DNA of 64,000 bases from Gemmatimonadales bacterium (GTDB taxonomy: Bacteria > Gemmatimonadota > Gemmatimonadetes > Gemmatimonadales > GWC2-71-9): NCBI GenBank assembly GCA_041602035.1, contig JBFIHA010000004.1, positions 71,888 through 135,887 on the forward strand. Reading direction: 5' to 3'. Each line of letters starts with the position of its first letter. Positions within the stretch are counted from its first letter, which is position 1. The notes under the pieces were generated by a model that saw nothing but the letters and a program-made list of their open reading frames with translations, ran no database searches and had not been told where the DNA came from. The translations under genes and the position numbers were made by a program. Of this stretch, positions 1 to 64,000 are shown in pieces.

Positions 1-564
1 CCGAATAAAGGGGGAATGCAGCTCTCGAAGAACGTCTTCCGCTTCCTTGGAGTCCGCTCCCACAACGACCCGGTCAGGCTTCATGAAATCATCGATAGCG
101 GCGCCCTCCTTCAGGAACTCGGGGCTGGAGCAGACGTGGAATCGCTCATTGGTGCGGGCCGCAATTGCTCGCCGGACCTTCTCGGCGGTCCCCACGGGCA
201 CGGTACTCTTTGTCACCACAATCTTGGGACTGTTCATGTGTTCGCCGATCGTCTCCGCCACCCGCAGTACGTGTTGGAGATCCGCAGATCCGTCTTCATC
301 TGGCGGCGTGCCAACTGCGATGATTACCACGTAGGATGCCTCAATGGCGGCTCCTACTTCCGTTGTGAAGCTCAGCCTACCGGCCTCCTGGTTCCCGACA
401 ACCAGGGGCTCGAGGCCGGGCTCATAGATCGGGATGCGATTCTCCTGAAGATCCTTGATCTTCCGCTCGTCAACGTCCGCACAAATCACGTCGTTACCGG
501 TCTCGGCGAGGCAGGCCCCGACCACCAGTCCAACGTACCCCGTTCCAATCACCGCTACCTTCAT
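1..564 (-). CDS. ugd: UDP-glucose 6-dehydrogenase, N-terminal 188 codons (gene runs off the left window edge)
   Basis: Absent from the ORF track because no stop lies in the window. I translated the minus strand from the ATG (complement of 562-564): MKVAVIGTGYVGLVVGACLAETGNDVICADVDERKIKDLQENRIPIYEPGLEPLV...IVVTKSTVPVGT...SSPEFLKEGAAIDDF. It has the GxGxxG Rossmann start and the PEFLKEG motif of the UDP-glucose/GDP-mannose dehydrogenase family. Confidence 0.85.
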   Translation of the reverse strand, partial: MKVAVIGTGYVGLVVGACLAETGNDVICADVDERKIKDLQENRIPIYEPGLEPLVVGNQEAGRLSFTTEVGAAIEASYVVIIAVGTPPDEDGSADLQHVLRVAETIGEHMNSPKIVVTKSTVPVGTAEKVRRAIAARTNERFHVCSSPEFLKEGAAIDDFMKPDRVVVGADSKEAEDVLRELHSPFIR

Positions 565-582
565 GCGTTCTCCTCGATCGGT

Positions 583-1869
583 CTACCGTTTGCCTGCCAG
601 TGCGTTGCGGGTGTCAATCACCCGTCGAGCTCGTTGGCCGATCATTGCGAAGTCCAGGACGCTATGATCGGTGGCGATCACCACGCAATCCGCCTCCGCT
701 ATACCTTCCGGCGTCATATCGACGCTGGTGAGGTCGATACCGTCCTCATGCAATTGCGGGACGTGAGGATCGTGGTAAGAGACTTCGGCCCCCTGCTGCA
801 GCAATAGTCGGATGATGTCGAGTGCTGGGCTTTCCCGTACGTCGTCAACGTCCTTCTTGTACGCCGCGCCGATCACGAGCACCTTAGACCGCCGCACCGA
901 CCTGGCATCCTCGTTCAAACGCTCCGCGACCTTGCGTACCCAGAACGCCGGCATCTCCGAGTTGACCTCACCCGCTACCTCGATGAACCGGGTCTTGTAA
1001 TTGAGCGAACGCATCTTCCACGCGAGATAGTGCGGATCGATAGGGATACAGTGCCCTCCGAGCCCGGGCCCGGGGGTGAACTTCATGAAACCGAATGGCT
1101 TGGTGGCCGCCGCCTCGATCACCTCCCATACATCGACGCCGAGACGGTCGCATACCATGGCCATTTCGTTGACTAGGCCGATGTTGACGCTGCGAAAGGT
1201 GTTCTCCAAGAGCTTGACAAGCTCAGCTGCCTCGGGAGAGGAAACCAGGACCAGCGTGTCGAAGACCGGACCATACAGCGCCTCCACCACCCGCTGGCAC
1301 GCCGTGGTCACTCCGCCGATGACCTTCGGCGTGTTCCGTGTCTGCCACGTGGGATTTCCAGGATCCACCCGTTCCGGACTGAACGCCAGGAACACGTCCC
1401 GTCCAACCTGCAATCCGCCGGCCTCGATTCGTGGGAGTAACAGCTCCCGTGTCGTTCCCGGGTACGTCGTGCTTTCCAGCACGATCAACTGGCCCGGTCG
1501 GATGCTCTTGGTGACCGCGTCTGCGGCACTCAACACGAACGAGACGTCAGGGTCCTTTGTCTTTGACAACGGGGTGGGAACGCAGATCGAAATCGCATCG
1601 ACGTCCTGTAATCGGTCCATGTCCGTTGTGGCCGAAAGCTTGCCTTCCTCCACCAGCTTGCCCAGCTCGGGAGTGGCGACATCCCTGACATGCGAATACC
1701 CCGCGTTGACCCCGCTCACAACGGAATCCCGTACGTCGAATCCGAGAACCGTGAAGCCGGCACGACCGATCTCTACGGTCAACGGCAGGCCAACATACCC
1801 CAGTCCAACGACGCCGAAAGATGCGGTACGATCGTGCGCTTTCCTGAGCAACACTTCCTCAGTCTTCAT
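583..1869 (-). CDS. wbpA: UDP-N-acetyl-D-glucosamine (or ManNAc) 6-dehydrogenase, WbpA/WecC-like
   Basis: 428-aa ORF. Motifs: VVGLGYVGLPL Rossmann start, VPTPL, GLGGHCIPIDP catalytic Cys. Lies directly upstream of WbpB/E/D-like genes. Confidence 0.75.
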   Translation of the reverse strand: MKTEEVLLRKAHDRTASFGVVGLGYVGLPLTVEIGRAGFTVLGFDVRDSVVSGVNAGYSHVRDVATPELGKLVEEGKLSATTDMDRLQDVDAISICVPTPLSKTKDPDVSFVLSAADAVTKSIRPGQLIVLESTTYPGTTRELLLPRIEAGGLQVGRDVFLAFSPERVDPGNPTWQTRNTPKVIGGVTTACQRVVEALYGPVFDTLVLVSSPEAAELVKLLENTFRSVNIGLVNEMAMVCDRLGVDVWEVIEAAATKPFGFMKFTPGPGLGGHCIPIDPHYLAWKMRSLNYKTRFIEVAGEVNSEMPAFWVRKVAERLNEDARSVRRSKVLVIGAAYKKDVDDVRESPALDIIRLLLQQGAEVSYHDPHVPQLHEDGIDLTSVDMTPEGIAEADCVVIATDHSVLDFAMIGQRARRVIDTRNALAGKR

Positions 1870-1890
1870 TCGTCACCTAGCTCCGCGCCT

Positions 1891-2895
1891 TCACGGCTCA
1901 ACCGCAGTTCCATGCGCTGACAGCGATTCGGATGCAGCCTCCAAGATTCGAACAACCAATACACCCTCTAGAGCGCCGATTCGCGGCTGCTCCTCTCTGC
2001 GAGCGACTCGCATGAAGTGGCGCAACTCTGCGCTCAACGGCTCCACGTTGGGGATCCTGGGAATCGTGATGTCCCCTTCACGCACCGCCAAGCTCTCTCC
2101 GTATGAGCCGTACTCGGGAGGCCGACTGACCCCCTTGTCATAGATGCGTAGTTTCTCTCGCGGCTCCATATCGTCGAGCACGACCATCCGCTTGGATCCC
2201 ACTACTGTGAGCCGCCGCTCTTTTCGCGGATCCAGCCATGACATCTGGACGTGCACCATGACGCCAGAGCCGAACTGCATGGTCATGAACACCACGTCCT
2301 CGATCCCGGGCTGGAGGTAGCTCTTCCCCTGCGCTGAGACCCTCACCGGACGCTCGCCAAGCAACTCCAGTGCCACCGAGATGTCGTGGGGCCCGAAGCT
2401 CCATAGCGCGTTCTCGTCGGGGCGGACCTGGCCGAGATTCACGCGTTGGCTGTACAGGTAGTAGACCTCTCCAAGCTCCCCCGCCTCGATCATCGCCTTG
2501 AGCCGCTCCACCGCTGGATGAAACACGAGAAGGTGGCCCACGAGGAGTGGTACGCTCTTCGATTCGGCTGCCTCGGCCACCGAGTCGGCCTCCTGTCTGG
2601 ACAACGCGAAGGGCTTTTCGACCAGGACTGTCAACCCGCGTTCGATGGCCTGGAGCGCGAGGGCGGCATGGCTCGCTGCCGGGGTGGCCACCACGACTGC
2701 TTCGGCCACGTCCAGTGCATTTTCCACCGAGTCGGTGACGAGTACCCCGGGGTATGAGCGCGCCATCACCTGCCTGACGGCTGCATCCGGATCGCAGATA
2801 CCGACCAGGTCGGCCTCCGGCAGAGCAGCCAGTGTGCGAACATGGTTCCGGCCCCAGTTGCCGGCACCGAGCACTGAGACCTTGACCTTCTTCAT
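1891..2895 (-). CDS. wbpB: Gfo/Idh/MocA-family oxidoreductase, WbpB-like (UDP-GlcNAcA 3-dehydrogenase)
   Basis: 334 aa. Starts VSVLGAGNWGRNHV, contains the EKP motif (LVEKPFAL). Sits between wbpA-like and wbpE-like genes and overlaps the next gene by 4 nt. Confidence 0.7.
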   Translation of the reverse strand: MKKVKVSVLGAGNWGRNHVRTLAALPEADLVGICDPDAAVRQVMARSYPGVLVTDSVENALDVAEAVVVATPAASHAALALQAIERGLTVLVEKPFALSRQEADSVAEAAESKSVPLLVGHLLVFHPAVERLKAMIEAGELGEVYYLYSQRVNLGQVRPDENALWSFGPHDISVALELLGERPVRVSAQGKSYLQPGIEDVVFMTMQFGSGVMVHVQMSWLDPRKERRLTVVGSKRMVVLDDMEPREKLRIYDKGVSRPPEYGSYGESLAVREGDITIPRIPNVEPLSAELRHFMRVARREEQPRIGALEGVLVVRILEAASESLSAHGTAVEP

Positions 2896-4007
2896 CGGTA
2901 GAACTCCGCCACCGCCTCGATGACCGCCTCCTGCTGCGATGGAGTCAGCTCCGGATAGACCGGCAGGGACAACACTTCGTCACTGGCCCGCTCCGCCTCC
3001 GGCAATCGCCCGCGCTCGTAACCCAGCGGAGCAAAGCACGGCTGGAGATGCAGGCATTGAGGATAGTAGACCGCCGAGCCAATCCCTCGGGCCATCAGAT
3101 GGTCCCGCAGAGCGTCACGCCGATCCGCCCGAACCGTATACTGGTGGTAGGTGTGCTCATTTGTGGGATCGGCCATGGGTGAGGTAACCCCATCGATCGC
3201 GGCCAGCGCCGTGTCGTATCGCTGAGCGTGCTTCCGCCTGGCCGCGTTCCACACGTGGAGGTGTCGCAGCTTCACCAGCAGTACCGCGGCCTGCACCGTG
3301 TCCAAGCGGCTATTGGTTCCCACTTCGTCATGATGGTATTGCTTCGCCCCGCCATGCGTGCGGAGACGGCGCAGCCGATCCGCAAGCGCCTGATCCTGCG
3401 TGACGATCATCCCCCCATCTCCCCACCCACCGAGGTTCTTGCTCGGAAAGAACGAGAAGGCGGCGGTCGTTCCCAACTCTCCAGCCATTCGCCACGCACC
3501 ATCGATCCGGCGCCTCGCGCCGATGGCCTGCGCCGCATCTTCGATCACGGCGAGCCCGTGCTTGTCGGCAAGCGGTAGCAGGGACTCCATCGGTGCCATC
3601 TGACCGAACAAATGCACCGGGACGATCGCCCGGGTGCGCTCACGGACGTTCCGTGCCACTTGGGCCACGTCCAAATTGAACGTGACAGGGTCAATGTCGA
3701 CGAACACAGGCGTGCCACCAGCATTTGTGATGGCACCCGCAGTCGCAAAGAAGGTGAATGGCGAGGTGATGACCTCATCGCCGGGCTTGAGATCCAGCGT
3801 CTTGAGTGAAAGGAGCAATGCGTCAGTCCCCGAGGCGCATCCAATCCCGAAGCGCGCGTGGCTGAATTCCGCCACCGCTTCCTCGAGCTGCGTCACCGCC
3901 TCACCCATGATGAACCGCTGGGACTCCACGACGCCGAGGAGGGCCGGGATCACCTCGTCACGAATGGCATCGAACTGCGGGCGGAGGTCCAGCAACGGGA
4001 CGTTCAC
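2892..4007 (-). CDS. wbpE: DegT/DnrJ/EryC1/StrS aminotransferase, WbpE-like
   Basis: 371 aa. Sugar aminotransferase family features: GDEVITSPFTFFAT and the PLP-lysine region SFFPSKNLG. Confidence 0.8.
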   Translation of the reverse strand: MNVPLLDLRPQFDAIRDEVIPALLGVVESQRFIMGEAVTQLEEAVAEFSHARFGIGCASGTDALLLSLKTLDLKPGDEVITSPFTFFATAGAITNAGGTPVFVDIDPVTFNLDVAQVARNVRERTRAIVPVHLFGQMAPMESLLPLADKHGLAVIEDAAQAIGARRRIDGAWRMAGELGTTAAFSFFPSKNLGGWGDGGMIVTQDQALADRLRRLRTHGGAKQYHHDEVGTNSRLDTVQAAVLLVKLRHLHVWNAARRKHAQRYDTALAAIDGVTSPMADPTNEHTYHQYTVRADRRDALRDHLMARGIGSAVYYPQCLHLQPCFAPLGYERGRLPEAERASDEVLSLPVYPELTPSQQEAVIEAVAEFYR

Positions 4008-4037
4008 AAGGCCCTCAAATGCAAGAGAGGCAGTAAC

Positions 4038-4652
4038 TTACACACGTCGATCCGGGTCGGCAATTGACTCCAACCGTCCTTCTCGCTCGCGGTACGCAGC
4101 CCCACATCGATCGCACCTCCCCAGCCCATCATTCACATGCAGCCGTACACCACATTGGCACATCCAACCCACACGTCGCGCGGGCACGCCGACCATGAGC
4201 GCGTATGGTGGGACATTCGACGTCACCACCGCACCTGCCCCAATGAAGGCATACTCCCCGAGCGTAACCCCGCACACGACCGTGGCATTCGCGCCGATGG
4301 ACGCTCCGCGACGCACGAGCGTCGTCACGTACTCACCCTTACGTGACACGTGGCTTCTCGGGGTCGTCACATTCGTGAACACACACGAGGGCCCGCAAAA
4401 CACATCGTCTTCCAATACCACGCCCTCGTAGATCGACACGTTGTTCTGAATCTTCACGTTGTTGCCGATCTTGGTACCGGGCATGACGACGACATTTTGC
4501 CCAAGGCTACAACGCTCACCGATCTCCGCCCCGGGCATCACATGACAAAAATGCCAGATCTTGGTGCCCTTGCCGACAACCGCCCCGTCATCGACATACG
4601 AGCTTTCATGAACGCTATAGTCAGACAACTCAGTCTCCACCAAACAGAGCAA
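4038..4652 (-). CDS. wbpD: Hexapeptide-repeat N-acetyltransferase, WbpD-like
   Basis: 204 aa. Left-handed beta-helix repeats ([24 protein letters not shown]...[25 protein letters not shown]). Follows wbpE. Confidence 0.75.
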
Positions 4653-4701
4653 GCATTCACTCGCCGTCCACCACTCCGCCCCCCAATTCCCGCTTCCCGC
4701 T

Positions 4702-5793
4702 TCATTCCACCACCTTCACCTCCAACACCAACTGTACACCGTACTCCTGATACACACGCGCTCGCACCGTCTCAATCACCGATAGGACGTCCTTCGCGGT
4801 CGCGCCGCCAACGTTGATGATATAATTGGCATGCTTCCTCGACACTTCGGCCCCGCCAACCCGAAGCCCCTTGAGTCCCAACCCGTCAATCAGCTGGCCG
4901 GCGGTGCGCGGCCCACCGGCCGGCAGGGACTCAGCCGGGGGATTGCGGAACACCGAACCACAGCAGGGCTCGTTGAACGGCGTGCCGGCCTTGCGCCACC
5001 GGAAATGCTGCACCACGTCCTTTTCGAGATCGACCGGATCTGCAGGCTCGAGCACCAGCGTCGCGGACAGCACGACGGTGCCGTCGAGGCCACTCCCCCG
5101 ATACCGCCACCTGATGTCGCGCCCCAGCACGGTGCGTCGACTGCCATCCCCTTCCACGACCTCGACTTCTGCTACTGCGGAGGCGAAATCCTGCCCGTGG
5201 GCCCCCGCGTTCATGAACACGCCACCGCCCACCGTGCCCGGCACTCCAACCAAGCGATGGACGCCGGAGCGCCCGGCCCTTGCGGTCCGACGGGCCAACA
5301 GGGGGGTCGGAAGACCCGCACCGGCACGCCACCGTGTGTCGTCGCCACCGATCGCGGTTGCCAATCGATCCAGTCCTTTGCCCAAGCGGACGACGATACC
5401 GTCGAATCCCGCGTCCGACACGAGCATGTTCGAGCCGAGCCCCAACGCGAGCCATCGGCATCCGTTGTGGACGGCAAAGCGGACCGACTCGACGACATCA
5501 TCCTCCGACGAGGGGAATACCAGAGCGGATGCGGGGCCGCCGATGCGGTAGGTGGTGTACGGCGCGAGCGGTTCGTCGTATCGTACCTGCCCCGCGATCC
5601 GACCAGCCAGCTCCCGTAGCGCCTTCGGATGCAACGTGCGCTCCGCTAGCCGCGTGACGTCACATCGGCGGCCGTGCTCCGAGCGGTACGGGCGTGTGGC
5701 CCGTCGCGGAGCAGGCTGTGCGCAAGCTGGTACCACTCCTGCAGGCAGCGCACGCTCCCGTCCCGGCTCTTGAGCGCCAATACGGCGTCGCAC
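4702..5793 (-). CDS. murB: UDP-N-acetylenolpyruvoylglucosamine reductase; start codon uncertain
   Basis: Contains [26 protein letters not shown]...[10 protein letters not shown], matching the MurB FAD-binding domain. The longest ORF starts at GTG 5793 and overlaps the carB 3' end. An in-frame GTG also lies at 5736. Confidence 0.85.
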
Positions 5794-8700
5794 GCGGCAC
5801 TCGCCGCCGACATGGTCGTGATGTACGGCACGCGATGGTGGATCGCCGCGCGGCGAATGAGGTAGTCATCCCGCTGCGTCAGCTTGCCAAGGGGCGTGTT
5901 GACGAGGAGTTGGACAGCGCCGGAAACGACAAGGTCTACCGGATTCGGCCGCCCCTCATGGATCTTGAGGATCCGCTCACTCGGCACCCCTCGCAACCGC
6001 AGATACCGAGCGGTCCCCTCCGTCGCCACGATCTTGAAGCCCATCTCGTGAAACCGGCGAACGATCGGGAGCACGGTGGGCTTGTCGTAGTCGTTGACGG
6101 TCACAAAGACGGTGCCCTCCAAGGGAAGGGCATCGCCGACGGCGGTCTGGGCCTTGGCGAACGCCATGCCAAAGCTGTCCGCTACACCCATGACCTCTCC
6201 CGTGGAGCGCATTTCCGGGCCGAGGATGACGTCGACATTGGGCAGCTTCGAGAACGGGAAAACCGCCTCCTTCACCGCCACGTAGGGAATGGCAGGTTCG
6301 TCGGTCAGGCCCAGCTCCTGCAGGCGCTTCCCGCTCATCACGCCAGCAGCGAGCTTCGCCAACGGAGCCCCCGTTGCCTTGCTCACAAACGGCAAGGTCC
6401 GTGATGCCCGCGGATTCACCTCGAGCACGTAGACCACGCCGTCCTTGACGGCAAACTGCACGTTGATGACGCCAACCACGCCAAGTGCCTTCGCGAACGC
6501 CTTGGTGTGTGCTCGCATCGCGTCGATCGCCGGCTCGGCCAACAGATATGGCGGCAGCACACATGCCGAATCGCCAGAGTGCACGCCGGCGTCCTCGATG
6601 TGTTGCATCACGCCACCGATGACACAGTGCTCGCCGTCAGCGATGGCATCGACGTCGGCCTCGAACGCGTCCTCCAGAAACCGATCAATCAGCACCGGGT
6701 GCTGGGGAGAGGCCCGCGCTGCCTTGGCGAAGTAGTTGCGCAGCGCTTGTTCGTCGTAAACGATTTCCATGGCGCGTCCACCGAGCACGTACGACGGCCG
6801 CACGAGCACCGGGTACCCCACCTCGTTGGCAACCGCGATCGCCTCCTCCAAGTTTACGACGGTCCCGTTGGGCGGTTGCGTCACGCCGAGCGTCCGGGCG
6901 AGCGCATCGAATCGTCGGCGGTCTTCGGCCAGATCGATGGCTTCGGGACTGGTGCCAAGGATCGGAATGGCGGCGGCCTCCAGGCCCTTGGCGAGCTTGA
7001 GCGGCGTCTGCCCACCGAGTTGGACGACCACCCCCTTGGGTTGCTCCAATCGCACAATTTCGAGCACATCTTCCAGCGTGAGCGGCTCGAAGTAGAGCTT
7101 GTCCGAGATGTCGAAATCGGTGGAGACCGTCTCCGGGTTGGAGTTGATCATGATGGTCCGGTGTCCCAATTCTCGAAACGACAGACCGGCCCGCACGCAG
7201 CAGTAGTCGAACTCCACGCCTTGGCCGATCCGATTGGGGCCGCTCCCAAGGATGACCACCCCGTCGCTGCCGAGAGGCACGGATTCGTTCTCCTCCTCAT
7301 ACGAGGAGTAGTAGTAGGGCGTGGCCGAGGGAAACTCGCCGGCGCACGTATCTACGACCTTGTAGCCGGGATGGATTGCGAGCGCCCAGCGCCGTTCGCG
7401 TATCTGGTGCTCCGAGACGCCGCGGGCATCTCCCAACTGCCGATCGGAGAACCCCAACCGCTTCATCTCTCGCATCAGTGGGGGGTCGATATCCGGTGCC
7501 GCAGCGAATCGTCGCTCGGCATCGAGTAGCTCCTCCAGCTGCGACAAGAACCACGGATCGATACCGGTAAGCTCAGCGATCGTGTCCACGGGGATGCCGG
7601 CGAGCATCGCCCGCTTGATCTGAAAGATCCGTTCCGGGGTCGGTGTTCGAAGCGCAACACGGATCTCATCCGGATCGTCGGACTCCAATCGGTCGTCGGA
7701 GAGCGTGGCCCCGATCACCCACCCCGGGCGGTCGATCTCCAACGAGCGGAGGCCCTTTTGGAACGCCTCCTTGAACGTGCGGCCGATGGCCATGGACTCG
7801 CCTACCGACTTCATTTGCGTCGTGAGCCGAAAATCGGCCGTCGGGAACTTCTCAAAGGCGAACCGCGGGAACTTCGCCACCACATAATCGAGCACGGGCT
7901 CAAACGATGCCGGCGTGGTCTTCGTGATGTCGTTAGGGAGCTCGTCGAGCGTGTAGCCCACGGCCAGCTTCGTGCCGATCCGCGCGATCGGGAATCCCGT
8001 GGCTTTCGACGCCAGGGCCGACGAGCGGGAGACCCGCGGATTCATCTCGATCGTGAGCATTTCACCGGTCCGCGGATCCAGCGCAAACTGGATGTTGCAC
8101 CCGCCCGCATCCACGCCCACTTCGCGGATGATCGCAATAGCGGCATCCCGCATCACCTGGTATTCCCGGTCGGTGAGCGTCATCGCAGGTGCCACGGTGA
8201 TCGAATCTCCGGTGTGCACCCCCATGGGATCCATGTTTTCGATCGAGCACACGATCACCACGTTGTCGCGGTGGTCCCGCATGACCTCGAGTTCGAACTC
8301 TTTCCACCCGAGCACCGACCGCTCGACGAGCGCCGACTGCACTGGCGAGAGGTCCAGCGCTCGTTTGATCAGATCTTCGTACTCCTCGACGTTGTACGCG
8401 ACGCCACCGCCCGTGCCCCCGAGGGTGAACGACGGACGGATGATGGCCGGATACCCAACGTCCTCGATGCACCGGAGTGCCTCATCTTTCGAGCTCACGA
8501 CCGCCCCGGTGGGCACCGCGAGCCCAATGCGCTGCATCGCGGCACCGAATTCCCTGCGGTCCTCCGCGATGCGGATCGCGCGCTCGTCCGCCCCGATTAG
8601 CTCGACACCGAACCGCTCCAGGGTGCCATCCTGGACCAGCGCCATCGCCACGTTCAGTGCCGTCTGCCCACCCATCGTCGGGAGGAGGGCGTCCGGACGT

Positions 8701-8925
8701 TCCTGCTCGATCACCTTGGCCACCCACTCGGGCGTCACGGGCTCGACATAGGTCCGATCGGCGAGCTCCGGATCGGTCATGATCGTCGCAGGATTGGAGT
8801 TCACCAGAATGACCCGGTATCCCTCCTCTTTCAGCGCCTTCACGGCCTGGGTTCCCGAGTAATCGAACTCGGCCGCTTGGCCGATCACGATGGGCCCGGA
8901 CCCGATCAGCAAGATGCTTTCGAGG

Positions 8926-8942
<17 letters not shown>
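5646..8942 (-). CDS. carB: Carbamoyl-phosphate synthase large subunit
   Basis: 1098 aa. Duplicated ATP-grasp halves ([24 protein letters not shown]... and [22 protein letters not shown]...) plus a C-terminal MGS-like domain. Confidence 0.97.
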
Positions 8943-10838
<1,896 letters not shown>

Positions 10839-10886
10839 CTACACCTGCCCTTGATAGGAGGGTCGGGCTGGACGGTCGGCGACGAG

Positions 10887-10915
10887 TTGTACCGAGCGGA
10901 TACAGGGATTAAATT
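10887..10915 (+). promoter_or_regulatory. Candidate sigma70-type promoter of rpmB (TTGTAC-N17-TAAATT)
   Basis: Hexamers read directly at 10887-10892 and 10910-10915, about 50 nt upstream of the rpmB ATG, in a locally AT-richer stretch. Confidence 0.4.
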
Positions 10916-10964
10916 GCATGGTTACCCAAAGTACGAACAGCACAACGGTTCAAGGCGATCTCTC

Positions 10965-11183
10965 ATGGCACGCATCTGCGACGTCTGTGGCAAGGGACCG
11001 ACATTCGGTCACAACGTGAGCCACGCGAACAACAAAACCAACCGTCGCTGGTACCCCAACCTCCAGCGGGTACGGGCACTCGTCAACGGCGAGGTGAAGC
11101 GGCTCCGGGTCTGTGCCCAGTGCATCAAGTCGAACAAAGTGACCAAGGCTCCGAGACGTCCCGCATCGATTCCGACGTCGTAA
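10965..11183 (+). CDS. rpmB: 50S ribosomal protein L28
   Basis: Internal ATG at 10965 of ORF 10569..11183 gives [56 protein letters not shown], the canonical L28 sequence. Confidence 0.93.
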
Positions 11184-11208
11184 CGTCCTTCCTGCAACCG
11201 GCGAGCCA

Positions 11209-11245
11209 ACAAAAACGGGGACCTGTGGGTCCCCGTCGTATTTCG
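11209..11245. terminator. Bidirectional intrinsic terminator between convergent rpmB and rplQ
   Basis: 9-bp stem ACGGGGACC/GGTCCCCGT with loop TGTG (11215-11236). Flanked by AAAAA on one side and a T-rich tract (CGTATTT) on the other. Confidence 0.7.
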
Positions 11246-11259
11246 TGGTCAGCACCTCG

Positions 11260-11616
11260 TCACTCGCTCAGCAGCTCGATCCTCGCCAACTCCGCGCCGT
11301 CCCCCCGGCGGTGGCCCAGCTTGAGAATCCTGGTGTAGCCGCCGGGCCGGCTCGCAAACCGCGGCCCAATCTCCTGAAACAGACGCCCCGAGACACTACG
11401 GTCGCGTATGTGCCGCTCCACCTGCCTCCTGGCGTGGAGATCACCACGCCGGGCCAGGGTAATGAGCCGCTCCGCGAACGGCCGAAGCTCCTTCGCCTTG
11501 GCTGTCGTGGTCACCACCTGCTCGTGCCTGAACAACGACGAGGCCATGTTGCGAAGCAGGGCCCGCCGGTGGGCGACCGTCCGACCGAGCTGGCGTCCCT
11601 TGTGCTGATGCCGCAT
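11260..11616 (-). CDS. rplQ: 50S ribosomal protein L17
   Basis: From the internal Met: MRHQHKGRQLGRTVAHRRALLRNMASSLFRHEQVVTTTAKAKELRPFAERLITLA. The upstream extension in the track overlaps the rpoA end and is unlikely to be real. Confidence 0.93.
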   Translation of the reverse strand: MRHQHKGRQLGRTVAHRRALLRNMASSLFRHEQVVTTTAKAKELRPFAERLITLARRGDLHARRQVERHIRDRSVSGRLFQEIGPRFASRPGGYTRILKLGHRRGDGAELARIELLSE

Positions 11617-11620
11617 CGGA

Positions 11621-12694
11621 TCAGCCCTCCACCGGCTCCTGGCCGACCGGCTCGACGTCACCGCCGATGGCCGCTGGTACGGAGCCTTCGTCAACCACGA
11701 TCAGCTCGCCGTTCCGCTCCTCGAACTGCATGCCGAAATTCAGGCCCTCGCGCCTGAGCATCTCGGCGATCTCGCCGAGGGCTTTCTCACCGACGTTCTT
11801 GACCTTCAGCAGGTCGTCCTCGGTGTAGGTCACCAGGTCGCCCAGGGTGCTGATGCTCGAGTTCTTGAGCGAGTTGATCGAACGCACGGACAGGCCACAG
11901 TCATCGATGGGCTTCGCAAGCTGCTCGCGGAGCGACGTGCCACCCTCTCCGGCAGCCCGGACGTCCACATTGGGGGCCGTCGGAACCTCGCCAAAATCGA
12001 TGAAGTGTCGGAAATGCTCCTGCAACAGCGCGGCGGCGTACGCGACGGAGTCCTCGGGCGCGATCGCGCCGTTGGTCTCCACGGCCAGCGTCAGACTGTC
12101 GAAGTCCGTCCGCTGGCCGACACGGGTCTCGTGCACCGTGAAGTTCGCCCGACGCACGGGGTTGTAGAGCGCATCGATGCGCACCAGATCCACGGGCAGC
12201 GAGCGGTCCACTTCGTGTTGAGCAGCTTCGACGTATCCTCGCCCTTTGCGCACGTACAACTCGCCGGTCACCTCGCGATCCTCCTGGAGCGTGAACAGCA
12301 CGTGATCCGGATACACCAGCTCGACCGCCGGGTGCGGCTGGATGCTGCGCGCTGTGACCGGGCCGGCCTTCGAGGCCTTGAGCTGCAGAATAGCCTCGGT
12401 ATGGTCGCCCTGCATCACCAACGTCAGCGTCTTGAGCCGCTGGATGATTTGGTGGATGTCCTCGACCACCGCTGGCACCGTCTGGTGCTCGTGAACCACG
12501 CCCTCGAGCCGAAACGCCCACACGGCCGTTCCAGGAAGCGAGGAGAGCAACATGCGCCGCAACGCGTTGCCCAGCGTGTACCCGTACCCCCGCTCGAGCG
12601 GCTGGAGCCGGAACTCCGCCGCGAACGGCATACCGTCCCGCTTGGTCATTTCGACGACGTGGGGACGCACCAATCCAGAGAGATCGACTGTCAT
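11621..12694 (-). CDS. rpoA: DNA-directed RNA polymerase alpha subunit
   Basis: 357 aa. Contains PLERGYGYTLGNALRRMLLSSLPG, and a C-terminal domain with LSVRSINSLKN...VGEKALGEI. Confidence 0.97.
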   Translation of the reverse strand: MTVDLSGLVRPHVVEMTKRDGMPFAAEFRLQPLERGYGYTLGNALRRMLLSSLPGTAVWAFRLEGVVHEHQTVPAVVEDIHQIIQRLKTLTLVMQGDHTEAILQLKASKAGPVTARSIQPHPAVELVYPDHVLFTLQEDREVTGELYVRKGRGYVEAAQHEVDRSLPVDLVRIDALYNPVRRANFTVHETRVGQRTDFDSLTLAVETNGAIAPEDSVAYAAALLQEHFRHFIDFGEVPTAPNVDVRAAGEGGTSLREQLAKPIDDCGLSVRSINSLKNSSISTLGDLVTYTEDDLLKVKNVGEKALGEIAEMLRREGLNFGMQFEERNGELIVVDEGSVPAAIGGDVEPVGQEPVEG

Positions 12695-12697
12695 AGT

Positions 12698-13333
12698 CTA
12701 CTTGGAATAGAGCTCAACGATCATCTGCTCCTGCGCGGTGACCGGAATCTGGTCCCGTGTCGGGAGCTCGAGCAATTTGCCGACGGCCTTATCGGCGTCG
12801 ACGGAAAGCCACGTGACGGGCGCTGCACGGGACAGAGCCTCGATCGAGGCGCGTACCACGGTCAGGTCACGGCTCTTCGGCGCGACGCGGACTTCGTCAT
12901 TCGGCCGCACCTGATACGATGGGATGTTCACCGCGCGGCCGTTTACCTGGACGTGACGATGCCGCACCAACTGGCGGGCGGCCCGGCGGCTGGCCGCAAA
13001 ACCCATGCGGTGCACGATGCTGTCGAGGCGCGTCTCCAAGCGCACCAACAGGTTCTCACCTGTCACACCCGGAAGCGCGCGGACGCTCTCGAAGGTGCGC
13101 CGGAATTGCCCCTCGGTGAGACCGTAGAGCCGCTTCACCTTCTGCTTTTCCCGCAACTGACGCTGATATTCGGACGTCTTGCGCCGTCGACCCGCGGCCG
13201 GTCCATGCTGGCCGGGTGGATACGCCCGCCGTTCGATAGCGCACTTCTCGGTCAGGCACCGCGTGCCCTTGAGAAACAGCTTCGTGCCCTCGCGACGGCA
13301 CAGCTTGCAGACGGGACCCGTGTAGCGTGCCAT
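12698..13333 (-). CDS. rpsD: 30S ribosomal protein S4
   Basis: Starts MARYTGPVCKLCRREGTKLFLKGTRC...; 211 aa. Confidence 0.96.
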   Translation of the reverse strand: MARYTGPVCKLCRREGTKLFLKGTRCLTEKCAIERRAYPPGQHGPAAGRRRKTSEYQRQLREKQKVKRLYGLTEGQFRRTFESVRALPGVTGENLLVRLETRLDSIVHRMGFAASRRAARQLVRHRHVQVNGRAVNIPSYQVRPNDEVRVAPKSRDLTVVRASIEALSRAAPVTWLSVDADKAVGKLLELPTRDQIPVTAQEQMIVELYSK

Positions 13334-13336
13334 CGG

Positions 13337-13723
13337 TTACACCCGCCGCTTCTTGGGAGGCCGACACCCGTTATGCGGGATCGGCGTCACGTCGCGAATC
13401 GACTTCACCTCGAGACCCGCCGAGGCGAGCGCCTGGATCGCCGACTCGCGACCGGAGCCGGGACCCTGCACGCGCACATGGACCCGTCGGACGCCGAGGT
13501 TCAGCGCTTCGCGCGCGCACTGCTCGGCAGCCACGGTGGCGGCAAACGAGGTCGACTTTTTCGACCCTTTGAACCCAGACTTGCCGGCGGAACCCCAGAC
13601 GATGGCGTTCCCCTTCATGTCCGTGATCGTGACAAGCGTGTTGTTGAACGTGGCGGTTATGTGGGCAACGCCCTCCGCCTCGACCGTCTTCTTCGATCGC
13701 TTAGTGCCGGGAGCCTGAGCCAT
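13337..13723 (-). CDS. rpsK: 30S ribosomal protein S11
   Basis: Contains [22 protein letters not shown]...GSRKST.FAA-type sequence; 128 aa. Confidence 0.96.
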
Positions 13724-13726
13724 ACC

Positions 13727-14107
13727 TTACTTCTTCGTCGCTTTCTTCTTGCCCGCGATCGCGCGCCGCGGGCCCTTTTTAGTGCGTGCGTTCGTGTGCG
13801 TCCGCTGCCCGCGAACCGGGAGACCGCGGCGGTGTCGCGTCCCACGGTAACTCCCGATGTCCATCAGGCGCTTGATGTTCATGGCCACTTCGGTGCGCAG
13901 GGCACCTTCGACCTTCACTTCTCGCTCGATCGCCTGGCGGAGCCGAGCCACCTCGGCGTCCGACAGGTCCCGGACCCGCGTTTCGGGGCTGACGGCGGTC
14001 GTGTCGAGCACCCGCCCAGCGGTCGCGCGACCGACACCATAGATGTAGGTCAACGCGACTCCGACCCGCTTCTCGCGCGGCAGGTCGACACCTGCGATGC
14101 GTGCCAT
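13727..14107 (-). CDS. rpsM: 30S ribosomal protein S13
   Basis: Contains [26 protein letters not shown]...[17 protein letters not shown]; 126 aa. Confidence 0.96.
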
Positions 14108-14110
14108 GGC

Positions 14111-14227
14111 TTACCCCTGCCGCTGCTTGTGCTTGGGATTGCGCTTGCAGATGACCCGCGTGACGCCACGTCGGCGGACCACCTTGCAGTGCTCGCAAAT
14201 TGGCTTGACGCTTGAACGGACTTTCAA
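14111..14227 (-). CDS. rpmJ: 50S ribosomal protein L36 (TTG start)
   Basis: Below the ORF-track length cutoff. My translation is (M)[40 protein letters not shown] start at 14225-14227, with GGGGAG 5-6 nt upstream. It is in the canonical position upstream of rpsM. Confidence 0.9.
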
Positions 14228-14263
14228 GGCTGCTCCCCACGAAATCCAGGAATCGAGCCTTGG

Positions 14264-14292
14264 AATATAGAGAGGCGTTAATACCGATGCAA
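14264..14292 (-). promoter_or_regulatory. Candidate sigma70-type promoter of the rpmJ-rplQ operon (TTGCAT-N17-TATATT)
   Basis: On the minus strand, TTGCAT (14287-14292) is followed by exactly 17 nt and then TATATT (14264-14269), about 36 nt upstream of the rpmJ start. Confidence 0.6.
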
Positions 14293-14299
14293 GCGGAGG

Positions 14300-14719
14300 T
14301 TAGGGGGTGACGCGGACCTCCCGCAGCCGCCACGTACCCTCCACCCGCCGGAAGCCCATGAGCACCCGCTCTCGCCGCTCCTCCGAGGTCCCACGGACGA
14401 CGTACGACCGATCCAGCTCCGCATAGGCGTGGTCCTCGGCAAGCACCCGGAGTCTGACCAGGGTCAACTCGCGCTCCTGGGCCGAATGGAGGTACTTCTC
14501 GAGCACCCGGGCCGCCTGGCCAGGCTTCATGGATGCCGACTTGGCCGTCCCCGGGATATTGAGCCGCACCGTGTCGCTGGTGGCCAGGAGCGTGCCGACC
14601 TCATGGCCGAAGAACGCGCCGCGGGCGCGCTCCACCGCCCGGTTGAGGTCGTCTTGCGCGGCCAGGGGCGGCCGGAGCACCGCGAGCAGGAGGCCAGCCG
14701 CGAGCAGGGCCCGTCTCAC
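14300..14719 (-). CDS. Hypothetical secreted protein (signal peptide; function unknown)
   Basis: The ORF extends to 14800, but that would overlap pyrF. A GTG at 14717-14719 gives (M)RRALLAAGLLLAVLRPPLAAQDD..., a signal-peptide-like N-terminus. I recognise no family motif. Confidence 0.55.
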   Translation of the reverse strand: MRRALLAAGLLLAVLRPPLAAQDDLNRAVERARGAFFGHEVGTLLATSDTVRLNIPGTAKSASMKPGQAARVLEKYLHSAQERELTLVRLRVLAEDHAYAELDRSYVVRGTSEERRERVLMGFRRVEGTWRLREVRVTP

Positions 14720-14753
14720 GGGTTCCCTCCGCTGGCGCGGCCGGTCCGGACGC

Positions 14754-15440
14754 TTAGGAAAGCTCTTGGCATATGACGTCATACACCGCTTGGGGATCAA
14801 TGGCCCGCGTGATCGGACGGCCCACCACGAGATGCGTCGCTCCTGCTCGGACGGCGGTGGCCGGATCGGCCGTTCGGCGCTGGTCGTCCGGGTCGGACCC
14901 GGCCGGCCGGATGCCGGGTGTCACGATCCAGACGTCCCTCCCAACCGCCGCGCGCCGCACGACGTCGATTTCCTGAGGAGAGGCCACCACCGCCCCGATG
15001 CCGCACTCGAGTGCCACCCCGGTGAGGCGGGCCACCTCGGCAGGCAGCCCGTCTCCGGCCGGGGGTCGTCCGAGCGAGCTCCAGTACCCCTCGGCGCCAT
15101 GGGACGTGAGGACCGAAACCGCGGCCAGCCGGAGGCTCCCGCTCGCCGCCACCGCCGCCTGAAGCATGTCCCGCCCCCCCAGCGCGTGGACGGTCGCCAG
15201 GTCCACCCCCAGCTCCCGCGCCCCTTCGACCGCCGCCGCCACCGTGTTCGGGATATCGTGCCACTTGAGGTCCAAGAACACCCGCAGGCCGCGCCCCTTG
15301 AGTCCCCGCACGAGGTCGGGACCGCCACGGAGAAAGAGTACCGGCCCGACTTTCACCCATCGCAACCCCGGCAGCCGGTCGAGCAGCCGTTCGGCCTCGT
15401 CCCGCCCCGGCACGTCCAGGGCCAGGATCAGCTCAGCCAT
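14754..15440 (-). CDS. pyrF: Orotidine 5'-phosphate decarboxylase
   Basis: From the internal ATG at 15440: MAELILALDVP...FLDLKWHDIPNTV...THLVVGRPI. The start overlaps the pyrD stop (ATGGCTGA, 8 nt). Confidence 0.92.
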   Translation of the reverse strand: MAELILALDVPGRDEAERLLDRLPGLRWVKVGPVLFLRGGPDLVRGLKGRGLRVFLDLKWHDIPNTVAAAVEGARELGVDLATVHALGGRDMLQAAVAASGSLRLAAVSVLTSHGAEGYWSSLGRPPAGDGLPAEVARLTGVALECGIGAVVASPQEIDVVRRAAVGRDVWIVTPGIRPAGSDPDDQRRTADPATAVRAGATHLVVGRPITRAIDPQAVYDVICQELS

Positions 15441-16329
15441 GGAGCCGCAAGGCCGCCACCAGTCGCTCGGGGACCCGGGGATGCGCCAGGGCCGCGGTCC
15501 CCACGGCCACGAGCGACGCTCCCGCCAGGAGGTATTGCTCCACATCCTCGGCCTTGCGAATCCCTCCAGTTCCGATCACCGGTTTCCCCGTCCGCGCCTT
15601 CACCAGTCGGGTCGCCAGCACGCCAATGGGGAGAAGGGCCGGCCCGCTCACGCCGCCCCGGCCGTACCCGAGCCGGGGCTCGGCCGTATTCCCCCCAGAC
15701 CTCGACATCCTGTACAGCGTTCCGGGGAGCGTGTTCACGAGGGAAAACCCATCCGCCCCCGCCTCCGCGGCGACCGCCGCCGTCGACGCCAGATCGGACA
15801 AGGTCGGGGCTAGCTTGACAATGAGGGGCCTCTCGGTGACACCGCGACACCGGCGCACGAGGTCGCCAAGTACCGTGGGGTCGGCCCCAAACTCCTCACC
15901 GCCGCGTTCCGTGTTGGGACAGGACACGTTCAGCTCGAATCCCGTGATACCAGCCTGGACGTCGAGCCGCCGTACCACGGTCACATAATCCTCGACCGCC
16001 GAGCCCACCACGTTGACCAGCACTCGGGCCCGCCGCAGATGCGCCGCGAGCCACGGCAGTTCCACCTCGGCGACGTGGTCCAGGCCAGGATTCGCAAGAC
16101 CAATGGCGTTGAGCATGCCGCCCCAGAACTCCGCCACGCGCGGCGGCGCGTTGCCCGATCGGGGTTCCGGACTCACCGCTTTGGTGATGAGCCCGCCAAG
16201 ACGATCGAGATCGACCACTCGGGCCAGTTCCCGCCCAAATCCGGCGGTGCCGGCAGCAAGCAGGATCGGGTTCTGGAACGTGGTACCGAAAATGTCGACG
16301 CTGTCGTGGTGGGCCGTTCTCGTCGTCAC
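15433..16329 (-). CDS. pyrD: Dihydroorotate dehydrogenase (class 1 type catalytic subunit)
   Basis: 298 aa. Contains FQNPILLAAGTAGFG...NAIGLANPG...ELNVSCPN...NTL...GGI. Confidence 0.9.
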   Translation of the reverse strand: MTTRTAHHDSVDIFGTTFQNPILLAAGTAGFGRELARVVDLDRLGGLITKAVSPEPRSGNAPPRVAEFWGGMLNAIGLANPGLDHVAEVELPWLAAHLRRARVLVNVVGSAVEDYVTVVRRLDVQAGITGFELNVSCPNTERGGEEFGADPTVLGDLVRRCRGVTERPLIVKLAPTLSDLASTAAVAAEAGADGFSLVNTLPGTLYRMSRSGGNTAEPRLGYGRGGVSGPALLPIGVLATRLVKARTGKPVIGTGGIRKAEDVEQYLLAGASLVAVGTAALAHPRVPERLVAALRLHG

Positions 16330-17711
16330 CGTCGCCGCCGGATGATCTCTTCTTCGTCGGCCTCCAGCCCCAGCGGGCTCTGTAGCCGGAGCCGCTCCGC
16401 CGCAAAGAGGGTCTTGAGGGAGTCCTCGAGCGACGCGAACCGCTCCGATGCCTCACCCCGCAAGGCCAGTCGGTAGGGTGAGCCAGGGTACTGGCCGTCC
16501 AACAGCGCCGACAGCGAATCGGTCAGGTCCGTTCGGAGCGAGGCCGCTGCCAGCAGGGCTTTGGGTGCGATGGGGCTCTCCGGATGCTCGCGCTGAGCCA
16601 AGAGGAACAGGGCCGACGCCGGCAGCGGTGCGCGGAGAGAATCTCGCACGATCTCGCCGAGCACGAACAGCTTGGCGTCACGATTCGAAACCTCACGGTT
16701 CGCGACAACTTGTATGGCGACGTCAAGCACGCCGACAGTTGGGCCGATCACCTGAGCCGGACGGCCACCCGCACGCATCGGTCGATCCAATTCTCGTCGC
16801 ACGTCCGCCAAGGCGCCGGGATCCTCCAGCTCCTTGAAGCGCGCAAGCCCGGCGTACGCCCGACCGAGATTGGCATCCGCAGAGTCCGGAGCCGCGGCCA
16901 CCGCCGCGCCGAACCGGGCACGGGCCCGGGTGTCATCTCCCGCCCGCTCCCACCGCACCCCGTCGGCGTTGAAGAGGCGTGTCCGTTGCCCGGGCGTCAG
17001 ATCCTGGCGCTCCGCCAACCTGTCGACCAAGGCCGCCGCGCCCTCCCCGTCATACCGGCCGAACGAGTCGAGCACAGCGAGCCACAGCGTTTCCTGGTAC
17101 GAGAGCGTGACCCGCGTCTCGAGCACTGCCTTCGCGGCGGCGAGGTCACCCAAGCTGAGAAAGGCCCCGGCAAGATCGAAGGCGGCCAGACCTATCGGCA
17201 CTCGATGGAAGTCCTGCACGGCGGCCGCCGGATTGCCACGAGCCAGTTCCGCCCGTCCCCGCAGCAGAAATGCGCGCGCGGCCGTGGCCGAATCGGCACC
17301 ATCCAAGAGCGCGTCGAGCGTGGCGATCGCGGCGGTCGGCCGATCGAGCCCAAGCTCGCACCGCGCCAGGACGAGGCGCGCCTCCCGTTGGACGGCGGCA
17401 TCGGGTGACGAGGTCGCGGCGAGCGATAACGGCCGAACTGCGCGGCTGCAGTCACCGATCTCCGAGAGACCCTTGCCCCAGAGGAGAAGCGCATCGTCAC
17501 GGTACTTGCTCTTGGGATACCTAGTCGCGACGGATTCCGCCTTGACGGCCGCTTGGGCCCACAGGGAACGCGCCTCACCGGGGCGCCCCTCACGCTGGGC
17601 ACGCGTGGCGTCTCCGGCGAGTTGATTGGCGTTGTAGAGGCCGTTGAAGTAGGCGCACCCGATGCCGGCGGCGCCGAGCAGGACGACGCCGCGCCAGCAA
17701 CGTCGCATCAT
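16326..17711 (-). CDS. TPR-repeat lipoprotein (BamD/YbgF-like N-terminal region)
   Basis: 461 aa. N-terminus MMRRCWRGVVLLGAAGIGC has a lipobox-like Cys. The rest is Ala/Leu/Arg-rich helical repeats. Assigned by composition only. Confidence 0.5.
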   Translation of the reverse strand: MMRRCWRGVVLLGAAGIGCAYFNGLYNANQLAGDATRAQREGRPGEARSLWAQAAVKAESVATRYPKSKYRDDALLLWGKGLSEIGDCSRAVRPLSLAATSSPDAAVQREARLVLARCELGLDRPTAAIATLDALLDGADSATAARAFLLRGRAELARGNPAAAVQDFHRVPIGLAAFDLAGAFLSLGDLAAAKAVLETRVTLSYQETLWLAVLDSFGRYDGEGAAALVDRLAERQDLTPGQRTRLFNADGVRWERAGDDTRARARFGAAVAAAPDSADANLGRAYAGLARFKELEDPGALADVRRELDRPMRAGGRPAQVIGPTVGVLDVAIQVVANREVSNRDAKLFVLGEIVRDSLRAPLPASALFLLAQREHPESPIAPKALLAAASLRTDLTDSLSALLDGQYPGSPYRLALRGEASERFASLEDSLKTLFAAERLRLQSPLGLEADEEEIIRRRR

Positions 17712-18922
17712 GGCTGCGTCCCGACCAGCACCTTCGCCTCGTATCGCTTCAGGTACTCGACGATCCCCCGCGCGATGGACTTGGCGATGGCCTGCTGGCC
17801 CGACGTCGAAGCGAGGAACTCCCCATCGCGCCGGTTGGTGGCGAAGCCGGTCTCGACCAGGATGGCGGGTCGCGTTGCCGTCTTGAGCACCACGTACGGG
17901 GCCTGCGCCACGCCGCGATTGTGACCCGGGTGGGTGGCCGCCGCATGGTGCTGCACGATGTCGGCCAGCAGTGCCGACTCTCGAAGGAACTCGTTCGTCT
18001 GCAGATCCTTGAAGATGAAGCCGAGGTCGCCCCCGAGATTGCCCCCACCCGTCTCGTACCGGAGCGCGTCGTTCTCCATCGCCGCGACCCGGCGGGCTTC
18101 CGCTGTCAGCGCCTCACCCAGGAAGTAGGTCTCGACCCCGTTTACCAGCTCGTACCCTCGACGGGACGGGAGACTGTTGACATGGAGGCTCACGAACAGC
18201 GCGCACTCGTCTCGGCACATCAGGGCGCGCTCGCCCAGCGCAATGAGCGTGTCCGTCGACCGGGTCATGATGACGTCGACGCCGCGCTGCCGCAGCTCGT
18301 CTCGCAGCAGCAGGCCGATAGCGAGGTTCACGTGCTTTTCCTTCATGCTTCCGGGCAGGTGGCGCCCGGGGTTGCCGGGGTCCACCCCACCGTGCCCGGG
18401 ATCCACAATGATCTGATGTGCCAGCCGCAGCCCGTTGCGGCGCGCGGCGTCGGATCCCGGACGCCCCGGCGCCGGGGTCAGCGACGGTGGTCGGGAGGCA
18501 AGCCGTGACTCCTCGAACCGTGCGGACCGATGATCGTACCGGTAGCCCTCGCTGAAGGTGCGCGGGACGAATTCCGCGAGCCACTGAAGCGGGACGAAGA
18601 GCGTATCGGTTACGACGTATGCGCCACCAGCCACCGGCACGACACGTCCTTCGTGGACGAACAGTGGCGCCCCGAGCAGAAACCGGAATGGCACACCGGC
18701 AAACGCCACCTGCGCCCAGTCGCCGATCACCTCGCTGGTTACAGGAAGCACGCCGCTCAGCCGCGGTACTGGAAGCGCCGCATGCCCCTTGTGCATGCCG
18801 ACCGGGATGGTGGTCTCGCCAAATGCCGTCGCGACCACCACCGCGCGCGGTGCAACCCGGTACGGCGGGAGGTCCATGGCCTCTGAGGTCAGCGCGAGTG
18901 CGGCAAGAAGCAGCAACGTCAT
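17708..18922 (-). CDS. N-acetylmuramoyl-L-alanine amidase (Amidase_3 / AmiC-like)
   Basis: The C-terminal half has IIVDPGHGGVDPGN...SLHVNS...ILVETGFATN, the zinc-amidase motifs. Signal peptide at the N-terminus. Confidence 0.85.
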   Translation of the reverse strand: MTLLLLAALALTSEAMDLPPYRVAPRAVVVATAFGETTIPVGMHKGHAALPVPRLSGVLPVTSEVIGDWAQVAFAGVPFRFLLGAPLFVHEGRVVPVAGGAYVVTDTLFVPLQWLAEFVPRTFSEGYRYDHRSARFEESRLASRPPSLTPAPGRPGSDAARRNGLRLAHQIIVDPGHGGVDPGNPGRHLPGSMKEKHVNLAIGLLLRDELRQRGVDVIMTRSTDTLIALGERALMCRDECALFVSLHVNSLPSRRGYELVNGVETYFLGEALTAEARRVAAMENDALRYETGGGNLGGDLGFIFKDLQTNEFLRESALLADIVQHHAAATHPGHNRGVAQAPYVVLKTATRPAILVETGFATNRRDGEFLASTSGQQAIAKSIARGIVEYLKRYEAKVLVGTQP

Positions 18923-19398
18923 TGCCGACGTCCTCGCTCCCGCTCGGCGTCGCGCTGGGCCGCACGCCGCTTGAGATCCTCACGCTTGTCGTGGAGCTTC
19001 TTCCCGCGGGCGAGCGCCATGGTCACTTTGGCCCACCCTCTGGTGAGGTGCAGATCGAGGGGCACCAGGGTGAGGCCCTTCTGCTCGACCGCGCCGATGA
19101 GCCGGCGCAGCTGATGGCGATGCATGAGCAGTTTGCGCGGCCGCAAAGGATCGTGATTGACGTACCCAGCCGAGTCATACGCAGCGACGTTCATTCCTTC
19201 CAGCCAGACTTCGCCCGACCGCAGGACGCCGTACGCGCCCTTGAGGCTCACCTTCCCGGCCCGCACCGACTTGATCTCGCTGCCGGTGAGCGCGAGCCCG
19301 GCTTCCCACGTATCAAGAATGTGGTAGTCGTGCCTCGCCTTCTTGTTACGGGCGACGACGGTCCCGGATTCGGCTTTCGGATCAGCAGTTGGCGACAC
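18919..19398 (-). CDS. smpB: SsrA-binding protein
   Basis: 159 aa. Contains NKKARHDYHILDTWEAGLALTGSEIKSVR...LLMHRHQL. Confidence 0.95.
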   Translation of the reverse strand: MSPTADPKAESGTVVARNKKARHDYHILDTWEAGLALTGSEIKSVRAGKVSLKGAYGVLRSGEVWLEGMNVAAYDSAGYVNHDPLRPRKLLMHRHQLRRLIGAVEQKGLTLVPLDLHLTRGWAKVTMALARGKKLHDKREDLKRRAAQRDAERERGRRQ

Positions 19399-19447
19399 GA
19401 GCTAAGTCCAACATAGAAAACCATTTCCGGCCGGTCAAGCGGCGCGG

Positions 19448-19477
19448 TTGACCGCGTTTGGCACCGCTTTCTATATT
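19448..19477 (+). promoter_or_regulatory. Candidate promoter of tRNA-Leu (TTGACC-N18-TATATT)
   Basis: Hexamers at 19448-19453 and 19472-19477, 22 nt upstream of the mature tRNA 5' end. Confidence 0.55.
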
Positions 19478-19499
19478 CCGGGCCCACTACGAAGTTCCT

Positions 19500-19584
19500 G
19501 CCGAAGTGGTGGAACTGGTAGACGCGCTGCGTTCAGGGCGCAGTGGGCGAATAGCCCGTGTGGGTTCGAATCCCACCTTCGGCA
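19500..19584 (+). tRNA. tRNA-Leu (anticodon CAG), type II with long variable arm
   Basis: Hand-folded. Acceptor GCCGAAG/CTTCGGC plus discriminator A. Anticodon stem CTGCG/CGCAG with loop TTCAGGG. Variable stem GGGC/GCCC. T-arm GTGGG-TTCGAAT-CCCAC. CCA is not encoded. Confidence 0.9.
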
Positions 19585-19594
19585 CTCAACTAAA

Positions 19595-19630
19595 CACGCC
19601 CGGCATCGCGTCCAGAACGGTGCCGGGCGT
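19595..19630. terminator. Hairpin between tRNA-Leu and the convergent moeZ-like gene
   Basis: 10-bp stem ACGCCCGGCA/TGCCGGGCGT with a 15-nt loop. Only a weak T tract follows. Confidence 0.4.
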
Positions 19631-19654
19631 TCTCGTCCAACGCCGACAGGGCGC

Positions 19655-20794
19655 TCAGTAGCGCGCCATGGTCGGGTCCACGACGTCGGCCCACGCCGCC
19701 ACGCCACCTTTCAAACTCCGCACATGCTCGAACCCTGCGTCGCGCAACACGTCCACCGCGCGTAGGGAACGACGGCCGTGATGGCAGATGGTGACGATCT
19801 CGCTCGACGGATCGAGCTCGTTCACGCGCTGTGAAAGCGTGCCCATGGGGATGAGTCGAGATGCTGGGATGTGACAGATCGCCCACTCGAGAGGCTCCCG
19901 CACATCGACCAGCACGATCGCATCGTTGCCTCGAAGCTCGCGCGCCAACTCGGCAGCCGTGACCTCGTACTCGCCCGCCGGTTCCTCCGCACCGTATCCG
20001 CAGAACGCTTCGTAGTCGATCAGCTCCCGAATCGTGGGCGAGGTCCCGCAGATAGGGCATGTCGGATCACGACGGATCACAAGCTCGCGGAATTCGAGGT
20101 TGAGCGCATTGAACAGCAGGAGGCGTCCCTCGAGCGTGGTACCAGTGCCCAGAATCAGCTTGATGGCCTCGAGTGCCTGAATGCTCCCGATGATTCCCGG
20201 CAGGACGCCCAGCACGCCGGCCTCGTCGCAGGATGGGATCAGGCCCGGCGGTGGTGGCTCCCTGAACAGGCAGCGGTAGCACGGCCCCGACGAGCGGCCG
20301 AACACCGACGCCTGTCCATCGAAGCGGAAGATCGCGCCGTAGACGTATGGAATCCCCAAGAGCACGCAGGCATCGTTCACCAGATACCTGGTCGGGAAGT
20401 TATCGCTCCCATCCACTACAACGTCGAACGCGCGACAGACGTCGAGCGCGTTGCTGGAGGAGAGACGGTCCTCGAACGTCCGGAGCGTGACGTGCGGGTT
20501 GAGGTCGCGCAGTCTCGCCGCGGCGGACGACACCTTGCTCGTGCCCACCGCCGACGTGCCGTGAACCACCTGCCGCTGCAGGTTCGTCGCGTCGAGGAGG
20601 TCGGAATCGACGATCCCGAGCGTTCCGACCCCTGCCGCGGCCAGGTAGAGCAGTGCTGGTGACCCGAGGCCTCCCGCCCCAACCACCAGCACACTCGCGG
20701 ACCGTAGCCGTTGCTGCCCCTCCAGCCCAATTTCTGGGAGGAGGAGATGTCGAGAGTATCTGGTAACCTCGTGCGGGCTCAGTTCGTCGGACAT
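19655..20794 (-). CDS. ThiF/MoeB-family adenylyltransferase fused to a C-terminal rhodanese domain (MoeZ/MoeBR-type)
   Basis: From the internal ATG at 20794: MSDELSPHEVTRYSRHLLLPEIGLEGQQRL...VVGAGGLGSP. It has two CxxC pairs (CYRC, CPIC) and a rhodanese active-site loop, CHHGRRS. Confidence 0.85.
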   Translation of the reverse strand: MSDELSPHEVTRYSRHLLLPEIGLEGQQRLRSASVLVVGAGGLGSPALLYLAAAGVGTLGIVDSDLLDATNLQRQVVHGTSAVGTSKVSSAAARLRDLNPHVTLRTFEDRLSSSNALDVCRAFDVVVDGSDNFPTRYLVNDACVLLGIPYVYGAIFRFDGQASVFGRSSGPCYRCLFREPPPPGLIPSCDEAGVLGVLPGIIGSIQALEAIKLILGTGTTLEGRLLLFNALNLEFRELVIRRDPTCPICGTSPTIRELIDYEAFCGYGAEEPAGEYEVTAAELARELRGNDAIVLVDVREPLEWAICHIPASRLIPMGTLSQRVNELDPSSEIVTICHHGRRSLRAVDVLRDAGFEHVRSLKGGVAAWADVVDPTMARY

Positions 20795-20951
20795 CGCGCG
20801 ACAGCCAGCGCTCGGGTCCCGGTGCTCGGAACCTGCCGATAGACGCCTCGGTGAGGAAGTCCCTCTCCGATTGGCGTAATCCCGATAAGCTTGGTAGGAT
20901 TTCGCGGCGTAGGTAGACTTGTGCCCCACCCCACCCCGCTGTCACTCACCG

Positions 20952-21392
20952 CTACCGCGCCACGAGAGCTTCGACTTCAGACTCCTGACGCATGAGGTCG
21001 GCGAGAGACACGCTCGACAGCATCTCATCGATCCTGCGCTGCAGCTCACGCCATACGGGCCGGAGACTGCAATCCCCGTCGGGGCCACACCGCGCAAGAT
21101 TCACCCGGTGTGCATCGCAATACACTTCGAACGTGCGATTCTCGGCCGCTTCCATCACGTCCTTCACCGAGATGCTCTGGGGATCGTGGGCCAGGAAATA
21201 CCCGCCCTTCGCTCCCCGCACGCTCTTCACCAGCCCCGCCCTTCGGAGCTTCAGCAGGATCTGCTCCACATAGTCGGCAGGGAGGCCCTCTCGTTCTGCC
21301 AGGTCCCGCGCAGGCGTCGGGGTCTCTCCTCCCTCCTTGGCCAGGTGGAGGGACACAATCAAGCCGTACTCGGCCCAAGTTGTGACTCGCAT
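20952..21392 (-). CDS. Rrf2-family transcriptional regulator (IscR/NsrR-like, three Cys)
   Basis: MRVTTWAEYGLIVSLHLAK... with a winged HTH (LLKLRRAGLVKSVRGAKGGYFL) and a C-x9-C-x5-C cluster-ligand-like pattern. Confidence 0.85.
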   Translation of the reverse strand: MRVTTWAEYGLIVSLHLAKEGGETPTPARDLAEREGLPADYVEQILLKLRRAGLVKSVRGAKGGYFLAHDPQSISVKDVMEAAENRTFEVYCDAHRVNLARCGPDGDCSLRPVWRELQRRIDEMLSSVSLADLMRQESEVEALVAR

Positions 21393-21451
21393 GGTGCCTC
21401 CCGTACCCAAATATCCGACGCCCGGGCTCGGAAAGCAAGATTATTCGGCTT

Positions 21452-22882
21452 TCAGGATTCGCCCGTGTCCCCCGGCACACCGAGGTCCGTCATGGCCCGG
21501 AGATCCAACACGGCGTCCAGCTCCTGCGGCGGAAGCAGCCCCTTCTCTTCCACCAGTTCTCGCACCGTCAGGTTTCGGCGCACGGCCTCCTCCGCCAGTC
21601 TGGCCGCCTCGGCGTACCCGATGCGGGGAGCCAGCGCCGTCACGATTGCCGGACTCCGCTCCAGCCAGTAGGCGCATTGCTCCTCGTTGGCGACGATCCC
21701 CGCCACACACCGCTCGGCCAACAGCCGAGTGGCGTTTGCCAATATCTCGACCGAAAAGAGGAGGTTGTGGGCGATGACGGGCATCATGACGTTCAGCTCG
21801 AGCTGGCCCGCCTCGGCCGCGGCCGCCACCGTGACGTCGTTCCCGATGACTTGGAAGCAGACCATGTTGGTCATCTCTGCGATCACCGGGTTCACTTTTC
21901 CCGGCATGATGCTCGATCCCGGCTGCACGGCCGGCAGACGAATCTCGGCGAGACCTGTTCGCGGCCCGGACGATAGGAGACGTACGTCATTGGCGATTTT
22001 GCCGAGATCGACCGCATAACTCCGGAGCAAGCCACTCACCGCCGCGAAGTCCCCCATGGACTGCATCAGCTGCACGCGGTCTCCTCCCTCCCGCACCGGA
22101 AGTCCCGTGAGTTGCGCAAGCTCCTCCACCATGCGTGCCGGGTATGCCGGCTCGACATTGAGCCCCGTACCCACGGCGGACCCGCCAATGTTCAGCTCCT
22201 CGAGCCACGTCGATCCCTGATTCAGCCGATCGACATTGCGTTCGACCGTCATGCCGAAGGCGGCGAACTCCTGGCCCAAGCGGATCGGCGTGGCATCCTG
22301 GAGGTGCGTTCGTCCCGACTTCAACACATCGTCAAAGGCCCTTCCCCTGTCGAGAAGTGCGCCTGCCAAGAGGCCCATGCACTCCGTCAGCCGTGGCAGA
22401 CTCGCCAGCATCGCCAATCGGATCGCCGTCGGGATGGTGTCGTTGGTGCTCTGCGCCATGTTGACGTGATCGTTGGGATGGATCGGACGGTACTCTCCGC
22501 GTCGGCCTCCCAGCAGCTCGTTGGCGCGGTTGGCGAGCACCTCGTTCACGTTCATGTTGTGACTCGTTCCAGCCCCCGCCTGATATGGATCGATCACGAA
22601 CTGATCGCGATGGTCACCGGCCAGCACCTCGTCGGCGGCGCGGACGATCGCGTCTGCCAAGTCCGGCCCGAGCCGCCCGGTGCCGTGGTGAACCCGTGCC
22701 GCCGATCGCTTGATCCACACCATCGCGTCGACGAACCGGTGCATCGGGCGAAGTCCTGATACCGGGAAGTTCTGGACGGCACGTGCCGTCTGGATGCCGT
22801 ACAGGGCCTTCGCGGGCACCGGGAACTCGCCCAGGGAATCGCGCTCGACGCGCGTCCCGGAAGCTTTGGGTTCGTGGGCCAT
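21452..22882 (-). CDS. aspA: Aspartate ammonia-lyase (class II fumarase/aspartase family)
   Basis: 476 aa. Has the GSSIMPGKVNPV signature. QAGAGTSHNMNVNEVLANRA...GEYRPIHPNDHVNMAQSTND is closer to the aspartase pattern than to FumC. Confidence 0.75.
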   Translation of the reverse strand: MAHEPKASGTRVERDSLGEFPVPAKALYGIQTARAVQNFPVSGLRPMHRFVDAMVWIKRSAARVHHGTGRLGPDLADAIVRAADEVLAGDHRDQFVIDPYQAGAGTSHNMNVNEVLANRANELLGGRRGEYRPIHPNDHVNMAQSTNDTIPTAIRLAMLASLPRLTECMGLLAGALLDRGRAFDDVLKSGRTHLQDATPIRLGQEFAAFGMTVERNVDRLNQGSTWLEELNIGGSAVGTGLNVEPAYPARMVEELAQLTGLPVREGGDRVQLMQSMGDFAAVSGLLRSYAVDLGKIANDVRLLSSGPRTGLAEIRLPAVQPGSSIMPGKVNPVIAEMTNMVCFQVIGNDVTVAAAAEAGQLELNVMMPVIAHNLLFSVEILANATRLLAERCVAGIVANEEQCAYWLERSPAIVTALAPRIGYAEAARLAEEAVRRNLTVRELVEEKGLLPPQELDAVLDLRAMTDLGVPGDTGES

Positions 22883-22884
22883 TT

Positions 22885-23445
22885 CTACCTCGTCACCTCG
22901 ACCCGCAGGGCATCGTTGAACCGGTTGAAGTAGCTGAAGAGGCCGGCGACCAACGTCACCTCGACGATCTCCTCTTCGTTCCAGTGTCGGGACAGCTCGC
23001 GATAATCCCGGTCAGTCACCGCGTGACCGCTGGCCGCGACGAGTTCACCGAACCGGAGCGCCGCCTTCCATCCCTCCCCCATCCCCTCGAGCGACGCCGG
23101 CACCGTGCTTTCGTCCTCCGGCGTTTCCACACGAACGGCCGAGATCCATGACTCCTGTGCGCCCAGCCGCCTTGCCAAGGCGGTGTGAGAGGCCAGTCAG
23201 TAGCGGCATCGGTTGATGGATGACACACGTACCGCCACCAACTCTTTGAGCAACGGGGGCACGTCGCCCTCGTTCATCACCGTCCGGAAATGTGCGATCA
23301 TGGTCTGCAGGTGCCGCGGTCGCGCGGCCACCGTCCGAAACATGTTCGGGATATTCCCCCGCTCGCGCAGGTAGGTCTCGAAGATCGCGCGCACGTCGCC
23401 GTCTACGTCATCGGGCCCACGGGGTCGAATACGGGGTTCGGTCAT
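22885..23445 (-). CDS. AhpD-like / carboxymuconolactone decarboxylase-family protein with in-frame TGA (23197-23199) at the second Cys of CxxC: candidate selenoprotein
   Basis: Track ORFs 23197..23553 and 22885..23178 are in the same frame. Reading through gives ...LKELVAVRVSSINRCRY-[TGA]-LASHTALARRLGAQ..., which fits the family motif C-x-x-C-x-x-x-H with TGA at the second Cys. The ATG at 23443-23445 gives MTEPRIRPRG. Confidence 0.7.
23167..23183 (-). promoter_or_regulatory. SECIS-like hairpin downstream of the AhpD-like UGA
   Basis: In the mRNA: CCGCCU-[UGGCA]-AGGCGG. 6-bp stem, with the apical loop at +23..+27 from the U of UGA. A possible lower stem pairs UGACU with AGUCA. Confidence 0.45.
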
Positions 23446-23459
23446 CGTGATGCGGCGTC

Positions 23460-23639
23460 CTAGTCGGAGCAGTCGCCCAGCGGGTAGGGGAAGCCGCAGT
23501 TGCGGCAGGGGTCCTTGCAGCCCCAGGGGCGCGCTGCGACCGGGAATCCGCACCGCAGACAGCGGAACAGCTCGTCGCCCAGGGGCGCCGGTGCCGCCGT
23601 ACCGCCCCCGACCCCGGATGTCGGCCGGGCCGTCGTCAC
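23460..23639 (-). CDS. Possible small (59 aa) Cys-rich zinc-ribbon-like protein
   Basis: GTG at 23637-23639, 7 nt after the MBL stop. The stop lies 14 nt before the AhpD-like ATG. Sequence ...LGDELFRCLRCGFPVAARPWGCKDPCRNCGFPYPLGDCSD. GC3 is very high. It fills an otherwise unexplained 180-nt gap in a tightly packed operon. Confidence 0.35.
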   Translation of the reverse strand: MTTARPTSGVGGGTAAPAPLGDELFRCLRCGFPVAARPWGCKDPCRNCGFPYPLGDCSD

Positions 23640-23646
23640 TCGCGGA

Positions 23647-24294
23647 TCAGGCAAGGGGAAACGCACCAGTGAGGAACGGATTCGACGCGCGTTCGCGACC
23701 CACTGTGGTTTCGGGACCGTGGCCGCAATACACGATGGTCTCGTCCGGGAGCGCCAGCAATTCCCGCCGGATGCTCTCCAGCAACGTCGTACCGTCACCA
23801 CCAGGAAGATCCACCCGGCCCACGGAGCCGGCGAACAGGGCGTCCCCGACAAAGGCAATCCCGTGACCCACGAACGCCACCGAGCCCGGGCTGTGACCGG
23901 GAACGTGCCGGACGGTGAACCGGTACGGTCCGACCGCGAGGGTGTCGCCCGCGTGAAGTTCGTGCTGCGGGGGCGGCGGTGGATCAACACGGATGCCGAA
24001 CCAGGCGCCTTGGCTCGCCGCGGCATCGTACAGCTGCCGATCCGCAGGATGGAGATACACTGGAACCGCTCGGCACTCGACCACGGCTGCCACCCCTTGG
24101 ATGTGATCGAGATGTGCGTGGGTCAACCAGACGGCACGGAGATCGAGGTGCTCTGATTCGAGTCGCTCGAGAAACAACTCGGCCTCTTCTCCAGGGTCGA
24201 CGATCACCGCATCCTGGCTCGCATCGTCCGCGATGATAAAGCCGTTCTCCTGAAACGCCCCCGTCGTGAGGCAGACAACCCTAGGATGCGCCAA
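23647..24294 (-). CDS. MBL-fold metallo-hydrolase (glyoxalase II / YcbL-like)
   Basis: Contains THAHLDHIQG, the HxHxDH motif, and VPGHSPGS. The start is uncertain: a TTG at 24292-24294 is proposed, while the ORF is open to 24384. Confidence 0.8.
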   Translation of the reverse strand: MAHPRVVCLTTGAFQENGFIIADDASQDAVIVDPGEEAELFLERLESEHLDLRAVWLTHAHLDHIQGVAAVVECRAVPVYLHPADRQLYDAAASQGAWFGIRVDPPPPPQHELHAGDTLAVGPYRFTVRHVPGHSPGSVAFVGHGIAFVGDALFAGSVGRVDLPGGDGTTLLESIRRELLALPDETIVYCGHGPETTVGRERASNPFLTGAFPLA

Positions 24295-25297
24295 TGCCGG
24301 CCGGCTCCCCGCGCTCCCGTTCGCGATCCTGGCGATCGACCAAGTACTTCTCCACGGCCATCGCCGCTGTCGTCGCGTCGCCAACCGCCGTCGTGATCTG
24401 ACGAACGAGCTGCACGCGGAGATCGCCGGCGGCGAACAGACCGGGAATCGACGTCATCATGTGACTGTCTGTGATGATGTACCCGCCAGCATCGTGGTCG
24501 AAGTGGCCTTTGATAAGTCCAGAATTCGGCGTGAACCCGATGAAGATGAACACTCCGCCAACGGGTAAGGTCGACTGCTCGCCCGTCTGCGTGTCCTTCA
24601 GGCGGAGTTGCGTCACACCTTTCGGGTCGCCCTCGACTTCCTCGACCACCCTGTTCCAGATCACCGCGATCTTTGGATTGGCGAGTGCGCGCTTCTGGAT
24701 GATCGGCGAGGCCCGAAGCTCGTCTCGCCGGTGAATGATGTACACCTTGGAGGCATAGCGCGTGAGGTAGTCGGCCTCCTCCACGGCGGCATCTCCACCT
24801 CCGATCACCGCCAGCACCTCGCCCTTGAAGAAGGCTCCGTCGCACACGGCACAGTACGAGACACCGCGTCCGGCAAACTCCTTCTCACCCGGGACGTCCA
24901 GTTTCCGCGGAGTGCCACCCGCCGTGATGATCACCGCCGGCGCCCGGTACTCCTTATCGAGCTGCGTGGTGACATCGAAGGTGCCGTCCGCTCGCTTGGC
25001 GATCGACTCCACCGTATCCATCACGAACTCGGCCCCGAACTTTTTGGCGTGATCAGCCATGCGCTGCGCCAGTTCGGGCCCCTTGATGCTCTCGAACCCG
25101 ATGTAGTCTTCGATCAGATCCGTGTTGAGGAGCTCACCACCCGGCATGCCGCGCTCGATCACGAGTGTTTTGAGCATCCCACGGCCCGCGTACATCGCTG
25201 CACAAAGCCCAGCGGGCCCCGCACCGACGATGATCACATCGTAGCCCTGTTCCGCGTCTCGGTCTTTCCGTTTCACGACTCCCTCGACTCCCATCAT
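24281..25297 (-). CDS. trxB: Thioredoxin-disulfide reductase
   Basis: From the internal ATG at 25297: MMGVEG...YDVIIVGAGPAGLCAAMYAGRG. Has the redox-active CAVCDG motif and a second Rossmann motif, AVIGGGDAAVEEA. Confidence 0.93.
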   Translation of the reverse strand: MMGVEGVVKRKDRDAEQGYDVIIVGAGPAGLCAAMYAGRGMLKTLVIERGMPGGELLNTDLIEDYIGFESIKGPELAQRMADHAKKFGAEFVMDTVESIAKRADGTFDVTTQLDKEYRAPAVIITAGGTPRKLDVPGEKEFAGRGVSYCAVCDGAFFKGEVLAVIGGGDAAVEEADYLTRYASKVYIIHRRDELRASPIIQKRALANPKIAVIWNRVVEEVEGDPKGVTQLRLKDTQTGEQSTLPVGGVFIFIGFTPNSGLIKGHFDHDAGGYIITDSHMMTSIPGLFAAGDLRVQLVRQITTAVGDATTAAMAVEKYLVDRQDRERERGEPAGIGAS

Positions 25298-25478
25298 AGT
25301 TCCGAGCTGTGTAGCATCGGTTCTCCAGCCTGCAGGCAGCATGCCGGTGCGTCGATCCCCGGCGATGCGACGGGCACGCCCGCTCCGGTGCCACCTCCTC
25401 AACAGCGGACGATCGGCTGACGTTCCCGTCGACCGTCGTAACCTATCACCGGTGGCCGCTGGAACGTGTCCGCGTTGC

Positions 25479-25919
25479 TCACTGCAGCGCGGCGAGCACC
25501 TCCTTGGCTCCGGGAGCGCCCCGGGCGGCAAATACCACGGTCCCGTCCCGATCGATCAGCACCACCGAGCGTTGGGTCTTCTGCCCGTCGGCCTTGAGGG
25601 CCCCGAACGTCCCCGTGGTCTCGCGATCCGGATCGCTCAGCAACGGGAACGGGAGCTTGAGCTTGGATGCGTAACGACCGTGGGCCTCGACGCCCGCCGG
25701 GTTGACGCCAAATGGCTGCACGTCCTGCTTCCGAAATCGCTCGATCTCATCGCGCACGGCGGAGAGTTGGCGGTTTCACCCCGGCGTGTTGTTCCCAGGA
25801 TAAAACACCAAGAACACGCGTGAGCCCTGCAACACGTCCGACAGCCGATACCGCTTCCCATCCGACGCGTCTAATGCGAAGTCCGGGGCGGCCTCCCCGA
25901 CGGTAATGAGGTCGGTCAT
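25479..25919 (-). CDS. Bcp-type peroxiredoxin with in-frame TGA (25776-25778) at the peroxidatic Cys: candidate selenocysteine peroxiredoxin
   Basis: Track ORFs 25776..25976 and 25479..25757 share a frame. Reading through gives MTDLITVGEAAPDFAL...VFLVFYPGNNTPG-[TGA]-NRQLSAVRDEIERFRKQDVQPFGVNP...PFPLLSDPD...VVLIDRDG, against the family consensus FYPxxxTPGCTxE. The ATG at 25917-25919 overlaps the PHP gene stop (ATGA). Confidence 0.75.
25745..25765 (-). promoter_or_regulatory. SECIS-like hairpin downstream of the peroxiredoxin UGA
   Basis: In the mRNA, +14..+34 from the U of UGA: UCUC-CGC-[CGUGC]-GCG-(AU bulge)-GAGA. The apical loop has GU at +22/+23. Confidence 0.45.
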
Positions 25920-26761
25920 CCTACCTCCTCGACTGAGATGCGTTGCTGGTGAAGGTACTCGATGTCGTTCAGCCACTGTGCTGGAACGGTGATGCTTCCA
26001 AGTGGCGCTCGATTCGGCTCGTCCGCGTCATCGCCGTGCCAATCAGTTCCACCCGTCCGCACCATACCCAGTGCGCCCGTGAGGTGCTCGATTTCTGTTC
26101 CGCGGCGGTCGTCGTGCAACGGATGCCGTACCTCCGCTCCGTCGACTCCGCGGGCGCGCAGCGACGCAAGACCGCGACGCGTCGCCCGGGAGCCTAGGTG
26201 CGCCGCCGACGTGACCCCCCCGAGCGAGCGGACCAGCCCCGTGACTTCCCGAACGCTGGGGAGGTCTTTGGGGACGAACGCAGGACGCCGAGAGCCGAGG
26301 AAGCGGTGGAACGCTTCGGGGATGTCGGCGACGTGACCGCCGCGAACCAACACCCTGGCGACGTGGGGTCGCCCGACCGCGCCGGCTCCGGCGGCGGACT
26401 CGACGTCCTCGAAGGAGACCGGAACTCCCAGCTCGCGGAGTCGGTCCACCATCTGCTGGGCCCGCACCACGCGCTTGCCCCGCTTGTCCGCGAGGAAGGC
26501 TTCGAGTCGAGGCTCCCCAAGTGGGAGGAAGTACGCTAGGAGATGCATCTCCCCCCACGGAGCCGCCACCGAGAACTCACATCCGGCGATGACCCGCACC
26601 CCCAGACGGCCCCCTTCGGCCTCCGCGTCGGCCAGGCCGGCCAGCGTGTCGTGGTCTGTCAGGGCGATGACCGAAAGCCCGTGTGCCGCCGCACGTCGCG
26701 CCACCTCCGTCGGCGGACATGCACCGTCGGAGGCGCTCGAATGCATGTGCAAGTCGATCAC
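25916..26761 (-). CDS. PHP-domain metal-dependent phosphoesterase (TrpH/YciV-like)
   Basis: MIDLHMHSSASDGACPP...IALTDHDTLAG; 281 aa. Confidence 0.85.
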   Translation of the reverse strand: MIDLHMHSSASDGACPPTEVARRAAAHGLSVIALTDHDTLAGLADAEAEGGRLGVRVIAGCEFSVAAPWGEMHLLAYFLPLGEPRLEAFLADKRGKRVVRAQQMVDRLRELGVPVSFEDVESAAGAGAVGRPHVARVLVRGGHVADIPEAFHRFLGSRRPAFVPKDLPSVREVTGLVRSLGGVTSAAHLGSRATRRGLASLRARGVDGAEVRHPLHDDRRGTEIEHLTGALGMVRTGGTDWHGDDADEPNRAPLGSITVPAQWLNDIEYLHQQRISVEEVG

Positions 26762-27051
26762 GTGTGCGGCACGGAATCTCTCGCGCCGTACGCGATCTCC
26801 GGGCTCATCGCCCCAGGCTGTGATTGCCGAAAGAGCTCGAGCAGTTGCAGACCGGTCAACTCCTGCAGTGCCACATCCCAGCGTCGCGTTCCGATTGGCG
26901 AGTAACGGGTGACCCGGCGCACGCGGTCCGGGCCCGACCCCTTCTCAAACACTAACCCGAACTCGTCACGGTCGTACGCCGTCACACGGCCCGAGGGATA
27001 GACCTGCCACATCTCGCCGTCGACCTCGATCGTTCGTCGCGCCATGCTCAC
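26758..27051 (-). CDS. Hypothetical protein (97 aa)
   Basis: Overlaps both neighbouring genes by 4 nt, which suggests translational coupling. No recognisable motif. Confidence 0.5.
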   Translation of the reverse strand: MSMARRTIEVDGEMWQVYPSGRVTAYDRDEFGLVFEKGSGPDRVRRVTRYSPIGTRRWDVALQELTGLQLLELFRQSQPGAMSPEIAYGARDSVPHT

Positions 27052-28379
27052 ACCGCTCCCTCAGAGAACGCCTCGAGATCCTGCTTCACGTCAGCCATGA
27101 ACCGGTCCGCGTCGGCGCCATCGACAATGCGATGGTCGTACGAGATGGACAGGAGCCCCATGGTCCGAATCGCCATCACATCCTGACCGTCTTCGAGGGT
27201 GAGCACCTTGGGGCGCTTCTCGATCGAGCCGATACCAAGGATGGCCACCTGCGGCTGGCTGATGATGGGTGCTCCCGCGTAGGAGCCGAACACCCCCGGA
27301 TTCGTGATCGTGAAGGTCCCCTGCTGCACCTCATCAGGCGACAGGCGTTTGACGCGGGCCCGTTCGGCGAGATCCGCCACCTTCTTGGCGATTCCAAGCA
27401 AGGACAACTCGTCTGCATGCTTCAACACGGGGACGATGAGGCCCCAATCGAGCGCCACGGCGATACCGATGTTGATGGACTTCCGATAGATGATGGCGTC
27501 GCCGCTGACCGACGCGTTGAGCACGGGATGCTTCCGCAGATTGTCGGCGATGACCTTGATGATGAACGTCAGGTAGGTCGGGTTCGCCCCGCGCTCCTGG
27601 TAGTCTTTCTTGATTCGAGCCCGGAGCCGGGCGACCTCGGTGTAGTCGATCTCATAGTAGCTCGTAACGTGCGCGGATACCCGCCGCGACAGCACCATGT
27701 GATCTGCCGTGAGCTTCCGGATCCGGCTCATCGGCACCACTTGGTCCCCCGGCCAGGGCTCGACCGAGGGGTGGGTAACGGTACCGGCGGACGGTGCCGC
27801 CGCGGGCGCCGCGGGCGCTGCCGCCGGGGCGCGATGCTCCCCGCGCTCGATGAACTCGAGGATGTCCTTCTTCGTCACCCGGCCCCCATGGCCCGACCCC
27901 TCCACTCGTCCGATATCGACACCGTGCTCCGCGGCGATCTTCCGGACCAGGGGAGTGGACCGCCGACGCAGCCGCTCCTCGGCATTTTCGTCGCCAGCAG
28001 GCGCTTTGGGGGGGGTACTCGGTGGCGCGGGGGCGGCCGCCGGCGCCGGCGTGGGCGTCTCGGCCGGCTTCGGGGCGGGCGTGGCAGCAGCCTCCGCCGG
28101 CGGCGGTGCGGGCGGCGCCGAGCCGGCAACCCCCGCGCCATCAGTATCAATCACCGCGATCACGGTCTGGACGGCGACCGTCTCGCCCTCACCGACCTTG
28201 ATCTCCGCCAGCACGCCGGCCGTGGGTGCAGGGATCTCGGCATCTACTTTGTCCGTCGAAATCTCCAGGATGGCCTCGTCTCGCTTCACCGAGTCCCCCA
28301 CCTGCTTGAGCCACCGCGACACGGTGCCTTCGGCGATGGACTCGCCCATCTGAGGCATGATCACATCGACACGCGCCAT
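27048..28379 (-). CDS. 2-oxoacid dehydrogenase E2 (dihydrolipoamide acyltransferase)
   Basis: Lipoyl domain (EISTDKVDAEIPAP), Ala/Pro linker, E3/E1-binding domain (PLVRKIAAEHGVD) and a catalytic domain with DHRIVDGA. Confidence 0.92.
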   Translation of the reverse strand: MARVDVIMPQMGESIAEGTVSRWLKQVGDSVKRDEAILEISTDKVDAEIPAPTAGVLAEIKVGEGETVAVQTVIAVIDTDGAGVAGSAPPAPPPAEAAATPAPKPAETPTPAPAAAPAPPSTPPKAPAGDENAEERLRRRSTPLVRKIAAEHGVDIGRVEGSGHGGRVTKKDILEFIERGEHRAPAAAPAAPAAAPSAGTVTHPSVEPWPGDQVVPMSRIRKLTADHMVLSRRVSAHVTSYYEIDYTEVARLRARIKKDYQERGANPTYLTFIIKVIADNLRKHPVLNASVSGDAIIYRKSINIGIAVALDWGLIVPVLKHADELSLLGIAKKVADLAERARVKRLSPDEVQQGTFTITNPGVFGSYAGAPIISQPQVAILGIGSIEKRPKVLTLEDGQDVMAIRTMGLLSISYDHRIVDGADADRFMADVKQDLEAFSEGAV

Positions 28380-28475
28380 CCCTGCTCTCCTACGTCAGCC
28401 GCCCGGGCCGGGCTCGGGGGATTTGATCCATGCAAGCATCGATTCGGATACGAAGCGCGGGTCGGGTCGCCGCAT

Positions 28476-28883
28476 ATGTGTCACATGCAGCCGGTACCGA
28501 CCCTGGCGACGAGCGTCACGTGGTTCCACGTCACGTGGGCAACACGTCACCGCCGCCGGACGTTTAAGATACGTGGGCTCCGACGATTCTGCGAGCGCGT
28601 CATTCACCAACGGTGCGCCGGTCGGACGTGGCGGATTGCGCAGGTGTGCGTGACGCCGCACCGGGTGCACGTGCTCGTGAAGACCGACCCGGGCGCCTGT
28701 CGGCGAACCATGTTAGCGGAGGTGCGCTCCTGCGTGGCGACGGCAGTGGAGCGCAGCGGCGCGGCGCGGTTACTGCGCGGACCACTGTGGGACGAGCGAT
28801 CGTGGTGCTCCGCGCTCACGGGCCCGGCACAGGTCGCGCGGGTTCGACGGGCCCTGGCCAGCCGAACGGAGACCTGCGGATAA
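28476..28883 (+). CDS. IS200/IS605-type Y1 transposase (TnpA)-like protein with degenerate catalytic motifs
   Basis: This is the 3' part of track ORF 27132..28883: MCHMQPVPTLATSVTWFHVTWATRHRRRTF...TPHRVHVLVKTDP...LWDERSWCSALTG. It resembles yHivw.tKyRr / DHVHLLV / LWsrsYF. The first His of the HUH motif appears to be Arg, and the catalytic Tyr position is Ser/Trp. A/T-ending codons are more frequent than in neighbouring genes. Confidence 0.6.
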   Translation: MCHMQPVPTLATSVTWFHVTWATRHRRRTFKIRGLRRFCERVIHQRCAGRTWRIAQVCVTPHRVHVLVKTDPGACRRTMLAEVRSCVATAVERSGAARLLRGPLWDERSWCSALTGPAQVARVRRALASRTETCG

Positions 28884-28903
28884 CGGGCAAAAGCCAGGAA
28901 TCA

Positions 28904-29884
28904 TCAGTAGCTGAGCAGCCTCCGCGCCGTTTCCACGATCGCCTCGGTCTGGGGAAGCACGAAGTCTTCGAGCGGACCTGAGAATGGCAGCGGGGCATCG
29001 TGGGCCGTGACTCGCAGCACCGGTGCATCCAGCCATTCGAAGCCCTGCTCGTTCACCCGGGCGGTGATCTCACCGGCAAGGCCACCGGTGCGGGTGTCCT
29101 CATGAACGATCAAGAGTCGGCTGGTCTGCCGTACCGAAGCCATGATGGCCGCGTCGTCCATGGGCAACAGCGTGCGCAAGTCGATCACGTCCACCGAGAC
29201 CTGGTCCTCCCGTTCGAGGATCTCGGCAGCCTCCAGCGCCTTCCACACCATGGCCGACCAGGTCACCACCGTCAGGTCCCGCCCCTCACGAACCGTTCGG
29301 GCCATGCCGATCGGGGTGAGGACCTCCGGATCGTCCGGAACGTCCTCCTTGATGCGTCGATAGAGAAATTTGTGCTCGAAGAAGATGACCGGATCCTCGT
29401 CACGGATCGATGCCTTCAGCAGACCTTTGGCGTCCGCCACGGACGCGGGGCTCACGAGCTTGAGGCCCGGCGTGTGAAAGAACGCGGCCTCGGGCATCTG
29501 TGAATGGAATGGACCACCCCGCACGTAGCCGCCGGATGGGCCGCGAATCACGATCGGTGTCGAGAGTCCGGCGCGGTATCGCGCGGTCGCGACATAATTT
29601 GTGATGATGTCGTACGCACAGGAGATGAAGTCGATGAACTGCATCTCGGCTACCGGCCGCAGGCCCATGTGGGCAGCTCCGGCCGCGGCCCCGACGATCG
29701 CCGCCTCGCTGAGCGGCGTATCGATCACTCGCTGTGCGCCGAACCGCTCCTGGAATCCCTCAGTCAACTTGAAGGCGCCGCCGTACTGACCGATGTCCTC
29801 TCCCAGGAGGAACACTCGCTCGTCGCGCTCCATCTCCTCCCACAAGCCTTGTCGCAGGGCTTCGAGGTAGGTCAGCGAGGGCAC
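28904..29884 (-). CDS. 2-oxoacid dehydrogenase E1 component beta subunit
   Basis: 326 aa. YLEALRQGLWEEMERDERVFLLGEDIGQYGGAFKLTEGF is typical of the transketolase-like E1-beta family. Confidence 0.92.
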   Translation of the reverse strand: MPSLTYLEALRQGLWEEMERDERVFLLGEDIGQYGGAFKLTEGFQERFGAQRVIDTPLSEAAIVGAAAGAAHMGLRPVAEMQFIDFISCAYDIITNYVATARYRAGLSTPIVIRGPSGGYVRGGPFHSQMPEAAFFHTPGLKLVSPASVADAKGLLKASIRDEDPVIFFEHKFLYRRIKEDVPDDPEVLTPIGMARTVREGRDLTVVTWSAMVWKALEAAEILEREDQVSVDVIDLRTLLPMDDAAIMASVRQTSRLLIVHEDTRTGGLAGEITARVNEQGFEWLDAPVLRVTAHDAPLPFSGPLEDFVLPQTEAIVETARRLLSY

Positions 29885-29935
29885 GGCGGCTCCGCGGGCC
29901 TCATCGGCTCACGGCGAGCCCGGCGAGACAACGGT

Positions 29936-30151
29936 TCACGAGACGATCGTCGCGCTGTAGCCGGCGGTCTGGACAGCCGTCACCAGATCCTGCAGACCGG
30001 TCCGTCTCGGGTCGAAATCGACCTCGGCGGTCTCCGCCCCCAGATCCACCTGCGTCGCGAACACGCCCGAGACGTCGCTGAGGGCCCTCTCGACCTTCTG
30101 ACGGCAATGGTTGCAGGTCATACCGGTGATGTGGAGCTGTGCCGTTGCCAT
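29936..30151 (-). CDS. copZ: Heavy-metal-associated (HMA) copper chaperone
   Basis: 71 aa. ITGMTCNHCRQKVERAL contains the GMTCxxC motif. Confidence 0.88.
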   Translation of the reverse strand: MATAQLHITGMTCNHCRQKVERALSDVSGVFATQVDLGAETAEVDFDPRRTGLQDLVTAVQTAGYSATIVS

Positions 30152-30204
30152 GGGATTCCGTCCGTCCGAGTGAACCCGTGAGAAGACGTGGGGACCCGCG
30201 ACCG

Positions 30205-30495
30205 TCAGTACGCGCCCCGCGCCAGGTGGCCTGGCTCCACACGGGCATGGAGCACGGTCAGAAACCGCTTTCCCACCTTGTCCGCCTCGCTTTCGCCCAC
30301 CTGATCGGTGTGCAGCGTCACGAGCGTGTAGTGTCCTCCCTCGGCTTCGACCTTGACCGTAATGGTGCCGATGGTCCCGCTGAACGTCCGGAGCCGGTTC
30401 CGGGACTCACCCGGCGCCAGGCGCTCGCCGAAGTAGCGATCGGCCTCCGCAATTACTTCATCGGGGCTCATCGTCGTACGATGGAAGTAGCGCAT
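30205..30495 (-). CDS. Hypothetical protein (96 aa) between copA and copZ
   Basis: ORF with high GC3, packed between copA (3-nt gap) and copZ. No recognised motif. Confidence 0.45.
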   Translation of the reverse strand: MRYFHRTTMSPDEVIAEADRYFGERLAPGESRNRLRTFSGTIGTITVKVEAEGGHYTLVTLHTDQVGESEADKVGKRFLTVLHARVEPGHLARGAY

Positions 30496-30498
30496 TGA

Positions 30499-33051
30499 TC
30501 ATGTCATCTGGGTTGGTGTGAACGCCCGGAGTCGCAGGCTGTTGCCCACGACGCTCAGGCTGGATGCTGCCATCGCCGCGCTCGCGACGATCGGACTGAG
30601 CAGGATCCCCGTGAACGGATACAACACCCCGGCGGCGAGCGGGATCCCCAACACATTGTACACGAAGGCAAAGAACAGATTACCGCGAATGGTCCGCATG
30701 GTGCGTCTCGACAGCTCGATGGCTGCGACGACGCCGTTCACGTCCCCGCGGATCAGCGTGATATCGGAGGCCTCCACTGCCACGTCGGTGCCCGTCCCCA
30801 AGGCGAACCCGATGTCGGCCTGGGCGAGTGCCGGGGCGTCATTGATCCCGTCGCCGACCATCGCGACGACTCGTCCGCCCTCCTGCAAACGCTTGATTTC
30901 GTCCGTCTTGTCCCGAGGGTCCACTTCAGCGATCACGCGGTCGATGCCGACCTCTTTCCCGACGAGGCGCGCCGCCACCTTGCTGTCACCACTCAGGAGC
31001 ACGACTTCGAGGCCCATGTCCTTGAGCCGGCTGACCGCCCCCTTCGCCCCGGGCTTCAGCTCGTCGGCGATGATGATCGCGCCCTGTACCGTGTCGTTGA
31101 CCACCACGATCGCGGGCGACCGTCCCGCCAAGATGTGGCGCTCCACCTCCTGTTCCAGGGAGCCCAGTGGCAGGCTCCGCTCACTGGCGTGACGCACGCT
31201 GATAACCTCGACGAGGAACTTGCCGACGATCCCGCGCGCGCCCCGCCCTTCCATCGCCACGAACCGCTCCACCGTCGGCGTCTCGAGGCCCTTCGCGCCG
31301 GCAGCGTGAACGATGGCGGAGGCCAACGGGTGCTCGGATCGCGCCTCGACGGCGGCGGCCAGGCGTAGCAACTCGTCCGGAGCCACGATGGACCCGTCTT
31401 TGCGCCTCGCGCCAAGCACCTGCGTCACCACCGGCTCGCCCACGGTGATGGTACCGGTCTTGTCGAACACCACGGTCTCGATGCGCCGTACGGTCTCGAG
31501 CGCCTCACCACCGCGGATCAGAATCCCGTGCTCCGCCCCCTTGCCGGTTCCCACCATGATGGCCGTCGGGGTCGCCAGACCAAGGGCGCAGGGGCAGGCA
31601 ATGACCAGGACCGTCACGAGCGCGACCGTGCTGTACACGGCCTTGGGGTCCGGCCCCAGAATCCACCAGACGACGAAGGCCGCGATGGCGATGGCAATCA
31701 CGATGGGCACGAAGATGCCGGCCACAGTGTCTGCCAGCCGCTGGGCCGGTGCCTTGGTGCCCTGCGCCTCCTCCACGAGCCGAACGATCTGGGCCAGCGC
31801 GGTATCTCGACCGACCGCGGTAGTCTCGTACATGAACGACCCCGTGGTATTGACCGTACCCCCCACGACCGTGTCGCCCGCCTTCTTCTCGACCGGCAAG
31901 GGCTCACCCGTCAGCATCGCCTCGCTGACACTCGATTCGCCCGACCGCACGATGCCGTCCACCGGCAGCGTCTCTCCGGGACGAACGATCACAAGGTCAC
32001 CGACCTGCACTTCTTCGATCGGGATCTCCACATCCTGGCCGGCACGCTGCACCCGCGCCGTCTTCGGACGGAGCCCGAGCAGGCGACGGATGGCCGCGGA
32101 CGTCTGCCCTTTGGCGCGCGCTTCCAGCAGCCGCCCGAGCAGGATCAGGGCGATGATGGCATTGACCGCTTCGAAGTAGACGTCCGCGGGGAGTCCCGCC
32201 CGCTCGAACACCCACGGGAGGAGCGTGGCCACCGACGAATACAGGAAGGCGGCCCCAGTGCCAACGGCGATCAACGTATTCATGTCGGCGCTACGATGCT
32301 TGGCCCCACTCCACGCACCACGGAAGAACTGCCACCCACTCCAGAACAGCACGGGTAGTGTGAGCAGCATGAGGCCGAGCTTGAGGCCGACGGGGTTCAC
32401 CTCGGCGAAGGCATACAGCGAGGGGAGCAGATTCCCGAGCGTCTGGTTCAGCGGTTGCATCAGCCGCATGACGAGATCGTGCTCCTTGGCCCCCATGACC
32501 CCCATGAGCGGCATCGATCCCACCATGGTGAGCAGGGCCGCCACCGCGGCCACGGCAAACTTGAGGGCGAGCTGACGGACCTCGGCCTGTCGTTTGAGCC
32601 GTTCTCGCTCGACCGGGTCTTCTGCGGCCACGGGCTCAGCTACCGTGAAGCCCGCCTCCGACACCGCCCGTTCGAGCTCCTGGGCGGTCACGAGGCCGGG
32701 GACGTACTCCACCCGCACGTGCTCGGTGGCCTGATTCGCCACCGCGGACAGCACTCCGGGGAGCGCCGAGAGACCGCTCTCGAGACGGCTTACGCCCGTG
32801 GCATAGTGCAACCCCTCGACGCCAAAGCTCACCGTAGCCTTGGCGCAGTCATAGCCCGCCTCACGAACCGCCCGCACGAGATCCGCCACCTTCACCACCG
32901 AGTCGTCGATGGTCACCGTGGCCTTCCCCGTGGCGTAGTTCACCGCGGCATCGGTCACGCCGTTGGCTCGGGCCAGACGCTTCTGCACGGTCGTGGCGCA
33001 CGCCCCGCAGGTCATGCCCTCCACCGGAAGGGTGACTCGCGCCCTAGGCAT
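30499..33051 (-). CDS. copA: Copper-translocating P1B-type ATPase
   Basis: 850 aa. The N-terminal HMA domain has GMTCGAC. The second HMA-like domain lacks CxxC (GLHYATG). Also has CPC ([11 protein letters not shown]), DKTGT, and GDGINDAP. Confidence 0.95.
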
Positions 33052-33469
33052 GCTTGTCGTGTCCCTTCCCGAGATTTGCCCGGGCCCCCTCGCGTCCGAT
33101 CTGTGCCACCACGCGTCCCCTCAGCACCGACTTGCCGCAGCGGAACGGGTAGTCCCCAGCCGCCGTCGGAGTGAACTCGACCGCCGTCGTCTCGAAGGCC
33201 GCCAAGGCGTGATCGATTCCGAGTGTCTCGAAGACGACGCGCTCAGAGCACTCCGCCGTCTCGTCACGATGGAAGAGGAGGCGTACCGGGCGGCCCGCCT
33301 CCACGAAGATGGTGTCCGGATCGTATCCGTCCCTGACCAGCACCCGGATCTCCTGCACGTCGCCGGATCGAGCGGGGCGCTCCGGCCCGGGCCGGGGCCC
33401 GAGGAAGTACCACAACTCACCGGCGATAAGGGCGACGCCGAGGACGGCGACGATGACGTCCCCTATCAC
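33044..33469 (-). CDS. Membrane-anchored cupredoxin-like domain protein
   Basis: 141 aa. N-terminal TM helix. The C-terminal part (...[15 protein letters not shown]...) resembles the cupredoxin-like proteins often found upstream of copA. GTG start overlaps the inositol-phosphate synthase stop (GTGA). Confidence 0.6.
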
Positions 33470-34797
33470 GCCTTCTCGTACTCGTAGTATTCGATCCCGA
33501 GGTGGGTGATCTGCTCCTCACCCATCATCCAACGCAGGGTGTTCTTGAGTTTGGTGTGTTGGATGAACAAGTCGTGCTCGGGCGTGAGGCTGGGGGCCGC
33601 CATCGGGCTCTTGAAGTAGAACGACAGCCACTCCTGAATGCCGGCCAAGTCCGCCCGTTGTGCCAAGTCCATGAACAGCGCCAAGTCGAGCACAATCGGA
33701 GCGGCAAGGATGGAGTCGCGGCATAGGAAGTCGATCTTGATTTGCATCGGGTATTCCAACCACCCGAAGATGTCGATATTGTCCCACCCCTCCTTGTTGT
33801 CCCCTCGCGGCGGGTAGTAGTTGATGCGGACCTTGTGGTAGATGTTCCCGTAGAGATCGGGGTACATCTTCGGCTGCAGGATGTGCTCCAGCACCCCGAG
33901 TTTCGACTCCTCCTTGGTCTTGAACGACTCGGGATCGTCCAGCACTTCCCCATCGCGGTTGCCGAGGATGTTCGTCGAGTACCAACCCGACAGGCCAAGC
34001 ATGCGCGCCTTGAGCATCGGGGACATGACGGTCTTCACCATCGTCTGTCCGGTCTTGAAATCCTTGCCGGCGATGGCGACCCCTTCTCGCTCTGCCAGTT
34101 CTTGCAGCGCCGGCATGTCGACCGTCAGGTTGGGAGCACCGTTCGCAAACGGAACCCCTTCCATGAGACTCGCCCACGCATAGAGCATCGACGGCGCGAT
34201 CGCGGGGTCGTTCTGCTCCATTCCCCGCTCGAACGCGGCGAGCGACTGGTGCACGGCACCTTGTTGGATGAAGATCTCGGTCGAGGCACACCACACCGTG
34301 ACCAGCCGGTCACATCCGTGCGTGCTCTTGAATTGCCGCAGGTCCTCGCGCAGCTGCTCGGCCAGGTCCCGCTTGGTCTTGCCGGACTTCACGTTCGTCC
34401 CCGTCAAGCGCTTGACGTACTGCTGGTCGAACACGGCCGGCATGGGTTGGATCGACGTGAGGAAGTCCGCGATGGGTTCGATGTGCGGCGCATCGAGCAC
34501 ACCCGCCACCTTGCTCGACTGATAGCCATCGTCGGGAATCGGGTCCCACGCGCCGAACACAAGACTGTCGAGCGGGGCCAGGGGAGCGAAGTCCCGGATC
34601 AGCGGCGCCCGCCCTTCGGTGCGACGCCCGAGACGAATCGTCGCCAACTGGCTGAGCGCGCCGATCGGCTTGGCCCGGCCCTGGCGCACGTTTTCCACCC
34701 CCGCAACGAAGGTCGTGGCCACGGCGCCCAACCCCACGAGCATCACACCCAATGTGCCGTCCGCCGGCCGGATCGGCCGCTGCAATCCCTCAGTCAC
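33466..34797 (-). CDS. ino1: myo-Inositol-3-phosphate synthase (bacterial/archaeal type)
   Basis: 443 aa. Starts GVMLVGLGAVATTFVAG. The overall sequence is characteristic of the MIPS family (NAD-binding Rossmann start; conserved ...SGWYSTNILGNRDG...). Confidence 0.85.
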   Translation of the reverse strand: MTEGLQRPIRPADGTLGVMLVGLGAVATTFVAGVENVRQGRAKPIGALSQLATIRLGRRTEGRAPLIRDFAPLAPLDSLVFGAWDPIPDDGYQSSKVAGVLDAPHIEPIADFLTSIQPMPAVFDQQYVKRLTGTNVKSGKTKRDLAEQLREDLRQFKSTHGCDRLVTVWCASTEIFIQQGAVHQSLAAFERGMEQNDPAIAPSMLYAWASLMEGVPFANGAPNLTVDMPALQELAEREGVAIAGKDFKTGQTMVKTVMSPMLKARMLGLSGWYSTNILGNRDGEVLDDPESFKTKEESKLGVLEHILQPKMYPDLYGNIYHKVRINYYPPRGDNKEGWDNIDIFGWLEYPMQIKIDFLCRDSILAAPIVLDLALFMDLAQRADLAGIQEWLSFYFKSPMAAPSLTPEHDLFIQHTKLKNTLRWMMGEEQITHLGIEYYEYEKA

Positions 34798-35488
34798 TTC
34801 CAGGTCCTTTCTTTGACGACGTCTTCATGACCACCGGTCGGGCGAATCGTGCCTGCGTGCGGCGGGCCACCCGGCGAGTGGCCCGATAGACGTGCGCAAT
34901 TCGCTGTCCTACCGTGATGACCGCGAGCAACGCGAGTATCCCCACCACACCGAGCAGCAACAGGCCATCTGGGCCCGCACCAAAGAACAGCGTCGGCACG
35001 CCGAGCCCGAGGATGCGCTCCGCACGCTGTGCGATTCCCACCTTGCACTCCAGCTCGAGCCCTTCCGCGCGTGCGCGCGCGTACGAGACGATCAGACCTG
35101 CGGACAATGCCGTCAGCGCGCCCAGCAACGCGGGAACGCGTAGTGCATCGGTCACACCACCAGTGACGAAGTAGACGGCGATCCCAGTGAACAACGCGGC
35201 CTCGCCCACTCGGTCCAGGGTGGAATCGTAGAACGCGCCGAACTTGCTGACCGCATTGCTCCCCCGGGCGACGCGGCCGTCCAGCATATCCATCACACCG
35301 CTGAGCAGGAGGAGAAACCCTCCGAGGTTGACGGACCCGACGCCGAAGGCAACGCCCGAGCCGATGAGGATCAGGGTACCCAAGGTCGTGAGCACGTTGG
35401 GGCTGACCCCCGCCGCGATGAGGCGCGACACGAAGGGATCGAGTGCAGCCTCGAATCCTCGTCGGACAGGGCGTGGAATAATCGTCAT
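34790..35488 (-). CDS. CDP-alcohol phosphatidyltransferase (candidate phosphatidylinositol-phosphate synthase)
   Basis: 232 aa polytopic membrane protein. Has the motif D-G-x2-A-R-x8-G-x3-D-x3-D (DMLDGRVARGSNAVSKFGAFYDSTLDRV). Overlaps the MIPS gene by 8 nt. Confidence 0.8.
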   Translation of the reverse strand: MTIIPRPVRRGFEAALDPFVSRLIAAGVSPNVLTTLGTLILIGSGVAFGVGSVNLGGFLLLLSGVMDMLDGRVARGSNAVSKFGAFYDSTLDRVGEAALFTGIAVYFVTGGVTDALRVPALLGALTALSAGLIVSYARARAEGLELECKVGIAQRAERILGLGVPTLFFGAGPDGLLLLGVVGILALLAVITVGQRIAHVYRATRRVARRTQARFARPVVMKTSSKKGPGSD

Positions 35489-35506
35489 GGGTCGCGTTCA
35501 GAGCAG

Positions 35507-35536
35507 CTAAGAATAACGGCCGCAACGGACTGCGGC
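35507..35536 (-). terminator. Intrinsic terminator-like hairpin after namZ
   Basis: On the minus strand: GCCGCA-gtccgt-TGCGGC followed by CGTTATTCTT. Confidence 0.45.
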
Positions 35537-35585
35537 AATTCTGCCGTCCCGGTCCCCCCCTCCGCCAGTCCGTGCTTTGGGGAGG

Positions 35586-36803
35586 TCAGCGGTACAGCAG
35601 GACATCCCTCCGATCGACGAGAAATTGATCCAGGCGGGGGCCCCACTCGGCCATGAGCTGATCGGGCGGGCGGCCAGCGAGCAGGCCATCCCATACCAAC
35701 GCGGTGCCGAGCAACTGGGCCAGCCTGTGTTCGTTGACCGCCAGCGATTCCGGGTGCTCGCCCTGGATGGCGACCAGGAGGGCCACGGCAACCGCCACGG
35801 GGTTGTACCGCTGTCGATCGCGGGTCCGGAGCCGGACGGCCCGGATCGCCCGTTCGTCATACTTGCCGTCGGGTGGCGCCTCGGGGACCACGATGGTATC
35901 GGTGACGAGCACCCCGGGCCGGGACCCGAGCCGAGCGATGACCTTGGCGGCATCGAGCCATGGGGCGCCAATGACCTGAAACGCCACCGGTGTGCCACGT
36001 CCCACTGACAGGTTCGTGGCCTCGAACAGCACCGTTCCCGGATAATGGGTAGCGCTCTCCAAATCGGGCATGCTCGGAGATGGCTTTACCCATGGGAGTC
36101 CGGTCTCATCGAACCACAGGGAGCGGCGCCAGCCGTCGGCAGGCACGACGATCAGATTCGCCCCGATGCCGAGCTGCTGGTTGCCGAGCCGCGCCAGTTC
36201 GCCGAGCGTTAGCCCGTGGCGCATCGGCACCGGGAGCATACCGACGAACGAGACGTAGGCACTTTCCAGCAGCGGGCCCTGCACGACATCTCCGCCGATC
36301 GGGTTCGGCCGATCCAGCAGTACCACCGGAATGCCGGCCGCGGCACACGCACGCATGGCCAACAACGTGGTCGAGATGTACGTGTACGGGCGCGCCCCGA
36401 TATCCTGCAGGTCGACCAAAAGGACATCGATCGGCTCGAGCATGACCGGTGTCGGCTCCCGCACTTCGCCGTAGAGGCTGAACACCGGAATGCCGGTTGC
36501 CGAATCGATGCCGTGGCCAATGTCTGGCCGATCCAGTACGCCGCGGTAGCCATGCTCCGGCGTGAAGATTGCGGTAACTTGCGCGTCGGAGGCGACGAGA
36601 CGATCGAGATCGCTCGCCCCCGCGGCGTCCACGCCGGTCTGGTTGGTGAGCAGGCCGACCCGACGCCCCGCAATCAGGTGCAGGGAGTCGTCGAGCAAGA
36701 CCTGAATGCCGGGACGCACCGTCGCTGACGAGCCGTGCCCGGCCGAACACCCCGTCCCGACGAGGGCAACGAGTAGGAACCCGAGGAAAGACCGCCGATG
36801 CAT
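35586..36803 (-). CDS. namZ: DUF1343 / NamZ (YbbC)-family exo-beta-N-acetylmuramidase, lipoprotein
   Basis: 405 aa. MHRRSFLGFLLVALVGTGC signal with lipobox. GLLTNQTGVD...IFTPEHG...DIGARPYTYISTL...LDRPNP is typical of DUF1343. Confidence 0.8.
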   Translation of the reverse strand: MHRRSFLGFLLVALVGTGCSAGHGSSATVRPGIQVLLDDSLHLIAGRRVGLLTNQTGVDAAGASDLDRLVASDAQVTAIFTPEHGYRGVLDRPDIGHGIDSATGIPVFSLYGEVREPTPVMLEPIDVLLVDLQDIGARPYTYISTTLLAMRACAAAGIPVVLLDRPNPIGGDVVQGPLLESAYVSFVGMLPVPMRHGLTLGELARLGNQQLGIGANLIVVPADGWRRSLWFDETGLPWVKPSPSMPDLESATHYPGTVLFEATNLSVGRGTPVAFQVIGAPWLDAAKVIARLGSRPGVLVTDTIVVPEAPPDGKYDERAIRAVRLRTRDRQRYNPVAVAVALLVAIQGEHPESLAVNEHRLAQLLGTALVWDGLLAGRPPDQLMAEWGPRLDQFLVDRRDVLLYR

Positions 36804-39731
36804 CGTTCAACCGCCTTGGTTGCAGTCGTGATGCTCGCCGCCTGTTCGCGTAGCCCGGCGCCGGTTCCGGACCGGATCGTCCCCGATCCAGTCGCCGTGC
36901 TACCGCGGGTGACCATCGACCGTGTCGATAAGATAACGGTCGACGGCGTGCTCGAGAGCCTCACCCTGCGGGAGAAGGTCGGCCAGCTCGTGATGCCGTG
37001 GCGTCTGGGCGACTATGCGGCGTTCGACAGCGCGGAGTACGATACGCTCACCATGTGGGTGGACTCGCTCAAGGTGGGCGGGATCATCATCTCTATCGGG
37101 CCCCCATTGGAGATCGCGGCGAAGCTGAACGCCCTCCAGGCCCGTTCCGCCCTACCGCTGCTCGTGGCAGCGGACCTCGAGTGGGGCTCGGGCATGCGGC
37201 TCAGCGGCGGGACAGCCTTCCCGATGCCGATGGCGATCGCTGCTGGCGGCCGGGTGTCGGACGCGTACGAGCTGGGCCGGGTGACGGCGCTGGAGGCCCG
37301 GGCGGTGGGGATCCACATGACGTTTTCCCCCGTCGCCGACCTCAACAACAACCCCGCGAATCCCATCGTCAACACCCGGGCCTTCGGGGACGACCCGGCC
37401 AATGCGGGGCCATTTCTGCGTGCCTATGTTCGCGGGGCCTCCGACTACGGCGTGTTCACGACGGCCAAGCACTTCCCGGGACACGGCGATACGGATATCG
37501 ACTCGCACATCGAGGTCCCGGTGGTTCGCGCGTGCTGGGATCGACTCGATTCCTTGGAACTCGAGCCGTTCCGCACCGCGATCCGCGCCGGGGTGACGGC
37601 GGTGATGACGGCCCACGTTGCCGTCCCATGCGTCACCGGTGGGGTGCCCGAGCCCGCGACCCTATCGCGAACGGTCATGACCGACATCCTCCGGGATTCG
37701 CTCGGCTTCACTGGGATCGTGGTCACCGACGCCCTTACCATGGGAGCAATCGTGCGGGCCTGGGGGCCGGGCGAGAGCGCGGTACGGGCGTTTCTCGCCG
37801 GAAGCGACATGCTGTTGATTCCCGCCGATCCGACAGCCGCGATCGACGCCGTCGTTGCCGCAGTCGAGTCCGGTCGGATTCCGCTCGAGCGGCTGGATCG
37901 GTCGGTCCGCCGGGTGCTGGTGCTCAAGGAGCGGGCCGGTCTCTTCCGCCACCGATCGGTGACGCTCGATTCCATTCCCGCCGTGGTCGCCAAGCGGGCG
38001 TTCGCCGATCTGGCGGCCGACATGGCCGCGCGGTCCCTCACGTTGGTCCAGCCGGGCACAATCGCGCAGTTCCGGGACACGCGGGACCGGACCGCTGTCA
38101 TCGTGTATGGTCGAGAGACCAACCTCTCCACCGGCAACGCACTCGTGGCCGAGCTCCGCGCACAGGGCGAGGCGGTGTCGACCTTCCGCCTGTACCCAGC
38201 ATCGGGCCCATTGTCGTACGACTCTGCCCGAGTCGCGATCCGGGGAGCCCCCCGCGTCATGTTCGCCGTCAACGTGCGGGTGGTGTCGGGACTCGGACAC
38301 ATCGCCATGCCCGACTCGCTCGCGGAGCTGATCCGGACCACGCAGCGAGAGAAGCCGACGCTGCTGGCGTCGTTCGGGAATCCGTATCTGCTGGACCAGC
38401 TGCCCGACTATGGCGGTGGGTACCTGCTCGCCTGGAGCGGGATCGAGGCAGCCGAGCGCGCGGTGGCCAGAGCGGTGGCTGGCGGAGCCGCGGTTCGGGG
38501 CCGACTCCCGATTTCGCTCGGCGTCGGATTCCCGCGGGGACACGGCATAGACCTCCCACGGATCGCCGCGTCGGCCACCGCTGCCGGCCTGTCCAAGCCC
38601 CTGCCCGAGCGGGTGGATTCGGCCTTCGACTACGCTGCACTGGACGAGGTCCCCCGCTATCTCCAGGCGCGGGTGGACGACGGTGCCTTCCCCGGTGCCG
38701 TGCTGGTGGTGGGACATCGCGGGGCCGTCGCCTACCGCACGGCCGTCGGGAGCTACGGCGAGGACGATCCTCGGCCGGTCAGCGACACGACCGTCTACGA
38801 CATGGCAAGCCTCACCAAGGTGATCGGACTCACGACGGCGGTGATGTTCCTGGTCGCCGAGGGGAAGCTCGACCTCAACCGGCCGGTCGCCCATTACGTT
38901 CCCGAGTTCACGGATGGGGGCAAGAGCCGCGTACGGGTACGGCACCTACTCACCCACACCTCGGGTTTGCCGGCGTGGATGCCGCTCCACCTCGAAACCG
39001 AGACCCCCGAAGAGGCCATCGGGCTCGTGCTCCGGCAGCCGCTCCAATCGGCGCCGGGCGAGCGGTACGTGTATTCGGACCTCGGCGCCATTACGATGGC
39101 CGAGGTCGTGGAGCGCGTGAGCGGCGAGGCCCTCGACGTCTTCCTCCGGCACCGGGTGTTCGCGCCGCTCGAGATGCGGCACACGCGGTTTCTGCCACCC
39201 GAGTCGTGGCGGGCCATCATCGCGCCAACGGAGCGGGACCCGTGGCGCGGCCGGTTGGTGTGGGGCGAGGTGCACGACGAAAACGCCTATCGCCTCGGGG
39301 GTGTATCCGGTCATGCCGGCCTGTTCTCCAACGGACCCGACCTCGCCCGGTTCGCGCTCTGGCTGCTCGACGCCTGGCACGGCCGGTTGCCCCCAGACGC
39401 GGGTCCGCGCCTCCCGCCGGAGATCGTACGCGAGTTCACCCGACGCCAGCCGGGGCCGGACGGTTCGACCCGCGCCCTGGGCTGGGACACGCCGTCGGCG
39501 TCCGGCCGAAGCTCCGCCGGCACGCTGCTGTCCCGCGAGAGCTTCGGCCACACCGGCTTCACCGGGACGAGCCTCTGGATCGAGCCCGAGCGAGAGCTGT
39601 TCGTGATCCTGCTCACAAACCGGGTGCACCCGACACGGGAAAACCGCGCCATCCTTGACGTCCGAGGCGAGGTGGCCGACCTGGTGGTCCGCGCCATGCG
39701 GGAGGTCGGGGGCGGCGCACGGGAGCCATAA
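36798..39731 (+). CDS. Fusion protein: two-domain GH3 beta-N-acetylhexosaminidase (NagZ/YbbD-like) + beta-lactamase-fold serine hydrolase (AmiE/YbbE-like), lipoprotein
   Basis: 977 aa. Signal with lipobox (MLAAC). GH3 motif KHFPGHGDTDIDSH. C-terminal ~370 aa have SxxK (ASLTKV), YSD and HTG motifs of the class C beta-lactamase/esterase fold. Confidence 0.85.
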   Translation: MHRSTALVAVVMLAACSRSPAPVPDRIVPDPVAVLPRVTIDRVDKITVDGVLESLTLREKVGQLVMPWRLGDYAAFDSAEYDTLTMWVDSLKVGGIIISIGPPLEIAAKLNALQARSALPLLVAADLEWGSGMRLSGGTAFPMPMAIAAGGRVSDAYELGRVTALEARAVGIHMTFSPVADLNNNPANPIVNTRAFGDDPANAGPFLRAYVRGASDYGVFTTAKHFPGHGDTDIDSHIEVPVVRACWDRLDSLELEPFRTAIRAGVTAVMTAHVAVPCVTGGVPEPATLSRTVMTDILRDSLGFTGIVVTDALTMGAIVRAWGPGESAVRAFLAGSDMLLIPADPTAAIDAVVAAVESGRIPLERLDRSVRRVLVLKERAGLFRHRSVTLDSIPAVVAKRAFADLAADMAARSLTLVQPGTIAQFRDTRDRTAVIVYGRETNLSTGNALVAELRAQGEAVSTFRLYPASGPLSYDSARVAIRGAPRVMFAVNVRVVSGLGHIAMPDSLAELIRTTQREKPTLLASFGNPYLLDQLPDYGGGYLLAWSGIEAAERAVARAVAGGAAVRGRLPISLGVGFPRGHGIDLPRIAASATAAGLSKPLPERVDSAFDYAALDEVPRYLQARVDDGAFPGAVLVVGHRGAVAYRTAVGSYGEDDPRPVSDTTVYDMASLTKVIGLTTAVMFLVAEGKLDLNRPVAHYVPEFTDGGKSRVRVRHLLTHTSGLPAWMPLHLETETPEEAIGLVLRQPLQSAPGERYVYSDLGAITMAEVVERVSGEALDVFLRHRVFAPLEMRHTRFLPPESWRAIIAPTERDPWRGRLVWGEVHDENAYRLGGVSGHAGLFSNGPDLARFALWLLDAWHGRLPPDAGPRLPPEIVREFTRRQPGPDGSTRALGWDTPSASGRSSAGTLLSRESFGHTGFTGTSLWIEPERELFVILLTNRVHPTRENRAILDVRGEVADLVVRAMREVGGGAREP

Positions 39732-39743
39732 ACCGGCGATCCG

Positions 39744-39772
39744 TTGACACTGGCGTGAGGACTCTCTAACAT
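39744..39772 (+). promoter_or_regulatory. Candidate sigma70 promoter of erpA (TTGACA-N17-TAACAT)
   Basis: Consensus -35 at 39744-39749, exactly 17 nt of spacer, then TAACAT at 39767-39772. AAGGAGG lies 7 nt upstream of the ATG at 39795. Confidence 0.65.
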
Positions 39773-39794
39773 GCGCGAGCAAGGAGGTGTGCGC

Positions 39795-40157
39795 ATGACG
39801 ACGACTCAGCGGCCCGAGACGACCGTCGAGATCAAGCTGACCGATGATGCCGTCGCCCAGGTGCGGCGGTTCATGGAGCAGGAACAAGTGCCCGAAGACA
39901 CTGCGGGGCTTCGGGTCTCCGTCCTTCCGGGTGGATGCTCGGGATTCCAGTACGGACTCAACATCGAGGAAGCTCCGCTGACCGACGACATCACGCTGGA
40001 GCTGAAAGGCGTCCGGGTGTTCGTCGACGCATTCAGTGCCCAGTACCTGAACGGCGTGACCATCAACTACGTCTCCACCATGCAGGGGTCGGGATTCACC
40101 TTTGACAACCCCTTGGCCACGGGTGGATGCGGCTGCGGTAGCTCGTTCACCGTCTGA
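39795..40157 (+). CDS. erpA: Iron-sulfur cluster insertion protein (HesB/IscA/ErpA family)
   Basis: Contains ...LRVSVLPGGCSGFQY...FDNPLATGGCGCGSSF. The start is moved to ATG 39795 because the upstream ATG at 39771 lies inside the predicted -10 element and lacks an SD. Confidence 0.9.
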   Translation: MTTTQRPETTVEIKLTDDAVAQVRRFMEQEQVPEDTAGLRVSVLPGGCSGFQYGLNIEEAPLTDDITLELKGVRVFVDAFSAQYLNGVTINYVSTMQGSGFTFDNPLATGGCGCGSSFTV

Positions 40158-40185
40158 CCCGACGACGACGAGACACTAATGTCCC

Positions 40186-40214
40186 AGGGGCCTGCGCGGC
40201 AACGCCAGGCCCCT
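40186..40214 (+). terminator. Terminator-like hairpin after erpA
   Basis: 9-bp stem AGGGGCCTG/CAGGCCCCT with an 11-nt loop, followed by TTCGTCATCC (weak T tract). Confidence 0.45.
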
Positions 40215-40233
40215 TCGTCATCCGGTCACCGCG

Positions 40234-41664
40234 ATGACCACACTCGATCTCGCCGTCATGGCACTGTACCTCCTCGCCGTTGTCGCGGTGGGCGTGTATT
40301 TCACGCGCCGGCAACACGACGCCTCCGACTATTTCCTCGGTCGTCACAGCCTGCCCTGGTGGGCCGTGATGCTCTCGATTGTGGCCACCGAGACCTCCGC
40401 ACTGACCGTCATCTCGATCCCGGGGCTTGGCGCGCGCACCAATCTCGCCTTTCTCCAGCTTCCGATAGGCTACCTCGTGGGTCGGGTGGGCGTCGCGCTA
40501 TGGCTGCTCCCCGGCTATTTCCAGGGCGAGAACGAGACGGCCTATACGCGGCTCGAGACGCGATTCGGACCCGGCACCAGACGGGTCGCGTCGGCGACGT
40601 TCATGGGGATCCGGGCGCTCGGGGACAGCGTACGGGTCTTCGCCACCGCGATCCCGCTGGCCGTCGTGACAGGTTGGTCCTATCCAGCCAGCATTGCCGT
40701 CGTGGCCGTCGCCACCCTGGCCTATACATGGGCGGGAGGGATCAAGGCCGTGGTCTGGGTGGACGTCATGCAGCTCGGGATCTACCTGGTGGGTGGAATC
40801 GCCACGTTCCTCGTTGCAGCGAGCCTCGCTGGCGGAACCGTCGAGGCCCTGGGCAGGGCGGCGGACACGGGCAGGCTTGACGTGTTCGACTGGTCGCTCT
40901 CCTTCACGACGACGTACACCTTCCTTGGCGGACTCGTGGGCGGCGCGCTGTTGTCGGCTGCATCGCACGGGACGGATCACCTCATCGTGCAGCGTCTACT
41001 CGCCACACGGCACGTCTCCGATGCGAGGCGGGCGCTCGTGGGCTCGGGGATCCTGGTGATCGTGCAATTCGCGGTCTTCCTGCTGGTGGGTTCCATGCTG
41101 TGGGCCGCCGGAGCGGACGACCCGTCACTTTCGGGAGACGAGCTGTTCCCGACGTTCGTCATCCGGCAACTCCCGCCGGGCCTCGCCGGCTTGGTGGTCG
41201 CCGGACTGCTCGCCGCCGCGATGAGTACGGTCAGCTCGTCACTCAACTCCCTCGCCTCCGCCGCCACCCACGATTTCTACGCGTCCATCACGGGACGCCG
41301 CGATCCGCGGCACCTCCTCACGGTCGGGCGCTGGGCGACGGTTGGCTGGGCCGTGGTCCTCGCCGGGGGAGCGCTGTCGTTTCGGTCGACCGATCAGCCG
41401 GTGGTGGAGCTGGCGCTCGCCATTGCCTCGATCACGTACGGAGCGCTGCTGGGGACGTACATCCTTGCCGGCACCACTCGGGTCCGGCAGCGCGATGCGA
41501 TTACAGCCATATTGCTCTCCGCGATCGGCATGGTCGTGATCGTCCTGGTCAAGCCGGGTCCGTTTGCCCAATTGGCCTGGCCCTGGTACGTCCCGCTCGG
41601 GACGATCATCACGCTCGTTATCGGGTGGCTCTCCAGCATGTTCAGCACCGAGGCACGCTCATGA
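40234..41664 (+). CDS. Sodium:solute symporter (SSS) family transporter
   Basis: 476 aa and about 13 predicted hydrophobic helices. The N-terminal DYFLGRHSLPWWAVMLSIVATETSALT is typical of SSS family proteins. Confidence 0.8.
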   Translation: MTTLDLAVMALYLLAVVAVGVYFTRRQHDASDYFLGRHSLPWWAVMLSIVATETSALTVISIPGLGARTNLAFLQLPIGYLVGRVGVALWLLPGYFQGENETAYTRLETRFGPGTRRVASATFMGIRALGDSVRVFATAIPLAVVTGWSYPASIAVVAVATLAYTWAGGIKAVVWVDVMQLGIYLVGGIATFLVAASLAGGTVEALGRAADTGRLDVFDWSLSFTTTYTFLGGLVGGALLSAASHGTDHLIVQRLLATRHVSDARRALVGSGILVIVQFAVFLLVGSMLWAAGADDPSLSGDELFPTFVIRQLPPGLAGLVVAGLLAAAMSTVSSSLNSLASAATHDFYASITGRRDPRHLLTVGRWATVGWAVVLAGGALSFRSTDQPVVELALAIASITYGALLGTYILAGTTRVRQRDAITAILLSAIGMVVIVLVKPGPFAQLAWPWYVPLGTIITLVIGWLSSMFSTEARS

Positions 41665-42569
41665 CCCCACTCCTCATAGGAATCGATGCCGGCGCGTCCC
41701 ATACCGAGGCCGTCCTGGGAGAGGATGTGAACCGCGTGATGGACCGGTGGCGTGGAGGACCCGGAGCGTTGCGGGCCGGAGCCGAACCCGACGCCGTGCG
41801 CGTGTGGGCAGGGGCGATTGCCCAGGTCCTGGAGCGGTTCAGGGGACGCGGTGAGGGCTTGGTGGTCGTCGTCGGTGCGGCCGGAGCCGGCAACGACGCC
41901 GTCCGTCGTCGCGCCGAAGAGGTGTTGGATGCGACGCTCGGCAGCCGAGCGAAAACCCGGGTCGTGACCGACGGCGAGATCGCTCTGGAGGCCGCCTTTC
42001 CGGGACGCGTGCCGGGGGTGGTCGTCATGGCCGGGTCGGGGTCGATCGCGTACGCCCGCACGGCGCAGGGAACCGTTCGCCGCGTTGGCGGACTTGGATG
42101 GGTAATGGGAGACGAAGGAAGCGGCTATGCACTTGCGCGTGCGGCGCTCCGGTGGGCGGGCAGGGCGGCCGAGGGTCGCGCACCGGCTACGGCACTGACC
42201 GGCGCGTTGCCTCCAGGCGTCGGGGTCGCATCGATCGACGAGCTGGTCCGGTGGTCGCTTGATGCGAGCCCCAATGCCATCGCGGCGCTGGCCGCGGTTG
42301 TCTGCACGGCGGCCGACGACGGGGATGCGGCAGCGAGTGAGCTCGTTGAGGACGCGGCGGTCGAGCTGACGCAGCTCGTCACGGCCCTGCTTCCGGCCTC
42401 ACCGGCCGAGGCCGGCGGCGTCGCTCTGGGCGGGGGCCTCCTCCGTGCAGGCACGGCCGTGCGGGGACGGCTGGTCCGGCTCCTGAGCGAGCGACAGCCC
42501 GGACTGTCCGTCATGACCGAGCCCGTCGATCCCGCGCTCGGTGCGCTTCGGCTTGCCGGTGGGATGTGA
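41661..42569 (+). CDS. BadF/BadG/BcrA/BcrD-type ATPase (N-acetylglucosamine/MurNAc kinase-like)
   Basis: The ATG at 41661 overlaps the transporter stop (ATGA). MTPLLIGIDAGASHTEAVL...VVMAGSGSIAY...GWVMGDEGSGYAL are ASKHA sugar-kinase motifs. Confidence 0.75.
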   Translation: MTPLLIGIDAGASHTEAVLGEDVNRVMDRWRGGPGALRAGAEPDAVRVWAGAIAQVLERFRGRGEGLVVVVGAAGAGNDAVRRRAEEVLDATLGSRAKTRVVTDGEIALEAAFPGRVPGVVVMAGSGSIAYARTAQGTVRRVGGLGWVMGDEGSGYALARAALRWAGRAAEGRAPATALTGALPPGVGVASIDELVRWSLDASPNAIAALAAVVCTAADDGDAAASELVEDAAVELTQLVTALLPASPAEAGGVALGGGLLRAGTAVRGRLVRLLSERQPGLSVMTEPVDPALGALRLAGGM

Positions 42570-42634
42570 CACCGAGAGCTCGTAACGAGCCTCGATCGGC
42601 GCATTGGGGGTGTCCGGGTATGTTGTGGCAACCT

Positions 42635-42696
42635 TATCGAGCGGATGAGCGAGCATGAGCTGTAACATCGAGCGGATGAGCGAGCATGAGCTGTAA
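42635..42696 (+). repeat. Perfect 31-bp tandem duplication (2 copies) upstream of nhaC
   Basis: ATCGAGCGGATGAGCGAGCATGAGCTGTAAC occurs at 42635-42665 and again at 42666-42696, read directly from the sequence. Confidence 0.95.
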
Positions 42697-42757
42697 CGAC
42701 GACCGAGTCTCCGGCGGTCCCGGATCACCCGGGGCCGCCGGCGAGGGCGCGAGACCG

Positions 42758-44179
42758 ATGGGACTGTGGGTCAGTCTCATCCCCGTCGTGTTCCTCGTCG
42801 CCGCCCTCGCGGTGACGATCAAGCTGTTCGCGCTCGATCCGCACATCCCTCTGATCAGCGCCGCGGCGGTCGCGGGCATCGTGGCCGTGTTCCACGGCGT
42901 TCGTTGGAAGGCGATTGAGGCGGGGATGATCCACGGGATCAACCTCGCCATGGGGGCCATCCTCATTCTCATGGTCGTCGGAACGCTGATCGGGACCTGG
43001 ATCCTCGGCGGGGTCGTGCCGACGATGATCTACTACGGGCTCAAGGTCCTGTCCCCCGGCATCTTCCTCGTCGCGACCATGATCATCTGCTCGATCGTCT
43101 CACTGGGGACCGGCTCGTCGTGGTCCACCGCGGGGACGGTGGGCGTCGCGCTGATCGGGGTGGGCGCTGCGTTGCAGATTCCCCTCCCCATGGTCGCGGG
43201 GGCGATCATCTCCGGGGCGTACTTCGGTGACAAGATGTCGCCCCTGTCGGACACCACCAATCTGGCTCCCGCCATGGCCGGCACCGACGTGTTCTCCCAC
43301 ATCCGGCACATGGCATACACGACCACCCCCGGCTACCTGCTGGCGCTCGTTCTCTACGGATTCATCGGAACGAAATACGCTGGGGGGAGAATGGAAGTGG
43401 ACGAGGTGGCCGCGATGCTTCAAAACATCGATGCGAGCTTCCTCATCCATCCCGTGCTGCTGCTTCCGCCGGTCGCGGTGATCGCAATGGTGGTACGCCG
43501 GGTTCCCCCACTGCCGGCTCTCCTGGGCGGGACGCTCCTCGGCGGAATCTGCGCCGTTGCTTTCCAGTCCGGATCGGTGGCCGACGTCGTCGCGGCTTCG
43601 TTTTCCGGATTCGTTTCGGAGACCGGTGTGCCCCTGGTGGACAACCTGCTGACGCAGGGCGGACTCATGAGCATGATGGACACGGTGGCGCTCATCATCT
43701 GTGCGCTCTCGTTCGGCGGCATCATGGAGCGCACCGGGATGCTGGAGACCATCGCGAACGCCCTCTTGAGACTCGTGCGGGGGACCGGCTCGCTGGTGGC
43801 CACGACGGTGCTCAGCGCGATCGGGCTGAACGCGGTGGCATCCGATCAGTACATGGCGATCGTGATCCCAGGACGCATGTACCGCAACGCGTTCGAGAAG
43901 CAGGGGTTGCATCCCAAGAACCTATCGCGCGCGCTGGAGGATTCGGCGACGTTGACTTCGCCTTTGATTCCGTGGAACACGTGCGGTGCGTTCATGTGGG
44001 CCACCCTCGGGGTCAACCCGCTGCTCTACCTCCCCTATGCGTTCATGAACCTCGCCAACCCGATCGTTTCGATCATCTACGGCTATACCGGGTTCACTAT
44101 GGAGAAGCTGGAGTCACCGGTGACCACCCCGGGGGTAGTGGGGGGCACAGAAACGTCGAAGCCGATCGCCGCGAGCTAG
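42758..44179 (+). CDS. nhaC: Na+/H+ antiporter NhaC-family transporter
   Basis: Polytopic membrane protein with a family-like sequence throughout (...SWSTAGTVGVALIG...DKMSPLSDTTNLAPA...). Start set at MGLWVSLIPVV (42758). The track start at 42686 lies inside the tandem repeat. Confidence 0.8.
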   Translation: MGLWVSLIPVVFLVAALAVTIKLFALDPHIPLISAAAVAGIVAVFHGVRWKAIEAGMIHGINLAMGAILILMVVGTLIGTWILGGVVPTMIYYGLKVLSPGIFLVATMIICSIVSLGTGSSWSTAGTVGVALIGVGAALQIPLPMVAGAIISGAYFGDKMSPLSDTTNLAPAMAGTDVFSHIRHMAYTTTPGYLLALVLYGFIGTKYAGGRMEVDEVAAMLQNIDASFLIHPVLLLPPVAVIAMVVRRVPPLPALLGGTLLGGICAVAFQSGSVADVVAASFSGFVSETGVPLVDNLLTQGGLMSMMDTVALIICALSFGGIMERTGMLETIANALLRLVRGTGSLVATTVLSAIGLNAVASDQYMAIVIPGRMYRNAFEKQGLHPKNLSRALEDSATLTSPLIPWNTCGAFMWATLGVNPLLYLPYAFMNLANPIVSIIYGYTGFTMEKLESPVTTPGVVGGTETSKPIAAS

Positions 44180-44193
44180 CGCCGACCGACCCG

Positions 44194-44967
44194 TCAGAGG
44201 GTGATGGGAATGACGATGTGCCCGTCGACGGGCAGGCCTTCGAGCGTCCTGGCCGGTGTGAACTGGAACTGATACATCTGCTCCAGGAACTTCTTGCGAT
44301 AAGCCGCGTCTTCGATCGGCGGCTCGACCTCCACCTTCGTGACCTTGCCGCGCCGATCCACCCAGAAGTGCACGGCGAACTCGCGGCCCCGAACCGACCG
44401 GGGACGATCGGCGGGCACAATGATGAAACGAGGCTCGGGCGGTAGCACCGATCCCCCTTCGCCGCCGCCGGCTCCCGGTCCCTTCCCAGTCCCGACTCCC
44501 GTCCCTTCCCCGGTGCCGACCCCACCGCCGGTTCCCGTTCCAGCTCCGGGACCCCCACCGGTACCCGGGCCGGCTCCCTCGACGGGCGCGAGGTCCGTCT
44601 GTCCCCGCAGCGCCCGCGCGTCGGCCAGCGGTTCGCTGACGAGTACCGGTGCCACCGCCGGCCTGGGCAGCTCAAGCTCGCGCCTTTCCGACGGCGTTTC
44701 TTCCTGCCGCGCCGCCGTCCGTTGGCCGGACAACTCGAGCGGGGGCAAGCTCACGTACTGCACGCTGGACCCACCGCCACCGCCTCCGCCTCCTGGTGGG
44801 CCGGGCCCGCCGATGTTCCGCATCACCTCGGCGGAGCTGGCGGCACCGATCACCATTGCGAGCACGACCCCCCCGTGGACCAGGGTGGACACCACCACCC
44901 CGCGTCCGAACCGCTCGGTCGAGCGGGGTGGGAAAAAGTCGGGCGGCACCGTTGCGCGTTCTCTCAT
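44194..44967 (-). CDS. TonB-family protein (Gly/Pro-rich linker, TonB C-terminal-like domain)
   Basis: N-terminal TM segment (VVVSTLVHGGVVLAMVIGAA), long G/P-rich region, C-terminus ...FWVDRRGKVTKVEVEPP...FQFTPA. Start moved to ATG 44967 because the GTG at 44985 abuts the hairpin. Confidence 0.65.
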   Translation of the reverse strand: MRERATVPPDFFPPRSTERFGRGVVVSTLVHGGVVLAMVIGAASSAEVMRNIGGPGPPGGGGGGGGSSVQYVSLPPLELSGQRTAARQEETPSERRELELPRPAVAPVLVSEPLADARALRGQTDLAPVEGAGPGTGGGPGAGTGTGGGVGTGEGTGVGTGKGPGAGGGEGGSVLPPEPRFIIVPADRPRSVRGREFAVHFWVDRRGKVTKVEVEPPIEDAAYRKKFLEQMYQFQFTPARTLEGLPVDGHIVIPITL

Positions 44968-44985
44968 CGTCGCATAATACACCAC

Positions 44986-45021
44986 GGGCGTGGAAGCCTT
45001 CCGGTTTCGGCTTCCACGCCC
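44986..45021 (-). terminator. Strong intra-operon hairpin (13-bp stem) between exbD and the tonB-like gene
   Basis: GGGCGTGGAAGCC-(10 nt)-GGCTTCCACGCCC. On the minus strand it is followed by GTGGTGTATTAT. Confidence 0.5.
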
Positions 45022-45054
45022 GCGAGACGCTCCGCCTGGCCTACGGCCGGCGAC

Positions 45055-45486
45055 TCAGTTGGCCTCGTCGCCCGTCTCGTCCGGCGGCGTGAAGCCGATG
45101 ACCTGAACACCCGCCCCTCGGGCGATGTCCATTGCCTCGATCACCTCCTGGTACGTCCGATTCGGCGCGGACTTCACGAACAGGATCTTCTGCGGCCGGT
45201 TGTCGTAGATCTGATGGAACCGCTGGTCGAGCACCTGCCTCGCCACGGGCTCCTTGTTGATCTCGTACGTGCCGTCCGCCCTGAGCTCGAGCACGATGTT
45301 GTTGCTCGGTCCCTGTGCTTGCGATTGGCTACGTGTGGCCGGAGGCACCTGCACGTCCATCACCTTCCTGGCCAACGGCACCTGCATCATGAAGATGATG
45401 AGCAACACGAGGAGAATGTCGATCATGGGTACGACGTTCGGCTCGTGGTTCGGCTGAGTGCCCGGATCGGGGAGATTAAGAGCCAT
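45055..45486 (-). CDS. exbD: ExbD/TolR-family biopolymer transport protein
   Basis: 143 aa. EPNVVPMIDILLVLLIIFM is the typical ExbD TM segment. Confidence 0.9.
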   Translation of the reverse strand: MALNLPDPGTQPNHEPNVVPMIDILLVLLIIFMMQVPLARKVMDVQVPPATRSQSQAQGPSNNIVLELRADGTYEINKEPVARQVLDQRFHQIYDNRPQKILFVKSAPNRTYQEVIEAMDIARGAGVQVIGFTPPDETGDEAN

Positions 45487-45491
45487 GGCCG

Positions 45492-45959
45492 CTACCTCCC
45501 CATCCGGCTGAGAAAGCCGCCGGACTCTTCACGCTGCTCGTCGGTTACAGCCGCCACGACGCGCACGCCGGCGGCACGCGCAGTCTCGATCGCCTCCTGC
45601 ACCCGACCGAACGGGAGCTTCCGATCCGCCCGGAAGAACATGATCTTGTCCTTCGTGCGGTTCTCGAACACCTGCCGCAGCACGCTTTCCAGACGGTCAG
45701 CCGGTACCGAGCCAATCGTGCCGGTGCCGGGATCCAGATAGAACCTGCCCTCGCTGTCCAAGCCCAGGACCACGTCGCCCGGGTCATCAGGACGCGCCTC
45801 GAGGTTCCTCCCCATCGGCATCTGTGCCTGGAAGCCGGACGTGATGACCGGCGTCACGATCATAAAGATGATGAGCAGCACCAGCATGATGTCGATCATC
45901 GGCACCACATTGGGTTCCGACTTGACGCCACCCTCGGGGCTGCCTACTTGCATGCCCAT
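45492..45959 (-). CDS. exbD: ExbD/TolR-family biopolymer transport protein (second copy)
   Basis: 155 aa. Contains SEPNVVPMIDIMLVLLIIFMIVTP. Confidence 0.9.
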   Translation of the reverse strand: MGMQVGSPEGGVKSEPNVVPMIDIMLVLLIIFMIVTPVITSGFQAQMPMGRNLEARPDDPGDVVLGLDSEGRFYLDPGTGTIGSVPADRLESVLRQVFENRTKDKIMFFRADRKLPFGRVQEAIETARAAGVRVVAAVTDEQREESGGFLSRMGR

Positions 45960-45997
45960 ATCAGGTTCTCCTGCTCAACAGGATTCGTCGGTTCGCC

Positions 45998-46738
45998 TTA
46001 CTTCATCGGGCTGGGCGTGCCGGCCTGCTGGGCCTTGAACTCCTTAGTGAAGATAGACCGACCGAACTCGCTGCCGACGCTCTTGATGAGGAAGTCGACC
46101 AGCTCCTTCGACGTATAGGTCATCTCGACCGTCAGGTTTTCGACCTTGGTCTGGAAGTAGTTGTACAGCCACACGGCCGGAATCGCGACCGCCAGGCCGA
46201 ACGCCGTCGTGATCAGCGCCTCGGCGATTCCCGCCGATACGGCCGCCAGACCGCCTGAACCGCTCTGGGCCATGCCCTGGAAGGAATTCACGATACCCAT
46301 GGTCGTGCCGAGCAGGCCGACGAACGGAGCGGTGGCACCGACCGTCGCGAGAATGGCCAAACCGCGCTTCAGCTCCGCGAGCAGGATGAGCATCTGACGT
46401 TCGATCGCCCGCTCGGCCGAGTTGATGTCGCCGCTCGTAATCGTGGCGCGATCGCGGAGCAACGGCTTCACCTCCGCCAGCGCCTCACCGAGCACGCGGG
46501 CCACGTGGGACGTTCTCTGCTTCTCGGCCACGGCAATGGCCTGGTCCAACTGCTCTTCCTGCAAGAAGCGCGCGAACTCCGGCGCGAACTTCCGAGTTTC
46601 GCGCATGCTCTTGCGGAACCGCCACCACTTCTGAACGCCAACCCCGAGGGAGAAGATGGACATGATACCCAAGAGGATGATGATCCCGCGGGCGAACCAT
46701 CCGGCGTCGTGCCACAGCGCTAAGAGTGAAACTTCCAT
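45998..46738 (-). CDS. exbB: MotA/TolQ/ExbB proton-channel protein
   Basis: 246 aa. Contains LATVGATAPFVGLLGTTMGIVNSF...ALITTAFGL. Confidence 0.92.
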   Translation of the reverse strand: MEVSLLALWHDAGWFARGIIILLGIMSIFSLGVGVQKWWRFRKSMRETRKFAPEFARFLQEEQLDQAIAVAEKQRTSHVARVLGEALAEVKPLLRDRATITSGDINSAERAIERQMLILLAELKRGLAILATVGATAPFVGLLGTTMGIVNSFQGMAQSGSGGLAAVSAGIAEALITTAFGLAVAIPAVWLYNYFQTKVENLTVEMTYTSKELVDFLIKSVGSEFGRSIFTKEFKAQQAGTPSPMK

Positions 46739-46798
46739 GGTTTCGTCGGCCTCCGTTACGTGAAGACTCGGTTGTCAGGTCGAGGCGAACGCTCCGAC

Positions 46799-47521
46799 CT
46801 ACCGTCTACCCTGCAAGTTGAAGATGATCGGCATCTGGACGAGCACCCGCACCGGGCTCGCTCTGACCCGCCCCGGCCGGAACAGACACTTAGCGATCAT
46901 GTCCCGAGCTGGGCCCTCAAACGCTTTGTGCGATGAGCTCAGGACGTCGATGTTCCCGCCCCGCACGTGCCCATCCGTCTCGACGATGAACTGCAGCAGC
47001 ACCTGACCCTCGATGTTGGCCTGCTGCATCATGCGCGGGTATTCCGGGACCGGGCAGGAGATGCGCTCGGGCACCTCGTCCACCACGGCCTCGGCGAAGA
47101 CCTGGGCCAGATCGACCACCGGGCCCGTCCCGCCCTCCAGACCACTAAACACCCCGCCCTCGACGCCCACACCACTGTAGTCGCGCGGATCAAAGCGCTC
47201 CTGGAGATTGACGGGGGGAATCTCGGTGGGGATATCCACCGGGGCTGACAGGACCTGGAAGCCTTTGGGCGGCGGGTTCAAGGACGTAACAATCGGAGGA
47301 GGCTCGTCCTCGGGCTTCTCCTCCTGCTGCTCGGGCTCGTCCATCACGAGCATGATCGTGTCGATGTCGACCTTTTGCGCTTCCTGGGCCACGCCCATCG
47401 TTGCGAACACGGCCGCAATCACGAGCGCGCCCTGGGCCACGGTCGACGTGAACATCCCCATGATCACACCCTTCACGTCCCGCTGACCTTTTCGGTTGGA
47501 TTCGACAAGTACGTCAAACAC
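46799..47521 (-). CDS. tonB: Energy transducer TonB
   Basis: 240 aa. N-terminal TM segment, Pro/Glu-rich spacer (EEKPEDEPPP), C-terminal domain ...YPRMMQQANIEGQVLLQFIVETDG. GTG start with GGAGGG 7 nt upstream. Confidence 0.85.
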   Translation of the reverse strand: MFDVLVESNRKGQRDVKGVIMGMFTSTVAQGALVIAAVFATMGVAQEAQKVDIDTIMLVMDEPEQQEEKPEDEPPPIVTSLNPPPKGFQVLSAPVDIPTEIPPVNLQERFDPRDYSGVGVEGGVFSGLEGGTGPVVDLAQVFAEAVVDEVPERISCPVPEYPRMMQQANIEGQVLLQFIVETDGHVRGGNIDVLSSSHKAFEGPARDMIAKCLFRPGRVRASPVRVLVQMPIIFNLQGRR

Positions 47522-47614
47522 GCGGATCCCTCCGGTCTAGATCGTTGGCTAAGCAACGATACCCCGTGGTCCCAGCGTTGACTAGGGACAACCCGAGCAA
47601 TGCGGTGACCCACA

Positions 47615-47643
47615 GATTACAGAACTGTTACAATCGGATTACA
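47615..47643. promoter_or_regulatory. Three direct heptamer repeats phased at 11 bp (GATTACA / TGTTACA / GATTACA): candidate operator
   Basis: Repeat starts at 47615, 47626 and 47637. The repeats sit in an AT-richer patch 94-122 bp upstream of tonB and about 75 bp beyond the stop of the sensor kinase. Confidence 0.4.
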
Positions 47644-47716
47644 CCTTGCCGTTTGGCGGGCCACGAGCCCAATCGCTGATCCGTCGACCCGGGAAACACC
47701 AGGAAAAATGGGGGCT

Positions 47717-49156
47717 TCAGTCGAAATGGGCCGTGGGGAGGTTGACGGTGAAGGTGGTACCCCGGCCCGGGCGGCTCGTCACGGTGATGGTCCCGCCGTG
47801 CGCCTCGGTGATCCACTTGGAGATCGCCAGGCCGAGACCCGCCCCTGGCCGCTCACCGGAGCGACTGCGGGCGGGATCCGCCCGCCAGAACCGATCGAAG
47901 ATGTGTGGCAGGTCCCCGGGCGCGATGCCGATGCCGGTATCGGCCACGGTCAGGACCACGCGCTGGGCCTTGCGGCGCGCTTCGATGGTTACCGAGCCCT
48001 GCGGCGGCGTGTACTTGATGGCGTTGGTCAGGAGGTTCATGAGCAGCTGACGAACGCGCCCGTAGTCCCCACGCAGGGGAATCGGTTGCTCCGGGACGTC
48101 GACCGAAACCGCGACCAGGGCCTGCTCGCCGAGAATGCTCGCCGTCTCCGCCACCTCAGCCAGGATTTCCCGGAAATCCACCTCTTCCAGGTGCAGCGGG
48201 GCGCGTCCTTCGTCGACGCGCGCCAAGGTGAGCAGCGCATCCACCAGCTCGGCCATCCGGTTCACTTCGAACAGCGTCTCCTCCAGCGTGGCCAGGACGT
48301 CGTCCGGGGTCTCTGGGTGCGTGATCGAGCGCTCGATGCCAGCGCGCAGGACGGTGAGCGGGGTTTTGAGTTCGTGACTCGCATCGGCGGTGAAACGGCG
48401 CAGCATCGAGAAGTTTCGCTCGAGGCGGGCCAACATTCTGTTCAGGGTCGTCGTGAGGCGCGCCAACTCGTCCCGACCGATGGGGGACGCGAGCCGACGG
48501 TGCAAGCTGCGCCCGTCGGTAATCGCCTCGATCTCGTCGACGATGGCCTCGACGGGCTTGAGGTTTCGGCCCACGAGTGAGAAGCCCACGAGTAACGAGG
48601 CCAGAATGACGAATGGAGCCGTCCACAGCATGGCGGTGAGCAACGGCACGAAGCCCGAGGTGGGCACGCCCGACACCACCGCCGTGATCTCGTCCCCCGC
48701 TTCGGTGATGGGCCGCACGAAGTAGCGAATCCGCCCCACGTCACCACCGATATTGGCGAGCGCCGGTCGGGAAAACCGCGCCGGTTGTTCGGCCAGATCG
48801 ATGAGAGCCTGCGCCGTCGTGAACGGGAGGTCCCGCGCCTCCGCCGAGACGAACAGCACGTCGCCTTCCCGTCCCAGCACGATGACGAGGCCCGGGACGC
48901 CCTCCAGCAGTGAGGCGACTTCGGGCGTCAGCCCGAGATCGCCAGATTGCGGATCCGGTGCCACCACGTTCGCGCGCGCGCGGAACGCCTCGCCCAGGAT
49001 CCCAGCAATGAGATCCGATTCCAAACGCACGCGTACGTCGAGATCGCCGAATGAGCCCGAGCCCTGAACGACGTAGGTCACGGTGGCAAAAAGGAGGATC
49101 GTCGCGCCGAGCAGCGCGGCGTATCCGACCGCCAGACGCCACCGGATGGTCTGCAT
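47717..49156 (-). CDS. Sensor histidine kinase (2 TM, HAMP, HisKA, HATPase_c)
   Basis: 479 aa. H-box FTADASHELKTPLT, N-box LLMNLLTNAIKYT, G-boxes DTGIGI and GAGLGLAI. Confidence 0.9.
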   Translation of the reverse strand: MQTIRWRLAVGYAALLGATILLFATVTYVVQGSGSFGDLDVRVRLESDLIAGILGEAFRARANVVAPDPQSGDLGLTPEVASLLEGVPGLVIVLGREGDVLFVSAEARDLPFTTAQALIDLAEQPARFSRPALANIGGDVGRIRYFVRPITEAGDEITAVVSGVPTSGFVPLLTAMLWTAPFVILASLLVGFSLVGRNLKPVEAIVDEIEAITDGRSLHRRLASPIGRDELARLTTTLNRMLARLERNFSMLRRFTADASHELKTPLTVLRAGIERSITHPETPDDVLATLEETLFEVNRMAELVDALLTLARVDEGRAPLHLEEVDFREILAEVAETASILGEQALVAVSVDVPEQPIPLRGDYGRVRQLLMNLLTNAIKYTPPQGSVTIEARRKAQRVVLTVADTGIGIAPGDLPHIFDRFWRADPARSRSGERPGAGLGLAISKWITEAHGGTITVTSRPGRGTTFTVNLPTAHFD

Positions 49157-49161
49157 CGACC

Positions 49162-49833
49162 TCAGTCGGCCTTCAGCACGTATCCCACGCCGCGCACGGT
49201 GTGGATGAGTTTGAGTGTGAACCCGTGATCGACTTTCTTCCGCAGGCGAGTGATCACGACGTCCACGATGTTCGTTCCGGGATCGAAATGATAGTCCCAG
49301 GCGTATTCGGTGATGAGCGTCCGAGGCATCACCCGTCCCGCATTGCGGGCGAGATACTCGAGTACCGTGTACTCTTTCGGGGTCAGGTCCAGCAACCTCT
49401 CAGCGCGCCGGACTTCATGCTTCCCGGTATCGATCACCAGGTCGGCGACGGTGACGACCGGCGGTGCGATCCCCTTCGGGCGACGGGTGAGCACCTCGAC
49501 ACGGGCCAACAATTCCTCGAGAGCAAACGGCTTGGTCACGTAGTCGTCGGCCCCGATCCGCAGGGCCTGCACCTTGGACTCCACCGCGTCCTGAGCCGTC
49601 AGGACGAGCACCGGCGTTTCCACGCCCCGATCGCGCAGGGTTCGCAACACCTCGTTCCCGGACAACCCCGGAAGCCTCAGATCGAGCACGATGACGTCGT
49701 AGCTCCCTTGCGAGGCGCGCTCGAGCCCCGCTTGCCCCTCGGCCACGAGGTCGACGATGTATCGGTGCTCCTCGAGACCGCGTTGCACGAACTGGCCGAC
49801 TGTCCGGTCGTCCTCGACAACGAGGACTTTCAC
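49162..49833 (-). CDS. OmpR/PhoB-family response regulator
   Basis: GTG at 49831-49833 overlaps the upstream kinase stop (GTGA). (M)KVLVVEDD...VIVLDLRLPG...; C-terminal winged helix ...LTPKEYTVLEYL...IHTVRGVGY. Confidence 0.9.
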   Translation of the reverse strand: MKVLVVEDDRTVGQFVQRGLEEHRYIVDLVAEGQAGLERASQGSYDVIVLDLRLPGLSGNEVLRTLRDRGVETPVLVLTAQDAVESKVQALRIGADDYVTKPFALEELLARVEVLTRRPKGIAPPVVTVADLVIDTGKHEVRRAERLLDLTPKEYTVLEYLARNAGRVMPRTLITEYAWDYHFDPGTNIVDVVITRLRKKVDHGFTLKLIHTVRGVGYVLKAD

Positions 49834-51494
49834 GCGGCTGGCCCCGGCGACTTGACCGGGAGCACGATGTGGAACACCGATCCGCGCCCCACCTGCGAAT
49901 CCACCAGCACGCGACCCCCGTGCTCCTGCACGATCCCGTAGCAAATGGACAATCCCAGGCCGGTCCCGCTTCCCGGTTGCTTGGTGGTGAAGAACGGCTC
50001 GAAGATCTTCGGCAGGTCATCGCGGCGGATCCCCATGCCCGTATCGCCGATGGCCACCACCACCTCGGACTTCCGTCCAAACGGGCCGGTTCGCACCGAC
50101 AACCTCCCTTTGCCCTCCATGGCATCGATCGCGTTCAGCATAATGGACAGGAACACCTGAATCAGCTGTTCGTGGTTCGCCTCGATGATCGGGAGATCAT
50201 CGGTCAGATGCCGCTCCAGCGTGATCCCGCGGAATCGGTTGTGATGCTTGACCAAGAACAGGGCATCCTCCACGATCTGATTCAACTCCACCGGCCGCTT
50301 CACCCTGGCCTTCGGCCGCGAGAAATCCAGAAGGCCGTCGACGATAGACTTGCAGCGATCCAGTTCGGACTCGATGATGCGCAAATACTCCTCGAACCCC
50401 TGCGCCTCGACGACGGGGAGGCCATCGACCCGCATCGTCAAGGCCTCGACACAGGCCCCGATTGTCGCCAACGGATTGTTGATTTCGTGCATGACGCCCG
50501 CTGCCAACTGCCCGACGGCCGAGAGCTTCTCCGACTGGAAGACGTGGTCCTGAACACGCTTCCACTCGGTGATGTCCTCGCCGATGGTGATGACGTGGGT
50601 CACTTCGTCGTCATGGAGGCGCATGGGAACTTTCGTGAGGCGATAGTATCGCGCCTGACCCGACGCCAACGACTCGACATCGATCTGGGTCATCTCGCCG
50701 GTTAGAAACGCACGGTCGAACTCGTGCTTGAGGACGTCCCGCGGCTGGCGATGCAAGACGTCGAACACCATGCGCCCAATCACTTCCTCGCGATCGACCC
50801 CTTGCGTTCCCATCTCCCGCTTGCGATTCCACGCCTGGATCCGATAGTCGCTGTCCACGACGTAGATGCCCACCGGCAGCGAGTCGATGATCTTCGACGT
50901 GAACCGCCGTTGTGACTCGATCTCGCGGGTGCGCAGCGCGATCTCCGACGCCAAGTCCTCCGACAGCTCGAATGACGCGATGAGTGGGGCGAGTACGTTC
51001 CCCGTGATCACCAGTATCTCGCGCAGCTGGGCAGCCTCCGGTCCGTCGCGGAACCCCACCTCCAGCGCGCCAACTCGCTCGCCTTCCGTCGAGAGGGGAA
51101 GCCGGGCGTGCCAACGACCCCGGTCCAGGAGGAACGCTTCCGAAGCCGTGAACCACGGCTCGAAGTCCTCGGACCGCATCTCCGGAGGCTCCGAGGCGCC
51201 TTCGGGGACGATCGCTCGGAAATGGGATCCATCCGGGGTACGCACCCACACGCGGCTCAAGTCCGACGAGAGCCCTCGGCCGAGCGCACTCGCGACGGCC
51301 GCCAGCATGCCCTCGGAGCCGAGCCCTGCCGAGAGGTAGCCCGTGATTTCGGCGAGCAGTTGGAGACTTCGCTCGCCGAGCGGCTCCCGAAGCGCCGTAT
51401 CGCGCGGCTTGGAGGGGTGCGGATCGGCCATGGCGCTCAACGTACCGGACTCCGTGGCTCGCGACAAGCGTCCACGGCACTCCGGACACGCCAC
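49830..51494 (-). CDS. Cytoplasmic sensor histidine kinase (GAF-like + PAS + HisKA + HATPase_c)
   Basis: 554 aa, or 533 if it starts at ATG 51431. H-box [13 protein letters not shown] and G-box DTGMGI...GTGLGLSI. No TM segment. Confidence 0.85.
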
Positions 51495-51753
51495 TTCACC
51501 GCAGCCGCCATCCGCAGGCCTACCATGCTGTCAGCCGGATCCCACGAATCCCCTTATCACTGCCGGCAATGCCGGTCGGCGTGCGGCTGCACCCGCGATC
51601 GGCACCTCAGGTGGATGAGGAGGAAATCGACGCTCGACAGCGCCACATCGACCATCCCTTGTGTGGATTTGTGTGGTCGCTCTAATTACTTGGCACCGCG
51701 TCGCAGCTGACTGCGGGGAAATGTAGCCAATCCGTATGGAGGAATACCACATC

Positions 51754-52365
51754 ATGGCGCACACACTTCCCAACCTCCCGTACAAGGTCGATGCCCTGGA
51801 GCCGCACATCGACGCCAAGACCATGGAGATCCACCATGGCAAGCACCACGCCGGATACGTCGCCAAGCTGAACGCTGCGGTGGAGAAGCACGCAGCGCTT
51901 CAGAAGAAGTCCGTCGAGGAATTGCTGGCCGGCATCAAAACCGTGCCCGAGGCCATTCGTTCGGCGGTGAGAAACAACGGCGGGGGACACACCAACCACA
52001 CGCTGTTTTGGTCGATCATGAGTCCCAAGGGGGGTGGCGAGCCGACCGGGGCCCTTGCCGACGCCATCACGAAGACCTTCGGTGACTTCGCCGCGTTCAA
52101 ACAGCAGTTCTCCGACGCCGCCGCCACGCGGTTCGGCAGCGGTTGGGCGTGGCTGGTGGTCAAGGGGAAGAAGCTGGCGGTCGAGAGTACCGCGAACCAG
52201 GACAGCCCCGTGATGGACGGCAAGACACCCATCCTCGGGCTCGACGTGTGGGAGCACGCTTACTACCTCAAGTATCAGAATCGGCGCCCGGACTACGTCG
52301 CGGCCTGGTGGAACGTGGTGAATTGGGACGAAGTGGCGAAGCGGTTTGCGGCGGCATCGAAGTAG
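51754..52365 (+). CDS. sodA: Fe/Mn superoxide dismutase
   Basis: [32 protein letters not shown]...[24 protein letters not shown] lies 10 nt upstream of ATG 51754. The upstream ATG at 51736 is part of that SD. Confidence 0.93.
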
Positions 52366-52948
52366 CATCGTCGCGGCGCGCCGCTGTTTGATCCTCGCTG
52401 CTGGACTCCTCGTGGGGGCGGGTGCCCTGCGCCCGCTCCCCGCCCAGGACCAGGCACTCGTTCTGTTCGTGAGTGGCGGACGCCATGCGCCGTTGGTCGA
52501 CCTCGCGGAGGCGGGGGACGAGCTCTCACCCGGGTTCGCGTATGGGGGCGGGCTGGCACTGCAATTCGGGCCCCGCGTCGCGCTCCGCGCGAGCGTGGGC
52601 CGTCACCGCGGGAACTACCGCGGCGACGCAATCGTCGTACCCGACTCGGGGTTCGTGCGGCTCGTGTGGGCGACGGATCTCCAGTTTGGATGGCCAGCGA
52701 CGAGCGCGTTGGTTCCGTACGTCTACGTGGGCGGCGCCGTGATCACCACGGACTTTGACGACGACGCACTCGCCACGGTGACGGGCGCCGGCGGCCGCGT
52801 CGGTGTGGGTCTCAACCGCGTCGGGGGGCTGGGCGCGTGGTTCCTCGAGCTCGGGACCGTGTTGCACAAGTTCTCGGGCCACGGGTTCGACCGCCTCCAG
52901 TTGGACCTCGAGGCGAGGGTGGGATTCGCACTGGCGCTGGGGCTCTAG
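52346..52948 (+). CDS. Outer-membrane beta-barrel protein (OmpA-like barrel/porin family)
   Basis: 200 aa. TTG start, basic n-region and signal peptide ([13 protein letters not shown]), then alternating hydrophobic beta-strand pattern ending ...[10 protein letters not shown]. Confidence 0.6.
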
Positions 52949-53001
52949 CGACCGACCGGATACCCTACCACCCTACCGTCTTCCCGTCCTACCGTCTGTC
53001 A

Positions 53002-53074
53002 TGGAGCGGATGGGATTCGAACCCACGACCCCCGGCTTGCAAAGCCGATGCTCTCCCAACTGAGCTACCGCCCC
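53002..53074 (-). tRNA. tRNA-Ala (anticodon UGC)
   Basis: Hand-folded from the reverse complement GGGGCGGTAGCTCAGTTGGGAGAGCATCGGCTTTGCAAGCCGGGGGTCGTGGGTTCGAATCCCATCCGCTCCA. It has the G3:U70 identity pair, anticodon loop TTTGCAA and T-loop TTCGAAT. Confidence 0.92.
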
Positions 53075-53190
53075 AACAGTGACCGAGACAAGATAACACG
53101 GCCGCCGCTGGCAGATCGATGGTCGCCACCCCAGGTTGGCGACGCTCCGGGCGAATATGAAGACCCGATCCGAACTACCTCGGGGCTTCG

Positions 53191-55056
53191 CTACCAGGCG
53201 ATCCCGTAATCCTCCCCGTAGTTGCTCGACCCACCCCAAAACGTCCCGCGCTCCCAATCGAAGAATACGGCGTTGATCGGCCCTGATGTCAGCGCGCGGT
53301 AGTCCAGCCGGTAGCCCATTGCCTCGAGCTCGTTCCGCACCCACGGCGGAACGGACTCGTTCAGCGTCAGTCGACCCGGCTGCTTCTCGTGCGCGCCGAA
53401 CGAATCGTGGAGCTGATAGCTCGCGATGTTCGGCGCCTCCGCAGCCTCCTGCACGTTCATGCCGAACTCGACCACGTTGAGGAAGAACTGCAGGAGGTTC
53501 TGGTCCTGCGTGTCGCCTCCCTGAACCGCGAACGAGAGATACGGACGCCCGTCCCTGAGCGCCATGCCCGGCGTGAGGGTCGCGCGCGGCCGTTTGCCCG
53601 GCTCGACCACATTGAACGGGTTCTCGGCCGGATCCAGCACAAAGCTCTGCATGCGCTGACTCAGCCCCACGCCGGTCCGCCCGGCAATCACGGCGGGTAC
53701 CCATCCCCCACTAGGCGTCACCGACACGACCCATCCCTCCTTGTCCACCGCCTGAATGGACGTCGTGCCGAGGTAGAACGTCTCCATCCAGTCTTCCCCC
53801 TCGATGGAGGCCTCGGTCGTGGATCTGGTCCGCTCGGGCGGCCAGCGGTCGATCAGATCGAGATACGGATTCACTTGACCCATGACCGGGTAAGGATCAC
53901 CGGGCTTCACGTTCGGGTCGTTGCGCTTCCAATCGATCTGCCCGGCCCGCGCCTTGGCGTACTCCTTGGATAGCAGTCCAGCGATGGGCTCTTGCGGCGG
54001 GAAATACGGGTCGCCGTAGTAGAAGTCCCGATCGGCGAACGCCAGGTTCATCGCCTGATAGAGTGCGTGGATGTACCGCGCGCTGTTGTACCCCATCGTC
54101 TGCAGATCGAGGGTCTCGAGGATGTTGAGCGCCTGAAGCATCACCGGCCCCTGGACCCAATGCGTCAACTTGTAGACCTCGATCCCCTTATATGTGGTCA
54201 TGACGGGCTCTTCGATGCGCACGCGCCAACTCGCCAGATCCTCCGTCGTGATGAGGGCACCTTCTTCCCGCGCCCCGCGCACCAGTTCCCGCGCAATGTC
54301 GCCACGGTAGAAGCGCTCGTACGCGGCGTAGATAGCCTCCTTGCGGCTCTTGCCTGACCGGAGAGCGTCGCGTTCCGCCCCGACGAGCTTGCGGAGGGTG
54401 GCGGCCAGATCCGTCTGCCTGAAGATCTCTCCCGCATTCGGCGCCTCGCGTTCCTCACCCGGATGGGTGAAATAGACCTCACGCGAATACTTCCAGTCCT
54501 TGATCCGCTCCTTGGTGCGCTCGATCGCGTTCGCGGTCTGCGCCTCGATCGGGTATCCGTCCGCCATCTCAATCGCCGGCGCCAACACCTCGCCAAGGCT
54601 CATGGTCCCCCACTCGGCGAGCATCGTCATGAGCCCACCGGGTGTGCCGGGTGTGACCGCCGCGAGCGGGCCGTACCGCGGCGGGTAGTCCATCCCCTGG
54701 CTCTTGAAGAACTCTGGCGTGGCTCCGGTCGGCGCGACACCGAGGGCGTTCACACCGATCACCTTCTTGGTGTGCGGATTGTAGATGAGGGCCTGGGTCT
54801 CGCCTCCCCAACTCAAGACGTCCCACATGGTGGCCGTCGCGGCGAGCATGGCACAGGCCGCATCCACAGCGTTGCCGCCACGCTGGAACATCATGGCACC
54901 GGCAGTGGCACCAAGCGGCTTCCCCGTGATGGCCACCCAGTGACGCCCGTGCAGGACAGGTTTCACCGTCCGTTGGGCGGAGGTGGGTCGAGGGGTCATG
55001 ACCAGGACTGCCGCTGCCGCGGTACACACGAGCGTGAAGCGAAATGGTGTGGACAT
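53191..55056 (-). CDS. ggt: Gamma-glutamyltransferase (secreted)
   Basis: From ATG 55056 (GGAGGA SD upstream): MSTPFRFTLVCTAAAAVLV signal, then the GGT family sequence (...GGNAVDAACA...TTSIQAVDKEG...). Confidence 0.88.
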   Translation of the reverse strand: MSTPFRFTLVCTAAAAVLVMTPRPTSAQRTVKPVLHGRHWVAITGKPLGATAGAMMFQRGGNAVDAACAMLAATATMWDVLSWGGETQALIYNPHTKKVIGVNALGVAPTGATPEFFKSQGMDYPPRYGPLAAVTPGTPGGLMTMLAEWGTMSLGEVLAPAIEMADGYPIEAQTANAIERTKERIKDWKYSREVYFTHPGEEREAPNAGEIFRQTDLAATLRKLVGAERDALRSGKSRKEAIYAAYERFYRGDIARELVRGAREEGALITTEDLASWRVRIEEPVMTTYKGIEVYKLTHWVQGPVMLQALNILETLDLQTMGYNSARYIHALYQAMNLAFADRDFYYGDPYFPPQEPIAGLLSKEYAKARAGQIDWKRNDPNVKPGDPYPVMGQVNPYLDLIDRWPPERTRSTTEASIEGEDWMETFYLGTTSIQAVDKEGWVVSVTPSGGWVPAVIAGRTGVGLSQRMQSFVLDPAENPFNVVEPGKRPRATLTPGMALRDGRPYLSFAVQGGDTQDQNLLQFFLNVVEFGMNVQEAAEAPNIASYQLHDSFGAHEKQPGRLTLNESVPPWVRNELEAMGYRLDYRALTSGPINAVFFDWERGTFWGGSSNYGEDYGIAW

Positions 55057-55084
55057 GATTCCTCCGAGGGCGGGTCCACCCCGC

Positions 55085-56500
55085 TCATGGGAAGATGCCG
55101 AGTTCCAAGTAGGCGACCGCGATCTTGTCGATTGCGAGAACCAGGGCCGCCGTGCGCTGATCGATGCCGTTGCCGTTCCGGCGCCACACCTCGCGGAGCC
55201 CGTGATAGGCGACCACCATCGTCTCCTCCAGTCCCGAGCCGACGAGATCGATCTCGGTGGCACCGCGGGCTAGGCGCTGAATCTCCTCCGAGGGGAACTT
55301 CTTGCCGGCGAGGTTCTCCACCGCGTGCAGGAGTCGCGCGTACGCTCCCTGCTCGAAGCGCCGCTGCATGCGACCGAAGCGGATGTGCGAGATGTTCTTG
55401 ATCCATTCGAAATACGAGACTGTGACGCCGCCGGCGTTGAGATACATGTCCGGCAACACCAACACCCCGCGCGCACTCAGAATGGCGTCGGCCTCGGTGG
55501 TCGTCGGGCCGTTGGCTCCTTCGGCAACAATCTTCGCCTTGATGTTGGGAGCGTTCGCCTCAGTAATCTGCCGCTCGAGAGCCGCCGGGATCAGGATGTC
55601 GCAATCCAGCTCGAGCGCGCGTGTCGTCCTCTTGATGTCACGCGCCCCCGGAAATCCGAGGATCGATCCCGTCTCGGTTCGGTGTTGCACCACCGTCGCG
55701 AGATCCAGCCCTTTCGGATTGTGGATCGCCCCTTCGTACTCTGCGAGCCCTACCAGCACTGCACCCGCCTCCTGCAGATATTTTGCCGCATGGTAGCCCA
55801 CGTTCCCCAGTCCCTGAACCACCACCCGCTTGCCTTCGATCCCCGGTGATAACCCCAATGCCTTCATGTCTTCAGCCACCGAACAGGCCTCGCGAACCCC
55901 GAAATAGACGCCCCGCCCCGTGGCTTCGAGCCGCCCGTTGATCCCTCCCTGCGTGACGGGCTTGCCGGTGACGCACGCGATCCCATTCAGATCACCCGAC
56001 TTGAGCGACATGTACGTGTCAGCGATCCATGCCATCTCCCGCGCCCCCGTGCCGAAATCCGGCGCCGGCACGTCCACGCCGGGACCGAGAAAGTCCTTCC
56101 GCACCATCTCGAACGTGTAGCGTCGCGTGATGCGCTCGAGCTCGCCGTCCGAATACTGGTGACGGGAAATCTTGACGCCCCCCTTCGCGCCACCGAACGG
56201 CACGTCCATGAGCGCGCACTTGAACGTCATGAGCGCTGCGAGCGCCACCACCTCGTCCTCGTCCACCGCCATCGAGTACCGGATGCCGCCCTTGGTGGGC
56301 TGTCGGTGATGGCTGTGTTCGGCCCGCCACGCGTGCACGACCTCGATCGAGCCGTCGTCCCGACGGATGGGGAAGCTCACGTAGTACACGCTGTTGCATT
56401 CTCGGATCTGGGCGAGGAGGGTGGGGTCTTGGTCGGTGAGCGCTGCGGCCCGGTCAAAGGCGTGATGGACCTGGGCCAGGAAGCCCCCGTTTGTGGTCAT
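55085..56500 (-). CDS. gdh: Glutamate dehydrogenase (Glu/Leu/Phe/Val dehydrogenase family)
   Basis: Has the catalytic Lys motif PFGGAKGGVKI and NAD(P)-binding VVQGLGNVGYHAAK. Start at ATG 56500 (GGAG SD); ATG 56539 is also possible. Confidence 0.9.
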   Translation of the reverse strand: MTTNGGFLAQVHHAFDRAAALTDQDPTLLAQIRECNSVYYVSFPIRRDDGSIEVVHAWRAEHSHHRQPTKGGIRYSMAVDEDEVVALAALMTFKCALMDVPFGGAKGGVKISRHQYSDGELERITRRYTFEMVRKDFLGPGVDVPAPDFGTGAREMAWIADTYMSLKSGDLNGIACVTGKPVTQGGINGRLEATGRGVYFGVREACSVAEDMKALGLSPGIEGKRVVVQGLGNVGYHAAKYLQEAGAVLVGLAEYEGAIHNPKGLDLATVVQHRTETGSILGFPGARDIKRTTRALELDCDILIPAALERQITEANAPNIKAKIVAEGANGPTTTEADAILSARGVLVLPDMYLNAGGVTVSYFEWIKNISHIRFGRMQRRFEQGAYARLLHAVENLAGKKFPSEEIQRLARGATEIDLVGSGLEETMVVAYHGLREVWRRNGNGIDQRTAALVLAIDKIAVAYLELGIFP

Positions 56501-56685
56501 CGAATCACTCCGCGATGTCGAGTTGGCGCGGCGCCCCATCCAATTCCCGCGCGACCTATCAAGAGTACACGCTGGGACGGCCCTCGGCGATCTCCGAAGG
56601 GCGGACTTTTTTTGCGGAAGTGCGGCAATGACGGGACCCCCCCCGGTGCAGATCCCGCACCGGAGGGGGCGCTACGTGGGCGAGG

Positions 56686-59600
56686 TTACCGTTCCCACCA
56701 ATCGAGCGGGAGCTCGTCCTCCTCGGCGCCGAGGCCGACACGCTCCACTCGCAGCACACGGCTCAGCGTCTCTCCGTCCACCGTGATGCTCACGCGGTAG
56801 TCGCCGGTGTTCACTGCGGGGGCACCACCGCGACCACCACGACCACCAAAGCCGAATCCGCGCCCCATGGCGCGACGTACAGCCGTGAAGATCTCCCGCA
56901 TGGTGTCTTGATCGGGCATCATCCCGGCGCCCATACCGGCACCCGGTCCGCCTGGACCCGCTTCGGCCTCCGGTGCCCCCTCCGGTGGTCCGGCCGGTCG
57001 CCGACCGGCACCTCGGGGCTGCGACTCACCCGGTCGCTCTTGGAAGCCTCGCGCAGCTTGGCCACCGCCGAAGCCGCCAAACGCTCGGAACAGTTCCTGG
57101 GTATTGCCACTCACCAGGCGCTCCTTCACGCGGTCCAGCATCCGCTCGTTCATCCCTTCCGCTTTGAGAGAATCAAACACCACGTCGAGCTTCCGCACGG
57201 CGATGATGCTGTCGCGCCGCTGCGACGGGGACAGCTGCGGAGCCGGCGGACGCGTACCCTGGAAGTTCCAGGTCACCCGGTGGATTCCCGGGCCGCCCGT
57301 CCCTTGAATCGTCTGAATCGTGTCGCCCTGGACGTCGGTGATCACGATTTGCGGCCGAGACCGCCGATCGCCGGATGTCAGGCGGTACACGATCTCCGCT
57401 CCGTACGGCGGGCTGCTGGTCTCGAACCACTTGTGTCCGGTCGACTCGCCACCCACGCGGGGATCGCTGAACTGGTAGCCAGTCTTCGGCTCGAACAAGA
57501 ACGCGTTCGACGCGAGCACTGAGTCGCTCAGTTGCTGGAGCGGTGCGATGTCCGCGATCCAAAGGGAGCGGCCGTGTGTGGCCGCGATCACTTCCCGATC
57601 GCGGGGGTGGATCTGCAAATCGTGCACCGGGACTGTGGGGAGACCCTCCGTGAACCGATGCCACGAGCTCCCACGGTCGAGCGAGACGTAGATCCCCACG
57701 TCCGTTCCCACGAACAATAGGTTCGCGTTGTACGGGTCTTCACGGACCACGTGTAGGAAATCCGGTCCACCGGTCGGCAGATTGCTCGCAATCGACCTGA
57801 ACGTCTTCCCGAAATCATCCGTTACGTAGAGATACGGCGTGAGGTCGTCCTCACGGTGCCGGTCGAACGCCACGTAGAACCGCATGCTGTCATGATGCGA
57901 CGGTTCGATGCGCGCGACCCAGGTCTTAGGCGGCACTCGTGGGAACCGACCGGTGAGGTTCTCCCAGGTCCCACCGTCGTTCTTGGTAACCCACACGTTC
58001 CCGTCGTCCGTCCCCACATAGAGGATGCCGGGCCGGAATGGCGACTCCGCCAGCGCCACGATCGTGCTATGCGTTTCCGCCCCCGTCACGTCCGGCGTGA
58101 TGCCTCCCGTCGTGGTCGTCGAGATCCGAATCCGCTCGGCGTCATTGGTGGTCAGGTCGGGCGAGATGGGATAGAGGTCGTCGCCCCGCTTGGTGGACTT
58201 GAGCACCCGGTTCGCACCAGCGTAGAACGTGCGTGGATTGTGTTGCGAGATGAAGAACGGGGTGTTCCAGTTCCAGCGGAGATCCAAGGCCACGGAGTCG
58301 GCACGCTGCCGGCGACGCAGGTCGTCGACGCGTCGTCGCACGGCCCCACGCGGCTGCACGGTCGTGTCCGGCCAATCAGTGAGAATGGAATCTTCGTAGA
58401 CGGTGTAGCGCTGACGCCAATCGGGTTTCTGCAGCGACGTTCGCTCGCCGGTCGCCAGGTTGATGCGCGCCATGTTCCCGCCCTGCGACTCCGCGTACAT
58501 GATGTGCGGGTCTTCGGGATCTTGCTGAGTGAAGAATCCGTCTCCGCCGTTCACCGAGAACCACATGTGGTTGGTGATCGCCCCCTGCCGGCGACGGCTC
58601 GGTCCGCACCAGGAGCCGTTGTCCTGGAGACCGCCACAAACGCGGTAAGGAATCTCCATGTTGTAGCTCACTTCGTAGAACTGACCGAGCGGCATGATGT
58701 TGATCACGTCGTAGTTGCCACCACGATCCCACGTCTGGGCGATACCGCCGTCGTTGCCGACGATGAAGTGCTCGGGATCGTTGGGGTCGATCCACAGGGC
58801 GTGATGGTCCACGTGCACGCCAACTGTCGCGTTGCGGGCGTTCTTCCCGCCCTCGTCGGAGAACTTCACCGGCGTCGAGGACCAGTACACCCGGTCGGGG
58901 TTCTTCGGATCGACGCGGACCTGCGAGTAGTAGAACGGTCGCACGTTGTCGTCTGCCGTTTTCTCCCAGGTAGCACCGCCGTCGGCCGAACGATAGAGGC
59001 CCGAGGGACGACTCGTGTGGCCCTTCCCGGTGTCGGCTTCAACGATCGCGTACATGATGTCCGGGTTGCTCATGGCGATCGCGATCCCGATCCGGCCCTT
59101 CATGGTTTCGGGAAATCCGCCACCCTTCACTTCGGTCCAGGTCCTACCAGCATCCATCGTTTTCCACAACGCGCTCCCGGGGCCACCGCTCTTGAGGAAG
59201 TACGGCCCACGGACTCGCTCCCAGCTGACGGCAAACAGCAGGTCGGGATTCTGGGGGTGCATCGCGAGGTCCACGAAGCCGGCCTTGTCACTGATGAACT
59301 TGACGAGCTGCCAGGTCTCGCCCCCGTCGGTCGTCTTGTAGACTCCGCGCTCACTGTTGGCGCCCCAGATGTGGCCCAGCGCCGCCACATACACGATGTC
59401 GGGGTTGGTCGGGTGAATCACGATGCGCCCGATGACCTGCGTCTCGGTGAGTCCCCTATGCTCCCACGTGAGGCCGCCGTCGGTCGACTTGTAGATGCCG
59501 CCGCCCGGTGAGATCGAGTTCCGGGAGTCCTCCTCCCCCGTCCCTGCCCACACGATCATGGTGTCGGAGGGTGCGATCGCGATATCCCCCATCGAGATCA

Positions 59601-59868
59601 CCCGTTCGTTGTCGAACACGGGACGGAACGTGGTCCCCGCATTCGTGGTCTTCCAGATCCCGCCCGCCGCGGCCGCCACGAAGAACGTCTTGGACGGGCT
59701 GGGGATGCCCTCCACGTCGGTCACCCGACCGCCCATGTTGGCCGGACCGATGGACCGCCAGCGAAACGCCGACCAGAGAGTCGAGTCGGGAGCGCTCACC
59801 TGGGCCGCGAGCGGCCCGGACACCAGCAGCGCACAGGCGGCGATGGAAAGAAGGGTGCGTGCAGACAT
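56686..59868 (-). CDS. Sortilin/VPS10-like BNR (Asp-box) beta-propeller protein, secreted, with Gly/Arg/Pro-rich C-terminal region
   Basis: 1060 aa. Signal peptide, then repeated S/T-x-D-x-G-x-T-W Asp-boxes (YKSTDGGLTWE, YKTTDGGETWQ, WKTMDAGRTWT, YRSADGGATWE...). Confidence 0.8.
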   Translation of the reverse strand: MSARTLLSIAACALLVSGPLAAQVSAPDSTLWSAFRWRSIGPANMGGRVTDVEGIPSPSKTFFVAAAAGGIWKTTNAGTTFRPVFDNERVISMGDIAIAPSDTMIVWAGTGEEDSRNSISPGGGIYKSTDGGLTWEHRGLTETQVIGRIVIHPTNPDIVYVAALGHIWGANSERGVYKTTDGGETWQLVKFISDKAGFVDLAMHPQNPDLLFAVSWERVRGPYFLKSGGPGSALWKTMDAGRTWTEVKGGGFPETMKGRIGIAIAMSNPDIMYAIVEADTGKGHTSRPSGLYRSADGGATWEKTADDNVRPFYYSQVRVDPKNPDRVYWSSTPVKFSDEGGKNARNATVGVHVDHHALWIDPNDPEHFIVGNDGGIAQTWDRGGNYDVINIMPLGQFYEVSYNMEIPYRVCGGLQDNGSWCGPSRRRQGAITNHMWFSVNGGDGFFTQQDPEDPHIMYAESQGGNMARINLATGERTSLQKPDWRQRYTVYEDSILTDWPDTTVQPRGAVRRRVDDLRRRQRADSVALDLRWNWNTPFFISQHNPRTFYAGANRVLKSTKRGDDLYPISPDLTTNDAERIRISTTTTGGITPDVTGAETHSTIVALAESPFRPGILYVGTDDGNVWVTKNDGGTWENLTGRFPRVPPKTWVARIEPSHHDSMRFYVAFDRHREDDLTPYLYVTDDFGKTFRSIASNLPTGGPDFLHVVREDPYNANLLFVGTDVGIYVSLDRGSSWHRFTEGLPTVPVHDLQIHPRDREVIAATHGRSLWIADIAPLQQLSDSVLASNAFLFEPKTGYQFSDPRVGGESTGHKWFETSSPPYGAEIVYRLTSGDRRSRPQIVITDVQGDTIQTIQGTGGPGIHRVTWNFQGTRPPAPQLSPSQRRDSIIAVRKLDVVFDSLKAEGMNERMLDRVKERLVSGNTQELFRAFGGFGGGQAARGFQERPGESQPRGAGRRPAGPPEGAPEAEAGPGGPGAGMGAGMMPDQDTMREIFTAVRRAMGRGFGFGGRGGRGGAPAVNTGDYRVSITVDGETLSRVLRVERVGLGAEEDELPLDWWER

Positions 59869-60187
59869 GATCGTGCCGAAGCTCCTCCTGAGCGGTTGAC
59901 AGGACGAGGGCCGCTACGCTTTCGCAGCGCCTCGCGACGAACGATTGTGCATGTGCAGTGCGTCGGGGCCGGACGTCGGATCGGTCGAGAGGGGTGTGCG
60001 CTCCGAACTCGACCCCGTTGGCACTACGCGCGACCGACCGAAATCGTTGGGGGGCGACGGTCAGCGCCGGAGCGGGCCCGGCGGCCACCACATGGACACC
60101 GAACCCGGTCGGGAGGATGCCGGGGTTCCGGTCGCGCGTTCGATATGCATATCATATCGCGAACCCCAGGATCTGGTCAGGTGCCCC

Positions 60188-63100
60188 ATGCAGAACGTTG
60201 TGAACCACCTCGGCGCGGCCGTGCTCCTCGTTAGCTCGATCACGCTCGTCCCCATCCGCGTGCCCGACCTGGCGGCTCAGCGGGCTGGAGCTGCCAGCGC
60301 CGTGGTCGCCCCATCCCACTTCGCCGGCCTGGAGTACCGCATGGTCGGGCCGTCCCGCGGCGGGCGCGTCACGGCGGTCGCCGGGCATGCGACGCAGCCG
60401 GGCACGTTCTACATGGGCGCCACGGGCGGCGGCGTGTGGAAGACAACCGACTACGGCCACACCTGGCACAACGTGTCGGATGGGTTCTTCCAGACCGGCT
60501 CCATCGGCGCCATTCGGGTCGCCGACTCGGACCCGAGCGTGGTCTTTGTCGGGACCGGCTCGGACGGCATCCGGAGCAACGTCATCACCGGACGCGGCGT
60601 GTACAAGTCGACCGATGCCGGGAAGACCTGGGTATTCGTCGGACTCCGAGACGTCGGCCAGGTCGGCGCCGTCCTCATCCATCCGACGAATCCCGATTTG
60701 GTGTTCGTTGCCGCGATGGGTCACGCGTTCGGGCCGACCCGGGAGCGAGGAGTCTACCGCTCGACCGACGGGGGGGCGACGTGGCGCAACGTGCTCTTCG
60801 TGTCTGACTCCACGGGCGCGGTCGATCTGGAGTTCGCCCCCGATGATCCGATGACAGTCTACGCTGCCATGTGGCGTGCCGAACGGAAGCCGTGGACGAT
60901 CATCAGCGGCGCCCGCGAAGGCGGGATCTACCGGTCGACAGACGGGGGAACCACCTGGACGAAGCTCCGCAACGGGCTCCCCAATGGCCTGATTGGGAAG
61001 AGCGACCTGGCCGTGTCGCCGGCCGATCCAAATCGTCTCTACGTGCTCATCGAGGCCGCGCCCGGGGCTGGGCTCTATCGGTCCGACGACCGGGCTGAGC
61101 AGTTCGAGCTGGTGAGCACCCAGTCAGGCCTCCTCAACCGGCCTTTCTACTACACCAATGTCGATGCCGATCCGAACGACGCCGACGTGGTGTACGTCAA
61201 CAACGAGAGATTCTACAAGTCCACTGACGGCGGACGCAGCTTCCAGCGCCGTTCGACCCCGCACGGTGACAACCACGACATGTGGATCGACCCGACCGAT
61301 TCGCGGGTGTTTGTCCAGTCCAACGACGGTGGGGCCAACGTGACGCGGGACGGTGGCGCCACGTGGTCCACGCAGCACAACCAGCCAACGGCCGAGCTGT
61401 ATCAGGTGGACGTGGACGATCAGTTCCCCTACTGGATCTACGCGGGCCAGCAAGACAACTCGACCATCGCCGTACCGAGCCTCCCCCCGTACGGGGCACC
61501 TGGTGGACCCACCGCGCACTGGCTGGCCATCGGCGGCTGCGAGACGGGGCCCGTTGTCCCCAAGCCGGGCGACCCGGATATCGTGTATGCCAACTGCAAG
61601 GGGCGCTTCGGACGGTACAACAAGCGCACCGGCCAGGAACAGCAGTACTACGTCGGTGCCGCCAACATGTACGGGCACAACCCCAGAGATCTCACGTACC
61701 GCTTCCAACGCGTCTCGCCGATCGAGGTCTCGCCGCACGATCCCGACGTGGTCTATCACGGCTCCCAATACGTACACGTGACGCGGAATGGGGGCGAGAC
61801 ATGGGAGACGATCTCGGCCGATCTCACGGCGTTCGAGCCCGCCACGCAGGTCGTTTCCGGTGCGCCGATCACGCGGGACATCACGGGTGAGGAGTTCTAC
61901 TCCACACTCTACGCCATCGAGGAGTCGCCGCTCGAGCCGGGTGTGATCTGGACCGGAGCGAACGACGGTCCGATTCACGTCACCCGCGATGGGGGCAAGT
62001 CGTGGACACTGGTGACGCCGCGCGGGCTTCCCCCTGGCGGTCGGGTCCAGACCATCGATCCGTCCCCGCATCGCGCGGGCAAGGCGTACGTCGCCATCTA
62101 CCGGTACCTCCTCGGTGACTGGCAGCCCTACATCTATCGCACGTCGGACTACGGACGGTCGTGGACGCGGCTCACGTCCGGGAAGAACGGCATTCCGGCG
62201 GATTACCCGACGCGAGTGGTGCGCGAGGATCCGGATCGCGAAGGTCTGCTCTACGCCGGTACCGAGTTCGGCCTGTTCGTCTCGTTCAACGATGGGGCAC
62301 GCTGGCAACCGTTTCAGCAGAATCTCCCGGTCACTCCGATCACGGACATCAAGGTGCACCGGCAGGATCTGGTGCTGTCGACCATGGGCAGATCGTTCTG
62401 GATTCTGGACAACGTGACACCACTGCACGAGTTGACGCCGGCGGTCGCGGCAGCACCCTACCACTTGTTCCGGCCGCGAACGGCGCACCGGATGCAGTAC
62501 GGATCTTCCAGCCGCGCGCCGAGCGATCCTGAGTATCCGCCGCCGGGGGTGACGATCGACTACATGCTCTCCCGCTCGGTGGAGGGCGCGATGCGGCTCG
62601 AGATCCTGGACCGGGACGGCTCCGTGATCCGGACGTTCGTGCCAGGCGAGGCGCAGCCGGCTGACACCGCGGGACAGGGAATGCGTGGTCCGTTCGGGGC
62701 ACGGCGGCCGCCCGCTCGACTCGAGCGCAGCGCCGGAATGCATCGGTTCGTGTGGGACATGCGGTATCCTGGTCCGGTCGATCCCCGGACCGGTGACGCC
62801 GACCGCGGCGGGCCCGTGGCGGCCCCCGGCCAGTATCAGACACGCCTCGTCATTGGCGATTGGAGTGCGACTCGGAACTTCGAAATCGCGATCGATCCAC
62901 GAGTGGCGGCTGACGGCGTCTCGGACCAGGATCTCTTGCAGCAGTTACGTGTGGCGCTCCAGGTGCGCGACCTCATGAGTGACGCCGCCGCGACGCTGGC
63001 CCGAGTGCGCATGGCACAGGGTGGCGAAGGTCTTTCAGCCGGCGCCGCGGAGACGCTGCGGCGGCTCGAAGCGGAGCTCGCGACCGCCGACGACATGGCC

Positions 63101-63271
63101 TATCCTCGACCGATGCTCGTCGATCAGATTCGCTACCTGTATGGGATGGTGTCGCGTGCCGACCAGCCACCTGGTGGCGAAGCCACGGCGCGCCTGGCGG
63201 AACTGACCGAGTGGCACACGAACGTTGTCAGCATGCTGGACGCCGCCGTTGGGGCCGGGGGGGGTCGCTGA
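60188..63271 (+). CDS. Sortilin/VPS10-like BNR (Asp-box) beta-propeller protein, paralog of 56686..59868
   Basis: From ATG 60188 (MQNVVNHLGAAVLLVSSITL signal), ~1027 aa. Asp-boxes include YKSTDAGKTWV, YRSTDGGATWR and YRSTDGGTTWT. Collinear similarity to the divergent neighbour. Confidence 0.8.
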   Translation: MQNVVNHLGAAVLLVSSITLVPIRVPDLAAQRAGAASAVVAPSHFAGLEYRMVGPSRGGRVTAVAGHATQPGTFYMGATGGGVWKTTDYGHTWHNVSDGFFQTGSIGAIRVADSDPSVVFVGTGSDGIRSNVITGRGVYKSTDAGKTWVFVGLRDVGQVGAVLIHPTNPDLVFVAAMGHAFGPTRERGVYRSTDGGATWRNVLFVSDSTGAVDLEFAPDDPMTVYAAMWRAERKPWTIISGAREGGIYRSTDGGTTWTKLRNGLPNGLIGKSDLAVSPADPNRLYVLIEAAPGAGLYRSDDRAEQFELVSTQSGLLNRPFYYTNVDADPNDADVVYVNNERFYKSTDGGRSFQRRSTPHGDNHDMWIDPTDSRVFVQSNDGGANVTRDGGATWSTQHNQPTAELYQVDVDDQFPYWIYAGQQDNSTIAVPSLPPYGAPGGPTAHWLAIGGCETGPVVPKPGDPDIVYANCKGRFGRYNKRTGQEQQYYVGAANMYGHNPRDLTYRFQRVSPIEVSPHDPDVVYHGSQYVHVTRNGGETWETISADLTAFEPATQVVSGAPITRDITGEEFYSTLYAIEESPLEPGVIWTGANDGPIHVTRDGGKSWTLVTPRGLPPGGRVQTIDPSPHRAGKAYVAIYRYLLGDWQPYIYRTSDYGRSWTRLTSGKNGIPADYPTRVVREDPDREGLLYAGTEFGLFVSFNDGARWQPFQQNLPVTPITDIKVHRQDLVLSTMGRSFWILDNVTPLHELTPAVAAAPYHLFRPRTAHRMQYGSSSRAPSDPEYPPPGVTIDYMLSRSVEGAMRLEILDRDGSVIRTFVPGEAQPADTAGQGMRGPFGARRPPARLERSAGMHRFVWDMRYPGPVDPRTGDADRGGPVAAPGQYQTRLVIGDWSATRNFEIAIDPRVAADGVSDQDLLQQLRVALQVRDLMSDAAATLARVRMAQGGEGLSAGAAETLRRLEAELATADDMAYPRPMLVDQIRYLYGMVSRADQPPGGEATARLAELTEWHTNVVSMLDAAVGAGGGR

Positions 63272-63320
63272 GGGGATCCTACCGAAGCTGTTCCAGCGTT
63301 CGGGGAGTCGCGGGGCCGGT

Positions 63321-63968
63321 CTACGGACCGGTCCCGACGACGGCTTCGCGCTGGATCTCGCGCCACAGGCCGTCTGGAATGCTGAAGACGCGAATGAACC
63401 GGCCTACGGATTCCCCACTCTCCCCGACGTGTGCCAGAAACATCGCACGATAGGCTGGGAGCAGCTCAGGAGCATGCTGCTCCAATAAGGCGGCCCCACA
63501 GCGCACTGCCCCACGGCTACTCACACGCTCGGCATACACGCGGTCCCGTCCGCCGATCATGAGTTGCTCCACCAGCCGGCTCACCGTGGGATAGCAGAGC
63601 TCACGCAGCAGGGCAAACGCCGGAGCGGAAGGGTCGTCGCTCGCCTGCACCGCCACCACATTGTCGAACGGGTCGGCCGGATCGCGCTGAAAGATCCGTC
63701 CCTCGGGACCGAGCGGCCCCGACACATACGCGGTCCCGTACTCAAGCCCTTGCTGAGCCAGGAACGCTGCCAGGGGAACCGCGAGGTGTCGATCCCAGAA
63801 CTGCTGAGACGCGGCGACAGTCCGAACACGTGCCGTCTCGTTCTGCGCCCAATGCGTTCGGTAGAACCCCTGCCACTCCTCGGTGAGTGATCGCACGAAA
63901 GTGCCGAGTTCGCGTTGCTGCGAGCGGCTACGCAGCACCGATGCCAGCATGCGATCGCCGAAGCCCAT
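63321..63968 (-). CDS. Hypothetical protein (215 aa)
   Basis: Long ORF with high GC3, convergent with the preceding gene. No motif recognised. Confidence 0.5.
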   Translation of the reverse strand: MGFGDRMLASVLRSRSQQRELGTFVRSLTEEWQGFYRTHWAQNETARVRTVAASQQFWDRHLAVPLAAFLAQQGLEYGTAYVSGPLGPEGRIFQRDPADPFDNVVAVQASDDPSAPAFALLRELCYPTVSRLVEQLMIGGRDRVYAERVSSRGAVRCGAALLEQHAPELLPAYRAMFLAHVGESGESVGRFIRVFSIPDGLWREIQREAVVGTGP

Positions 63969-64000
63969 CGCGCGCCTTCCTTCCGCGACGGTCTGGAGTG

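What the first reader, a model, noticed from the sequence alone, without database searches (positions are those of the whole stretch)
22885..23445. Second in-frame UGA at the CxxC redox centre of an AhpD-like (carboxymuconolactone decarboxylase family) protein
Track ORFs 23197..23553 and 22885..23178 are co-framed. The junction reads ...VAVRVSSINRCRY-[TGA]-LASHTALARRLG.... The AhpD/CMD family active-site signature is C-x-x-C-x-x-x-H, and here it is C-R-Y-[UGA]-L-A-S-H. The stop therefore replaces the second catalytic Cys, with the downstream His at the correct spacing.

Starting 17 nt after the UGA is the hairpin CCGCCU-[UGGCA]-AGGCGG. Its G-containing apical loop lies at +23..+27, the same distance as in the peroxiredoxin gene 2.5 kb away. 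UGACU...AGUCA could form a lower stem.

AhpD-like proteins are among the computationally predicted bacterial selenoprotein families. Two independent catalytic-Cys-to-TGA coincidences in one operon argue strongly for Sec recoding over pseudogenisation.
Basis: partly seen in the sequence, partly recalled or inferred. Interest (0 to 1): 0.8.

Follow-up and report, generated by a model that had tools for sequence, protein, structure and literature searches.

The report
Selenocysteine codon in AhpD-like gene
The in-frame TGA in this AhpD-like redox gene is almost certainly a real selenocysteine codon with its own recoding hairpin, but it belongs to a bacterial selenoprotein family known since 2005, so it is a correct call rather than a discovery.

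Summary
On the minus strand, a 186-codon carboxymuconolactone-decarboxylase/AhpD-family gene (23445→22885) has one in-frame TGA at 23197-23199. It replaces the second Cys of the E…C-x-Y-C-x-x-x-H redox motif.

- **Not an error or a pseudogene.** Independent assemblies from several metagenome studies keep the TGA. 78 of the 80 closest metagenomic relatives carry TGA at the same codon, and 2 carry TGC. The part downstream of the TGA is under purifying selection (dN/dS 0.15-0.39).
- **Recoding hairpin.** A 7-bp hairpin with a GGC loop (23167-23183) starts 13 nt after the TGA. It is 98.6% paired across 143 distinct sequences, with compensatory changes at four pairs. Cys-form relatives lack it.
- **Context.** The peroxiredoxin 2.5 kb away also has a conserved TGA at its peroxidatic Cys. 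The cluster PrxU–TrxR–MBL–AhpD(U) is syntenic across Gemmatimonadota.
- **Gap.** No selA, selB, selD or tRNA-Sec lies in the 64-kb window, so this genome's Sec machinery is inferred, not shown.
- **Novelty.** CxxU AhpD-like selenoproteins are an established family, so this is a new member of a known kind, of low interest.

The parts
22885..23445 (-). AhpD-like / CMD-family selenoprotein gene. It has 186 codons including UGA-83; the ATG is at 23445-23443 and the TAG stop at 22887-22885.
   Evidence: Translation. Pfam CMD PF02627, E=7.9e-16. NCBIfam best full-length model is TIGR01926 peroxid_rel. Full-length alignment to 25 homologues.
23197..23199 (-). In-frame UGA (codon 83), read as selenocysteine. 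It takes the place of the second Cys of the C80-R-Y-U83 redox centre.
   Evidence: TGA is kept in 78 of 80 metagenomic relatives and in 121 of 121 genome pattern matches. No read or contig variant is seen here.
23167..23183 (-). It lies inside codons T88-A-L-A-R-R93.
   Evidence: Fold. 98.6% of cells are paired in 143 distinct sequences. Compensatory CG↔UA changes occur at four pairs (57, 51, 17 and 17 cells). 0 of 500 shuffles reach this, and slid registers give 36-62% paired. Cys forms have only 1-5 of 7 pairs in register.
23185..23208 (-). Active-site motif C80-R-Y82-U83-L-A-S-H87. Together with E68 (23242-23244) it forms the AhpD-type proton relay Glu/Cys/Tyr/Cys/His.
   Evidence: E68, C80, Y82 and H87 are invariant columns in alignment A1. 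The spacing is identical to Glu36/Cys48/Tyr50/Cys51/His55 of PA0269 and Glu118/Cys130/His132/Cys133/His137 of M. tuberculosis AhpD (PMC3141380).
25479..25919 (-). Companion selenoprotein gene: a BCP/PrxQ-type peroxiredoxin. Its UGA at 25776-25778 replaces the peroxidatic Cys (TPG-U-N). A conserved hairpin is predicted at about 25746-25766.
   Evidence: TGA plus a near-invariant downstream nucleotide sequence is found in all 15 syntenic orthologues and in 3 further genomes whose AhpD is a Cys form.
24281..25297 (-). Thioredoxin-reductase-like flavoprotein between the two selenoprotein genes. The start codon is approximate.
   Evidence: Pfam Pyr_redox_2, E=3.7e-49. Syntenic in nearly all Gemmatimonadota loci.
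23647..24384 (-). Metallo-beta-lactamase-fold hydrolase (glyoxalase-II-like), lying upstream of the AhpD-like gene with only the small Cys-rich ORF between them.
   Evidence: Pfam Lactamase_B, E=1.2e-27. Syntenic.
23460..23639 (-). Small conserved Cys-rich ORF (up to 59 aa, ending ...CLRCG...WGCK.PC.NCG..YPLGDCSD*) between the MBL gene and the AhpD-like gene.
   Evidence: tblastn finds the 33-aa core in about 70 syntenic loci. It has no Pfam match. It is not called as a gene in L203, L204 or L206.

Best explanation
This is a selenoprotein gene. The mRNA of an AhpD-like (carboxymuconolactone-decarboxylase superfamily, TIGR01926/COG2128-type 'peroxidase-related') protein carries UGA at codon 83.

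**Recoding (inferred mechanism).** A 7-bp GGC-loop hairpin begins 13 nt downstream of the UGA, inside the coding sequence. It acts as a bacterial SECIS. SelB·GTP·Sec-tRNA(Sec) binds the hairpin and delivers selenocysteine to the ribosome instead of release factor 2. The result is a full-length 186-residue protein.

**Catalysis (inferred).** Sec83 replaces the second Cys of the C-x-Y-C centre. It sits in the AhpD proton relay formed by E68, C80, Y82, U83 and H87. The protein therefore most likely works as a selenol/thiol-disulfide oxidoreductase that cycles through a C80-U83 selenenylsulfide.

**Pathway (inferred).** Its conserved neighbours are a Sec-containing PrxQ-type peroxiredoxin, a thioredoxin-reductase-like flavoprotein and an MBL-fold hydrolase. 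This suggests a peroxide or reactive-sulfur detoxification module in a marine-sediment Gemmatimonadota bacterium.

**Shown here:** the UGA, its conservation, translation-level selection on both sides of it, and the covarying hairpin.
**Inferred:** SelB-dependent decoding in this genome, the redox chemistry, and the partnership with the peroxiredoxin.
For: 1. **Family and aligned residue.** The gene is a CMD/AhpD-family member. The UGA column holds Cys in 24 of 25 full-length homologues. E68, C80, Y82 and H87 are invariant.
2. **Conservation of the TGA in metagenomes.** 78 of the 80 best metagenomic relatives (55-82% identical) have TGA at this codon, and 2 have TGC.
3. **Conservation across genomes.** A TGA-specific pattern found 120 or more loci in species-representative genomes. 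By my arithmetic, about one match is expected by chance (roughly 40 bits of pattern over 1.2e12 positions). All 121 matches have AhpD-like sequence on both sides of the TGA. They come from Acidobacteriota, Gemmatimonadota, Chloroflexota, Pseudomonadota, Myxococcota, Verrucomicrobiota and Planctomycetota.
4. **Selection downstream.** Codons 84-186 keep frame and length (103-104 codons) in 13 orthologues. dN/dS is 0.15-0.39 at dS of 0.57-1.9.
5. **Hairpin covariation.** The stem is 98.6% paired in 143 distinct sequences. There are 143 double-change cells against 45.6 ± 4.3 in shuffles (0 of 500 reach this). Slid registers give 36-62% paired. Synonymous changes on the 5' arm (ACC/ACU, GCC/GCU/GUC, UUG/CUG) are matched by amino-acid changes on the 3' arm (RR/KQ/RQ/GR/ER). 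One sequence has a wholly different stem with the same loop.
6. **Cys-form control.** Five distinct Cys-form genes have only 1-5 of 7 pairs in register and no GGC loop. This holds even where the peptide T-A-L-A-R-R is identical (L206). Three of these genomes still carry the TGA peroxiredoxin.
7. **The TGA is not an assembly artefact**.
8. **Machinery next to family members.** tRNA-Sec, selA and selB lie next to AhpD-related TGA genes in L043 and L120, and selB is near one in L006.
9. **UGA is an ordinary stop in this window.** About half of the confident ORFs end in TGA.
10. **The family is a known selenoprotein family** (PMC2398784; PMC13188914).
Against: - No selA, selB, selD or tRNA-Sec is in the 64-kb window. 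The rest of the genome could not be searched.
- The literature I could search says nothing about Sec decoding in Gemmatimonadota.
- The hairpin alone does not fold better than shuffled sequence.
- No Rfam family matches it.
- The TIGR01926 score, with U replaced by C, is 76.3 bits, just under the curated cut-off of 81.8.
- There is no protein-level evidence of selenium.
- The biochemical substrate of this AhpD-like subfamily is unknown.
Confidence: 0.9

Rival explanations
1. Pseudogene: a nonsense mutation at a former Cys codon (TGC/TGT→TGA) has inactivated the gene, and the downstream ORF is a decaying remnant.
For: TGA is one transition or transversion away from TGC/TGT. Cys forms exist in the same clade. 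No Sec machinery is seen in the window.
Against: The same TGA occurs in 78 of 80 relatives and in 121 genome loci across several phyla. The downstream 103 codons keep frame and length, with dN/dS of 0.15-0.39. A covarying hairpin is tied to the TGA forms only.
Confidence: 0.02
2. Assembly or sequencing error at 23197-23199: the true codon is TGC or TGT.
For: The source is metagenome-derived sequence, and a single base would suffice.
Against: Independent Logan assemblies from runs in three or more studies agree on TGA. They include contigs with 7-15 other differences in the same 70-130 nt. The variable sites nearby (23188, 23191, 23194) are all third codon positions.
Confidence: 0.01
3. UGA read-through without selenium: the hairpin slows termination and a near-cognate tRNA (Trp or Cys) is inserted. 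Alternatively, the organism lost Sec machinery and relies on leaky suppression.
For: Machinery is unverified for this genome. One homologue (P0026) has Trp (TGG) in this column. Downstream RNA structures can stimulate read-through (general knowledge).
Against: The position is the catalytic Cys in homologues, and Trp there would kill the redox centre. The hairpin's position and G-containing apical loop fit bacterial SECIS rules as I recall them (my own knowledge, not checked here). A second gene in the cluster has UGA at its catalytic Cys. Family members sit beside tRNA-Sec, selA and selB.
Confidence: 0.04
4. Genuinely split gene: two polypeptides (82 aa and about 97 aa) are made separately and assemble.
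For: Gene callers annotate it this way (L001). A TTG at 23178 could start the second ORF.
Against: The split would cut the C-x-x-C-x-x-x-H centre between two chains. The candidate TTG lies inside the conserved hairpin and is simply the Leu90 codon. The break is always exactly a single TGA at the Cys column, with no spacer, overlap or start-codon conservation.
Confidence: 0.02

Closest known systems
AhpD-like CxxU selenoprotein family ('AhpD-like 1', COG2128 / TIGR01926 'peroxidase-related enzyme'). It was predicted from Sargasso Sea and GOS metagenomes (PMC1088965, PMC2398784) and is listed in the 2026 review of prokaryotic selenoproteomes (PMC13188914).
   Same: The domain is the same (best full-length NCBIfam model is TIGR01926, residues 6-182). 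The CxxU motif is the same, with Sec at the second Cys. Cys homologues exist. The SECIS lies directly downstream inside the ORF. The setting is marine or sediment. An adjacency of Prx-like and AhpD-like selenoprotein genes was already noted in GOS reads.
   Different: The host lineage is Gemmatimonadota, which none of the papers I could search mention for Sec. The TIGR01926 score falls 5.5 bits short of the curated cut-off. In this clade the Sec form is the rule (78 of 80) rather than the minority. The gene sits in a fixed cluster: PrxU-TrxR-MBL-small Cys-rich ORF-AhpD(U).
Mycobacterium tuberculosis AhpD (TIGR00777), the adaptor that re-reduces AhpC using lipoamide from DlaT and Lpd.
   Same: The superfamily is the same, and so is the proton-relay geometry: Glu(-12)-Cys-x-[His/Tyr]-Cys-x-x-x-His (PMC3141380). 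It is encoded near a peroxiredoxin. A 2-oxoacid dehydrogenase E2 gene lies about 3.6 kb (five genes) upstream.
   Different: It is not an orthologue: TIGR00777 scores 20.4 bits against a cut-off of 192. The architecture is a single domain of about 180 aa, with Tyr instead of His132 and Sec instead of Cys133. The neighbouring peroxiredoxin is BCP/PrxQ-type, not AhpC.
Solved 'uncharacterized peroxidase-related protein / AhpD core' structures 2pfx, 2prr and 2oyo, and AhpD 6k40.
   Same: These are the closest solved sequences (E = 3.8e-11 to 3.2e-9, aligned over about 160 residues). The motif SSINKCFYCLVAH aligns with SSINRCRY-U-LASH.
   Different: All are Cys proteins, their functions are mostly unassigned, and identity is low.
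NCBIfam NF041238 'AhpD_rel_CFYUT' and NF053654 'YciW-related (seleno)protein'.
   Same: They are AhpD-related selenoproteins with CxxU. The CFY-U-T group turned up in the same pattern scan, sometimes next to tRNA-Sec, selA and selB.
   Different: The window protein scores far below their cut-offs (41.8 against 175, and 56.2 against 310). Those proteins are longer (about 360 aa) or belong to a different subfamily, and their downstream RNA differs.
Escherichia coli fdhF SECIS, the bacterial paradigm.
   Same: From general knowledge: a stem-loop within the ORF starts just over 10 nt after UGA, has G in the apical loop, and is bound by SelB.
   Different: The sequence differs. Here the stem is a short perfect 7-bp helix with a GGC apex (or UGGCA pentaloop) and no conserved lower helix. 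SelB binding was not tested.

Membership tests
CMD / AhpD superfamily (Pfam PF02627) | Significant match to the CMD domain model above the gathering score. | tested here: met
   PF02627 scores 58.3 bits against a cut-off of 23, E=7.9e-16. TIGR00778 ahpD_dom scores 54.9 against 27.8.
CMD / AhpD superfamily (Pfam PF02627) | AhpD-type catalytic relay: Glu, Cys-x-(His/Tyr)-Cys, and His four residues on. | tested here: met
   E68, C80, Y82, [U83] and H87 are invariant columns in A1. The spacing equals that of PA0269 and MtAhpD (PMC3141380). The second Cys is encoded by UGA.
CMD / AhpD superfamily (Pfam PF02627) | All-helical AhpD fold. | not tested
   Only sequence similarity to solved AhpD-core structures was checked (2pfx E=3.8e-11, 2prr, 2oyo, 6k40). 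No structure was predicted.
AhpD-like CxxU selenoprotein family (TIGR01926 / COG2128 type) | In-frame UGA aligned with the redox Cys of Cys-containing homologues, with conserved protein sequence on both sides. | tested here: met
   dN/dS downstream of the UGA is 0.15-0.39.
AhpD-like CxxU selenoprotein family (TIGR01926 / COG2128 type) | Bacterial SECIS: a stem-loop in the ORF shortly after UGA, with G in the apical loop. | tested here: met
   The hairpin at +17..+33 has a GGC apex. It is 98.6% paired with compensatory changes at four pairs, and Cys forms lack it. SelB binding itself was not tested.
AhpD-like CxxU selenoprotein family (TIGR01926 / COG2128 type) | Score above the curated cut-off of the family HMM TIGR01926. 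| tested here: inconclusive
   With U replaced by C the score is 76.3 bits against a cut-off of 81.8. It is the best full-length model (residues 6-182 on profile positions 3-173 of 178).
AhpD-like CxxU selenoprotein family (TIGR01926 / COG2128 type) | Sec-decoding machinery (selA, selB, selC/tRNA-Sec, selD) in the same genome. | not testable with these tools
It is present beside related genes in other phyla (L043, L120, L006).
AhpD-like CxxU selenoprotein family (TIGR01926 / COG2128 type) | Selenium physically present in the protein. | not testable with these tools
   This needs 75Se labelling or mass spectrometry.
Bona fide AhpD (TIGR00777, M. tuberculosis type) | Score above the curated cut-off of the subfamily HMM. 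| tested here: not met
   20.4 bits against 191.95. It works like an AhpD-type redox centre but is not an AhpD orthologue.
NF041238 AhpD_rel_CFYUT / NF053654 YciW-related (seleno)protein | Score above the curated cut-off. | tested here: not met
   41.8 against 175, and 56.2 against 310. The motif here is CRY-U-L, not CFY-U-T.

The most novel reading that the evidence does not exclude
In Gemmatimonadota the conserved cluster forms a dedicated two-selenoprotein relay. The cluster is PrxU, a TrxR-like flavoprotein, an MBL-fold hydrolase, an unannotated six-Cys peptide and AhpD(U), flanked by a lipoamide E2. In this reading the Sec-AhpD-like protein is the direct reductant of the Sec-peroxiredoxin, analogous to mycobacterial AhpC/AhpD/DlaT but selenium-based. 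It would explain why the Sec form is the default state of this clade (78 of 80), and it would make Gemmatimonadota a Sec-decoding phylum that has been overlooked because the genes are routinely called as split ORFs.
Probability: 0.25. Interest if true: 0.45.

Novelty: new member of a known kind. Interest (0 to 1): 0.25.

Why it matters
Practically, it is an annotation fix. This gene and its many relatives are called as two fragments (82 aa and 97 aa). As a result, the protein search returned only the rarer Cys forms as full-length proteins, at 58% identity or less. Yet the DNA collections hold Sec forms up to 82% identical.

Biologically, it adds a well-supported pair of selenoprotein genes. 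It also gives a clean, covariation-backed SECIS example for a phylum that the papers I could search do not mention as using selenocysteine. The Sec/Cys pairs in otherwise syntenic genomes are a natural experiment on how SECIS structure constrains codon and amino-acid choice.

It does not open a new kind of biology. The family, the motif and the mechanism are textbook for bacterial selenoproteins.

Tried and rejected
- **Rfam.** A gathering-threshold scan of the whole window and an E≤10 scan of 22800-26000 gave no SECIS or other RNA family apart from two tRNAs.
- **Single-sequence folding.** The hairpin forms, but the energies match shuffled controls (z = -0.09 to -0.54). Only comparative data are informative.
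- **Proposed lower stems.** UGACU/AGUCA is not used in the MFE fold and is not conserved. A candidate lower helix (UCNCA/UGGGN) failed the count, with pairs 16-45, 19-42 and 20-41 unpaired in 37-61% of sequences.
- **Sec machinery in the window.** No tRNA-Sec was found by ARAGORN or Rfam. No SelA, SelB or SelD appeared on inspecting the ORF translations or by tblastn with the E. coli proteins. None was found in the Gemmatimonadota loci either.
- **Literature.** Searches for Sec decoding in Gemmatimonadetes/Gemmatimonadota found nothing relevant.
- **Other candidate Sec codons.** A scan of the window for more in-frame TGAs flanked by coding-like sequence found only the AhpD-like and Prx sites to be credible.
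- **Recoded genetic code (UGA = Trp or Gly).** Rejected, because TGA ends about half of the confident ORFs and the aligned residue is Cys.
- **Steps deliberately skipped.** I ran no further search on SelB. The best-120 list would be dominated by the query's own phylum and could not link machinery to this genome.

Full report
**What is in the sequence**

On the minus strand an ORF starts at ATG 23445 and ends at TAG 22887-22885. It has 186 codons and one internal stop, TGA at 23199-23197 (codon 83). The junction reads VAVRVSSINRCRY-TGA-LASHTALARRLG.

With Cys substituted for the stop, the protein matches Pfam CMD (PF02627, 58.3 bits, E=7.9e-16). Among NCBIfam models it matches TIGR01926 'peroxidase-related enzyme' best, over its whole length. 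That score is 76.3 bits, just under the 81.8 cut-off. It also passes the AhpD core-domain model TIGR00778. It is far below threshold for true AhpD (TIGR00777) and for the two '(seleno)protein' AhpD-related models, NF041238 and NF053654.

The closest solved structures are 'uncharacterized peroxidase-related protein / AhpD core' entries 2pfx, 2prr and 2oyo, and AhpD 6k40. Their C-x-Y-C aligns with C-R-Y-TGA.

**The TGA sits on the catalytic Cys**

A database search returned full-length Cys homologues of about 180 aa, many from Gemmatimonadales, at 58% identity or less. In a 26-sequence alignment the TGA column is Cys in 24 of 25 homologues and Trp in one. K67, E68, S75, N78, C80, Y82, S86 and H87 are invariant.

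E68/C80/Y82/[83]/H87 has exactly the spacing of the proton relay described for AhpD-type proteins. That relay is Glu36/Cys48/Tyr50/Cys51/His55 in PA0269 and Glu118/Cys130/His132/Cys133/His137 in M. tuberculosis AhpD (PMC3141380).

**It is not an error**

A Logan assembly of a different run (L001) covers 21211-23449 with three SNPs, none at the TGA. I laid contigs from runs of several studies (marine and sediment metagenomes) on the region. No variant appeared at 23197-23199. This includes contigs from more diverged relatives, with 7 to 15 differences in 70-130 nt. The nearby variable sites 23188, 23191 and 23194 are all third codon positions.

**It is not a pseudogene**

- A metagenome scan for relatives kept the 80 best loci, at 55-82% identity. 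Of these, 78 carry TGA at this codon and 2 carry TGC.
By my arithmetic about one match is expected by chance.
- All 121 matches encode AhpD-like sequence on both sides of the TGA. They come from Acidobacteriota, Gemmatimonadota, Chloroflexota, Alpha-, Beta- and Gammaproteobacteria, Myxococcota, Verrucomicrobiota and Planctomycetota.
- In 13 close orthologues the region downstream of the TGA is always 103-104 codons long. It evolves with dN/dS of 0.15-0.39 at dS of 0.57-1.9. The N-terminal part shows dN/dS of 0.08-0.14. So the downstream part is translated.

**The recoding signal**

On its own it is unremarkable (z about -0.1 to -0.5 against shuffles), and Rfam has no match.

Across 143 distinct TGA-form sequences, however, 98.6% of the 1001 stem cells pair. 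Four pairs switch between C-G and U-A (57, 51, 17 and 17 cells), and a fifth carries one G-C to C-G change. There are 143 double-change cells against 45.6 ± 4.3 in shuffles (0 of 500 reach this). Sliding the 3' arm by 1-3 columns drops pairing to 36-62%.

The changes link synonymous sites on the 5' arm (ACC/ACU, GCC/GCU/GUC, UUG/CUG) to amino-acid replacements on the 3' arm (Arg-Arg, Lys-Gln, Arg-Gln, Gly-Arg, Glu-Arg). Protein constraints would not produce this pattern. One Sec form (L107) has an entirely different stem, GCAGCUGGCAGCUGC, with the same apex.

Five distinct Cys-form genes have only 1-5 of 7 pairs in register and no GGC loop. L206 encodes the same peptide T-A-L-A-R-R with different codons.

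**Context**

The peroxiredoxin 2.5 kb upstream on the same strand (25919→25479, AhpC-TSA, E=3e-33) has TGA at 25778-25776, exactly at the peroxidatic Cys (FYPGNNTPG-U-NRQL).

The gene order is: E2 acyltransferase, small ORF, PHP, PrxU, TrxR-like, MBL-fold, AhpD(U), aspartase/fumarase-class lyase, Rrf2, MoeB/ThiF-rhodanese. This order recurs in dozens of Gemmatimonadota loci, which places the window in that phylum.

All 15 syntenic Prx orthologues carry the TGA. About 33 nt of nearly invariant sequence follow it, including synonymous sites, and it folds into a small hairpin with a CGUGC apex at +21..+25. Three genomes whose AhpD-like gene is a Cys form still have the TGA peroxiredoxin. So the lineage keeps Sec decoding even where AhpD reverted or never converted.

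No other credible in-frame TGA was found in the window.

**Sec machinery**

The window holds only tRNA-Leu and tRNA-Ala. It has no SelA, SelB or SelD by inspection or by tblastn with the E. coli proteins.

At family level there is support. tRNA-Sec lies beside AhpD-related TGA genes in L043 and L120. selA and selB flank it in L043, selB in L120, and a selB lies 4.6 kb from the TGA gene in L006.

UGA is an ordinary stop in this window, which excludes a reassigned genetic code.

**Mechanism proposed**

- Shown: a UGA, with a tightly conserved SECIS-type hairpin 13 nt downstream, replaces the second redox Cys of an AhpD-type centre, and both halves are under protein-level selection.
- Inferred: SelB·GTP·Sec-tRNA(Sec) docks on the hairpin and inserts Sec83. 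The enzyme then cycles between a selenolate/thiol state and a C80-U83 selenenylsulfide, assisted by E68, Y82 and H87.
- More speculative: it may re-reduce the neighbouring Sec-peroxiredoxin, or act on another disulfide or persulfide substrate. Electrons would come from the adjacent TrxR-like flavoprotein, or, by analogy with mycobacterial AhpD, from lipoamide on the nearby E2.

**Comparison with what is known**

CxxU AhpD-like proteins were predicted as selenoproteins from the Sargasso Sea data (PMC1088965). They were the fourth most abundant family in GOS: 'AhpD-like 1, COG2128, CxxU', with 299 genes against 902 Cys homologues (PMC2398784). That paper also noted a read carrying adjacent Prx-like and AhpD-like selenoprotein genes.

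The 2026 review lists 'AhpD-like protein, TIGR01926, CxxU', 'CMD-like protein, PF02627, CxxU' and 'AhpD-related protein, NF041238, CxxU' (PMC13188914). BSepDB has an AhpD-like family page.

The present gene is therefore a new member of a known kind. The modest additions are the host phylum (not mentioned in any paper I could search), the dominance of the Sec form in this clade, the fixed two-selenoprotein cluster, and a clean covariation data set for its SECIS.

**Verdict**

Confidence that the UGA encodes Sec is about 0.9. The residual doubt is the unverified machinery and the absence of protein evidence. Interest is low (0.25), because a specialist would expect exactly this.

Noticed in passing
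window 25479-25919 (-), TGA at 25776-25778: A BCP/PrxQ-type peroxiredoxin has TGA at the peroxidatic Cys (TPG-U-NRQL). All 18 syntenic orthologues examined keep the TGA. About 33 nt of near-invariant sequence follow it, including synonymous sites, and a predicted hairpin has a CGUGC apex at +21..+25.
   Followed up: partly
window 23460-23639 (-): A small unannotated Cys-rich ORF lies between the MBL-fold gene and the AhpD-like gene. Its 33-aa core, C-[LM]-[RK]-C-G...W-G-C-K-x-P-C-x-N-C-G-x-x-Y-P-L-G-D-C-S-D-stop, is conserved in about 70 Gemmatimonadota loci. It has no Pfam match and is not called as a gene in L203, L204 or L206.
   Followed up: partly
L203, L204, L206 (Gemmatimonadales contigs): Genomes whose AhpD-like gene is the Cys form still carry the TGA peroxiredoxin. 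They also have an LPG_synthase_TM gene inserted just before the AhpD-like gene, and extra SDR and DUF309 genes between Prx and TrxR.
   Followed up: partly
L043:1548-1641 and 2964-6229; L120:1238-1331; L006:307-1698: tRNA-Sec lies next to AhpD-related CFY-U-T selenoprotein genes in two proteobacterial loci. selA and selB flank it in L043, and selB in L120. A selB homologue lies 4.6 kb from the TGA-form AhpD-like gene of a Terriglobia MAG.
   Followed up: partly
protein P0026 (alignment A1, column of residue 83): One full-length homologue has Trp (CEYWLDSH) where the others have Cys or Sec. TGG is one base from TGA, so this may be a miscalled base, a gene-caller artefact or a real inactive variant.
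   Followed up: no
window 19655-20929 (-): A MoeB/ThiF-rhodanese fusion lies at the end of the conserved cluster. It has Cys in the rhodanese loop (CHHGRRS). MoeB is listed among the known selenoprotein families in the 2026 review, and here it is the Cys form.
   Followed up: no
The protein search returned only Cys forms as full-length proteins (58% identity or less). The DNA collections hold Sec forms up to 82% identical. Gene callers split the Sec forms into two ORFs, as seen in L001 (83-aa and 97-aa fragments).
   Followed up: yes

Follow-up and report, generated by a model that had tools for sequence, protein, structure and literature searches.

Two predicted selenoproteins, a peroxiredoxin and an AhpD-like protein, in a conserved thioredoxin reductase neighbourhood of Gemmatimonadota

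In the BCP-Trx-TrxB relay of E. coli and the AhpC-AhpD-DlaT-Lpd relay of Mycobacterium, a CxxC protein recycles the peroxiredoxin (Prx) and a flavoprotein disulfide reductase reduces the CxxC protein. Compared with these relays, the gene row described here, from a marine-sediment Gemmatimonadota bacterium, has no Trx or Lpd gene, both redox partners carry a predicted selenocysteine (Sec), and every link is drawn from gene position alone.

Both families concerned are established selenoprotein families. Among the prokaryotic selenoproteins studied by experiment is the Prx family with a TxxU motif (PF00578; PMC13188914). The Prx of our row resembles it in its AhpC/TSA fold, in having Sec for the peroxidatic Cys (here T-P-G-U) and in a candidate bacterial coding-region SECIS after the UGA. 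It is set apart by being BCP/PrxQ-like rather than the PrxU equivalog (NF040737), by lacking a resolving Cys and by forming a clade that is spread over Gemmatimonadota and has a near-invariant stretch of 21 nt following the UGA. AhpD-like selenoproteins (CxxU; TIGR01926/COG2128, pfam02627) have been predicted in metagenomes of the Sargasso Sea and of GOS (PMC1088965, PMC2398784), the second of these studies being our source for the family as an established one. Our protein shares with them a CMD/AhpD core, Sec as the second CxxC residue followed by xxSH, and Cys homologues that are far more numerous; unlike them, it lies just under the TIGR01926 cutoff and outside the NF041238 and NF053654 equivalogs. 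Close pairing of Prx-type and AhpD-type selenoprotein genes is also known, and there as here it has suggested a redox process common to both. In our row, however, trxB, an MBL hydrolase gene and a Cys-rich ORF lie between the two genes, which are 2.0 kb apart, and the Prx is of the TxxU type rather than the UxxC Prx-like 1 type.

The gene row and its junctions

The window is the whole 64-kb stretch of DNA that was analysed. On its minus strand the order is PHP, Prx, TrxB, MBL hydrolase, Cys-rich ORF, AhpD-like, aspA, Rrf2 and a MoeZ-like gene, with the following features.

25916-26761, minus: PHP-domain phosphoesterase (YciV/TrpH- or pAp-phosphatase-like); PF02811, 53 bits; NF041577, 157 bits, below cutoff
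25479-25919, minus: BCP/PrxQ-like Prx, 146 aa, predicted Sec at the peroxidatic position (PGNNTPG-U-NRQ); PF00578, read-through translation, full-length Cys homologues, TGA orthologues
25776-25778, minus: in-frame UGA of Prx, codon 48; TGA in relatives, TGT/TGC in syntenic Cys forms
25745-25766, minus: candidate SECIS of Prx, nt 13-34 from the U of UGA; short interrupted hairpin, apical loop CGUGC
25298-25478, no strand: Prx-TrxB spacer, 181 nt; sole sizeable gap of the row
24281-25297, minus: TrxB, low-Mr thioredoxin-disulfide reductase; TIGR01292, 379.9 bits against a cutoff of 343.45; redox motif CAVC (CxxC centre)
23647-24294, minus: MBL-fold hydrolase, GloB-like; PF00753, 97.5 bits; TIGR03413, 104.9 bits, below the equivalog cutoff of 200.8
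23460-23639, minus: small Cys-rich protein, 59 aa; conserved C-terminal core, N-terminus and start codon uncertain
22885-23445, minus: AhpD/CMD-like protein, 186 aa, predicted Sec as second residue of CxxC (NRCRY-U-LASH); PF02627, TIGR00778, homologue alignment, TGA orthologues
23197-23199, minus: in-frame UGA of the AhpD-like gene, codon 83; TGA in relatives, TGC in Cys forms
23167-23183, minus: SECIS hairpin of the AhpD-like gene, nt 17-33 from the U of UGA; 7-bp stem, covariation
21452-22882, minus: aspA, aspartate ammonia-lyase; NF008909, 631 bits
20952-21410, minus: Rrf2-family regulator, start uncertain; PF02082, 117 bits; comes after aspA in relatives
19655-20929, minus: ThiF-rhodanese adenylyltransferase/sulfurtransferase (MoeZ/MoeB-like); PF00899 and PF00581; NF006444, 468 bits

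The stop of the PHP gene and the start of Prx overlap as ATGA, and the MBL hydrolase begins at a TTG that overlaps the end of trxB by 14 nt. Gaps of 7, 14 and 2 nt follow, between the MBL gene and the Cys-rich ORF, between that ORF and the AhpD-like gene, and between the latter and aspA. With every gene on one strand, the junctions span anything from 14 nt of overlap to 14 nt of spacing, apart from the single gap of 181 nt between Prx and TrxB. The original prediction, made from the sequence of the window, had proposed this gene order and these domain assignments, and ORF calls and profile matches agree with them, aspA, Rrf2 and the MoeZ-like gene included; it had also described tight junctions with ATGA and TTG overlaps, which the coordinates bear out, the largest gap being 181 nt. 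The Cys-rich ORF had no Pfam or NCBIfam match; its C-terminal core, CxRCG...GCKNPCxNCGxxYPLGDCSD, is kept 3' of the MBL gene in about 70 loci.

We found no promoter- or terminator-like site in the Prx-TrxB spacer, and no DUF309 remnant when one was looked for there. Within the row the only terminator-like match was a weak one inside the MBL gene (23874-23860), a match count below shuffle expectation. Two short metatranscriptome contigs map to the row, at 25158-25394 (reaching into the spacer) and 25523-25752, neither of which fully spans a junction. With one strand, short or overlapping junctions and no clear internal terminator, the layout is that of an operon, and its genes may be co-transcribed. 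The row is nevertheless not a self-contained unit; the same tight co-directional packing reaches MoeZ downstream and, upstream, runs through a 97-aa ORF and a 2-oxoacid dehydrogenase E2 to E1-beta, as far as about 29884.

In-frame UGA codons at two catalytic positions

With U read as C, the Prx scores 114.8 bits against PF00578 (threshold 26), and its active-site motif, P41-G-N-N-T45-P-G-U48, fits PxxxTxxC(U). The UGA aligns with the catalytic (peroxidatic) Cys of full-length TPGC homologues; the protein has no further Cys and is thus of the 1-Sec type. Scores fell below the cutoffs for BCP/PrxQ equivalogs (NF006960, 71.5 against 140; NF053650, 67.9 against 260) and for PrxU (NF040737, 47.7 bits against 270), and the protein may be called BCP-like by best match only. 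At codon 48, 89 of 93 loci carry TGA; these represent 85 distinct genes as remote as 54% amino-acid identity, and no locus has TAA or TAG there. Syntenic Cys forms in other Gemmatimonadota (loci L011-L014) have TGT or TGC. After the UGA, 21 nt (nt 13-33) are near-invariant, synonymous sites included: codons 52-56 and 58 each use a single codon across the 85 genes, and synonymous codon entropy is 0.14 bits compared with 1.50 elsewhere. The minimum free energy hairpin (-6.5 kcal/mol) has the apical loop CGUGC and one compensatory event (L040), in a region too invariant for its pairing to be tested or its register fixed. The Cys form L011 keeps almost identical nucleotides after its TGT.

The AhpD-like protein exceeds the thresholds of PF02627 (58.3 against 23) and TIGR00778 (54.9 against 27.8) and, with U replaced by C, falls just under that of TIGR01926 (76.3 against 81.8). 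It was not matched as AhpD proper (TIGR00777, 20.4 against 191.95), nor did it fit the (seleno)protein equivalogs NF041238 and NF053654. Its motif, C80-R-Y-U83-L-A-S-H87, fits CxxC(U)xxxH, and position 83 is Cys in every aligned full-length homologue. TGA occupies codon 83 in 22 distinct genes from 25 of the 29 loci; neither TAA nor TAG is seen there, and L011-L014 have TGC. In the RNA element a 7-bp stem (CCGCCUU/AAGGCGG) carries the apical loop GGC, whose two Gs are nt 24-25 counting from the U of UGA; the hairpin has a folding energy of -10.6 kcal/mol (z = -2.8). All of the 147 stem cells are paired (100%), three of the seven pairs show compensatory changes, and the observed covariation score was reached by none of 500 shuffles. 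Through these compensatory changes TALARR even becomes TVLARQ in the protein, and the Cys forms are without the hairpin.

The TGAs might be nonsense mutations, sequencing or assembly errors, or true stops that yield two separately expressed pieces. Gene callers do split the Prx into 47 and 92 aa and the AhpD-like protein into 82 and 97 aa, and a GTG or TTG lies 18 nt past each TGA. Against this, TGA is fixed at the catalytic codon in the 85 and 22 distinct genes, TGA-form-specific hairpins (in the Prx a candidate one) follow the codons, independent metagenome assemblies hold the same sequence, and neither half would by itself make a Prx or CMD fold. Orthologues can be aligned on either side of the UGA, and purifying selection also acts on both sides of the codon. 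Measured against L003, the nearest relative used (dS about 0.6-0.7), the region past the UGA has a dN/dS of 0.115 in the Prx and 0.199 in the AhpD-like gene, in both cases similar to upstream, and at unsaturated distances the downstream ratio is about 0.1-0.25 for both. We therefore regard such an origin of the TGAs as hardly credible. Of 38 genes in the window 24 end in TGA, which is the most frequent ordinary stop there; UGA is therefore not reassigned genome-wide.

Wherever a locus has both genes, their Sec or Cys states agree. Conserved TGA at the catalytic Cys, Cys-form counterparts, downstream RNA elements and purifying selection past the UGA sustain both Sec candidates of the original prediction, and these features strongly support reading both in-frame UGAs as Sec codons, with Sec as the probable inserted residue. 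By the canonical bacterial mechanism, a hairpin about 13-33 nt past the UGA would recruit SelB with Sec-tRNA(Sec) during translation, and Sec would be inserted at the peroxidatic position of the Prx and at the second position of the AhpD-like CxxC.

Conserved neighbourhood and possible electron routes

The neighbourhood is conserved across Gemmatimonadota, and this lineage carries a compact version of it. In 92 of 93 loci PHP immediately precedes Prx, and TrxB adjoins the MBL hydrolase in 79 of 79. Prx and TrxB lie a median of 1.9 kb apart, and fewer than 400 nt separate them in only 11 of 82 loci; in 57 of the 82, unrelated genes (for SDRs, DUF309 and an AF_1314_C-domain protein) fill 1-2.7 kb between the two. 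The AhpD-like gene is present in 28 of 59 loci and absent from 31. The trxB neighbourhood is kept in relatives, in Sec and in Cys versions. The compact, reductase-centred Sec module that had been proposed finds partial support, in that PHP-Prx and TrxB-MBL are constant pairs; it is weakened by the usual distance of Prx from TrxB, the patchy AhpD-like gene and a window in which no thioredoxin gene was found.

These same facts bear on whether the members work together. Both may be true selenoproteins that function separately from TrxB and from one another, the row being part of a conserved housekeeping string that became compact through loss of intervening genes. The unrelated DNA between Prx and TrxB, the loci that lack the AhpD-like gene and the missing Trx gene would fit this, as would the equal packing upstream (E1-beta/E2) and downstream (aspA, Rrf2, MoeZ) and the AhpD-like homologues outside the phylum, beside which we saw no TrxB or Prx neighbours. 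On the other hand, Sec and Cys lineages alike keep the order Prx ... TrxB-MBL ... AhpD-like, even where identity falls to about 55%, all three are thiol/selenol redox proteins, and a 1-Sec Prx requires an external reductant, for which TrxB is the nearest reductase. We consider independence a real possibility, if one that the evidence as a whole somewhat disfavours.

A route that bypasses TrxB can also be drawn, on the pattern of the mycobacterial relay, in which the lipoyl group of E2 reduces the AhpD-like CxxU and this in turn recycles the Prx. In Mycobacterium, lipoyl-linked reduction of AhpD-family proteins works through this CxxC motif, and a lipoyl-bearing 2-oxoacid dehydrogenase E2 (28379-27048) lies three genes upstream, beside E1-beta, in a position kept in all relatives inspected. 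However, the AhpD-like protein reaches 20 bits where AhpD proper requires 192, half of the Prx(U) genomes are without this protein, the Prx is BCP-type and not AhpC-type, and the row yielded no Lpd gene. This route appears improbable.

We favour, as a probable explanation of the locus as a whole, two UGA-encoded Sec sites, in Prx and the AhpD-like protein, within a conserved neighbourhood whose possibly co-transcribed genes would be served by an NADPH route through TrxB. In the Prx, the selenolate would reduce H2O2 or organic peroxides and become a selenenic acid; because the Prx has no internal resolving Cys, an external partner with a thiol or selenol would have to resolve this intermediate. 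A thioredoxin whose gene lies elsewhere could play this part, or, where the genome has one, the AhpD-like CxxU protein. NADPH electrons would reach the system through the adjacent TrxB.

Selenium use in the lineage

No selA, selB, selC or selD was found in the 64-kb window or in 1.09 Mb of related DNA that was fetched. It had been suggested that the locus might extend Sec usage to a new lineage. The host, however, belongs to Gemmatimonadota, and no new lineage is added, because selA and selD are already listed in 86% of hadal-sediment Gemmatimonadota MAGs (source data of PMC8938466); the same TGA-Prx is present in all of the best-matching 80 Gemmatimonadota species-representative genomes. The case is thus solid but fairly ordinary: both selenoprotein families and the selenium use of the lineage are already on record, and to these the genes described here add members.

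Probable selenocysteine codons in the peroxiredoxin and AhpD-like genes

All genes of the order originally predicted, from PHP phosphoesterase to the MoeZ-like enzyme, were found on the minus strand between window positions 26761 and 19655.

Genes of the row (window positions, strand, product and supporting models)
26761-25916, minus: PHP phosphoesterase (PF02811)
25919-25479, minus: BCP/PrxQ-like peroxiredoxin, Prx (PF00578, 114.8 bits)
25297-24281, minus: TrxB (TIGR01292, 380 bits vs cutoff 343)
24294-23647, minus: MBL-fold hydrolase (PF00753)
23639-23460, minus: Cys-rich ORF, 59 aa (without family match)
23445-22885, minus: AhpD/CMD-like protein (PF02627, TIGR00778)
22882-21452, minus: aspA (NF008909)
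21410-20952, minus: Rrf2 regulator (PF02082)
20929-19655, minus: ThiF-rhodanese, MoeZ-like (PF00899, PF00581)

The in-frame TGAs of the Prx and AhpD-like genes are very likely selenocysteine (Sec, U) codons. Read-through of Prx gives FYPGNNTPG-U-NRQLSAVRDE, with U at the peroxidatic position of PxxxTxxC, while in the AhpD-like gene the product reads INRCRY-U-LASH, where U takes the second Cys position of CxxC, ahead of xxSH. Database searches in which U was replaced by C returned full-length homologues that cover both sites and have Cys in the aligned column. The closest Prx relatives (68-99% identity) are, without exception, C-terminal fragments of 91-94 aa, as would be produced by a gene caller ending at the TGA. 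In the public records inspected, both genes were called as fragments and one was labelled merely 'hypothetical protein'.

We compared DNA around eight homologous proteins together with 80 species-representative genome loci. Prx codon 48 is TGA in 89 of 93 loci (85 distinct genes, with identity down to 54%), as is AhpD-like codon 83 in 25 of 29 (22 distinct genes), and neither position is ever TAA or TAG. In the Cys-form loci L011-L014, whose genes occupy the equivalent syntenic position, the Prx codon is TGT or TGC and the AhpD-like codon is TGC; within a locus the Sec/Cys state of the two genes is always identical. Relative to L003, the nearest relative compared (dS ~0.6-0.7), the stretch 3' of the UGA has a dN/dS of 0.115 in Prx and 0.199 in the AhpD-like gene, with similar values 5' of the UGA in both. 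A pseudogene or sequencing error was rejected in view of the codon conservation and the presence of the identical sequence in independent assemblies from other runs; genome-wide reassignment of UGA was rejected because TGA terminates 24 of the 38 window genes. The two Sec candidates of the original prediction are thus supported by TGA conservation, Cys-form orthologues, dN/dS past the UGA and the RNA elements described below. Scanning by GC3 for additional split ORFs had no discriminating power at the genome's 65% GC.

Prx proteins with TxxU and AhpD-like/CMD-like proteins with CxxU (TIGR01926, PF02627) are listed selenoprotein families (PMC13188914; PMC2398784), and neighbouring Prx-type and AhpD-type selenoprotein genes have previously been noted in GOS reads (PMC2398784). 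The window genes are new members of these already known kinds. Against the PrxU, BCP and PrxQ equivalogs the window Prx is BCP-like, yet below all three cutoffs, and the AhpD-like protein scores just below the TIGR01926 cutoff.

RNA elements downstream of the UGA codons

The UGA of the AhpD-like gene is followed at nt 17-33 by the hairpin CCGCCUU-GGC-AAGGCGG (window 23167-23183, minus strand). The stem is paired in 147 of 147 cells across 21 distinct TGA genes, with two-sided changes in three of its seven pairs (two C-G to U-A, one U-A to C-G); its covariation score was reached by none of 500 shuffles, and all slid controls collapsed. These compensatory changes recode the peptide from TALARR to TVLARQ (codon 89 from Ala to Val, codon 93 from Arg to Gln), so that the RNA structure constrains the protein sequence. 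The hairpin is absent from the two Cys-form lineages. Its apical GG lies at nt 24-25, counted from the U of UGA, which we take to be near the canonical G23/U24 position of the E. coli fdhF SECIS.

In Prx, codons 52-56 and 58 are each represented by one codon across all 85 genes, and synonymous codon entropy is 0.14 bits at this element versus 1.50 at other conserved four- and sixfold sites. The element can adopt a short, interrupted stem-loop whose loop is CGUGC (-6.5 kcal/mol) and is invariant, leaving two candidate pairing registers indistinguishable by variation; one related genome, L040, has a change on both sides that is compatible with the bulged register. When 60 nt following each UGA were folded, the z-scores were about 0, a result attributable to the GC-rich context, and hence comparative analysis was needed instead. 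In L011 (gene 10001-10459), the 36 nt after the Prx TGT nearly match the Sec-form element (window 25743-25775), although the hairpin of its AhpD-like gene is lost. This retention suggests either that the switch from Sec to Cys was recent or that the element existed beforehand.

Contig depth in two sediment metagenome runs was 40-62x at window 25748-25881 versus ~5x on either side. This jump is likely due to contigs from many Gemmatimonadota aligning to the highly conserved Prx active-site/SECIS stretch.

One module or a conserved neighbourhood

The short junctions are as originally claimed, with an ATGA overlap of PHP and Prx and a 14-nt overlap of TrxB and MBL at a TTG start. The gaps between MBL and the Cys-rich ORF, the Cys-rich and AhpD-like genes, and the AhpD-like gene and aspA are 7, 14 and 2 nt; the sole larger gap in the row is the 181 nt between Prx and TrxB. 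Equally tight packing continues upstream of PHP, through a 97-aa ORF to two 2-oxoacid dehydrogenase genes (E2 and E1-beta), so that the row belongs to a longer run of co-directional genes and is not a bounded unit. The 97-aa ORF (26758-27051, minus) overlaps each neighbour by 4 nt and has no family match; ORFs of 88-96 aa lie at the equivalent position in the relatives inspected. The lipoyl-bearing E2 (27048-28379, minus) and E1-beta (28904-29884, minus) keep their position upstream of PHP-Prx in relatives, an arrangement reminiscent of the mycobacterial AhpD-DlaT link. Further upstream is a copper-handling cluster (29936-33469, minus), also conserved in relatives, in which an 850-aa CopA-type P-type ATPase and a cupredoxin-like protein are encoded together with an HMA copper chaperone-like ORF and a 96-aa ORF.

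The original prediction was of one co-expressed, TrxB-centred module for peroxide and disulfide reduction. Its pairs are conserved: PHP is immediately 5' of Prx in 92 of 93 loci and MBL immediately 3' of TrxB in 79 of 79, with the Cys-rich ORF following MBL in about 70. Its compactness is not, the Prx-TrxB spacing having a median of 1.9 kb (<400 nt in 11 of 82 loci) and the AhpD-like gene being present between MBL and aspA in 28 of 59. The compact arrangement is thus one variant of a conserved neighbourhood. Judged by gene position, a single module is plausible, though we hold this view tentatively; a shared function of the row genes is also plausible. Scans of the row for sigma-70 promoters and terminators gave nothing usable, and in one metatranscriptome the row is represented by no more than two short contigs (25158-25394 and 25523-25752).

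In relatives, genes for SDRs, DUF309 and an AF_1314_C-domain protein occupy the DNA inserted between Prx and TrxB. In 41 related loci, trxB is immediately preceded by a DUF309 gene (e.g., L005 10293-10694, L009 10343-10729, L008 10408-10794); no remnant of it was found in the 181-nt gap of the window. Several TGA-Prx genomes cleanly lack the AhpD-like gene (L007/L008 12429-12852; L020, L023, L025, L035), and in these MBL/Cys-rich ORF and aspA are just 180-430 nt apart. Neither TrxB nor Prx was found near two AhpD-like homologues from outside the clade (46-48% identical), one of which adjoins a Cu/Zn superoxide dismutase gene. The Cys-rich protein (23460-23639, minus; e.g., L003 12156-12308) has the C-terminal core CxRCG...GCKNPCxNCGxxYPLGDCSD with six invariant Cys, occurs in both Sec and Cys lineages and has no match in Pfam or NCBIfam; it may represent a zinc ribbon or else serve TrxB/MBL as a redox partner.

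Proposed mechanism and selenocysteine use in Gemmatimonadota

The recoding signatures point to SelB-dependent Sec insertion at both UGAs. Prx lacks any cysteine, its Cys-form orthologues having the peroxidatic Cys only, and its selenenic acid therefore needs an outside resolving partner. This partner would most likely be a thioredoxin encoded elsewhere (a Trx/Grx motif scan found no plausible gene in the window), with the adjacent TrxB as its reductase; where present, the AhpD-like CxxU protein may be an alternative or additional partner. It is improbable that this protein is the dedicated resolving partner, linked to Prx for a short time by an Se-Se or Se-S bond and recycled directly by TrxB with no thioredoxin; were this true, the proteins would make up a selenium-to-selenium peroxide relay unique to Gemmatimonadota. 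A minor alternative is that the AhpD-like protein may be reduced through the upstream E2 by a lipoamide route, by analogy with mycobacterial AhpC/AhpD, but it fails the model for AhpD proper (20 bits vs a cutoff of 192). Which partner resolves the selenenic acid of a Cys-free 1-Sec Prx is a testable question.

All 80 species-representative genomes are Gemmatimonadota MAGs, the top ones 86-87% identical at the protein level, which places the host in that phylum; the window DNA was detected in marine and sediment metagenomes. Scans for tRNA-Sec and Rfam families found only tRNA-Leu and tRNA-Ala in the window, ARAGORN found no tRNA-Sec in any locus, Pfam searches with another 20 large ORFs of the window found no sel genes, and the SelD active-site motif was not found in related DNA totalling 1.09 Mb. 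Neither sel genes nor tRNA-Sec were found in the window or in this related DNA, which covers the compared loci. Text searches of the literature found no papers discussing Sec or selenoproteins in Gemmatimonadota, and the accessible part of the ISME J 2016 selenium survey supplement had no Gemmatimonadetes entry. Source data from Challenger Deep hadal sediment list selA (K01042) and selD (K01008) each in a fraction of 0.864 of Gemmatimonadota MAGs (PMC8938466). Given these data and TGA-Prx in 80 species, the suggestion that the locus might add a new lineage to those using Sec is not supported.

The locus leaves knowledge of selenoprotein families and of the Sec insertion mechanism unchanged. 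The AhpD-like SECIS is a clear example of an RNA structure constraining the protein encoded by it. Gemmatimonadota are widespread in soil and sediment but little cultured, and the two genes are a well-supported case of Sec use among them; TGA-Prx, found in at least 80 species-level genomes, could mark Sec decoding in the phylum and correct genome annotations.

Follow-up and report, generated by a model that had tools for sequence, protein, structure and literature searches.

An in-frame UGA at the peroxidatic position of a BCP/PrxQ-like peroxiredoxin gene from Gemmatimonadota as a candidate selenocysteine codon

Does the UGA codon that splits a peroxiredoxin gene of a Gemmatimonadales bacterium terminate translation, or is it read as selenocysteine (Sec)? 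In the 64-kb stretch of DNA that was analysed here as a whole (the window), two open reading frame fragments, 25776..25976 and 25479..25757, lie in one and the same frame of the minus strand, with 18 nt between the TGA and the GTG taken as a start by ORF callers, which is how the first-pass annotation had described them. Reading through the TGA gives ...VFLVFYPGNNTPG[TGA]NRQLSAVRDEIE..., exactly the product that had been written out there, and a Sec-containing peroxiredoxin of the Bcp type had been suggested. On the comparative sequence evidence presented below, we consider it very probable that the two fragments form a single intact gene, whose product is a BCP/PrxQ-type peroxiredoxin containing selenocysteine.

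Structure of the gene and active site of its product

The features of the gene and its upstream neighbour are the following:

25919..25479, minus strand: proposed Sec peroxiredoxin gene, encoding a 146-aa BCP/PrxQ-like peroxiredoxin with one in-frame UGA
25778-25776, minus strand: predicted Sec codon UGA (residue 48), which occupies the peroxidatic site of the PxxxTxxC motif (P41, T45, U48)
25930-25924, minus strand: Shine-Dalgarno sequence GAGGAGG ahead of the true peroxiredoxin ATG
25916..26761, minus strand: PHP-domain phosphoesterase gene, upstream of and translationally coupled to the peroxiredoxin gene

The gene starts with the ATG at 25919-25917 and ends with its own TGA stop at 25481-25479. 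The start codon overlaps the TGA stop of the PHP gene (25918-25916), so that the ATGA coupling noted at the outset is indeed present, and an overlap of this kind (ATGA or GTGA) occurs in 126 of 135 loci. The PHP gene is adjacent in all 112 Sec loci and all 19 Cys loci with enough flanking sequence; its product matches the NCBIfam models for 3',5'-nucleoside bisphosphate phosphatase and RNase RNM below their cut-offs. Of the 135 loci, 98 have a motif resembling a Shine-Dalgarno sequence ahead of the real start and none has one in front of the internal GTG; the window gene, too, lacks such a site at its internal GTG (25757).

The two halves of the gene display a very similar pattern of variation, with entropies at codon positions 1/2/3 of 0.65/0.57/1.26 in the part upstream of the TGA and 0.70/0.63/1.26 in the downstream part. 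The 44 codons preceding the TGA contain no in-frame stop in any of the 135 loci, and neither stray stops nor frameshifts were found in either half of the Sec-form loci. Judged from this pattern, in which most variation falls on the third position, both gene halves are under purifying selection, and the earlier statement that neither half shows signs of decay agrees with this. One RNA contig was found, which spans only 25523-25752. In public databases the 92-aa C-terminal piece has an entry of its own, and the public records in general are 91-94-aa "redoxin domain" pieces or hypothetical proteins, the kind of fragmented annotation that had been foreseen for this locus.

With Cys substituted at the UGA, the product matches the Pfam family AhpC/TSA (PF00578) with an E-value of 3e-33 over residues 7-130 (profile positions 1-123 of 124), and 19 PDB peroxiredoxin chains are matched at E<1e-8. 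The active-site motif of the window protein is P41-G-N-N-T45-P-G-[UGA]48. In solved BCP structures (5enu, FYPKDNTPGC) and in Cys-containing homologs, the TGA column is occupied by the peroxidatic Cys, in agreement with the position that the first-pass annotation had assigned to it, and the catalytic Arg (R117) is invariant in 36 aligned sequences. The best relatives are Cys-type Bcp/PrxQ proteins (E. coli Bcp, PRK09437; PDB 5enu, 3drn and 2cx3) with E-values of 5e-19 to 1e-12, and the predicted protein shares with them the active-site motif, the conserved Arg and the size. By best match the putative protein is therefore BCP-like, yet it is no Bcp equivalog, since it scores only 71.5 bits with the NCBIfam Bcp equivalog model (PRK09437; cut-off 140). 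The scores with the PrxQ model of the Deinococcus type (67.9 bits, cut-off 260) and the PrxU model NF040737 (47.7 bits, cut-off 270) are below the cut-offs as well.

The peroxiredoxin of the window contains not a single Cys, and the same is true for 115 of 134 Sec-form relatives. Position +5 from the peroxidatic residue is Ser (TCC) in 134 of the 134 Sec forms counted, and a resolving Cys is restricted to the Cys forms, of which 11 of 24 have it at +5 and two at +6 (Sec forms: 0/134). Since there is no resolving Cys at +5 and no Cys at all, the window protein would belong to the 1-Cys (here 1-Sec) type. It thus differs from the atypical 2-Cys BCPs in having Sec in place of Cys and in lacking their resolving Cys at +5.

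Conservation of the UGA and of a downstream hairpin

The comparison set consisted of the best 80 of 476 genome matches, all from species-representative Gemmatimonadota, and of 80 metagenome loci. A TGA at the homologous codon is present in the window and in at least 134 other Gemmatimonadota loci (79 of the 80 species-representative genomes listed and 55 of the 80 metagenome loci), and 26 relatives have TGC or TGT in this column. The 134 other TGA loci have 55-87% protein identity, and the TGA forms comprise 101 distinct 48-mers. Logan contigs from three runs in two studies differ at no position from the window over 25300-26200, the TGA included.

These observations bear on the two weakest alternatives. 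That a TGC or TGT was turned into TGA by faulty sequencing or assembly is hardly credible: nothing speaks for it beyond the single base that separates TGA from the Cys codons, whereas the TGA is present in the independently assembled contigs of three runs and two studies and in related genomes from many projects. Equally negligible is the explanation that a random nonsense mutation has killed a Cys-type Bcp gene, for although ORF callers split the gene and databases list its 92-aa C-terminal piece separately, the same codon is TGA in the 134 other, clearly non-clonal loci, both halves vary mainly at the third position and are free of other stops and frameshifts, and a constraint at the RNA level goes along with the TGA state. 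No locus with a stop scattered to another position was found among the 134, and the initial argument that the placement of the TGA is beyond chance is strengthened by the nucleotides of the following hairpin, which are frozen in the TGA forms only.

The hairpin and the conserved core around it lie directly downstream of the UGA:

25765-25745, minus strand: SECIS-like hairpin, nt 14-34 counted from the U of the UGA
25746..25769, minus strand: core frozen at the nucleotide level, CAACUCUCCGCCGUGCGCGAYGAG, which covers nt 10-33 and overlaps the codons for Q L S A V R D E

The hairpin UCUC-CGC-[CGUGC]-GCG-(AU)-GAGA, which had been proposed from the window sequence, was recovered at nt 14-34 with G22 and U23 in the loop. 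Four base pairs form its lower stem and three its upper stem, with a bulge of 2 nt (A29, Y30) between them on the 3' side; the loop has 5 nt (C21-G22-U23-G24-C25, window positions 25758-25754), and the spacing between UGA and loop is 17 nt. All 21 nucleotides are essentially invariant in the 135 TGA forms, even at 4- to 6-fold degenerate sites. In 80 Sec forms, the codons for L, S, A, V and R of the core have entropies of 0-0.17 bits; the codons of other invariant P, G, T, L and S residues of the same gene reach 1.2-1.9 bits. The only core site that varies freely is GAT/GAC (47/33), which corresponds to the predicted bulge, and in the Cys forms the core codons do vary (CTG, TCG, TGC, GCG, GTC, CGT and others).

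Over 80 sequences, 99% of the paired cells of the hairpin are indeed paired. Of the 135 Sec forms, 128 retain all seven pairs, and the 26 Cys forms keep 3-6 pairs; the mean hairpin energy is -5.5 kcal/mol for the Sec forms versus +1.2 kcal/mol for the Cys forms. In two loci (L065 and L068), the pair C15:G33 is replaced by G15:C33. This compensatory swap is one event common to two related loci, and as most of the pairs are invariant, support for the exact structure comes chiefly from conservation. An alternative register taken from the MFE fold (pairs 13-33, 14-32 and 15-31) is broken by the double change in L065/L068 and shows no covariation, and it was rejected. The fold of a 91-nt segment has a z-score of 0.11 against shuffled sequences, i.e. 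its stability is unremarkable, and the case for an RNA element is therefore comparative and not energetic. Taken at this level, the predicted RNA element is selected as a nucleotide sequence only where the codon is UGA.

How well the hairpin conforms to bacterial SECIS elements can be judged from the bSECIS model in the legend of Fig. 2 of PMC13188914. According to this legend, the apical loop has 3-9 nt with a G in the first two loop positions, usually followed by G or U, the distance from UGA to loop is 16-37 nt, the upper stem has 4-16 bp and the MFE is at most -7.5 kcal/mol. The geometry claimed by the first-pass annotation stands with respect to the size of the loop (5-nt CGUGC), the G22-U23 at loop positions 2-3 and the spacing of 17 nt. 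The fit is less clear for the stem, where 3 bp are followed by the 2-nt bulge and another 4 bp, and for the energy, as the core at -5.5 to -6.5 kcal/mol is on its own short of the threshold. When nt 1-54 are considered, -7.5 kcal/mol is reached by 74% of the sequences with the hairpin enforced and by 87% without constraint.

The element resembles the E. coli fdhF-type SECIS and the bSECIS consensus in being a hairpin of the coding region just after the UGA, with a small loop in which G is followed by U at 17 nt from the codon. It differs from the consensus in its upper stem of only 3 bp before the 2-nt bulge on the 3' side and in a core weaker than -7.5 kcal/mol. The fdhF-type SECIS has a bulged U on the 5' side. 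An Rfam scan of the whole window returned two tRNAs, nothing at the peroxiredoxin locus and no match to a bacterial SECIS.

A second candidate selenoprotein gene and the capacity for Sec decoding

Two further genes on the same strand are of importance for the interpretation of the locus:

24281..25297, minus strand: TrxB (thioredoxin-disulfide reductase) gene, directly downstream of the peroxiredoxin gene; TIGR01292 379.9 bits (cut-off 343.45)
22885..23445, minus strand: predicted AhpD-like/CMD selenoprotein gene, 186 aa, with an in-frame UGA at 23199-23197 in the motif C-R-Y-U (CxxU)
23167..23183, minus strand: predicted SECIS hairpin of the AhpD-like gene, CCGCCUU-GGC-AAGGCGG, 7 bp, loop GGC, 20 nt from UGA to loop

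All 58 genome loci with enough flanking sequence have a same-strand TrxB homolog no further than 3.5 kb downstream, and TrxB probably feeds the reducing system of the peroxiredoxin. The AhpD-like gene, 2.6 kb downstream of the peroxiredoxin gene, came to light when in-frame TGAs were scanned for coding score, and its product matches TIGR00778 with 54.9 bits (cut-off 27.8) and Pfam CMD with 58.3 bits. Its TGA column contains TGA in 22 loci and TGT in a single one (L061). All cells of its hairpin are paired in 23 sequences, with compensatory double changes in three of the seven pairs, and the hairpin is missing from the Cys form in L061. This locus, which belongs to the one species-representative genome with a Cys peroxiredoxin, has Cys in both proteins, and both hairpins are decayed.

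The same scan brought up other in-frame TGAs. The candidate at 30499-30501 was rejected as it represents the stop of CopA followed by a neighbouring gene in the same frame, and the translations flanking the remaining top candidates, the AhpD-like gene excepted, do not resemble one continuous protein. Upstream in the cluster there is an E2 (SucB-like) gene with an E1-beta gene just upstream of it. With E1-beta adjoining, a 2-oxoacid dehydrogenase operon is the simplest setting for the E2 gene, and given this neighbour the participation of E2 in a peroxidase relay was set aside as a speculation of low probability.

Searches with the E. coli K-12 proteins (tblastn) detected no selA, selB or selD in the 64-kb window or in any of the fetched loci, and ARAGORN detected no tRNA-Sec in the window or in the first 60 fetched loci. 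Genes for Sec synthesis and insertion need not be linked to selenoprotein genes, and this negative result is uninformative for that reason. In Gemmatimonadota MAGs from Challenger Deep (marine) sediments, selA and selD are each present in a fraction of 0.864 (PMC8938466 source data). The isolate name of one related locus, L019, is built on the scheme used there for naming MAGs. From the second Sec-type gene, the joint Cys state in L061 and the presence of selA and selD in MAGs of the phylum, we infer that the source genome is competent for Sec decoding.

Two other explanations accept the gene as intact. It is conceivable, but improbable, that the UGA is read through without selenium, either by a near-cognate Cys or Trp tRNA or by a lineage-wide reassignment of UGA, with the hairpin as a generic stimulator. 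The lack of Sec machinery in the window and the fetched loci would fit such a reading, as would the short and weak hairpin. On the other hand, UGA is an ordinary stop in this DNA, where it ends the PHP gene, the peroxiredoxin gene and CopA (at profile position 837/838), i.e. neighbouring genes terminate with UGA at the ends of their family profiles, which speaks against a reassignment. Furthermore, in its loop G-U and its spacing the hairpin agrees with bacterial SECIS elements, the UGA occurs only at redox-active Cys positions of two different proteins, which is a hallmark of Sec, and it is common for marine Gemmatimonadota MAGs to contain selA and selD (PMC8938466).

We regard it as similarly improbable that the gene is a genuine member of the Sec peroxiredoxins but silent in this organism, because the Sec machinery was lost recently and translation halts at the UGA. 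About 14% of the Gemmatimonadota MAGs are without selA/selD (PMC8938466), a share that incompleteness of the MAGs could explain. Against a silent gene stands the retention of two Sec-type genes with intact SECIS hairpins in the window; L061, with Cys at both sites and decayed hairpins, has the look that is expected after the loss of Sec decoding, and the window is unlike it.

Proposed mechanism, relation to known selenoproteins and meaning for Gemmatimonadota

In the preferred reading, that of an intact gene for a Sec peroxiredoxin, the UGA at 25778-25776 would be decoded by selenocysteyl-tRNA(Sec) delivered by SelB, which in turn would be recruited by the mRNA hairpin 10 nt past the codon, with G22-U23 exposed in the 5-nt loop. 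From the chemistry of the family, the selenolate at residue 48, located in the PxxxTxxU site together with the invariant Arg117, would attack peroxides and be converted to a selenenic acid. Because the peroxiredoxin has no Cys, an external partner would be needed for recycling, and the gene context is consistent with a "1-Sec" cycle through an external thiol or selenol. The most plausible reductant would be the thioredoxin system, with the neighbouring TrxB feeding it, and the Sec-containing AhpD-like neighbour may join in the recycling.

More speculative, and in our view rather unlikely, is a dedicated relay of two selenoproteins, in which the AhpD-like protein would reduce the selenenic acid of the peroxiredoxin and would itself be reduced by TrxB/thioredoxin or a lipoyl-E2. 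The mycobacterial AhpC-AhpD-DlaT-Lpd system serves as the model for such an AhpD/lipoyl-E2 relay. Part of the same idea is that the SECIS forbids a Cys at +5 and so ties Sec to a switch from a 2-Cys to a 1-Sec enzyme: the hairpin would bar a resolving Cys there, since TGC would break the stem pair 17-31.

Peroxiredoxins with Sec are a known selenoprotein family, as had been stated at the outset. The "Prx" family (COG1225/PF00578, TxxU motif) has been known since the Sargasso Sea survey of 2005 (PMC1088965), was found in 78 organisms (PMC5029168), is also tabulated in PMC13188914 and has published representatives like WP_011365628.1. Like the members of this family, the predicted protein has an AhpC/TSA fold and BCP-type (COG1225) similarity, with Sec as the peroxidatic residue of PxxxTxxU; a SECIS follows immediately within the coding sequence, and Cys homologs are widespread in both cases. 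What distinguishes it from the members in these surveys is its occurrence in a Gemmatimonadota clade and a SECIS that is unusually short and nucleotide-identical over 135 sequences. The selenoprotein papers and reviews that were searchable here do not mention the Gemmatimonadota clade, and the supplementary tables of PMC5029168 contain no Gemmatimonadota entries.

A second point of reference is PrxU from Eubacterium acidaminophilum, a peroxiredoxin with selenocysteine (NF040737; Sohling et al. 2001, as cited in PMC13188914). Both have Sec in place of the peroxidatic Cys, and PrxU is described in this context as thioredoxin-dependent. In contrast to the window protein, which with 146 aa is BCP/PrxQ-like, PrxU is of another, AhpC/Prx1-like subfamily with a model length of 233.

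The finding leaves the known mechanisms of Sec decoding and of peroxiredoxins unchanged. It concerns the content of genomes: the window gene and at least 134 orthologs in Gemmatimonadota, annotated as 91-94-aa "redoxin domain" fragments or hypothetical proteins, are read here as full-length selenoenzymes. Together with the adjacent AhpD-like gene, the peroxiredoxin indicates that predicted selenocysteine use is widespread in Gemmatimonadota. With an invariant 21-nt SECIS core in the 135 Sec forms and its release in the 26 Cys forms, the data set represents a natural experiment and should help in working out what constraints a minimal bacterial SECIS places on the protein sequence that it overlaps. 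Gemmatimonadota are an abundant phylum of soils and sediments. If the proposed reading is true, the peroxide defence of Gemmatimonadota would hinge on the supply of selenium.

One gene in one frame

The two fragments delivered by the ORF finder belong to a single frame and are parted by nothing but the TGA. What the first-pass annotation had observed (frame, family match and position of the TGA at the peroxidatic cysteine) was borne out in every detail. Read from the sequence, the gene has the following elements:

25930-25924, minus strand: Shine-Dalgarno sequence GAGGAGG before the ATG
25919-25917, minus strand: start codon ATG
25778-25776, minus strand: in-frame TGA, with the frame open on both sides
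25761-25763, minus strand: codon +5 past the Sec/Cys codon, compared across the related loci L001-L162 from genomes and metagenomes
25481-25479, minus strand: terminal TGA stop

The start codon is joined as ATGA to the stop (TGA) of the PHP gene lying upstream, and the frame stays open from the in-frame TGA to the gene's own stop. The downstream fragment was taken to begin at a GTG that lies 18 nt past the TGA. Of the 135 genes with TGA at the peroxidatic codon (Sec forms, including the one studied here), 98 have an SD-like site ahead of the true start, and none has one ahead of the internal GTG.

With the stop replaced by Cys, the 146-aa product matches Pfam AhpC/TSA across the whole domain (E 3e-33). 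The nearest NCBIfam families are Bcp and PrxQ, both under their equivalog cut-offs, and the best solved relatives are BCP-type peroxiredoxins. The TGA column coincides with the peroxidatic cysteine of these structures (FYPGNNTPG[TGA] versus FYPKDNTPGC in 5enu), and Arg117 is invariant in an alignment of 36 sequences. Sec-containing peroxiredoxins are an established family, reported from 78 sequenced bacteria in 2016 (PMC5029168) and listed with the motif PxxxTxxU in a 2026 review (PMC13188914). The same motif and the BCP-type (COG1225-like) similarity place our gene in this family. It is neither an equivalog of E. coli Bcp (71.5 bits versus a cut-off of 140) nor of PrxU (47.7 bits versus 270).

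An assembly slip at the TGA is ruled out, since independent assemblies of three public marine-metagenome runs, from two studies, gave contigs with no difference over 25300-26200. Nor can a random nonsense mutation explain the distribution of the codon. In a scan with one genome per GTDB species, the peroxidatic codon is TGA in 79 of the 80 loci listed from 476 genome matches and TGC in one; a metagenome scan that started from Cys-type relatives added 55 TGA forms and 25 TGC/TGT forms. The orthologs thus carry their stop at a single catalytic codon, in 135 genes whose proteins are 55-87% identical. The variation is dominated by third positions on both sides of the TGA. Mean column entropies at codon positions 1/2/3 of the TGA forms are 0.65/0.57/1.26 bits before and 0.70/0.63/1.26 bits after it, and none of the 135 genes has another in-frame stop within the 44 preceding codons. 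The stretch before the TGA therefore evolves like protein, in the same way as the stretch after it. A neighbour-joining tree of the sampled family calls for at least two changes of the Sec/Cys state.

All 80 listed genome loci are labelled Gemmatimonadota except L030 (DATADW010000224.1, 1783 bp), which carries an Acidimicrobiia MAG label. The Sec-peroxiredoxin on it hardly differs from that of L029, a Gemmatimonadales locus, and the contig is probably mis-binned. A metatranscriptome contig from marine sediment (public run X17) is 95-99% alike over 25523-25752, part of the C-terminal half not reaching the UGA, which indicates that a close relative is transcribed in situ.

The hairpin behind the UGA

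The hairpin proposed in the first-pass annotation is built from frozen nucleotides. Counted from the U of the UGA, it consists of:

pairs 14-34, 15-33, 16-32, 17-31, 18-28, 19-27 and 20-26
loop C21-G22-U23-G24-C25
bulge A29-Y30

The TGA is followed by codons for L, S, A, V and R (CTC TCC GCC GTG CGC) that are invariant or nearly so at the nucleotide level in 80 TGA forms (codon entropy 0-0.17 bits), even though they are 4- to 6-fold degenerate; synonymous variation elsewhere in the gene, at Pro, Gly, Thr, Leu and Ser residues that are likewise invariant, amounts to 1.2-1.9 bits. The sole freely varying core site, located in the bulge, is the wobble base of Asp (GAT 47, GAC 33). Two loci, L065 and L068, carry C15-to-G together with G33-to-C, which keeps the pair in the proposed register and breaks an alternative register obtained by energy minimisation.

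The comparative data are the strongest evidence for an RNA element, and the Cys forms (n=26) are the decisive control. They encode nearly the same peptide (NRQLSAVRD) with the codons CAG, CTG/CTT, TCG/TGC/AGT, GCG/GCA, GTC and CGT/CGG, and retain just 3-6 of the 7 pairs, whereas all 7 are kept in 128 of the 135 Sec forms. Mean hairpin energies are +1.2 and -5.5 kcal/mol, respectively. This contrast ties the constraint to the UGA, which is how a SECIS should behave.

The bacterial SECIS model asks for a loop of 3-9 nt, a G at the loop start, usually with G or U after it, and 16-37 nt between UGA and loop (PMC13188914). The hairpin fits in all three respects, with a 5-nt loop, G-U at loop positions 2-3 and a spacing of 17 nt. 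It is short and weak: the core reaches -5.5 to -6.5 kcal/mol versus -7.5 in the model, a value passed by 74-87% of the sequences when the flanks are included, and a 91-nt fold does not exceed shuffles in stability. Covariation support consists of one event, as most pairs never vary.

The hairpin may also bear on the catalytic mechanism. The peroxiredoxin in the window is free of cysteine, like 115 of 134 Sec forms; positions +5 and +6 from the Sec codon are never Cys in these 134. Of 24 Cys forms, 13 carry the resolving Cys known from atypical 2-Cys BCPs (11 at +5, 2 at +6). TGC at codon +5 would set a G against G31 and break the stem pair 17-31, so that a SECIS and a resolving Cys at this site would exclude each other at the nucleotide level. 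We infer that SECIS and 2-Cys mechanism look mutually exclusive in this family.

Redox neighbourhood and a second candidate gene

From the anatomy of the gene, SelB with Sec-tRNA(Sec) would bind the hairpin as the ribosome arrives at the UGA, and Sec would be put in at residue 48. Judging by the family chemistry, the selenolate in the PxxxTxxU pocket, together with Arg117, would reduce peroxides and be converted to a selenenic acid. Since neither the protein itself nor the other Sec forms offer a resolving Cys, an outside partner would be needed to recycle the enzyme. The neighbouring genes concerned are:

24281-25297, minus strand: thioredoxin reductase (TrxB) gene directly after the peroxiredoxin gene (TIGR01292, 379.9 bits versus a cut-off of 343.45)
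23445 (ATG) to 22885 (TAG), minus strand: AhpD-like/CMD gene, 2.6 kb downstream of the peroxiredoxin gene
23199-23197, minus strand: in-frame TGA at the second Cys of the AhpD CxxC motif (C-R-Y-U)
23167-23183, minus strand: hairpin of 7 bp with a GGC loop, 20 nt past the UGA

A TrxB homolog lies on the same strand, at most 3.5 kb downstream, in all 58 genome loci with enough flank, which makes the thioredoxin system the most likely reductant. In 131 of 131 scorable loci, the PHP gene adjoins the peroxiredoxin gene.

The AhpD-like gene, cut by ORF callers into pieces of 118 and 97 aa, was found by scanning all in-frame TGAs with coding-like flanks. Its read-through product matches TIGR00778 (54.9 bits versus a cut-off of 27.8), Pfam CMD (58.3 bits) and, more weakly, two families that NCBIfam labels '(seleno)protein'. 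Selenoproteins of the AhpD-like CxxU type are an already known family (PMC1088965). The TGA is kept in 22 other loci, where 100% of the hairpin cells are paired and 3 of the 7 pairs show compensatory double changes. L061, a Gemmatimonadaceae MAG, has the only Cys peroxiredoxin among the 80 listed genome loci (TGC). Its AhpD-like gene is also a Cys form (TGT); the two sites are L061:10145-10147 and L061:14442-14444. The hairpins of both genes have decayed, as would be expected upon loss of the Sec trait, which suggests that this lineage lost Sec decoding.

Three further features were observed nearby. A 97-aa ORF (26758-27051, minus strand) between the E2 (SucB-like, 27048-28379) and PHP genes has no NCBIfam match; its 4-nt overlaps with the two neighbours make co-translation with the cluster probable. 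The N-terminal metal-binding domain of a CopA-type P-type ATPase (30499-33051, minus strand) matches NF041115, 'UxxU metal-binding (seleno)protein', with 74.9 bits (cut-off 95); its ORF is uninterrupted and it is presumably a Cys form. Some 6 kb downstream from the peroxiredoxin gene is a tRNA-Leu(CAG) gene (19500-19585, plus strand), as in 25 of the 60 loci scanned (L001-L060), and its varying orientation suggests a local inversion in some lineages.

Selenocysteine decoding and annotation

Neither the 64-kb window nor the first 60 fetched loci contain a tRNA-Sec, and selA, selB and selD are absent from the window and from every fetched locus. Three lines of indirect evidence support the Sec competence of the organism: UGA serves as an ordinary stop, closing CopA (at position 837 of a family profile of 838 positions) as well as the PHP and peroxiredoxin genes, a second Sec-type gene is present, and both genes are Cys forms together in L061. 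In Challenger Deep sediments, selA and selD each occur in 0.864 of the Gemmatimonadota MAGs (PMC8938466 source data); the isolate name of L019 (B60T1B8), one of our related loci, matches the MAG naming scheme of that study.

The public record holds the gene as fragments only, as the first-pass annotation had foreseen. Dozens of database entries of 91-94 aa (P0028-P0120 among the matches listed) are 68-89% identical to the C-terminal part and all begin at the internal M/VRDEI; by their sequences, they are the same mis-called C-terminal fragment of Sec-peroxiredoxins in many organisms. The Gemmatimonadota clade of Sec-peroxiredoxins appears to be undescribed: it is treated in none of the eight papers found to mention both selenoproteins and the phylum, and Gemmatimonadota are not named in the review (PMC13188914).

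The observation is real and was very probably interpreted correctly by the first-pass annotation, as an intact selenocysteine peroxiredoxin gene with a SECIS, located in a conserved redox cluster beside a second selenoprotein gene. Its value lies in the correction of the annotation and in the pointer to a widespread use of selenium in Gemmatimonadota.
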